From Psychrobacter sp. HD31 (GTDB taxonomy: Bacteria; Pseudomonadota; Gammaproteobacteria; Pseudomonadales; Moraxellaceae), in NCBI RefSeq assembly GCF_051097895.1, contig NZ_CP142525.1, positions 1,470,001-1,502,000 on the forward strand: a stretch of DNA of 32,000 nucleotides. Reading direction: 5' to 3'. This document shows positions 1 to 32,000 of the stretch, one piece after another; position 1 is the first letter of the stretch, and the number at the start of each line of letters is the position of its first letter. The notes below the pieces were generated by a model. It was not told the origin of the DNA. It saw only the letters and a program-made list of their open reading frames with translations, and did not search any database. Made by a program: the position numbers and the translations under genes.

Positions 1-577
1 TGATAAATTTATTGCAGATGTATATGAGCAGATGTTGGCTTTTGCAATATCTCAATTTAAAGATGAACATCAAGCTCAAGATGCTGTTCAAGAGGCATTG
101 ACCGCTGCATTAAATCATTCAGACAAGTTTAATGGCAAAGCAACATTTAAGACTTGGGTGTTCTCCATTTTAAAAAATAAGATTATTGATGAAATAAGAA
201 GCAATAACCGCTACGTCAATATATCGAGTATGCAATCAGATGATGGAAATACATCTGATGAAGAGTTTATCAGCTTGCTGTTTGATGATGCAGGATTTTG
301 GTACAAAAACGGTAAACCATCTGCTTTTGATAACAGCTGGTGTGAGCCCGAAACTCAAGCACACGGTGAGGAGTTTTGGCAGGTGTTGGAGTTTTGTTTA
401 AATAAATTACCTGCGGAGCAATCTCGAGTATTTATCATGCGAGAATACATAGAGTTAGAAACAAATGAAATTTGTGCAGAGGTTGGTATCAATAGCAATA
501 AATTTTATGTACTCATGCACCGAGCAAGGTTAAGATTACAACAATGTTTGTCTATTCGCTGGTTTGCTGAACAATAA
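1..577 (+). CDS. ECF-type sigma-70 family RNA polymerase sigma factor (5' end probably outside the window)
   Basis: The frame is open from nt 2: DKFIADVYEQ precedes the first ATG at 32. The region-2-like stretch is DAVQEALTAAL...FKTWVFSILKNKIIDEIR. The region-4 HTH-like stretch is ETNEICAEVGINSNKFYVLMHRARLRLQQCL. A ZAS-type anti-sigma ORF follows directly. Confidence 0.8.
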   Translation, partial: DKFIADVYEQMLAFAISQFKDEHQAQDAVQEALTAALNHSDKFNGKATFKTWVFSILKNKIIDEIRSNNRYVNISSMQSDDGNTSDEEFISLLFDDAGFWYKNGKPSAFDNSWCEPETQAHGEEFWQVLEFCLNKLPAEQSRVFIMREYIELETNEICAEVGINSNKFYVLMHRARLRLQQCLSIRWFAEQ

Positions 578-631
578 GCAAATACCGTTTTAATTTATAT
601 CATCAAACCACAAAGATCAGGTAGAAAAACC

Positions 632-877
632 ATGGAAACTCAAACACCACGCAACCACTCATCAAGCAATCCAATGCACAAAATGATGCTAAGTTGCTAT
701 AAGGCAACTGAACTGGTTAGCTTATCTTATGAACGCAAACTGTCAAGAGGTGAGCAGTTTAAACTTTACACGCATACAATGATGTGTAAGGGGTGTCGTC
801 AGTTTTTAAAAAACACTGAAATACTTGATAATATGTTACAAGCGCATAAAGAATATGAAAAGAACGCCAAAAAATAA
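632..877 (+). CDS. Small zinc-finger (H-x3-C-x2-C, ZAS/zf-HC2-like) putative anti-sigma factor, apparently soluble
   Basis: 81-aa ORF starting 55 nt after the sigma gene. It contains HTMMCKGC, which matches H-x3-C-x2-C. No hydrophobic TM segment is visible. The true start could be an internal Met (MHKMM...). Confidence 0.6.
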   Translation: METQTPRNHSSSNPMHKMMLSCYKATELVSLSYERKLSRGEQFKLYTHTMMCKGCRQFLKNTEILDNMLQAHKEYEKNAKK

Positions 878-906
878 TAACCTTATTTTATGTTGCTGTT
901 AATATT

Positions 907-940
907 AAGGTCTGTTGATTTCAACAGACCTTTAATTTAT
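907..940 (+). terminator. Rho-independent terminator after the sigma/anti-sigma pair
   Basis: A perfect 12-nt inverted repeat, aaggtctgttga (907-918) / tcaacagacctt (921-932), is followed by the T-rich run ttaatttattt. Confidence 0.6.
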
Positions 941-1060
941 TTGAGGAACCAATAACAGCTGAATGACATTGCCTTCGCAGTACTAATCTTGTAAATGGTT
1001 TATTTTAGTTATGATAAACTACCACCTTATTAAAAAACATGACAATTTAGCTCAAACACC

Positions 1061-3034
1061 ATGATTCAATTTCAAAACATATCCGTCCGCCGAGATGGTC
1101 GCGTATTATTCCAAGATGCCAGTTTTCAGTTGCATCCTAAACAAAAAATCGGCTTAACAGGAAACAACGGCACGGGTAAATCCAGCTTATTTGCCGTTTT
1201 ACTTGGCTCACTTGCTGTTGATACGGGTGAAGTGTCGATACCGTCTAATTGGAAAATGGCACACATGGCTCAAGAAGTTGAAAGTGTGGATATGACGGCT
1301 ATTGACTATGTACTGGCAGGTGATGACGAATGGTATGCACTGAATGCCAAACTTACTGACCAATCGAGTTTGGCAGAATCTGAAATCGCCCATTTACATC
1401 AAAGATTTGATGAAATTGATGGCTACCGTACCCCAACCAAAGCGGCACAAATCATGGCAGGTTTAGGGTTTGCAACGCCTCAACATTCGCTAAAAGTTGG
1501 TGAGTTTTCGGGCGGCTGGCGAATGCGGTTGAACCTTGCACGCACCTTGATGTGTCGAGCAGATGTCATGCTACTTGATGAACCGACCAACCACTTGGAC
1601 TTAGATGCGATTTTATGGCTAGAAGACTGGATATCTGCGTTTGATGGCATGGTACTGCTCATCTCGCATGACCAAAGTTTTTTAGATGCTTGCGTTAGCC
1701 ATATTCTACATATCGAGCATCAAGGCATTACCCTATATACAGGAAACTACAGCCAATTTGTACGTATCCGTAGTGAACGCCTTGCTCAGCAACAACAAGC
1801 TTATGAAAAACAACAAGAAACAAAAGCCCATCTTGAAGACTATATTCGTCGTTTCCGTGCCAAAGCCACCAAAGCCAAACAAGCACAAAGTCGCATCAAA
1901 CAACTGGAACGCATGACCGAACTGTCTGCCGTGGTCGCAGACAATCCGTTTTCGTTTAAATTTTATCCGCCCAGTCATATGGCTTCACCACTGGTTGTGA
2001 TGACCAACGCCAGCATTGGCTATACAGAAGTCCCTCTACTAACGAAAGTTAAGCTACAAGTAACGCCTGACAGTCGTTTAGGATTGCTCGGTATGAATGG
2101 GGCGGGTAAATCGACCGTGATTAAAGCATTGGTTGGCGACTTACCCATATTATCAGGTAGCTACCGAGCCAGTGATACCCTAAAAATTGGCTATTTTAAC
2201 CAACATCAGATGGACAGCCTCGACAATGAGGCAACCCCATTGACAATGCTCAGACGATTGGCAGGCACGACTTCGGACGCTGATTTACGAGCGTTTTTGG
2301 GAAGTTTTGATTTCCGTGGTGAACGTATTGATACCCCAAGCAAACTGTTTTCAGGCGGTGAGCGAGCCAGACTGACCCTTGCACTTATTGTATGGCAACG
2401 CCCTAATGTGCTTGTACTTGATGAACCGACCAACCACCTTGATTTACAAATGAGGCAAGCATTGACCGTGGCTTTACAGGGTTTTGAGGGGGCTGTGGTT
2501 CTCGTATCACACGATAGAGAACTGATAGCCAATGTCTGTGATGAGCTGTATTTGGTGCATGATGGCAAAGTAGATGAATTTACCGGTGATATTGCCGATT
2601 ATGGTAAGTGGTTAAAAGACAGTCGAAAGGCAGAGCAAAAGGCGATGAATGCTCAAAATGAGCAAGGAGCTTCTGCCAACCAGGGAGAGCAAACTACAAG
2701 CACTTCTTCTAACTCATCCCAGTCAGAGTTATCAGGGGGATTAAGTAAAGAAGACCTCCGAAAACTTAAAGCCGAACAACGTAAAGTCACAGCCCCCATC
2801 CGTAAACGTATCGAAAAGGTAGAAGCCGAACTGGAAAAAATCAGCGAACAACTGGCTAGCTTAGAAGATAAACTCGCTGATACAGGACTGTATGACGATG
2901 CTCGTAAGACCGAACTGTTAGAGCTACTTGAACAGCAGAAAACCTTACAACAGTCAGAAGCAGAGCAGGAAGAGCGTTTAATGGAGGCGATGGAGGAGCT
3001 AGAAGAGGTTGAGGGTGAATTTGGAATCACCTAA
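1061..3034 (+). CDS. yheS: ABC-F family ATPase (two ABC domains plus C-terminal coiled-coil), YheS-like
   Basis: Two Walker A motifs (GNNGTGKS, GMNGAGKS). Two signature/Walker B blocks (FSGGWRMRLNLA...LLDEPTNHLD and FSGGERARLTLA...VLDEPTNHLD). The inter-domain linker AYEKQQETKAHLEDYIRRFRAKATKAKQAQSRIKQLERM closely matches what I recall of E. coli YheS. The C-terminal tail is E/K/Q-rich. Confidence 0.9.
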   Translation: MIQFQNISVRRDGRVLFQDASFQLHPKQKIGLTGNNGTGKSSLFAVLLGSLAVDTGEVSIPSNWKMAHMAQEVESVDMTAIDYVLAGDDEWYALNAKLTDQSSLAESEIAHLHQRFDEIDGYRTPTKAAQIMAGLGFATPQHSLKVGEFSGGWRMRLNLARTLMCRADVMLLDEPTNHLDLDAILWLEDWISAFDGMVLLISHDQSFLDACVSHILHIEHQGITLYTGNYSQFVRIRSERLAQQQQAYEKQQETKAHLEDYIRRFRAKATKAKQAQSRIKQLERMTELSAVVADNPFSFKFYPPSHMASPLVVMTNASIGYTEVPLLTKVKLQVTPDSRLGLLGMNGAGKSTVIKALVGDLPILSGSYRASDTLKIGYFNQHQMDSLDNEATPLTMLRRLAGTTSDADLRAFLGSFDFRGERIDTPSKLFSGGERARLTLALIVWQRPNVLVLDEPTNHLDLQMRQALTVALQGFEGAVVLVSHDRELIANVCDELYLVHDGKVDEFTGDIADYGKWLKDSRKAEQKAMNAQNEQGASANQGEQTTSTSSNSSQSELSGGLSKEDLRKLKAEQRKVTAPIRKRIEKVEAELEKISEQLASLEDKLADTGLYDDARKTELLELLEQQKTLQQSEAEQEERLMEAMEELEEVEGEFGIT

Positions 3035-3094
3035 AATAACGGTATCACAATATGATAATTCACAAACCGTAAACGCGGCATAAAGATTAAAGCA

Positions 3095-4024
3095 ATGGCA
3101 AAAACCTATTACGACATACTCGGTATCAAACCAACCGCAACCGATGAGCAGGTTAAAGACGCCTATCGCCATTTGGTTCGTTTGCATCACCCAGATGTTA
3201 GTCAAGACCCTAATGCCAGCTTAAAAATAACTCAAATAAACAATGCTTATGAAGCCCTTAAAGATGCCGATAAGCGTGCTAAATATAATCGAGCTAACCC
3301 AACAATATTTGCCCAGCCACAACAGCAAGCTCCATTTTCATCACAATCCAAACCTTACTCTGCTTTTAGTAACAGCCCTTTATTAGGGAGTGATAGTTTT
3401 AATTTTGATGCGGTATTTTCCGCTTTTGGTAACAATCAAACAACAAAAACAGCGCCACTTGACCCAACTAAGGGCGCAAATAAGTTTTTAACGGTTGATG
3501 TACCATTAACCAGCATCTACAAAGGCGATAAAATCGCCATTAATGCGTATCTACCAACAAGACAGCCCAATGGCAACATGCTTGATGACCCCGTCAAACT
3601 CATGGTGAATATAGCTAAAGGCACAAAACAAGGGCAGCTAATCGGTATTGCCAAACATGGCGAGGCAAGTGAGGTGGGCGGTGACAATGGTGACTTGATT
3701 TTAAAGGTTAACATTACTCATGCAAATAACATTGTTTTAAAAGGCAATGATGTTTATCAAACCATTAATATTACTAGTTGGGAAGCTTTTTTAGGCGATA
3801 GCATTGAAATAGAGTCACCTGCTGGTACGCTCTCTGTTTTTATCCCTGAAAATAGCCAAACTGGCGACAAAATACGCATTGCTGCTAAAGGCATCCCTTC
3901 TGTGCCTGCAGGCAATTTATTTGTTGTTTTAAAAATTGTTAACCCAAAAATTACTAATCAGAACCAACTTGAAGCAATAAAAAAATTAAAAAAAGTTTTT
4001 GAAAATACAATAACTAACAGATAA
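3095..4024 (+). CDS. cbpA: J-domain co-chaperone, CbpA-like (curved-DNA-binding protein type, no Zn-finger region)
   Basis: The N-terminal J domain reads YYDILGI...YRHLVRLHHPDV with an HPD motif. The C-terminal DnaJ_C-like part reads GDNGDLILKVNI...TSWEAFLG...GDKIRIAAKG...GNLFVVLKIV. It lacks the Cys-rich zinc finger of DnaJ. Confidence 0.75.
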   Translation: MAKTYYDILGIKPTATDEQVKDAYRHLVRLHHPDVSQDPNASLKITQINNAYEALKDADKRAKYNRANPTIFAQPQQQAPFSSQSKPYSAFSNSPLLGSDSFNFDAVFSAFGNNQTTKTAPLDPTKGANKFLTVDVPLTSIYKGDKIAINAYLPTRQPNGNMLDDPVKLMVNIAKGTKQGQLIGIAKHGEASEVGGDNGDLILKVNITHANNIVLKGNDVYQTINITSWEAFLGDSIEIESPAGTLSVFIPENSQTGDKIRIAAKGIPSVPAGNLFVVLKIVNPKITNQNQLEAIKKLKKVFENTITNR

Positions 4025-4274
4025 CAACACATGACTCCTATATACTGTAACCGTAATGTTTAGTTTAAGCTGATACTCAATAGAAATAAGCTAAATTAGC
4101 ATAACCAAACTAACAATCAATCCACTATTTTAATCCAAAACTAACTAACCCTATTTACGCCACCCTTCACTATCACAGCAGTTTTATTGATAGATTGGTG
4201 ATTTTGATTGAGATACTTTACAATATCTGCGTTTAAACTAATTTTATTATTAAAAATACAATTAAGGTGTAGCT

Positions 4275-5717
4275 ATGCACATTCATATCCTTGGTATTTG
4301 CGGTACATTTATGGGCTCTATGGCACTACTTGCTCGTGACCTAGGGCATACCGTTACGGGCTCTGATGCCAATGTTTATCCTCCCATGTCTACCCAACTA
4401 GAAAACGCAGGGGTAGAGATTATGCAAGGCTACACAGCTGACCACCTTGGCAAAAATGGTAAATACCCTACTCCAGACTTGATTGTTGTTGGCAATGCCA
4501 TGAAACGTGGTATCGAAGCAGTAGAATATATGCTAGATAACGCCATCCCATATATTTCAGGTCCTCAGTTTCTTGCCGAGCATATTCTTCATTCTCGCCA
4601 TGTATTAGCGGTAGCTGGTACGCATGGTAAAACCACAACAACGACCATGCTGGCTTGGACATTGCAGTTTAATGGCATTGACACAGGCTTTTTAATTGGC
4701 GGTGTACCTCTGGTTAATTCGGATGAGCCTCACCTGCAAAAAGCATTTGCTCACAGTAGCTACTTAGGCAAGCCAACAGATGATAATGAATTAAACGGAC
4801 GAGGTTATTTTGTTATCGAAGCAGATGAATACGACTCTGCCTTTTTTGATAAGCGATCTAAATTTGTGCATTACCGCCCAACGACCTCTATTTTAAATAA
4901 TTTAGAGTTTGATCATGCTGATATTTTTGCAGATTTAGATGCCATCCAAACGCAATTTCATCATCTTATCCGTATGATTCCTAGCAATGGCGTCATCATC
5001 ATGCCAAGCGAAACGCAAAGTCTTGAAGATACCATCCAAAAAGGATGTTGGACACCCATTTGGCGAACTACCATCAATAACCATAATGGAAGCGATTGGC
5101 AGGCAGAGTTAATTAAAGATGACGGCACCTGTTTTAAAATTCACTTTACTGATGTAGACGGTAATACCCACACAGGTGAGGTAAATTGGGGTATGAGTGG
5201 TTTGCACAATGTAAACAATGCACTAGTAACCGTTGCTGCTGCCCACAATATTGGTGTAAGCGTTGCTGATGCCTGTACAGCGTTAAGCAACTTTGCGGGT
5301 ATCAAACGTCGTATGGAGTTAATTGGCGATGTCAATGGTATTCAAATTTTTGATGACTTTGCTCACCACCCAACCGCCATTACCACCACACTTGATGGTG
5401 CAAAAAAGAAGTTAGCAGGCAAACGCATTTGGGCAATTATTGAACCACGCAGTAACACCATGAAGATGGGTATCCATCGTGATAGCTTGGCATCAAGCGC
5501 ATCACTGGCTGATGAAGTGATTTGGTATGAACCAGAAAACTTAGCTTGGGGATTAAAAGAGGTGATTGGTGATACGCCACACCAACAAGTACTCACCGCT
5601 ACTCAAGCAATTATTGATTTAATTGTAGAACAGACTCAACCAAATGATGCCATTGTGATTATGTCTAACGGTGGTTTTGAAGGTATTCATAAAAGGTTGG
5701 TTGAAGCGTTACAGTAA
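4275..5717 (+). CDS. mpl: UDP-N-acetylmuramate:L-alanyl-gamma-D-glutamyl-meso-diaminopimelate ligase (murein peptide ligase)
   Basis: The N-terminus MHIHILGICGTFMGSMALLARDLGHTVTGSDANVYPPMSTQLE is nearly identical in pattern to E. coli Mpl. It also has the Mur ligase P-loop AGTHGKTTTT. Confidence 0.9.
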   Translation: MHIHILGICGTFMGSMALLARDLGHTVTGSDANVYPPMSTQLENAGVEIMQGYTADHLGKNGKYPTPDLIVVGNAMKRGIEAVEYMLDNAIPYISGPQFLAEHILHSRHVLAVAGTHGKTTTTTMLAWTLQFNGIDTGFLIGGVPLVNSDEPHLQKAFAHSSYLGKPTDDNELNGRGYFVIEADEYDSAFFDKRSKFVHYRPTTSILNNLEFDHADIFADLDAIQTQFHHLIRMIPSNGVIIMPSETQSLEDTIQKGCWTPIWRTTINNHNGSDWQAELIKDDGTCFKIHFTDVDGNTHTGEVNWGMSGLHNVNNALVTVAAAHNIGVSVADACTALSNFAGIKRRMELIGDVNGIQIFDDFAHHPTAITTTLDGAKKKLAGKRIWAIIEPRSNTMKMGIHRDSLASSASLADEVIWYEPENLAWGLKEVIGDTPHQQVLTATQAIIDLIVEQTQPNDAIVIMSNGGFEGIHKRLVEALQ

Positions 5718-5740
5718 TTTCTACCATTTTATTGAATATA

Positions 5741-5777
5741 AAAAAATGCCTCAAATTTAAATTTTGAGGCATTTTTA
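5741..5777. terminator. Bidirectional intrinsic terminator between convergent mpl and the isochorismatase-family gene
   Basis: The stem tgcctcaaa (5747-5755) / tttgaggca (5763-5771) is flanked by an A-run upstream and a T-run downstream. Confidence 0.75.
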
Positions 5778-5893
5778 ATACACACTCTCACCATCTCATC
5801 GTTGAAAATAAAAATTTCTAAGTGCCTCTACACTTCTCACTTATCTAAATTATTAACCTTTTATTCAAAAAACCAACGACACCTTTGCCAAGG

Positions 5894-6469
5894 TTAAGTG
5901 ACAAGTTTACTAATTGACTTAAATGCTTCATGCTTACTGGTTTTGCACATCTCAAACAAGATCCCTTCAACTGTGGTGATAACTGCCCCAGCATGCCTCA
6001 TACGTTCAATAGCCACTTGCTTATCAAACTCATTACGCGAGCTTACCGCATCAGCAATTAAAATCGGTTGCATACCATTATCTAGCAAATCTAAAGCCGT
6101 TTGTTGCACACAAACATGCGCTTCAATACCACAAAGTATCACATTATTTCGGTTTTGTTTAGCAACATGATTCCATGATACGTCACAATCACAAACGCTA
6201 AATGTTTGTTTTTCAAAAACCCGTTGATTCACCTCGGTGAGTACATCGTTAATAGTGCTTACCGTTTTACCCAGCCCTTGAGGATATTGCTCATTTAGCA
6301 TGACGGGTATGCCCAGCAGCTGCAACCCTTGGGCTAAAATTGCAATTTTTTGGCAGGTTTTATCCATTTGGTGAATGTGCGGTACAAACTTTTCTTGCAC
6401 ATCAATAATCATTGCTTGCGTGTTCTCTTGCAACAAACGGTTTGGCTTATTGGTGTTTATGGTTGGCAT
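5894..6469 (-). CDS. Isochorismatase-family cysteine hydrolase
   Basis: Family hallmarks are AMIIDVQEKF (catalytic Asp region) and VILCGIEAHVCVQQTALDLL (catalytic Cys region). Length is 191 aa. Confidence 0.8.
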   Translation of the reverse strand: MPTINTNKPNRLLQENTQAMIIDVQEKFVPHIHQMDKTCQKIAILAQGLQLLGIPVMLNEQYPQGLGKTVSTINDVLTEVNQRVFEKQTFSVCDCDVSWNHVAKQNRNNVILCGIEAHVCVQQTALDLLDNGMQPILIADAVSSRNEFDKQVAIERMRHAGAVITTVEGILFEMCKTSKHEAFKSISKLVT

Positions 6470-6560
6470 GACTTTCTCCTTGTTTTATTTGGCTACATCC
6501 TTTATTTTTTTATATTTGGCACTGCTACTAAACCTTGTATAAATGTGGTTAAGTTAATCG

Positions 6561-7370
6561 CTAACACCCCTTCCAAACAGGATGGCGCTTTTCAATAAAA
6601 GCATCTATCCCTTCTGCCACATCTTCTGTCATCATATTGCAAGTCATAACCTCACTGGCATAATCATAGGCTGCTGGCAACGGCATTTCTAACTGCTTAT
6701 AAAACATTTGCTTACCCATTCTTACGGCAACGGATGACTTATTCATGATGGTGTCAATCAAATCCTGCAATTTATCGTCTAACAACTCATGGCTGGCAAC
6801 TCGATTTATCAGCCCCTGCTCCAGGGCAGTATTAGCATCTATAAACTCGCCTGTTATCAACATCTCAAATGCTTGCTTACGCGCCATGTTGCGGCTAACT
6901 GCCACCGCAGGGGTAGAGCAAAACAACCCAACATTAATGCCAGAAGTTGCAAACTTAGCCACATCAGAGGCAATGGCTAAGTCGCAAGTTGCCACAAGTT
7001 GACAACCGGCAGCTGTTGCAATGCCCTGCACCTTTGCAATAACAATTTGAGGCATTTGGTTAATGGTTAACATCATATGCCCACATTGTTCAAACAACTT
7101 TTTTTGAAATGCTCTATCAGTATTTGCCCGCATTTCTTTTAAGTTATGCCCTGCACAAAACGCCCTGCCATTTGCTTGCAATACAACCACATGGACGCTT
7201 GTGTCACTGGCAATGTTATCTAGCTCGGCTTGCAAAGCAGATAACATATCAACCGATAATGCATTAAATTGTTTGGGGCGGTTTAAGGTGAGTGTGGTAA
7301 CAATATTACCATTTTGGTAGCTTTTATCTTCTCGAATTACAAAAGCATCATTTAAAGAGTGATTTGTCAT
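6561..7370 (-). CDS. Enoyl-CoA hydratase/isomerase (crotonase) family protein
   Basis: The crotonase fold signature is VVVLQANGRAFCAGHNLKEM...VIAKVQGIATAAGCQLVATCDLAIAS. Length is 269 aa. The gene lies 91 nt upstream of the isochorismatase-family gene on the same strand. Confidence 0.85.
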   Translation of the reverse strand: MTNHSLNDAFVIREDKSYQNGNIVTTLTLNRPKQFNALSVDMLSALQAELDNIASDTSVHVVVLQANGRAFCAGHNLKEMRANTDRAFQKKLFEQCGHMMLTINQMPQIVIAKVQGIATAAGCQLVATCDLAIASDVAKFATSGINVGLFCSTPAVAVSRNMARKQAFEMLITGEFIDANTALEQGLINRVASHELLDDKLQDLIDTIMNKSSVAVRMGKQMFYKQLEMPLPAAYDYASEVMTCNMMTEDVAEGIDAFIEKRHPVWKGC

Positions 7371-7510
7371 ACGTTATCCTTAACGATATGTTTACTAACT
7401 TTTAGTGTCATCTATTTTATAAAAAAACTATCATCCTAATAGTTTATCCCAGTTACTGTTGATAATATATCACAGACTTTAAATAGATAGATATTGATTA
7501 ATAAAGAAGA

Positions 7511-7558
7511 GGCTAGTTAACTTTAACATACCTTAATTTGTGCTAAAGTTAACTAGCC
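7511..7558. repeat. Perfect 14-bp inverted repeat with a 20-nt spacer in the promoter region of the STAND gene
   Basis: ggctagttaacttt (7511-7524) and aaagttaactagcc (7545-7558) are exact reverse complements. The repeat ends 72 nt upstream of the ATG at 7630. Confidence 0.7.
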
Positions 7559-7629
7559 CCCCACCATTTATATTAATATAGATGTTTTGTATCATCAATT
7601 TTACTATTCATTGAAGTTAAAGCCATACC

Positions 7630-9876
7630 ATGACCAATTACAATTTTCAAAACTTACTCTCTCCGCATGAATTTGAGGTTCTAACTAGAGATTTACTACA
7701 AAAGCATTTGAATGTTGGGCTTATCGAATCATTTACCGATGGTGCTGATTGCGGTATTGATTTACGTCATATTTCTGATAACAACAATCAAACTATTATT
7801 CAATGTAAACGCTACAAGAATTATTCTAGTTTAAAAAGCAATCTAAAAACAGAAGTAGTAAAGGTTAAAAAAATAAACCCTTCACGCTATATTTTAGTTA
7901 CCTCAGTTGGCTTAACACCAGAAAACAAAATTAAAATTATTGAATTATTTCAACCATACATTAAAACTACAGAAGATATTTCAGGTAGAAATGACTTAAA
8001 CAACCTCCTTTCCCAGTATAAGGATATTGAACGTCAACACTTTAAACTGTGGTTAGCTAGTACCAATGTGCTAGAAACTATACTCCATCGTGATATTGTG
8101 AATGATAGTGAGTTTTTCCTAGAAGCTATACAAGATAAAGTTAAATTTTATGTGCAAAATGACAGTTTTCCCGAAGCCAGTCAGTTATTAAAAAATGAAA
8201 AATACGTTATTATTTCAGGTATTCCTGGTATTGGTAAAACCACTTTAGCTGAAATGTTAATTCTTGATTTATTAGCTCAAGACTTTCAGTTTGTATATTT
8301 ATCTAATATCAAAAATGCTGCCAAATTCTTTGATAAAGATAAAAAGCAAATATTTTTATATGATGACTTTCTAGGAAGCAACTTTTTAGAAGATTCCTTA
8401 GACAAAAAAGAAGATGACCTAATCATCAAGTTCATTGAAAAAATTCAAAAAACTGATAATAAATATCTAATTTTCACCACAAGAGAATATATTTTACAAC
8501 AGGCACAACAAAAATTTGAAAAGTTAGATAGAGAAGATTTTGTAAAATGTATCATCGATTTATCAAAATATACAAAAAAAGTAAAAGCTGAAATTTTCTA
8601 TAATCACCTGTTTTTTAATTATGTACCTTGGGAATTTGTTCAAGAAATTATGAATCAAGAACTACTTTTCCCAATCATCGAACATCAGAATTATAATCCA
8701 CGAATTATAGAAACTTTTACTAAACAGAAAATATGGGATAAATGCGACAAAGAAGATTTTCCAAGGCAAATAATTCAACTATTTAATAATCCTGTTGCTG
8801 TATGGGAACATGCCTTTGAAAATAATATTACTAATGAATCACGCGTGGTAATGTATGTATTTTTGATAAATAATTTAAACACCTCTTATCATGAACTGTT
8901 TGAAGTTGTTATGAGTTTTTCTGAGAAGTTTTCCAATAAATATAATGTGACATTTAATGATGTACAATTCAAAAAAACAATTAAAGAATTAGAAAATACG
9001 TTTATCAAAACTTATAAATCAAATGAAAAGCGAATTATTGGTTTTCAGAATCCATCTATTCAGGATTTTTTAGTTCATTATGTTGATAAACAAGAGTCTT
9101 TAAAAGAAGATTTGATTAACAATACAATGGATTTAAGTTTACTATTAGGAGCATTCGCTAGAAAAATTGATAATAATAAACGCAAACTAACATTAAACAG
9201 CCATTTATCAAACCTTTTATCTGACAAAATTATTTTAGATTTTGATAAATTGAGATGCTCTAAATCAAGACTCAGTTTCCTTGTTGTTCCAAAAACAGAA
9301 GCTGATTTTATTTTAGAAAAATTGAACTTCATAGCTCTACATCGTAAATTACTGGATTCAGAAAAATTAGAAAATATGTGTATAGAAAAAATGTACCCAT
9401 TTATAAAGAACCCTGATAAAAGTAAATATCAAACCTCAATATACTTTGATTCTATTAATTTATATTTCGATTATTTGGAATATGACTTCAAGTTATTATT
9501 AGATGAATGTATTTATATGGTTGAAGACTATGAAGTTCTAATTCAATTCTCTGATTTTAGAAACATTGACTCAACTGTTTATGATGAGGTCGTTGATAAA
9601 AATGAAGATTTATTCAATGATATTGTTTCAGATATAATTGATGATATATACCAAAGTTCTGATGACATTAACTATGATGAGTCAATTAATTTTCTTCAAG
9701 AAATTACAGATACATTCAATATCTGTACTTATCATGAAAGAGAAAGACTTATAGAAAGATATGAAAGGAGCTATGATGAGCTAGATGATAAGTATAGCCC
9801 TTCTCAACCTAACTCATCTTTGAGTGAAGCTAATGAAAACCATCAAATCATGAGCATGTTTCAGTCATACAAATAA
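7630..9876 (+). CDS. Mrr-like PD-(D/E)xK nuclease fused to a STAND-type P-loop NTPase with a helical C-terminal region (Avs/nSTAND-like candidate defence protein)
   Basis: The N-terminus FEVLTRDLL...DGADCGIDLR...IIQCKRYKN matches the Mrr-type restriction-endonuclease core (D44, Q58-x-K60). Walker A is GIPGIGKTT (nt 8218-8244) and Walker B is IFLYDD (8350-8367). LIFTTRE is an hhhTTR motif as in NB-ARC/STAND NTPases (8476-8484). A GFQNPSIQDFL winged-helix-like motif lies at 9040-9072. The gene is markedly more AT-rich than its neighbours. Confidence 0.75.
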   Translation: MTNYNFQNLLSPHEFEVLTRDLLQKHLNVGLIESFTDGADCGIDLRHISDNNNQTIIQCKRYKNYSSLKSNLKTEVVKVKKINPSRYILVTSVGLTPENKIKIIELFQPYIKTTEDISGRNDLNNLLSQYKDIERQHFKLWLASTNVLETILHRDIVNDSEFFLEAIQDKVKFYVQNDSFPEASQLLKNEKYVIISGIPGIGKTTLAEMLILDLLAQDFQFVYLSNIKNAAKFFDKDKKQIFLYDDFLGSNFLEDSLDKKEDDLIIKFIEKIQKTDNKYLIFTTREYILQQAQQKFEKLDREDFVKCIIDLSKYTKKVKAEIFYNHLFFNYVPWEFVQEIMNQELLFPIIEHQNYNPRIIETFTKQKIWDKCDKEDFPRQIIQLFNNPVAVWEHAFENNITNESRVVMYVFLINNLNTSYHELFEVVMSFSEKFSNKYNVTFNDVQFKKTIKELENTFIKTYKSNEKRIIGFQNPSIQDFLVHYVDKQESLKEDLINNTMDLSLLLGAFARKIDNNKRKLTLNSHLSNLLSDKIILDFDKLRCSKSRLSFLVVPKTEADFILEKLNFIALHRKLLDSEKLENMCIEKMYPFIKNPDKSKYQTSIYFDSINLYFDYLEYDFKLLLDECIYMVEDYEVLIQFSDFRNIDSTVYDEVVDKNEDLFNDIVSDIIDDIYQSSDDINYDESINFLQEITDTFNICTYHERERLIERYERSYDELDDKYSPSQPNSSLSEANENHQIMSMFQSYK

Positions 9877-9912
9877 CAAAAAAACGCCCCTTTTGCAAGA
9901 GGCGTTTTTTAT
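9877..9912. terminator. Bidirectional intrinsic terminator between the STAND gene and convergent fadA
   Basis: The sequence is aaaaaaacgcc-ccttttgcaaga-ggcgtttttt. The GC stem acgcc/ggcgt has inner ctt/aag pairing, with an A-run before it and a T-run after it. Confidence 0.8.
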
Positions 9913-9942
9913 TGGGTTTATTTCATTCAATTCGATAATGAA

Positions 9943-11118
<1,176 letters not shown>

Positions 11119-11154
11119 TTATTCCTTAAATTCGTTATTATGTTGTTAGGTTTT

Positions 11155-11192
11155 CCTGCTAACTCTAAAGATATCTCAGGGTTAGCAGGTGA
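11155..11192 (-). other. Intercistronic stem-loop in the 139-nt fadB-fadA spacer
   Basis: cctgctaac (11155-11163) and gttagcagg (11184-11192) are exact reverse complements around a 20-nt loop. No T-run follows on the transcribed strand. Confidence 0.5.
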
Positions 11193-11254
11193 TTCCCGTC
11201 AAGGTTCGACAAACCATATGCGGAAGATCTCAAACCTCATATTGTCATCGTTAA

Positions 11255-13414
11255 TTAAGCTGTTGGGTAGAATGTTTCGCCAGCAGCTGCCATATCACGG
11301 ATTTTTTGTGGTGCTTCATAAGCTTTACCTAGGTGTGCATATTTTTCACACAGTGCTAAGTAATTAGCCACACCAACTTGGTCGATGTAACGGCATGGAC
11401 CACCACGGAACGGTGGGAAGCCAACACCCATAATCATTGCCATGTCTGCTTCTGCAGGTGTAGAAACAATGTTATCTTCTAAACAACGAACCGTTTCATT
11501 ACAGAAAGCTAGCATCATACGTTCAACAATCGCTTCGTCTGTAAACTCTTGCTTGTTGCTGTCTTGGATTGACGCTAAGATGCCATAAGTCGCTTCATCA
11601 ACCAATTTCTTAGGCTTACCTCTGCGGTCTAGCTCATATTTGTAGAAACCAACGCCGTTCTTTTGACCCAAACGCTCGTTTTCAAATAATTGCTGGATAG
11701 CACCTTTGTAGTCAGGCTTCATACGGTCTGGGAAACCTTCTGCCATTACTGCAGAACCATGAACACCCGTATCTAAACCAACCACGTCGATTAGATAAGC
11801 AGGACCCATTGGCCAACCAAATTTAGACATTACTTTATCAACATGAACAAAGTCAGCACCTTGTTTTAGCAATAGGTCAAATGCACCAAAGTATGGGAAC
11901 AACACACGGTTTACCAAGAAGCCTGGGCAGTCATTAACAACCACTGGCACTTTACCCATACGTTCAGCTAATGCAACAGTTGTTGCTACCGCTTCTTCAC
12001 TCGACTTTTCACCACGGATAACTTCAACCAATGGCATACGGTGAACTGGGTTAAAGAAGTGCATACCTACAAAGTTTTCTGGACGCTCTAGCACTTCTGC
12101 TAAATGCGTAATAGAAATTGTAGAGGTGTTAGATGCCAAAATAGCGTCTTCTTTCACCAAACCTTCTACTTCTTTAAGTACGGCATGTTTAACTTTAGGG
12201 TTCTCAACAACCGCTTCAATCACGATGTCTGTTTCGCCAAAGTCACCGTAGTTAAGTGTAGGACGGATACGACCAAGGGTTTGACCCATTTTAGCCGCGT
12301 CAATTTTTTTACGTTTAACTTGTTTAGCAAGTAGTTTAGTCGCTTCGCCCATACCAAGATCAAGTTGCTCAGACTTAATGTCTTTCATGATGATTGGCAA
12401 GCCTCTGCTCGCTGACTGATAAGCAATACCGCCACCCATGATACCAGCACCCAATACAGCCGCTTCGTCAATACCATGTGCTTTGGCACTGTGTACTTTC
12501 GCAAGTTTTTTAACCGTTTGGTCATTTAAGAACAAGCCTACCAAAGCTTCTGCCTGTGGTGTTTTGGCTGCTTTTGCAAAGTTAGTTGCTTCTACTTCTA
12601 GTGCTGCATCACGCTTTAATGGTGCATGTTTTTCGATTGCACCAACTGCTAACGCCACTGCTGGGTACTGTTTTGGATTTGCCTTAGAAAAAATCATGCC
12701 TTTTGCACTATTAAATGCCATGGCTTGTTCAAGCTGATTTAATTTAACAGGCTCAAGTTTTTCTTGACGTTTTGCTTGCCAATCTAGCTCGCCAGCAATA
12801 CATTTTTTAACAACGTTAATTGCTGAAGCTTCTAGCTCATCAGTTGCAACAACAGAATCAACCAAACCAACTTTTAAAGCTGCCGCTGGTTTTTGAGGTT
12901 TACCCGTTGCAATTAACTCTAATGCATTATCAATACCAACAACGCGTGGCGTACGTACACTACCACCAAAACCAGGGAAGATACCTAGCTGAGTTTCTGG
13001 CAAACCAATTTGAGCCTTATCACCCATAACACGGTATTCACACACTAATGTCATTTCACAACCGCCACCAAGTGCTGCACCATTAATAGCTGCCACTTTA
13101 GGGAATGGAAGGTCTTCAAAGCGATTAAATACGCTATTGATTTTTAAAACCCACTCTTTAATGGTGTCTTCTGGTTGTTTAAAGTTTGCAACAAACTCAG
13201 TAATATCTGCACCAGCAATAAATACTTTTTTGCCACTGGTTACAACCAACCCTTTAACATCAGCGGCTTGTTCTAGTGCCGCAACGGCTTCGCCAAACTG
13301 CTTGTTTGTTTCTAAATCAAATTTGTTAACGCTTTCATCTTGTGCGTCGAAGTGCATTTTTGCGATACCGTCTTCTAGCATTGAAACGCTAATGCGGTTT
13401 CCTTGATAAATCAT
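11255..13414 (-). CDS. fadB: Fatty-acid oxidation complex alpha subunit (enoyl-CoA hydratase / 3-hydroxyacyl-CoA dehydrogenase / epimerase)
   Basis: 719 aa. The N-terminal crotonase domain reads [11 protein letters not shown]...GGGCEMTL. The central NAD-binding motif is [14 protein letters not shown]. The FadB-type N-terminus is [10 protein letters not shown]. Confidence 0.95.
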
Positions 13415-13779
13415 CGTAATCTCCTTGTGTAAGATTGATTTTCTTATGATGGTGCAAATGGTAATTTCAGAAATTTAGGACAAAATACTGACTTAAAGCT
13501 TCCCTATCTCCGTTATTCACAACGTTCCTAGTTTAGGAGATTTTACACTGGCTGTCATCTCTAATTATCGCTCGCCTTCTGACTTAGTGGTCATACTTTC
13601 TTGATTACTAAGTTAAAAAATACCCAACCTAAAATCAACTGGTTTAAAGTTTCACTCTAATAATTAATGATGACAACTAAATGACTTTGTAAAATTAAGC
13701 GCATATTTAAAGGTTTAACCATGCGATATGTTGGTTATCATGCTAAAATTACTTTATTTTTATATCATTTTAAACCCAT

Positions 13780-14715
13780 ATGCCAAGCTCAACTTTTAGT
13801 CAATTCCACCAGTCAAGCATTCAACAATTATCTGCCGATATTGATAGTCTTTTTGCTACTATCTGTTTGCCATCACCCTTAAAAGATGCCTGCCAATACG
13901 CCATGACAAATGGTGGCAAAAGAGTCCGCCCTTTATTAGTTGCCAGTAGCTTTACCAGCATTTTATCTGATACAAACATGGATACATTAAGCCTATCGGG
14001 TATGGTTCGCAGAGCGATGATGGCAGTTGAACTTTTGCACGCCTACTCACTGGTGCATGATGACTTACCTTGCATGGACGATGACGCTTTGCGACGTGGT
14101 CGCCCCACTTGCCACATTGCTTTTGATGAAGCAACCGCCATGTTAACTGGAGATGTGTTACAAACATTAGCATTTGAAGTGCTAAACGCGGATTTAGCAA
14201 ACTTTAACCCACCCCTGCCTGCTGCAAAACAAGACATTGCTACAAAACTATTGACTATCTTTGCGCCACGTGCCAGACGCATGGTAGCTGGGCAAATGTT
14301 GGATTTAAATGGCGAATCAAAAACCCTAAGTCAAACACAGTTGCAAGCGATACATGAAGATAAAACCGGCGCATTAATCGAAGCTTCTGTTTTAATGGGG
14401 GCAATTTGTGCTAATGCGTCTAACCAGCAACTAACAGACTTACAAAGTTTTGCCCAAAATCTGGGGCTTGCGTTTCAAGTACAAGATGATATTTTGGATG
14501 TAACCGCCGATACCAAACAGCTTGGAAAACCCTCAGGTAGTGATGAAAAGCTCAATAAATCAACCTATGTCAAACTAATGGGCGTTGAAAAGGCTCAAGA
14601 CTATGCCAAATCATTATTTGAACAAAGTAAAACCTATCTTAGTTCTTTAGATAACACAGCAGATACCAATCAACTACATAACCTAGCCGATTGGTTATGG
14701 CAAAGACAACATTAA
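13780..14715 (+). CDS. ispA: (2E,6E)-farnesyl diphosphate synthase / geranyltranstransferase
   Basis: GGKRVRPLLV is present. The first Asp-rich motif is LVHDDLPCMDDDALRRG and the second is FQVQDDILD. Confidence 0.9.
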   Translation: MPSSTFSQFHQSSIQQLSADIDSLFATICLPSPLKDACQYAMTNGGKRVRPLLVASSFTSILSDTNMDTLSLSGMVRRAMMAVELLHAYSLVHDDLPCMDDDALRRGRPTCHIAFDEATAMLTGDVLQTLAFEVLNADLANFNPPLPAAKQDIATKLLTIFAPRARRMVAGQMLDLNGESKTLSQTQLQAIHEDKTGALIEASVLMGAICANASNQQLTDLQSFAQNLGLAFQVQDDILDVTADTKQLGKPSGSDEKLNKSTYVKLMGVEKAQDYAKSLFEQSKTYLSSLDNTADTNQLHNLADWLWQRQH

Positions 14716-14754
14716 TTAACTCCTCTTTGTTTAATTAACCTCCCTTTCTTCATC

Positions 14755-14780
14755 GCCGTATCCTATGATACGGCTTTTTT
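14755..14780 (+). terminator. Rho-independent terminator of ispA
   Basis: gccgtatc (14755-14762), loop ctat, gatacggc (14767-14774), then tttttt. Confidence 0.8.
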
Positions 14781-14888
14781 ATCATATTTAAGGTAATAAA
14801 GAACTAAGATAGTAATGAACGCTACTTGAAACAATATATTTATTTATATATTATATTCTTATTAATATTGATAACTTTAAGGAAGTGC

Positions 14889-15233
14889 ATGATGGCAAAA
14901 TCATATACCGACATTACTAAAAATACTGCTGCAAATATGGCAAAACTTCGCAATAATATACCCGAAACACTACAAGGCTTTAGTAATATGGCTGCTGCGG
15001 CAACACAAGACGGAGTGTTAGATAAAAAAACCAAAGAGTTTATCGCACTTGCCATTGCCGTATCACAACGCTGCGATGCCTGTATCGGTTTTCATATAAA
15101 AGCTTTAATTAGACTCGGCGCAACCGAAGAAGAGGTTTCAGAAATATTAGGTATGTGTGTATATATGGGTGGTGGACCTGCATATATGTATGCAGCAGAT
15201 GCACTGGGTGCGTTTCACGAATTTAGTAAGTAG
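14889..15233 (+). CDS. Carboxymuconolactone decarboxylase / AhpD-like family protein (CxxC peroxidase-type core)
   Basis: The AhpD-like motif is SQRCDACIGFH, with KTKEFIALAIAV nearby. I prefer the ATG at 14889, preceded by aaggaag, over the TTG at 14826 used in the ORF track. The TTG would add an implausible Ile/Leu/Tyr-rich leader encoded by AT-rich promoter-like DNA. Confidence 0.8.
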   Translation: MMAKSYTDITKNTAANMAKLRNNIPETLQGFSNMAAAATQDGVLDKKTKEFIALAIAVSQRCDACIGFHIKALIRLGATEEEVSEILGMCVYMGGGPAYMYAADALGAFHEFSK

Positions 15234-15299
15234 CATGAGTAACAGTGCCTTATAAAGACTATCCCTATACAATACTCTCTTCACACACATCAAATGCCA

Positions 15300-15335
15300 T
15301 AAAAAAACGGGTTGGTAATGAACCACCCGTTTTTT
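15300..15335. terminator. Bidirectional intrinsic terminator between the AhpD-like gene and convergent sodB
   Basis: aaaaaaa-cgggttgg-taatgaa-ccacccg-ttttt. The stem has one bulged T. An A-run and a T-run lie on opposite sides. Confidence 0.75.
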
Positions 15336-15359
15336 ACTACAGTTTACAGCTTGTTTGGC

Positions 15360-15986
15360 TTACTTTTCAATACCAGCAGCTTGACCATTGAACTTAGCAT
15401 TTGCATAGTCCCAGTTCACTAGCTTGTCTAAAAAAGTATCAACATAGTTTGGGCGAGCGTTACGATAATCAACATAGTAAGCATGCTCCCATACGTCACA
15501 AGTTAATACCGCAACTTTGCCATGTGCAAGAGGTGTATCTGCATTCGCAGTTTTGATGATAGAAAGCTTGCCGCCTACTTCATCTGCAACTAACCAAGCC
15601 CAGCCAGAACCAAACTGAGTTAAAGCTGCATTTTTAAATTCTTCACGGAAGTTTTCAAAACTGCCAAAATCTTCAGCAATTTTAGCTTGTAAGTCACCCG
15701 TTGCTTCGCCACCGCCATTTGGTGTCATGCAATTCCAATAAAAGGTGTGGTTCCAAACTTGAGCAGCTTGGTTAAACATACCTTGTTTGCTGTCATCTTT
15801 TGCGGTTGCTAGGATGATGTCTTCAAGACCTTTGTCTTCAAAACCTGAACCAGGTAACAGCTCATTTAGCTTAGTAACATAAGCATTGTGGTGTTTACCG
15901 TGGTGATAGTCTAAGGTTTCAGCACTAATGTGAGGTGCTAGTGCATCTTTTGCATAAGGTAATTCTGGTAGCGTAAATTTTGACAT
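15360..15986 (-). CDS. sodB: Iron-type superoxide dismutase
   Basis: LPELPYAKDALAPHISAETLDYHHGKHH, AQVWNHTFYW and DVWEHAYY are the Fe/Mn-SOD signatures. The AQVWNHTFYW context is Fe-type. Confidence 0.9.
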   Translation of the reverse strand: MSKFTLPELPYAKDALAPHISAETLDYHHGKHHNAYVTKLNELLPGSGFEDKGLEDIILATAKDDSKQGMFNQAAQVWNHTFYWNCMTPNGGGEATGDLQAKIAEDFGSFENFREEFKNAALTQFGSGWAWLVADEVGGKLSIIKTANADTPLAHGKVAVLTCDVWEHAYYVDYRNARPNYVDTFLDKLVNWDYANAKFNGQAAGIEK

Positions 15987-16225
15987 AATAGATTCCTTGC
16001 TTACTTATCAGTTGGCTGGGAGTATGGTCTAACGACCTTTTAATATGAGAGCTTATTATGTCATAACTATTAAAGTGGTTACATTATTTTTATGAAAGAT
16101 AACGATTAGTTTTTTTTATTAAAGCGTATTTGTGCTTTTATAAATTTTTTTTATATTCTCAAAATTAATGCGCCAGTTTGCATCAAAATAGAATTTAGGC
16201 ATTACAAATTACTAAAAATTTAGTG

Positions 16226-16534
16226 TTATTTTTTTGCTGGTTTTATCTGGTAAATCACTTTGCCAATTACCTGTGATTTATCCAATTCGCCCATTTGCTC
16301 TGGTGTAATGCTATTAGGGTTATCGCCTTCTAGCCTCATTTTTTGTGGTAATTGTGCATTATTTATTGTTTTAATTCTTTTAATCATTTTTCCATAGTCA
16401 TGATGATTAACTAAAACCACATCCCCCACCTTCAATGTTTGCCAAGGAAAACGAATTGCCACAACAAAAGCATTAGGCAAAAAATTAGGGAACATGCTTT
16501 GCCCCCTAATTTTAAAAATTTTAATCTTTACCAT
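16226..16534 (-). CDS. sodX: Ni-SOD maturation peptidase (S26 signal-peptidase-like)
   Basis: The S26 catalytic-Ser motif GQSMFPNF is present. The 102-aa ORF starts 9 nt after the sodN stop, which is the classic sodN-sodX arrangement. Confidence 0.8.
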   Translation of the reverse strand: MVKIKIFKIRGQSMFPNFLPNAFVVAIRFPWQTLKVGDVVLVNHHDYGKMIKRIKTINNAQLPQKMRLEGDNPNSITPEQMGELDKSQVIGKVIYQIKPAKK

Positions 16535-16543
16535 CAGTAAACA

Positions 16544-17020
16544 TTAACCTAATTTAGGATAAACTGTTTCTACTGCTGGTGGATAAGGACAAACGGCACG
16601 ATAAGTTTCTACACCTTTTGAATCCCAAAAAGTTTCTGCAAACTTGTTAACTAGCTCAACCAGTTTTTCTGCATTTGCCACACTTAAGCTTTGCTTACAA
16701 GCAGAACCAGCAAGCATAATGTTATGTGCTTGTTCATGGATGTCTGAATATTTAGTAAGCAAATCACCTTTAAAATAATCACCCCAAATAATGCGAATCT
16801 CGTGCTTAACCTTTTCAGCATGCACTTCTTTTTCGCTAACTAAACGAGAAAATTTAGCATGGTCTTCTTTATCCTCGCCCAATTCGTCAACCTGCTTACA
16901 AAAACGTAGTACGCTTAATGCATAAATTTGTGCTGGGGTGGTGTCATAAATACCACATGGCACATCACAATGAGCCGAAACAGTTTCTACATCAAATTTG
17001 TTTAATAGTTGGTGTAACAT
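16544..17020 (-). CDS. sodN: Nickel-dependent superoxide dismutase precursor
   Basis: A 16-aa pro-peptide is followed by the Ni-hook HCDVPCGIYD (His17 would become residue 1 after cleavage). Length is 158 aa. A GGGAG Shine-Dalgarno lies 6 nt upstream. Confidence 0.9.
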   Translation of the reverse strand: MLHQLLNKFDVETVSAHCDVPCGIYDTTPAQIYALSVLRFCKQVDELGEDKEDHAKFSRLVSEKEVHAEKVKHEIRIIWGDYFKGDLLTKYSDIHEQAHNIMLAGSACKQSLSVANAEKLVELVNKFAETFWDSKGVETYRAVCPYPPAVETVYPKLG

Positions 17021-17067
17021 AATGAACTCCCTGTTATTTTAAAAAATTATTTGGTTAAATACTAAAA

Positions 17068-17259
17068 TTACTTAGAGATTTTTTTAAACGCTTGATAAGC
17101 TGCCAAGCCTAAAATTGCTAAACCAGCAACCACGCTACCATAAAAAATCACATGATATAGCATAGAAGCATTAGCTGAATGATCATGCCCTGGGTGTGCT
17201 AGCGCTGATACACTGGCGACGGTAGTTGATGCGACAACGGCAAATTTAGAAGTTTTCAT
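17068..17259 (-). CDS. Small secreted/membrane-anchored His-rich protein, first gene of the sodN cluster (function unknown)
   Basis: 63 aa. The signal-peptide-like segment is MKTSKFAVVASTTVASVSALA, followed by HPGHDHS and one C-terminal TM helix (VIFYGSVVAGLAILGLAAY). An AGGGA Shine-Dalgarno lies 6 nt upstream. The gene ends 47 nt before sodN. Confidence 0.5.
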   Translation of the reverse strand: MKTSKFAVVASTTVASVSALAHPGHDHSANASMLYHVIFYGSVVAGLAILGLAAYQAFKKISK

Positions 17260-17706
17260 GATTGTTCCCTATCGTTAGTTTATCTGTTTATTATTGCAAA
17301 TATCACTTTTAAAATGGCTAATCTTGTATCATAAACTTGACTAGCTAACTAGGATTTTAAAGTATACAGGTAAAAATTCAAGTATTTATCTTGCTTATTC
17401 AAAAAAAGTATAATAAAAAATAGTTTTCTAATATATTAATTTTACTAGGGTTTTTAAATCATTAAACTTTCTTTCTATCATAAAAAATACAGTTTTAAGC
17501 TATTTATCTATAACATTTCCTAAACCAACAACATCCGCTCTATATCTATAAATAGAGGCAACAGCAATACGCCACACAACAGTCAAAAAAGGTGTATGAG
17601 CAAGTAACAATTACTAAATACGCAAAGTGAAATTGCTGAACTGTAGAATTAATTTAATCAACACAAGTTAGGCTTTCAGGTTATTACCTCATAATTAATA
17701 AAATAG

Positions 17707-18285
17707 TTATGAGTGCTTTTCAACAACCGCTACAAAAGCGTTGATATACTTTTGTAAAAATTCGCGAGTATTCTCAACATTCATGTTGCCTTCTTCATCA
17801 AATAAAGTTGGAGAATTGCCCAAAAACACCTCTGGCTGAGCCACAAATGGCATATCAAAATATGACAGTGCTAAACGTAAGTTTTTTTGAGAGCTGTATC
17901 CACCCATTTTACCAACCGAGTGACTAATAATACCCGCTGGCTTATTCTTCCATGCAACATCATCATTTGGTTTTGAACAAATATCAACTGCATTTTTTAA
18001 ACAAGCAGGAATCGTGCGGTTGTTTTCTGGTGTCACAAAAAGTATGCCATCAGATGCTTTTATGACTTCACGAAACTCAACATAAGCGTTGGGAAGAGTC
18101 AACTCAGTTTCATTTGGATCATCATAATCAAAATTGTATAGTGGGAGATGACCAATCTCAACAATGTTAACCTCATACCCTTCTGGGAACATTGCCATTA
18201 CATTCTTAGCAGTTTTGCGAGCAAATGAGCCACGGCGCAGGCTGCCGATTAATACACTGATTTTCTTTGACATAAATAGGTTCAT
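17707..18285 (-). CDS. NAD(P)H-dependent FMN reductase family oxidoreductase (ChrR/YieF-like)
   Basis: KISVLIGSLRRGSFARK matches the flavodoxin-like NADPH-FMN reductase N-terminus, and FVTPENNRTIPACLKNAVD is also present. The start may be the second Met (MSKKISV, 12 nt downstream). Confidence 0.8.
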   Translation of the reverse strand: MNLFMSKKISVLIGSLRRGSFARKTAKNVMAMFPEGYEVNIVEIGHLPLYNFDYDDPNETELTLPNAYVEFREVIKASDGILFVTPENNRTIPACLKNAVDICSKPNDDVAWKNKPAGIISHSVGKMGGYSSQKNLRLALSYFDMPFVAQPEVFLGNSPTLFDEEGNMNVENTREFLQKYINAFVAVVEKHS

Positions 18286-18494
18286 CCTTTATTAATGATT
18301 ATTGAAATGTTGAGAGCAAATCAATTGATATTGTAAATCGTTCTCATTATTTTGTACAGATGAGTTTTCTACTTAATGTATTATGCTAATATGTATTGCG
18401 TACATAAAAACAACCTACAAATTTATTAACCTTTTTTTAGATTCAATTGTTATAAAATAATAAATATAAAAACAGGTATAAAGGAAGCATCGTC

Positions 18495-19142
18495 ATGACA
18501 ACCAAGCAGACCCATCACCAACAAAAGATGGTTATCGCCAGTAACAATCAAGGTAAACTTGCTGAACTACAAGATTTATTTAATCAACATGAATTAGGCT
18601 TTCAGCTTATTCCACAAGCACAATTAGATATTGAAGACGCCATTGAAGACGGTTTAAGTTTTGTAGAAAACGCCATTATTAAGGCAAGACATGCCAGCCG
18701 TATTAGTGGATTGCCTGCCATTGCCGACGACTCAGGGTTGTGTGTGCCTGCACTTGGCAATGCACCTGGCATATATTCTGCCCGTTATGCAGGGGTGGAA
18801 GACAAAAAAACACGCGATGCAGCAAATAATGCCAAGCTCATTGAAGCGTTAGCGCCAATACGTGCACAGCAACCCGATACTAAAATAATTGGGCAGTTTG
18901 TGTGTGTACTGGTTATGGTAAGCCATGCAGACGACCCACTACCAATAATTGCTCAAGGTATTTGGCAAGGAGAGATACTACCAACCCCACTGGGCGAAAA
19001 TGGCTTTGGTTATGACCCACTTTTTTGGGTACCAACCCTTGAAAAAGCCAGTGCACAACTAAGTAAAGACGAAAAATCAGAAATTAGCCACCGTGGTATT
19101 GCCAGCCGTGAGCTTATCGCTAAAATTAAGCAGGCATTGTAA
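18495..19142 (+). CDS. rdgB: Non-canonical purine NTP (dITP/XTP) pyrophosphatase
   Basis: The RdgB/HAM1 signatures are ASNNQGKLAEL, FVENAIIKARHA, PAIADDSGLCVPALGNAPGIYSARY, GFGYDPLF and SHRG. The start may be the internal Met (MVIASNN). Confidence 0.9.
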   Translation: MTTKQTHHQQKMVIASNNQGKLAELQDLFNQHELGFQLIPQAQLDIEDAIEDGLSFVENAIIKARHASRISGLPAIADDSGLCVPALGNAPGIYSARYAGVEDKKTRDAANNAKLIEALAPIRAQQPDTKIIGQFVCVLVMVSHADDPLPIIAQGIWQGEILPTPLGENGFGYDPLFWVPTLEKASAQLSKDEKSEISHRGIASRELIAKIKQAL

Positions 19143-19299
19143 AGTTAATGACTTATTATTGATGGGTCTAATCGATAGTTATGAAGTGCATACTCAATAA
19201 CTATCATACTGATTTTAGTCCCATCAGGTAAAAAATATCATTTTGTATGCTAAATATATGATTTATGAAATATAATTCACTTGCACACTTTTATTAAAT

Positions 19300-19329
19300 T
19301 TGTACTTTAGTTATCAAATACAGTATAAT
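19300..19329 (+). promoter_or_regulatory. Candidate sigma-70 promoter upstream of tig
   Basis: TTGTAC (19300-19305), 18-nt spacer, TATAAT (19324-19329). This is sequence resemblance only. Confidence 0.3.
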
Positions 19330-19386
19330 TTTGTACTTTTAAAATTTTATACAGAACTTTTAAATAAGTTCCCCCTATTTTTATCG

Positions 19387-19418
19387 TTAGCCCAGCGTTG
19401 TGCAGGGCTAAGTTTTTT
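19387..19418 (+). terminator. Terminator-like hairpin plus U-tract inside the tig leader, 20 nt before the start codon
   Basis: ttagccc (19387-19393) pairs with gggctaa (19405-19411). Inner gc/gc pairs flank a 5-nt loop. gtttttt follows at 19412-19418. The tig Shine-Dalgarno (gaagg) lies downstream of it. Confidence 0.5.
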
Positions 19419-19437
19419 AAGCTGAAGGTATTAACAA

Positions 19438-20781
19438 ATGGCTACAAACTTACAAGTAACCTCAGAAAAAATTTCTGATCAAGAAACCCAACTAACGGTT
19501 AAAGTTCCTGTTGAACAAATCCAAAATAAAGTTGAAGCACGCATCCGCCAAACGGCAAAAACGGCAAAAATTGATGGCTTCCGTAAAGGCAAAGTACCCA
19601 TGTCGCACATCCGTGCTCAGTATGGTGCAGGTATCCAACAAGAAGTTATTAACGACCAAATCCGTGACACCGTTTTTGAAGCAATTAAGCAAGAAGACAT
19701 CCGCGCTGTTGGCATGCCAAACATTGATGACGTAAAACTAGAAGATGACTTCTTAGTTTACCAAGCTACTGTAGAGATCTTCCCAGAAGTTGAAGTGCAA
19801 GGCTTAGGCGACCTAAAAATCGAACGTCAAACATCAACCGTTGATGACAAAGAAGTTGATAAAATGATTAAGAGCTTGCAAGAGCAACGCCTAACTTACA
19901 AAGAAAAGAAAGGCATGCTAAAGAAAAAAGACCAAGCAATCTTTGACTTTGAAGGCACAGTTGATGGTGAAAAATTTGAAGGCGGCGCAGCAGAAGACTT
20001 TGAACTAGTGATGGGCAGCAACCGCTTTATCCCAGGTTTTGAAGACGGCATGTTAGACATGAAAGCAGGCGAAGAGCGTGTTATTGATGTAACCTTCCCT
20101 GAAGACTATCAAGCAGAAAACCTAAAAGGTAAAGATGCCCAATTTAAAGTAAACCTTAAAATGGTTAAAAAACCAGTTTTACCAGAGCTTAACGAAGAGT
20201 TTTTTGAGCTGTTTGGTGTTAAAGAAGGTGGCCTAGAGCAGTTGAAAGCTGACGTAAGAAAAAACATGGAACGTGAAATCAAAAATGCATCACGTAACCA
20301 AGTTAAACAAGCCGCTTTTGATGCCCTACTAGAAAAAAATGAATTTGATGTACCAAAAGCAATGGTTGAGCAAGAAGTTGACCGCCAACGTAACCAAATG
20401 CTACAACGCTTTGCTTCTCAGTTTGGTGGCGATGCAAGCCAGTTTGATGCTTCTATGTTCCCTAACGAGATGTTTGAAGAACAAGCAACTCGCGCGGCAC
20501 GTTTGGGTGTCATCGTTGCTAGCCTAATTGATGCTAACAACATTAAGGTTGACCAAGAGCGTGTTGAAGCATTTATTAACGAATCTGCTGAAAACTACGA
20601 AGACCCAACCGAAGTTATCGAATACTTTAAAAATGACGAACAACAACGTGCAGGTATTGAGTCAGTTGTATTAGAAGACCAAGTTGTTGACTTTATTTTA
20701 GAACAAGGCAAAGTTACAGATAAAGAAGTAAAATACACAGACCTTATCGCTGCACAACAACAGCAACAAATGATGATGTAA
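19438..20781 (+). CDS. tig: Trigger factor (ribosome-associated PPIase chaperone)
   Basis: The N-terminal ribosome-binding signature is [10 protein letters not shown]. The FKBP-type middle domain reads [15 protein letters not shown]...FIPGFEDG. The gene sits upstream of clpP-clpX. Confidence 0.95.
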
Positions 20782-20840
20782 TTTATTTCTGTTTGCCCCA
20801 AAAGTTGGCTCATCAAGCAACTAAGGGGTAAACAATTTTT

Positions 20841-20878
20841 AAAATGCCCTAACACTAAGTTGGGGCATTTTATTTTGT
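20841..20878 (+). terminator. Rho-independent terminator after tig
   Basis: aaaatgccc (20841-20849) pairs with gggcatttt (20863-20871), and a T-rich run follows. A second imperfect hairpin (cccc..agttg / caact..gggg) lies at about 20805-20838. Confidence 0.65.
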
Positions 20879-21013
20879 TAAAAACCAATACTTTTTTATC
20901 GCTTAATCACTATATTATTTCTTGGTTACGCATTGATAATTGCAAGTTACTCCCTCATTAACTACAATTGACTTATCTTTTATATTATAAATAATGTTAA
21001 CAAAGGAAAACCC

Positions 21014-21694
21014 ATGACAGATTTTGACCGTATTATCAAAAACCCACATTTTGATACTTTAATGACAGCCCACCAAGATGTTGTCAATCATCAAACTCAA
21101 AACGCACTTGTGCCTATGGTTGTCGAGCAATCTGCCCGTGGTGAGCGCTCATTTGATATCTTTTCTCGCTTACTGCGTGAGCGTGTGATTTTTTTAACTG
21201 GGCAAGTAGAAGACAACATGTCAAATCTGATTGTTGCTCAAATGCTGTTTTTAGAGGCAGAAAACCCAGATAAAGACATCCACCTATATATTAATTCACC
21301 AGGTGGTGTGGTAACAAGTGGCATGGCAATGTACGACACCATGAACTTTATTAAACCGGATGTATCCACTATTTGTATTGGTCAAGCTTGCTCAATGGGT
21401 TCATTCCTGCTTTCTGCTGGTGCAAAAGGCAAACGCTATGCCTTACCAAACTCACGCATCATGATTCACCAACCTTTAGGTGGTTTCCGTGGTCAGGCAT
21501 CAGACATCGAGATTCATGCAAAAGAAATCATTGAACTTAAAGCCAAGTTAAACCGCTTACTTGCCGAGCACTCAGACCAACCATTTGAAAAGCTGGTTGA
21601 AGATACTGACCGTGATAACTTTATGAGTGCAGACGAAGCAAAAGAATATGGTTTAATTGATGAGGTTATTAAGCGTCGCCCTACTGGCGAATAA
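21014..21694 (+). CDS. clpP: ATP-dependent Clp protease proteolytic subunit
   Basis: [33 protein letters not shown] is present. The catalytic Ser context is [11 protein letters not shown], with IMIHQPLGG nearby. AGGA lies 7 nt before the ATG. Confidence 0.95.
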
Positions 21695-21784
21695 TTAAAG
21701 GTTGATTGAAACCCAAATTTAAACCTAAAGGCGTTATTAAACACCCGCCATAAGATTAAAAAACAACTCTAAGGAGTGCCATTA

Positions 21785-23062
21785 ATGGCAATAGATGAAC
21801 AACCAACCTGCTCATTTTGTGGCAAATCAAAAGATGAGGTCAAACAGCTCATCGCCGCAGAAGATGCCAATATTTGTAATGAATGTATTGAGCTTTGTAC
21901 CGACTTAATTGAAAACGGTGATGAGCTTGATGACAAAGATGACGAAGCGATTGATACAAGTTGGATAAATAAAAAGCTACCAACACCAAAAGAGCTAAGT
22001 GCACATTTAGATGAATATGTAATTGGGCAAGAAACTGCCAAAAAAGCACTGTCTGTGGCTGTATATAACCATTATAAACGGCTAAAGGTCAGCCAAAAAA
22101 TGGCGCAAGACAAAAAACAAGCCAAAACTGGTGCAGATGATGCCATGGTAGAGCTATCAAAAAGTAACATCTTGCTGATTGGTCCTACTGGCTCGGGTAA
22201 AACCTTGCTTGCACAAACGCTTGCCCGTGTTTTAGACGTGCCTTTTGCGATGGCAGATGCCACCACCCTTACAGAAGCTGGCTATGTTGGTGAAGATGTA
22301 GAAAACATTGTCCAAAAACTACTACAAGCCAGTGATTATGACATTGCTAAAGCAGAGCAAGGCATCATTTATGTTGATGAAATTGATAAAATCAGCAAAA
22401 AAGGTGAAAACATGTCAATCACCCGTGATGTATCTGGTGAGGGTGTACAGCAGGCGTTACTAAAACTTATTGAAGGCACTGTTGCCGCCATCCCACCTAA
22501 AGGGGGGCGTAAGCATCCAAATCAAGAGTTAATGCAAGTGGATACCAGCAATATCTTGATTATTGTGGGTGGTGCATTTGCTGGGTTAGATAAAGTTATC
22601 CAACAACGTACTGAAGAAACCGGCATTGGCTTTAATGCTGAGGTTAAATCAAAAGATGAAGGCAGCCGCATTAGCGAGTTATTTAAAGAGGTTGAGCCAG
22701 AAGACTTAATTAAGTTTGGTCTCATCCCAGAATTAATTGGTCGATTGCCTGTGATTGCCTCATTAGAAGAGTTAGACGAAGATGCACTTATCCAGATTTT
22801 AACCAAACCAAAAAATGCGTTGGTTAAGCAATATCAATATTTATTTGATATGGAAAATGCAGAACTTAAGTTTACCGACAACGCACTCGATGCCATTGCT
22901 AAAAAAGCCATGGAGCGTAAAACCGGTGCGCGTGGTTTGCGCTCTATTGTAGAAAACGCTTTGTTAGAAACCATGTATGAGCTACCATCCATGGACAATG
23001 CTCAAACTGTTATTGTTGATGAAGACGTCATTAATAATGGTAAACAGCCTGAAATTAAATAA
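21785..23062 (+). CDS. clpX: ATP-dependent Clp protease ATP-binding subunit
   Basis: The zinc-binding N-terminus is CSFCGKS...CNEC and Walker A is GPTGSGKT, with [10 protein letters not shown] and [16 protein letters not shown] prefer the ATG at 21785 (AAGGAG lies 8 nt upstream) over the GTG at 21776 in the ORF track. Confidence 0.95.
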
Positions 23063-23087
23063 ATTATCAGCGTTAAAGCTCAGCAAT

Positions 23088-23123
23088 AAAAAAAATAGCC
23101 CATCAAATTGATGGGCTATTTTG
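23088..23123. terminator. Bidirectional intrinsic terminator between clpX and the convergent SPOR gene
   Basis: The 13-bp perfect stem aatagcccatcaa (23094-23106) / ttgatgggctatt (23108-23120) has an A-run on one side and a T-run on the other. Confidence 0.85.
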
Positions 23124-23154
23124 TTAGTTAAGCAATACAGTTATAACAACTAGT

Positions 23155-23928
23155 TTACCTACGTTGCTCTACAATAATGCTATCAATCCCACTATGTTGC
23201 AAACGCTGCTGTGCTACCGTAACGGCTTGGCGACTCTTCATAGGTGTCGAAATCACCTGATAAATTGTTTGGTCATTGGCAGTTACCATTTTCACAACTT
23301 TGCTATCAACCCCTGCCATTAATACTTGCGCGCGACGAGTGTCGGCATCATCAGCATTATCAAAACTATTAATTTGCAAGATATAGGTTTCATTTGGTTT
23401 ATCTGTTTGAGATTGTGCTGCCGCATTATCCTCTACACCATCATACGTGCCGGCTTCTTCAACAATTTCTATTTGTGTTTCATCTTGTGTCGCTGCATCG
23501 TTTGCAGCTTCAGGATTCAACATCGTTGCTTCAGAAATACCGTAAGTGGCTGTATTTGCATCTAACGACTGTGGTCTGTTTTTGGTATTTTCGGTTACCA
23601 CCACATCTGGTTTTGCTGGCAGCGTGCCTGTCTCTCCTGAAGGCTCACCCGTGACCGAAGCCTCGGGTATAGTAACCATCTCTTGATCTGGTAACACATC
23701 ATAAAACTCATAGTTTAGCTTTTTAACATCTGTACCAATCGGCTGAACTTGTGTTTGTGCGTCCGTATTTTTGTTTTTTGATGGACTAAAGTCTGTAAAT
23801 GGCGATAAATATAAAAACACAAACAGCATAATAGTTAAAATGGCACCAAATAGCATCCACAATAAACCCGAAAGGCTACTGCCTTTTTTACGCTTTTCGG
23901 TTGCCCCTTTTGCTTGTTTTTTAAACAT
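23155..23928 (-). CDS. SPOR-domain (septal peptidoglycan-binding) membrane protein
   Basis: The basic N-terminus is followed by a TM helix (LLWMLFGAILTIMLFVFLYL) and a long T/Q/E/A/N-rich linker. The C-terminal SPOR-like module reads YILQINSFDNADDADTRRAQVLMAGVDSKVV...YQVISTPMKSRQAV. The gene lies downstream of argS on the same strand. Confidence 0.75.
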   Translation of the reverse strand: MFKKQAKGATEKRKKGSSLSGLLWMLFGAILTIMLFVFLYLSPFTDFSPSKNKNTDAQTQVQPIGTDVKKLNYEFYDVLPDQEMVTIPEASVTGEPSGETGTLPAKPDVVVTENTKNRPQSLDANTATYGISEATMLNPEAANDAATQDETQIEIVEEAGTYDGVEDNAAAQSQTDKPNETYILQINSFDNADDADTRRAQVLMAGVDSKVVKMVTANDQTIYQVISTPMKSRQAVTVAQQRLQHSGIDSIIVEQRR

Positions 23929-24178
23929 TTTTTATCCTTACAACTTAAACTGGGTAACGTATATTACACTTAAAGATAGTTTACCCCAATTACAATCTAC
24001 ATAAATCACTTACAATGTTTTTCACGGTTTTTTCATACAACCATCATCAAACAACATAAACGCCATTTAAAACGGTTAGCCACCAAACATCTCAACCAAG
24101 ATGATAATAAACACATCAAAACCCTTAAATGGCTGGTTTGAGCATGCTGGTAACTAACTTATCAGCTCAGCTAGGTCA

Positions 24179-26020
24179 TCACATTGATGTGGGTGCAGAC
24201 AAGCCTAACAAACTTAACCCATTTGCTAATACTTGACGCACTGCTTGAGATAAGCGGATACGTGCTTGCATTAGGTTAAGCTCATCTTCACTGGCTTGCT
24301 CACCGTTTACAACGCTTGCTGGGATAAAGCGATTGTCGTTATACCAACCGTGGAACAACGATGCCAAATCTTTTAAATAGTTGGTTAAAATGTGCGGCTC
24401 ATATCCTGTTGCGGCACGTTGCAGTGTGGCAGGATACGCTGTTAAAAACTTCAATAACTCGTTTTCAACTTCTGCCGTTAACAATGCCTGATTTGCCTTG
24501 CCTTGTTCAGCATCTACCGATAAACCTGTTTTTTCTAGTTTTTCTAGCAAACTACAAATACGTGCATGCGCATACTGGATATAATAAACAGCATTGTCTT
24601 TACTTTGCGATTTAGCCAAGTCTAAATCAAAGTCTATATGTACTTCTGGTTTACGTGCCACATAATAGAAACGGGCAGCATCATTACCAACTTCTTCACG
24701 CAGTTCACGCAGTGTTACAAACTGACCAGAACGAGAAGACATCTGCACTTTCTCTTCGCCTCGCCACAGGGCAACAAACTGCACTAAAATTACGTCTAGA
24801 TTGTCTTCGTAGCCCAGTGCTGTCATGGCTGCTTTAACACGTGGTATGTAGCCGTGATGGTCGGCACCCCACACGTTAATCACCTTATTAAAACCACGGT
24901 CATATTTGTTTTTATGGTAGGCAATGTCAGAGGCAAAATAGGTCATTAAGCCATTGGCACGGCGCACTACACGGTCTTTTTCATCGCCAAAGTCGGTAGA
25001 TTTAAACCATAAGTTGCCGTCTTTTTCGTACAAGTGTCCTTTTTCTTCAAGGATTTTTAGCGCAGGTTCAATCTCATCTTGTACCGATTTTTCACTAAAC
25101 CATTTTTCATAACGTACACCAAATTCATCTAAATCTTCTTTGATGTCGTCAAGTATGCTATTTAATGCCGCATTTAAAAACAGCTCGTAACCTGCTGTGC
25201 CTAATAGTTTTTTTGCATTGCCAATCAAACCATCTATGTGTGCTTCTTTGTCACCAGAAAGTAGGGTTTTTTCGCCCGCTGTATTTTCTTCATACACCGC
25301 ATCCGCAGGTACGTTTTCAGCCAATTGTGCAAACTCATGTACATACTCACCGCCAACTTGTGCCATTACTTGTTTGGCAATGTCGGTTACATAATCACCT
25401 TGGTATGCATTGGTAGGGAACACAATGGGCTGACCACTTATCTCAAGATAACGCAAATACGTGCTTGTCGCTAAAATGTCCATTTGACGACCTGCATCAT
25501 TCACGTAGTATTCGCGCGTTACCTCGTAGCCCACGGCTTCTAACAGGTTTGCCACGCTCATACCAAAGGCAGCGCCACGCCCATGCCCAACATGCAGGCT
25601 AGAGGTTGGGTTAGCAGAAACAAATTCCACCTGCACTTTTTGCCCATCAAATTGTTTACTAACCCCAAATTTACCTTGCGCCGTAAAAATATCATCCAGC
25701 ACCGCAAATTTAGCATCCGTATTTAAAAATACATTAATAAATCCAGGACCAGCAATGTCTATTTGAGCGATTAATTGGTTTTCTGGTAGGCTATTAACCA
25801 GCTGCTCTGCCAAAGCACGTGGGTTTGACTTAGCCGCTTTTGCTGCTGTTAATGCAATGTTGCTGGCATAGTCGCCATGTGCTGGGTCTTTAGCACGAGT
25901 AATTTGACTATTATTTTGCCAGTCGTTTGGCAAAACGCCCTCAGAAATTAGCTGGTCGGCAGCTTGGTTAAAAAGCTGAGCTAAGGCATCAATTTGAGCT
26001 GATGAAGGTGCTTGTGACAT
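24179..26020 (-). CDS. argS: Arginine--tRNA ligase
   Basis: The class I HIGH-type motif is SANPTSSLHVGHGRGA. The MSSR(S)G loop reads VQMSSRSGQFVTL. The ArgRS-type anticodon-binding C-terminus ends in ...SM. Confidence 0.95.
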   Translation of the reverse strand: MSQAPSSAQIDALAQLFNQAADQLISEGVLPNDWQNNSQITRAKDPAHGDYASNIALTAAKAAKSNPRALAEQLVNSLPENQLIAQIDIAGPGFINVFLNTDAKFAVLDDIFTAQGKFGVSKQFDGQKVQVEFVSANPTSSLHVGHGRGAAFGMSVANLLEAVGYEVTREYYVNDAGRQMDILATSTYLRYLEISGQPIVFPTNAYQGDYVTDIAKQVMAQVGGEYVHEFAQLAENVPADAVYEENTAGEKTLLSGDKEAHIDGLIGNAKKLLGTAGYELFLNAALNSILDDIKEDLDEFGVRYEKWFSEKSVQDEIEPALKILEEKGHLYEKDGNLWFKSTDFGDEKDRVVRRANGLMTYFASDIAYHKNKYDRGFNKVINVWGADHHGYIPRVKAAMTALGYEDNLDVILVQFVALWRGEEKVQMSSRSGQFVTLRELREEVGNDAARFYYVARKPEVHIDFDLDLAKSQSKDNAVYYIQYAHARICSLLEKLEKTGLSVDAEQGKANQALLTAEVENELLKFLTAYPATLQRAATGYEPHILTNYLKDLASLFHGWYNDNRFIPASVVNGEQASEDELNLMQARIRLSQAVRQVLANGLSLLGLSAPTSM

Positions 26021-26163
26021 AAAGATTTTCTCTTTAAATTGTATTGGTTTTTAAAAAACTAAAAAATAAATATTAACCGTATAATATAGCAATTTTTGCT
26101 ATTTTTTGCTGGGGTTTTTATAACATTTGTATCAACTCACACTATGTTAAGTTGTTACTAAGG

Positions 26164-26195
26164 CAACAAAAAAGGTGCCTTATGATGCACCTTTT
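26164..26195 (-). terminator. Rho-independent terminator of glyQ
   Basis: aaaaggtgc (26170-26178) pairs with gcacctttt (26187-26195). On the minus strand the hairpin is followed by ttttttg. Confidence 0.7.
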
Positions 26196-26239
26196 GATTT
26201 GTTAACACGTTGTTATAATCTAGTTTTAACAGTTATTTA

Positions 26240-27175
26240 TTACTCATCGGCTTCATCTTTTGGCAAATACTTTTCTAATGCCGCTGCTTTATGGGCATCA
26301 TCCGCCAGTGGGAAGCCAAGCTTAGCACGAGCCTCTACATAACTTTGTGCCACCTTACGTGCCAAAGTGCGCACACGCAAAATAAAGCGCTGACGCTCAG
26401 TAACCGAGATTGCTCCGCGCGCATCTAACAAGTTAAACGTATGGCTGGCTTTAAGTACCATTTCATATGCTGGCAATGGCAAGTCTTCTGTTACCAACTT
26501 GTCTGCCTGCTGTTCATAAAAGTCAAACAGCTCAAACATTTTTGGTACATCGGCATGTTCAAAGTTGTAAGTAGACTGCTCTACCTCATTTTGGTGGAAC
26601 ACATCGCCATAGGTTACTTTACCAAACTCGCCATCTGTCCACACTAGGTCATAAACGCTGTCTACGCCTTGTATGTACATTGCCAAACGCTCAAGCCCGT
26701 AGGTGATTTCGCCCGTTACAGGGAAGCACTCTAATCCGCCCACTTGCTGGAAGTAGGTAAACTGGGTTACTTCCATGCCGTTAAGCCAAACCTCCCAACC
26801 TAAGCCCCACGCACCAAGCGTTGGTGACTCCCAGTTGTCTTCTACAAAGCGGATGTCGTGGGTTAATGGGTCTACCCCAATGGCTCTTAAAGAGTCTAGG
26901 TATAGCTCTTGGATGTTAGGTGGGTTTGGTTTTAACGCTACCTGAAACTGGTAGTAATGTTGCAAACGGTTTGGGTTATTACCATAGCGTCCGTCGGTTG
27001 GGCGGCGTGATGGTTGCACGTAGGCGGCGTTCCATTTTTCTGGCCCTAGTGAGCGTAAAAATGTTGCGGTGTGGAAGGTACCTGCACCCATTTCCATATC
27101 GTATGGTTGCAGTACTACGCAGCCTTTTTCTGCCCAATAATTTTGTAGGGTTAAAATTAACTCTTGAAAAGTCAT
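26240..27175 (-). CDS. glyQ: Glycine--tRNA ligase alpha subunit
   Basis: [41 protein letters not shown]... is highly conserved GlyQ sequence along its full length. Length is 311 aa. Confidence 0.95.
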
Positions 27176-27300
27176 AACGGTTCTCTAATTTTTCAGTTTA
27201 TATGCTTAAAATGTATTGCCATGACTATACTAAAAATAGCCGTTTTTATCCATTGTTTTTAGATGTTATTTGCTAGGTTTTAGCATAACTAAGTAAATGG

Positions 27301-28563
27301 CTATTTTATTTTAAAACGGTTACGCAGTGCCAAACCAAACAAAAATATGGCTATAAAGGTAAAAAAGGTTTGCACACCACGTATAATGCGTATGGGCATG
27401 GGTAGCTTGCCCTTTGCATCTACTTTGTTGTTATTGTTTGCTGGGTATAAGCGTTGGCGTACCTCTTTTTGGTAATGGGCATTTTGTATAAATGGCGGTA
27501 ATGATGGCGCTGCATAAAATGCAGCACGTTCTGCATTAAAACTGTATGGCTGAGTAAATGTGATTTTATTATCAACCCATGCCTGACCAATTGCACCACC
27601 ACACATAATAGCCAACCAAAAACAAAAGGGACGCAACAGGCTTAACCCATAATTAGAGCTTAACCCATACAAAAACCCTGCCCAGTTTTTAATATTCTTT
27701 AAACCATTATTTGCTTGGCGTTGGCAGTATAACTCGCAGGCATAAAACTCTAGTGCTTTTTGGTGGTTGTTATTTGCTTCTGCTAGGCGCTTAAGTGTTC
27801 TAAACTGAGATTCATACTTGCTAAAATCTGTAACACCAAACTGTTTAGCTTTTTTTTGCAAAATAACTACATCACTTGGCAAGCTTTCCACTAACGGAAT
27901 GTTATTAAAATGGGTTTGGCGGAAATCTACTGGTAATACTGCATTTTTACTAAACTCCATATCATTAAATAAAGCTGAGTTTTCAAACCTTGCACCTAAA
28001 AATAATACTGTCTGAGGTTTTTCACCATCAAATTTGGCACCAAAAAAATTTGCTTGTTTGTTAAATTTTGTTCGCAAATAGAAGGCACTTAATTTGAAAG
28101 TCGCACTAAAAAAAACCGCTTCCGATTCAAAAGTCGTACTCACAAAATTCGCTTCCGATTCAAAAGTTGAACTCCCAAAATTTGCTTGCGATTTAAATCT
28201 CGCTAATTGAAAATTCGCTTTCGATTCAAAAGTCGTACTCACAAAATTCGCTGTCGATTCAAATCTCGCTAATTGAAAATTAACTTCTAGAGGAAAATTA
28301 AAACCCATAAAAGAGACTGATTGCACAAACACCATTTCAGAAAGGTCTATCTGATATTGATTACGTATTTTTCGTTTTCGTTCTGTAGTAGCATTTCGCA
28401 GGTATCGTTTTTCTAATTCTTTTTCTACCTCAGTTGCCCAAGCATTCCAGATTTCGTTACCCTGCTCAATACGCTCAAGGTGTTCTTGCTGTATTGCTTT
28501 GCGTTCTTCTGCTGTTCGTTCTACATCTACTTTATAACGCTGTAAATCAACCATTGTGCTCAA
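27301..28563 (-). CDS. Membrane protein with a tandem 11-residue pentapeptide-like repeat (A-N-F-x4-F-x-S-x) and C-terminal TM helices; function unknown
   Basis: The TTG start has GGGGA 5 nt upstream. The N-terminal coiled region contains EIWNAW, similar to the WNxW lead-in that I recall in many pentapeptide-repeat proteins. At least 8 consecutive 11-mers follow: VNFQLARFEST, ANFVSTTFESK, ANFQLARFKSQ, ANFGSSTFESE, ANFVSTTFESE, AVFFSATFKLS, AFYLRTKFNKQ, ANFFGAKFDGE. The C-terminus has SNYGLSLLRPFCFWLAIMCGGAIG and VQTFFTFIAIFLFGLAL hydrophobic helices. Confidence 0.75.
   Translation of the reverse strand: MSTMVDLQRYKVDVERTAEERKAIQQEHLERIEQGNEIWNAWATEVEKELEKRYLRNATTERKRKIRNQYQIDLSEMVFVQSVSFMGFNFPLEVNFQLARFESTANFVSTTFESKANFQLARFKSQANFGSSTFESEANFVSTTFESEAVFFSATFKLSAFYLRTKFNKQANFFGAKFDGEKPQTVLFLGARFENSALFNDMEFSKNAVLPVDFRQTHFNNIPLVESLPSDVVILQKKAKQFGVTDFSKYESQFRTLKRLAEANNNHQKALEFYACELYCQRQANNGLKNIKNWAGFLYGLSSNYGLSLLRPFCFWLAIMCGGAIGQAWVDNKITFTQPYSFNAERAAFYAAPSLPPFIQNAHYQKEVRQRLYPANNNNKVDAKGKLPMPIRIIRGVQTFFTFIAIFLFGLALRNRFKIK
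28123..28281. repeat. In-frame intragenic DNA direct repeats within the repeat-protein gene
   Basis: The 31-nt sequence cgattcaaaagtcgtactcacaaaattcgct occurs exactly at 28123-28153 and 28222-28252, 99 nt (33 codons) apart. The 21-nt sequence aaatctcgctaattgaaaatt occurs exactly at 28195-28215 and 28261-28281, 66 nt (22 codons) apart. Confidence 0.9.
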
Positions 28564-28628
28564 GTTATTCCCCTATATGTACGAATAAATAAACTAAACA
28601 TATGCCAAAAATATACAAAAACAGGCAT

Positions 28629-28658
28629 AAAAAAACGTATAGACTAATGCCTATACGT
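28629..28658 (-). terminator. Rho-independent terminator of the RhuM/Doc gene
   Basis: acgtatag (28635-28642) pairs with ctatacgt (28651-28658). On the minus strand a T-run follows (plus-strand A-run 28629-28634). This separates the gene transcriptionally from the repeat-protein gene. Confidence 0.7.
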
Positions 28659-28722
28659 TAAATAAAATGGGCTGGTTATGCAACTTAAAGCAGTTAACCA
28701 AGAATATGCATACAACCTCATA

Positions 28723-29718
28723 TCAAATGCCTGTCGGATTTAGCAACAGCTTAACCACACCAATCATTTTTTCTTTGTCATTTGGGTCTGATTCTGCAAT
28801 TAAAATAGTAAGCGTTGTTAGTGTTTGCGGATTAATTTTATCTGCAAAATCATAACCATACTTTTGCAACAACCAAATAAAAGCAAACGCACCGCTACGT
28901 TTGTTTCCATCAGTAAATGGGTGGTTTTTAATTATAAAGTACAATAAATGTGCAGCTTTTTCTTCAAGCGTTGGATACGCATCCTGCCCAAAAATACTTT
29001 GGAATACATTACCAAAAATACCTGCTAGTAACCCTTGTTTTTTCTCCTGAGCAAACAGCTCGGTTGCTTCCCCTTTGTTTATCAACTCGAACTTTAGCAG
29101 TTGTAAATCCGTCTGCAATTCCTCAGCAGATGTTTTAATAGACACCGTATCGCCACGCTCGGGGAACTCTTGTTTATCATAACTATCCAAAGTAAACCAT
29201 GTGTCTGCAAAACTTTGAATAAGTGATAAAATCTCGGTAGTTTCAACTTTTGGATTATCGTGCGTAAGTGCTTTTAAATCTTCTAATGTTTTTAAAAATT
29301 GCTGTTGGTTTTCCGCAAGGCGTTTTTGATTAATCGCATAACCCTTAATTAGATAATCCTTTAACCGTTTGGTTGCCCAAATTCTAAATTGTGTGCCTTT
29401 TTGCGACTTCACACGATAACCAACTGAGATGATAACGTCTAGGTTGTAAAACTCTACTTCTTTTTGCTGTGTTTTACCTTTTATAGCACCGTGTTGAGTG
29501 GTTGTCGCAAATTTTGCGACAACCACTTTTTTATCGAGTTCACCCTCTTTAAAAACATTATTAACGTGCTTGCCTATCGTTTTAATATCTCTATCAAACA
29601 GTAAAGCCATTTGCTGACGATTTAGCCAAACGGTTTCGTCTTCTAGTTTGACCGAAAGCTCCACCTGTTCGTCATCGGTGGTAAAAATCATCATATCCGA
29701 TTGCGTGATAGGTTGCAT
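28723..29718 (-). CDS. RhuM-family N-terminal domain fused to a Doc-type Fic domain (HxFxDGNKR)
   Basis: The N-terminal part, VWLNRQQMALLFDRDIKTIGKHVNNVF...FYNLDVIISVGYRVKSQKGTQFRIWATKRL, matches the RhuM virulence-protein family as I recall it. The C-terminal HPFTDGNKRSG (nt 28891-28923) is the Doc variant of the Fic active-site motif, with K where canonical Fic has G in GNGR. GAAGG lies 7 nt before the ATG. Confidence 0.8.
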   Translation of the reverse strand: MQPITQSDMMIFTTDDEQVELSVKLEDETVWLNRQQMALLFDRDIKTIGKHVNNVFKEGELDKKVVVAKFATTTQHGAIKGKTQQKEVEFYNLDVIISVGYRVKSQKGTQFRIWATKRLKDYLIKGYAINQKRLAENQQQFLKTLEDLKALTHDNPKVETTEILSLIQSFADTWFTLDSYDKQEFPERGDTVSIKTSAEELQTDLQLLKFELINKGEATELFAQEKKQGLLAGIFGNVFQSIFGQDAYPTLEEKAAHLLYFIIKNHPFTDGNKRSGAFAFIWLLQKYGYDFADKINPQTLTTLTILIAESDPNDKEKMIGVVKLLLNPTGI

Positions 29719-29788
29719 AAATTGCCTTCATTTATCTTTAGTTATCAGTCATTCATCATATCACAAAGCTACATTAGTCTTAATGAAC

Positions 29789-29817
29789 AAAAAAACGCCC
29801 GCTATTAACGGGCGTTT
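29789..29817 (-). terminator. Rho-independent terminator of mtnN
   Basis: aaacgcccg (29793-29801) pairs with cgggcgttt (29809-29817). The minus-strand reading gives the hairpin followed by a T-run. Confidence 0.7.
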
Positions 29818-29835
29818 ATTCACACAAATTAGAGA

Positions 29836-30555
29836 TTAAAGACTACTCAACGCACTAATCACCATTTGTGCTGAGTCTTTACCTGCCTGCTCAATAAACT
29901 CATCAAAAGACACACTTGCCTGCTCATTTGCAAGGTCAGAAATAGCTCGAACCACCACAAACGGCACACCAAAACGGTAGCAAGTTTGGGCAATGGCAGC
30001 GGCTTCCATCTCTACCGCTTGGGCATTGGCAAAATGGGTTTTAATGGTTTCAAACTGTTCACTACTGGCAATAAACTGGTCACCACTGACTATTTGCCCT
30101 TGGTGTATCGCCGCATCAGCAAATGCTTTACTTGCCTTTTGCATCACACTTACCAAATTAGCATCGCACTCGTACTGCTCTGGCATGCCAGCCATTTGCC
30201 CATGTTTGTAACCAAAGGCAGTTACGTCTACATCGTGGTGGGCAACCGCTGTGCCAACCACAATATCACCCACTGCTAAGCCCTTTCCTGAACCATTGCC
30301 AATACCCCCTGCAGAGCCAGTGTTAATAACCGCTTTGGGTGCAAAACGCTCAATAACCAGCGCCGTAGCTATAGTGGCATTAACTTTGCCTATGCCACTT
30401 TGCAACACCACCACAGGCGTACCATTAATTTCACCACTGTGTATTTTAACCTCTGCTACCTCGGCAGTTTTAGCGTTGGTTAGTTGGTTGGTTAATATGG
30501 CAACCTCTTGTGGCATAGCACCAATAATAGCAATTGGGTTAGTTGTGTTTGGCAT
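29836..30555 (-). CDS. mtnN: 5'-methylthioadenosine / S-adenosylhomocysteine nucleosidase
   Basis: IAIIGAMPQEV, LQSGIGKVNA, INTGSAGG, HHDVDVTAFGY, VEMEAAAIAQTC and PFVVVRAISD parallel E. coli Pfs throughout. Confidence 0.9.
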   Translation of the reverse strand: MPNTTNPIAIIGAMPQEVAILTNQLTNAKTAEVAEVKIHSGEINGTPVVVLQSGIGKVNATIATALVIERFAPKAVINTGSAGGIGNGSGKGLAVGDIVVGTAVAHHDVDVTAFGYKHGQMAGMPEQYECDANLVSVMQKASKAFADAAIHQGQIVSGDQFIASSEQFETIKTHFANAQAVEMEAAAIAQTCYRFGVPFVVVRAISDLANEQASVSFDEFIEQAGKDSAQMVISALSSL

Positions 30556-30571
30556 GGTATTTATCTTAAAG

Positions 30572-30610
30572 TTAAAAAATAGTGTAGGCTAGGCAAAACC
30601 ACCGCCTACA
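30572..30610 (-). terminator. Hairpin plus T-run between luxS and mtnN (possible partial terminator)
   Basis: tgtaggc (30583-30589) pairs with gcctaca (30604-30610) around a 14-nt loop. On the minus strand ctatttttt follows. It ends only about 17 nt before the mtnN ATG. Confidence 0.45.
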
Positions 30611-30635
30611 AATTGAGGAATCAGGCTATAAAACA

Positions 30636-31106
30636 TTAAGCGAAAACTTGCGTCCACTCATCACGCTTGTCTAGCAAGCCTTTTGCAACTTCTTTTGCAC
30701 CCTCTAGGCTGTGGCTAGCTGCCCAACCGCATTGTACTTCGTTACAGGCTGGTACTTCGGTTGCTACCAATACGTCTTTTAGGGTGTTTTCAATTAAGTC
30801 TAACGCAGCTTCGTAGCTTGGCTCATTAATTAAAGACACGTAAAAACCTGTTTGGCAACCCATAGGTCCAATATCTAATACCAACTCGCTATGGTTACGA
30901 GAAAGCTCTGCCATTAAATGCTCTAACGAGTGCAGGGCTGGCATTTCCATATGTTCTTTATTTGGTTGGCAAACACGTAAATCGTATTTGTAAATTTCAT
31001 CGCCATTTTCGCCAATTTTTTTATCGGCTAGGCGTAGGTATGGCGCTTTAACTAGGGTGTGGTCTAAGTTAAAGCTTTCAACATTCATTTTTTGCTTATC
31101 GCTCAT
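30636..31106 (-). CDS. luxS: S-ribosylhomocysteine lyase (AI-2 synthase)
   Basis: [14 protein letters not shown] is present, with the metal-binding motif HSLEHLMA (HxxEH), GCQTGFY and [14 protein letters not shown]. Confidence 0.95.
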
Positions 31107-31252
31107 GGGTATGTCCTGTGAGTTGTTGCTATTAAGTGTTGCTTCTATTTAGTAGATATAGAAAACATAAGTTTTAAATATGGCAATATTATATCAGTAT
31201 TAAAATCAGTAGGTTTATTAATTTACAATCTAGTTTCAGTCAGCGTATTTTT

Positions 31253-32000
31253 CTAAATATGCTCGGTGCGCTCAATAAGCCATGCCAGTGCCTCACCATC
31301 TACACGGTTTTTAAGCTCGCTTAATACGCTGCTATGGTAGTTATTTAACCAGTTAACTTCTTCTGCCGTTAATAAAGCTTTATCAACCAAACGAGTATCA
31401 ATTGGGCAAAGGGTAACGGTTTCAAACTTTAGGTAATCACCAAAGTCTGTTTCCTGTGGGGTATCTACCGCCACATTGGCAACCAAGTTTTCAATGCGTA
31501 TGCCCCACTGCCCCTCTCGGTATAACCCTGGCTCATTACTGGTTATCATGCCTGCCTTCATAGCACGGTCTTTGGTTACAGGCGTTGGGTAGCCAATAGA
31601 TTGCGGACCCTCATGCACATTTAAAAAGTAACCCACACCATGCCCTGTACCATGACCATAATCCATTTGCTGTGCCCACATTGGCGCTCTGCAGATGGCA
31701 TCTAACAGTGGTGCACCAATACCATTAGGGAAATGCGCCTGTGCCAAAGCAATGTGTGCTTTTAATACAGTAGTAAAGTCACGTTTGTGTTCATCTGTAA
31801 TGTCGCTACCAATTGGTACAACACGGGTAATGTCTGTCGTGCCATTGTGGTATTGTGCGCCTGAGTCGATAAGCAACAAGCCTGAGCCATCTAAATAACT
31901 AAAGCTGTTTGGCGTGGCACGGTAATGCGGCAATGCCCCGTTTGCATTGTAGCCTGCAATGGTAGGAAAACTTGGCGATACATAATGTGGTTGTTTGCTA
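31253..32000 (-). CDS. Aminopeptidase P / M24B family metallopeptidase, C-terminal portion (N-terminus beyond the window end)
   Basis: The frame stays open to nt 31999: my translation gives SKQPHYVSPSFPTIAGYNANGA upstream of the TTG used in the ORF track. The M24 metal ligands are in context: LIDSGAQY, DITR, HGTGHGVG, SNEPG and IRIEN. An M24 C-terminal-domain-like tail reads LCPIDTRL...LLTAEEVNWLNNYH. Confidence 0.85.
   Translation of the reverse strand, partial: SKQPHYVSPSFPTIAGYNANGALPHYRATPNSFSYLDGSGLLLIDSGAQYHNGTTDITRVVPIGSDITDEHKRDFTTVLKAHIALAQAHFPNGIGAPLLDAICRAPMWAQQMDYGHGTGHGVGYFLNVHEGPQSIGYPTPVTKDRAMKAGMITSNEPGLYREGQWGIRIENLVANVAVDTPQETDFGDYLKFETVTLCPIDTRLVDKALLTAEEVNWLNNYHSSVLSELKNRVDGEALAWLIERTEHI

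Follow-up and report, generated by a model that had tools for sequence, protein, structure and literature searches.

A one-gene insertion next to fadA in Psychrobacter sp. HD31 encodes a candidate Avs-like sensor-nuclease of the PDC-S73 family

Introduction

Between an enoyl-CoA hydratase gene and the fadA/fadB genes of Psychrobacter sp. HD31 lies a single open reading frame (ORF) of 748 codons that is much poorer in G+C than its surroundings. What does this gene encode, and how did it come to stand there? A reading made from the DNA letters alone (the original prediction) had described it as a lone, foreign gene for an Mrr-like nuclease fused to a STAND NTPase, and as a candidate antiviral sensor-effector.

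Such a fusion invites comparison with the Avs proteins. In Avs3 and Avs4, an N-terminal PD-(D/E)xK nuclease is followed by a STAND NTPase and a C-terminal sensor, and Avs1-4 bring about altruistic cell death through their nuclease activity. Avs5 is defined as SIR2-STAND and has been reported to contain an nSTAND3 NTPase. Defence by EfAvs5 depends on its Walker A and Walker B residues and on its sensor domain, and its TTR motif is a conserved one. The triggers of Avs5 are non-structural, namely the T7 gp1.7 kinase and the jumbo-phage protein JADA. Published work has also grouped the Avs5-type chassis with SAMD9. Lee et al. (2026) report 589 clades and typical Avs sensors of at least 400 aa, and left sensors shorter than 400 aa out of their systematic sensor clustering.

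Results

The STAND gene is a one-gene insertion

The window analysed here is the whole 32,000-nucleotide stretch of contig NZ_CP142525.1 from position 1,470,001 to 1,502,000, and all coordinates refer to it (Table 1). The ORF was found where the original prediction had placed it, between the crotonase (enoyl-CoA hydratase) gene and fadBA. It starts with ATG, and in an alignment with 115 homologues Met1 coincides with their nearly invariant start. The ORF is not spurious, as indicated by its nSTAND3, Mrr_cat and PDC-S73 profile matches and by more than 2,300 homologues. Its G+C content is 27.6% (GC3 21.9%), as compared to 39.7% for the remaining window, and the region of the STAND gene is the lowest-G+C 2.4-kb stretch of the entire window. 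The counts that had first suggested a foreign composition (15/60 and 12/60 in two 60-nt lines of the gene, 28/60 in one of fadA) were identical on recount.

Table 1. Positions of the features described in the text (window coordinates)
Feature	Position	Strand	Basis or description
Enoyl-CoA hydratase gene	6561-7370	-	One neighbour of the STAND gene
Low-divergence tract shared with the ~98%-identical strain L001	7009..9879		Pairwise comparison
Inserted segment, ~2.38 kb (hairpin, promoter-like site, one ORF)	7495..9877		Empty-site alignment
Stable inverted repeat	7511..7558		15 perfect bp; 18-nt arms at 94%; 12-nt loop
Sigma-70-like promoter candidate (TTTATA, 17 nt, TATCAT)	7567..7595	+	Consensus scan, 9/12 matches
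Mrr nuclease / nSTAND3 NTPase / helical C-terminal domain protein	7630..9876	+	748 aa; PADLOC PDC-S73 family
Mrr-type PD-(D/E)xK nuclease domain, aa 10-98	7657..7923	+	Pfam Mrr_cat, E=4.1e-7
nSTAND3 nucleotide-binding domain, aa 174-329	8149..8616	+	PF20720, E=2.2e-53
Helical domain and winged-helix domain, aa 330-485	8617..9084	+	AlphaFold secondary structure, invariant columns, fold matches
All-alpha helical-repeat domain, presumed sensor, aa 486-748	9085..9873	+	Model and identity profile
Ancestral fadA intrinsic terminator	9879..9910		Called on the - strand by the scan; G+C-rich hairpin between A-run and T-run
fadA/fadB	9943-13414	-	Other neighbour of the STAND gene

Synteny anchored on the hydratase gene covered 80 Psychrobacter loci, at which both the STAND gene and the adjacency to fadA are absent, and it yielded no empty site because this anchor was too distant. 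The empty site was reached via fadA homologues at 93% identity. In the nearest relatives with the same gene order, fadA and the hydratase gene are separated by a 230-bp spacer that lacks the STAND gene. These empty-site relatives (L083 and L084) align with the window until position 9878 when followed from fadA and until 7494 when followed from the hydratase gene. Thus, the segment from 7495 to 9877 is an insertion of one gene, and the description of the gene as lone and foreign was borne out by the empty site at the crotonase-fadA junction of these relatives. The insert replaces approximately 43 bp of the ancestral spacer, and its left edge is imprecise, lying between 7495 and ~7510. Its G+C content is 27.7%, as compared to 39.7% elsewhere in the window.

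Look-ups of the exact protein retrieved the same insertion only. Three samples of the lineage carry the gene, and the ORF is intact in all three, which are independent and differ by 1-2 nucleotides. The tract of low divergence shared with strain L001 reaches from within the hydratase gene, of which it includes the 5' third, across the spacer and the entire STAND gene. Within its 2,871 bp there are 2 differences, whereas the adjoining 2,943 bp on the left have 81 (Fisher p = 6e-22). To the right, L001 and the window differ again from 9880 onwards, and the flank divergence is 2.75%. A nearly identical gene in strains with diverged flanks indicates recent transfer.

We found no terminal inverted repeats and no target-site duplication at the insert ends, and no transposase or integrase within the insert, which holds a single ORF. 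A transposon, an IS element or an integron cassette was rejected as the vehicle on these grounds, and because the hairpin at the left edge recurs neither in the window nor in the metagenome and viral collections scanned.

The insert brings a hairpin and a promoter-like site and abuts the fadA terminator

The inverted repeat stands at the extreme left edge of the insert, and the fold of the 135-nt leader has a z of -4.7. The hairpin occurs as a single copy in the window, is missing from the empty site and is present in L001 and L082; scans of JGI metagenomes and IMG/VR gave no exact copy of it. It might be an insulator or terminator against antisense transcription, or an operator. Its GTTAAC core resembles that of an integron attC, a reading that we rejected in view of its 48 bp, its near-perfect stem and the absence of an integrase and a cassette array from the insert. 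Typical attC sites are longer.

The promoter candidate ends 35 nt upstream of the ATG and was picked by consensus matching, which by itself does not argue for function. No strong Shine-Dalgarno sequence was seen upstream of the STAND gene on direct inspection. Downstream, the hairpin of the fadA terminator starts 3 nt past the STAND stop codon and is also found in the empty sites of L083 and L084. This terminator probably serves both convergent genes, and its use on the + strand is suggested by the T-run that follows the hairpin.

In the present genome, the STAND gene lies outside any defence island. Two further window-specific stretches encode an Fe/Mn superoxide dismutase and an FMN reductase, and a defence-gene reading of them was rejected in favour of these identities.

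The protein joins an Mrr-type nuclease to an nSTAND3 NTPase

The domain order of the original prediction (Mrr nuclease, STAND NTPase, winged-helix end, helical C-terminus) was upheld by profile HMMs, by residues invariant in 116 sequences and by an AlphaFold model. The motifs on which it was based all lie exactly where they had been read: FEVLTRDLL at aa 15-23, GADCGIDLR at 38-46, IIQCKRY at 56-62, GIPGIGKTT at 197-205, IFLYDD at 241-246, LIFTTR at 280-285 and GFQNPSIQDFL at 471-481. In the Pfam scan, Mrr_cat reached 30.6 bits (cut-off 21), and PF20720 reached 180.5 bits (cut-off 27.2) with profile positions 1-155 of 155 covered. NCBIfam gave nothing above any cut-off. No SIR2 match was found in Pfam at E<=1, the N-terminus being Mrr_cat, and the Pfam scan gave no Mrr N-terminal DNA-binding domain, as the nuclease starts at about residue 10.

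The predicted active site of the nuclease consists of E16, D44 and Q58-x-K60, and the residues of this domain that are invariant in the 116 sequences are E16, E33, D40, G42, D44, R46, Q58 and K60. In the NTPase, we located Walker A at G197-T205, Walker B at D245/D246 and the TTR sensor at T283-R285; its invariant residues are G197, P199, G200, I201, G202, K203, D245, D246, T284, R285 and E286. The winged-helix end comprises a beta-hairpin 'wing' (aa 459-472) followed by the invariant N474-P-S476-x-x-D479-F480, and the helical and winged-helix region has fold matches to CED-4, Apaf-1, NOD2 and Avs.

The AlphaFold model of the whole protein has a pLDDT of 86 and a pTM of 0.75. Its best PDB matches in Foldseek are Avs4, Avs5, SAMD9, NOD2, CED-4 and Apaf-1, with Avs4 and Avs5 at the top, in agreement with the Avs and Apaf-1-type folds that had been proposed for comparison.

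The protein belongs to a large catalogued family

On the basis of its sequence, the protein is a member of the PADLOC candidate family PDC-S73, from which its architecture does not differ: aa 1-744 align with positions 1-749 of the 752-position profile (model PDLC05079, E=5.4e-143). The only other PADLOC matches are mad8 and two Aga models; the 'Aga_...PNTD' models match aa 3-156. Homologues are 745-780 aa long, carry the same Pfam pair of Mrr_cat and nSTAND3, and are named 'nSTAND3 domain-containing NTPase' or 'restriction endonuclease' by NCBI and UniRef. This large family spans several phyla, and its members are conserved from end to end. Among the close homologues that carry names, most come from Bacteroidota, the present protein being gammaproteobacterial, and the highest identity to any non-conspecific sequence is at most 52%.

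Three of the four homologue contexts, a small sample of four loci, are dense defence islands. One homologue (L091) adjoins a type I R-M system and Fic. Another (L092-L094) adjoins a type I R-M system, AAA_13, WYL, PLD, Lamassu LmuB and a Bil-like ubiquitin system in an ICE-like element, and at L090 two paralogues occur with a KAP NTPase and GmrSD. Homologues were also found on mobile and viral DNA, in 40 plasmid records (28 of them conjugative), 3 phage records and 9 IMG/VR contigs. Together with the PADLOC candidate model, the defence-island contexts give computational support to the defence reading. As in Avs proteins in the broad sense, a tripartite architecture is combined with association with defence islands and mobile elements and with a patchy distribution.

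The C-terminal domain is hypervariable and ends in an acidic tail

On average, homologues share 60% identity with the protein in the nuclease and the nucleotide-binding domain, 41% in the helical and winged-helix region and 20% in the C-terminal domain of ~265 aa, and this fall along the protein points to sensor-like evolution. Matches of plasmid and phage homologues end at aa ~485-540. The C-terminal domain modelled on its own has a pLDDT of 87. This model gave no PDB match at E<=1e-3, and its weak matches are to TPR-like or designed helical repeats; the original prediction had seen no obvious TPR-like periodicity here, and no canonical TPR match was obtained. A sequence search with the domain against 1.84 billion representatives returned 5 proteins at E<=1e-3, essentially the closest relatives. 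Assignment to a known sensor fold was rejected on these two results.

The last ~110 aa (9550-9873) are strongly acidic, with a net charge of -19. Across 116 homologues the mean net charge of this tail is -17.8, and it is -10 or lower in 90% of them, despite an identity of ~20%.

The closest likenesses are to Avs5 and Avs4

Avs5 (EfAvs5 and PaAvs5, AVAST type 5; filament structures 9jap, 9nc9) shares with the present protein the tripartite plan, the nSTAND3 NTPase reported for it, the TTR motif and Walker A and B. Its solved chains are 764-833 aa long, as compared to 748 aa here, and its fold matches (E=2.4e-7 to 1.1e-6) have TM-scores of 0.28-0.35, the best in the list. However, the effector of Avs5 is a SIR2 NADase, whereas here it is an Mrr-type nuclease, and the match of the Avs5 sensor to the C-terminal domain alone (9nc9_G, E=0.37) is not significant. 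Membership in Avs5 was rejected because the protein lacks SIR2, has no sequence match to Avs5 chains in the PDB even at E<=10 and has no Avs5 model among its PADLOC matches.

EcAvs4 in its portal-bound form (8dgf) is the top Foldseek match (E=1.9e-8) and resembles the present protein in its order of PD-(D/E)xK nuclease, STAND NTPase and C-terminal sensor. However, Avs4 has ~1,540 aa and recognises the portal with a large TPR sensor (~900 aa), whereas the present protein is half that size, its identity to 8dgf is 13-14% with a TM-score of 0.12-0.20, and nSTAND3 differs from the Pfam family of the Avs4 NTPase. We rejected membership in Avs4 in view of the total length of 748 aa and the C-terminal domain of ~265 aa without a significant PDB match. 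Global TM-scores are low (0.19-0.35), which is expected because multi-domain proteins were modelled in different states. Searches by sequence, with the family profile and with the NTPase module against the PDB, retrieved no solved Avs protein even at E<=10, only P-loop matches, so the link to Avs4 and Avs5 rests on fold, architecture and the shared Pfam family only.

Human SAMD9 (9zjs_B) is a further fold match (E=4.5e-7). SAMD9 and Avs9 have an AlbA_2 nuclease, 1,000-1,600 aa and extra SIR2-like and OB domains, and the SAMD9-like Avs6 has a PNP effector; an Mrr domain is found in none of these. E. coli Mrr, which carries a D...QxK motif, has the Mrr_cat catalytic domain in common with the present protein, but the latter lacks the N-terminal DNA-recognition domain and carries a STAND NTPase and a variable C-terminal domain in the same chain.

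The protein is therefore not of a new kind: its NTPase is of the Avs5 type, it is about the size of Avs5, and its family is catalogued. The proposal of an unusually compact, uncharacterised clade survived in part. Compactness was not upheld, given the similar length of the Avs5 chains and the nSTAND3 reported in Avs5, and the full architecture already has a PADLOC model and database names. On the other hand, we found no paper in the searchable literature that tests or mentions the PDC-S73 family, a computational defence candidate.

Discussion

With a probability of roughly three in four, we read the gene as coding for an anti-phage sensor-effector of the Avs type, an NLR-like (STAND) system made of one protein, which arrived by horizontal transfer in a one-gene insertion. 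By analogy with the Avs proteins, the most likely function would be that of an abortive-infection sensor-nuclease; it is by this analogy that we infer defence, DNA cleavage, oligomerisation and the trigger. In the uninfected cell, the protein would be a closed, nucleotide-bound monomer with an inactive nuclease, as in Avs3/4, Avs5 and Avs7. Upon infection, the C-terminal domain would bind a cue from the phage, most likely one of its proteins, and release the NTPase switch. ATP binding would then allow oligomerisation through contacts of the nucleotide-binding and winged-helix domains, either into a tetramer, as in Avs3/4/7, or into a filament, as in Avs5. The joined Mrr domains may form active nuclease units that would cut double-stranded DNA without sequence specificity, and this would kill or arrest the infected cell ahead of phage release.

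How the cue would be sensed is a separate matter. It is less certain that the C-terminal domain directly envelops the fold of a phage protein, because this domain is far below the size of typical Avs sensors and has no significant structural relative. It is conceivable, though on balance unlikely, that this short acidic domain is instead a DNA-mimicking autoinhibitor of the Mrr nuclease, a bait for basic nucleic-acid-binding phage proteins or the guard of a host factor, and that displacement of the tail activates an Avs-like sensor-nuclease. Acidic helical tails may be mere solubility or linker features. However, the strong negative charge persists among homologues that share only ~20% identity, the domain is shorter than 400 aa with no significant relative in the PDB, and the Avs5 triggers are non-structural, all of which is consistent with tail displacement. 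Rather doubtful, in our estimation, is the more specific proposal that the PDC-S73 family constitutes a distinct 'short-sensor' Avs-like class on an Avs5/SAMD9-type chassis. The acidic tail would then be a DNA mimic that plugs the resting Mrr nuclease until a basic nucleic-acid-binding phage protein displaces it, which would be a decoy or bait mode and not fold envelopment. Such a mode would have escaped the 2026 clustering, since sensors shorter than 400 aa were excluded from it.

Two other explanations dispense with an Avs-like sensor. A type IV (modification-dependent) restriction enzyme would use Mrr to cleave modified phage DNA, the NTPase being regulatory or translocating. The Mrr_cat domain fits this view, as do the homologues that adjoin R-M systems and GmrSD and the many annotated as 'restriction endonuclease', but the latter names were assigned automatically on the strength of the Mrr_cat match itself. 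The Mrr-type N-terminal DNA-binding domain was not detected in the Pfam scan ahead of a nuclease that begins at residue ~10, the STAND switch with its TTR motif and winged helix has an NLR/Avs fold and not that of McrB- or helicase-type motors, and the hypervariable C-terminal domain suits an arms-race sensor. We thus consider a type IV enzyme improbable. Least convincing is a non-functional or non-defensive passenger, whether recently transferred without a host role or a selfish or toxic element kept by its own mobility. The retention of all catalytic and NTPase residues speaks against a passenger, as does an ORF intact in three independent samples with differences of 1-2 nucleotides. The promoter-like site of its own, the terminator that appears to be used and the full-length conservation of a large family across phyla likewise argue against it. 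Its lone position outside any defence island, the lack of a strong Shine-Dalgarno sequence, the extremely foreign composition and the occurrence of the gene in only three samples of the lineage are compatible with a passenger, to which we nevertheless give very little credence.

Current concepts are unchanged by this locus, since catalogues already listed this architecture, its NTPase family and its standing as a defence candidate. What the locus offers is a clean natural case of gene acquisition, in which ~2.4 kb with a hairpin, a promoter-like site and an ORF fit precisely into the gap between a terminator and a promoter of the host. PDC-S73 is a large, multi-phylum candidate branch of bacterial NLR-like immunity that combines an Avs5/SAMD9-type NTPase with a nuclease effector. 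Its trigger, once found, would add to the known range of cues that NLR-like receptors of bacteria detect, and would also tell whether short acidic sensors work unlike the large TPR sensors studied so far.

Horizontal acquisition of the STAND gene

The original prediction described a compositionally foreign gene for an Mrr nuclease/STAND NTPase fusion between fatty-acid-metabolism loci. We found the ORF to be real and its neighbours to be as described, fadA and fadB to the right and an enoyl-CoA hydratase gene to the left, where genes for an Mpl-type ligase and an isochorismatase-family protein are also found. Recomputation returned identical values for the three 60-nt G+C counts and reproduced all seven motif positions exactly. 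The strong AT-richness was likewise borne out: G+C content is 27.6% in the ORF (GC3 21.9%), as compared to 39.7% in the remainder of the window and 40-44% in neighbouring genes, and the region is the most AT-rich 2.4-kb stretch in the window.

Coordinates of features in the window and in the L090 locus of Pedobacter sp. KBW01
Feature	Positions	Strand	Description
Hairpin	7511-7558		left edge of insert; near-perfect 15-18-bp arms, stable, unique
Promoter-like site	7567-7595
STAND ORF	7630-9876	+	748 aa, ATG start
Fe/Mn superoxide dismutase	15360-15986		adjoins Ni-SOD at 16544-17020
NADPH-dependent FMN reductase	17707-18285
L090 paralogues	10001-12316, 16497-18878	opposite	771 and 793 aa

The STAND gene was acquired horizontally. 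The host is a Moraxellaceae bacterium whose hydratase shares no more than 77% identity with Psychrobacter orthologues, while its fadA is 93% identical to that of two gammaproteobacterial MAGs and ~89% to those of Moraxella osloensis and Psychrobacter. None of 80 Psychrobacter hydratase loci carried the STAND gene, and the fadA adjacency was missing there too. The two MAGs, L083 and L084, share ~20 kb of collinear sequence with the window and have the order fadB, fadA, 230-bp spacer, hydratase, isochorismatase, Mpl. They lack the STAND gene, so that the fadA-hydratase junction, which the original prediction had singled out for comparison, is an empty site in these relatives. Homology to them stops on the fadA side at 9878, 2 nt past the STAND stop codon, and the fadA terminator is therefore ancestral. 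On the hydratase side it stops at 7494, with weak similarity to about 7510; from these two end points, ~2,383 bp replace ~43 bp.

The insert consists of the hairpin, the promoter-like site and the STAND ORF and nothing else; neither a transposase nor an integrase was found in it, nor were terminal repeats or a duplication. The hairpin is missing from the empty site, had no copies elsewhere in JGI metagenome or IMG/VR scans, and is followed by a T-rich run on the - strand. It could terminate antisense transcripts, serve as an operator or be left over from the donor context. A clear Shine-Dalgarno sequence is missing ahead of the STAND start codon (7600-7629; …GAAGTTAAAGCCATACC ATG). A Bacteroidota-like donor would be consistent with this absence, with the low G+C content and with the taxonomic origin of the nearest named homologues, a tentative assignment given that the closest homologue shares just ~52% identity.

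Other differences were seen among the compared contigs. Window stretches 15226-16238 and 17284-18536, which hold the Fe/Mn superoxide dismutase and FMN reductase genes, have no counterpart in L083 and gave no PADLOC matches. L083 also carries a 380-aa gene of unknown function in place of ~113 bp of the window (943-1057) and, between its isochorismatase and Mpl genes, a DUF1653 mini-gene (window 5717-5893). Hydratases 63-70% identical to that of the window occur on contigs filed under unrelated taxa (L065, L073, L074, L078 and L079; Caldilineaceae, Accumulibacter, Spirochaetia, Meiothermus and Udaeobacter MAGs), which are probably mis-binned Moraxellaceae-like contigs.

Probable recent spread between strains

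The same insertion was present in two further samples, L082, which is 99.99% identical to the window, and L001 (Logan SRR33677536), a ~98% identical strain. L001 has ~470 bp in place of the 38 bp at window 4028-4065. Beyond this point, it differs from the window at 81 positions in 2,943 bp (4066-7008), as compared to 2 in 2,871 bp (7009-9879; Fisher p=6e-22). The latter tract starts inside the hydratase gene, taking in its 5' third, and continues through the spacer and the entire STAND gene; divergence restarts at 9880, 3-4 nt past the STAND stop, at the insertion junction. Because L001 is near-identical in this tract but divergent in its flanks, the data suggest a recent recombinational transfer or sweep and indicate that the gene moved recently between strains by recombination, with one crossover within the hydratase gene. 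It is possible that the tract instead reflects chimeric assembly, as L001 is a metagenome-style contig that ends ~100 bp beyond the junction.

Domain architecture and family

Profile searches agreed with the proposed domain reading. Pfam nSTAND3 (PF20720) matched aa 174-329 over the complete profile (E=2.2e-53), Mrr_cat matched aa 10-98 (30.6 bits; cut-off 21), and the PADLOC defence-candidate family PDC-S73 spanned the whole protein (E=5.4e-143; aa 1-744 versus profile 1-749/752). By sequence, the protein is thus a member of both nSTAND3 and PDC-S73. Residues 3-156 (window 7636-8097; nuclease and helical linker) also matched the N-terminal part of two PADLOC Aga models, Aga_TIR-PNTD1-PNTD2 (E=6e-40) and Aga_REase-TIR-PNTD1-PNTD2 (E=1.2e-25), so this module seems to be common to another catalogued defence family. 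NCBIfam and PDB sequence searches returned nothing beyond the P-loop.

Over 2,300 homologues were scored, and the full-length ones have 745-780 aa and 38-52% identity, carry the label 'restriction endonuclease' or 'nSTAND3 domain-containing NTPase' and, where named, come mostly from Bacteroidota. The nuclease and NTPase motifs are intact: in an alignment of 116 sequences, invariant positions include E16, D40, D44, Q58 and K60 of the nuclease, Walker A G197 to K203, Walker B D245/D246, T284-R285-E286, and N474, S476, D479 and F480. [quoted passage not shown] Foldseek against the PDB ranked portal-bound Avs4 first (8dgf, E=1.9e-8), then Avs5 filaments (9nc9, 9jap; chains 764-833 aa; TM 0.28-0.35) and human SAMD9, NOD2, CED-4 and Apaf-1.

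Homologues often lie in defence or mobile contexts, which speaks for a defence role. In Aequorivita (L091), one is downstream of a type I R-M operon with Fic. Another, on a metagenomic element that recurs (L092-L094), lies amid type I R-M, an AAA_13 ATPase, a WYL protein and a PLD nuclease, with Lamassu LmuB, a Bil-like ubiquitin system and an ICE marker in the vicinity. The L095 homologue is a lone insert adjoining an HNH gene. The two L090 paralogues, ~4 kb apart in an island that has a KAP NTPase and GmrSD within the same 22 kb and also contains a protein kinase and DUF4238, may represent sensor diversification through duplication. Plasmids (40, of which 28 are conjugative), three phage records (one of them Clostridium phage HM T) and nine IMG/VR contigs also carry homologues.

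A hypervariable, acidic C-terminal domain

Mean identity to homologues falls from 60% in the nuclease and NBD to 41% in the helical and winged-helix domains and 20% in aa 486-748. The C-terminal domain is thus hypervariable, and plasmid, phage and viral-contig matches all end at aa ~480-540. At E<=1e-3, its sequence matched just 5 proteins among 1.84 billion representatives. Its domain-only model (pLDDT 87) had no PDB match at E<=1e-3; weaker matches were to consensus TPRs, BamD, Tom70 and designed helical repeats. Residues 641-748 (window 9550-9873) are strongly acidic (27 D/E versus 8 K/R; net charge -19). This acidity is kept despite only ~20% sequence identity there: across the 116 homologues, the last ~110 aa have a mean net charge of -17.8, and 90% are at -10 or below. 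The tail may act as a DNA-mimic autoinhibitor or as bait for basic phage proteins.

Predicted mechanism and relation to Avs proteins

In Avs1-4 nucleases, recognition of terminase or portal leads to cell killing, and in Avs7, ligand-induced ADP release and ATP binding produce a tetramer in which DNA cleavage is enabled. EfAvs5 holds ATP between its NBD and winged-helix domain with the TTR arginine, is activated when T7 gp1.7 induces it to form filaments, and loses defence upon Walker A/B mutation or sensor deletion; PaAvs5 detects the jumbo-phage protein JADA. By analogy, the STAND protein would act in an Avs-like manner: its C-terminal domain would bind a phage cue, nucleotide-dependent oligomerisation would follow, and the juxtaposed Mrr domains would degrade DNA non-specifically, resulting in abortive infection. 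We assign this reading a probability of 0.75; the oligomer would be either a tetramer or a filament.

The protein is neither Avs4, being half its size, of another NTPase family and only 13-14% identical, nor Avs5, since it lacks a SIR2 domain and gave no sequence-level match, despite a similar size and an Avs5-type NTPase. Structurally, it belongs with the SAMD9-like chassis group (Avs5 SIR2, Avs6 PNP, Avs9 AlbA_2), within which it would be the Mrr-bearing counterpart. The 589-clade STAND phylogeny of Lee et al. 2026 included Mrr-associated proteins among its seeds and marked nSTAND clades on the tree, and its sensor clustering was limited to sensors of at least 400 aa. An Mrr-nSTAND3 family is not visibly among the families named or tested in its main text (Avs7, Avs8, Avs10-24, bNACHT20), and our literature search found neither a mention of PDC-S73 nor a test of any Mrr-nSTAND3 protein.

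The original interpretation is thus supported in substance. Its proposal of a compact, uncharacterised clade holds insofar as experimental work on the family was not found; the compactness is that of Avs5, with an Avs5-type NTPase, and the family is catalogued. Novelty was overstated, the protein being a divergent new member of a family already listed as a defence candidate. The remaining interest lies in the clean insertion, the signature of recent transfer, a very large family without published experiments, and an acidic, short C-terminal domain whose conservation may be a sign of a different mode of activation.
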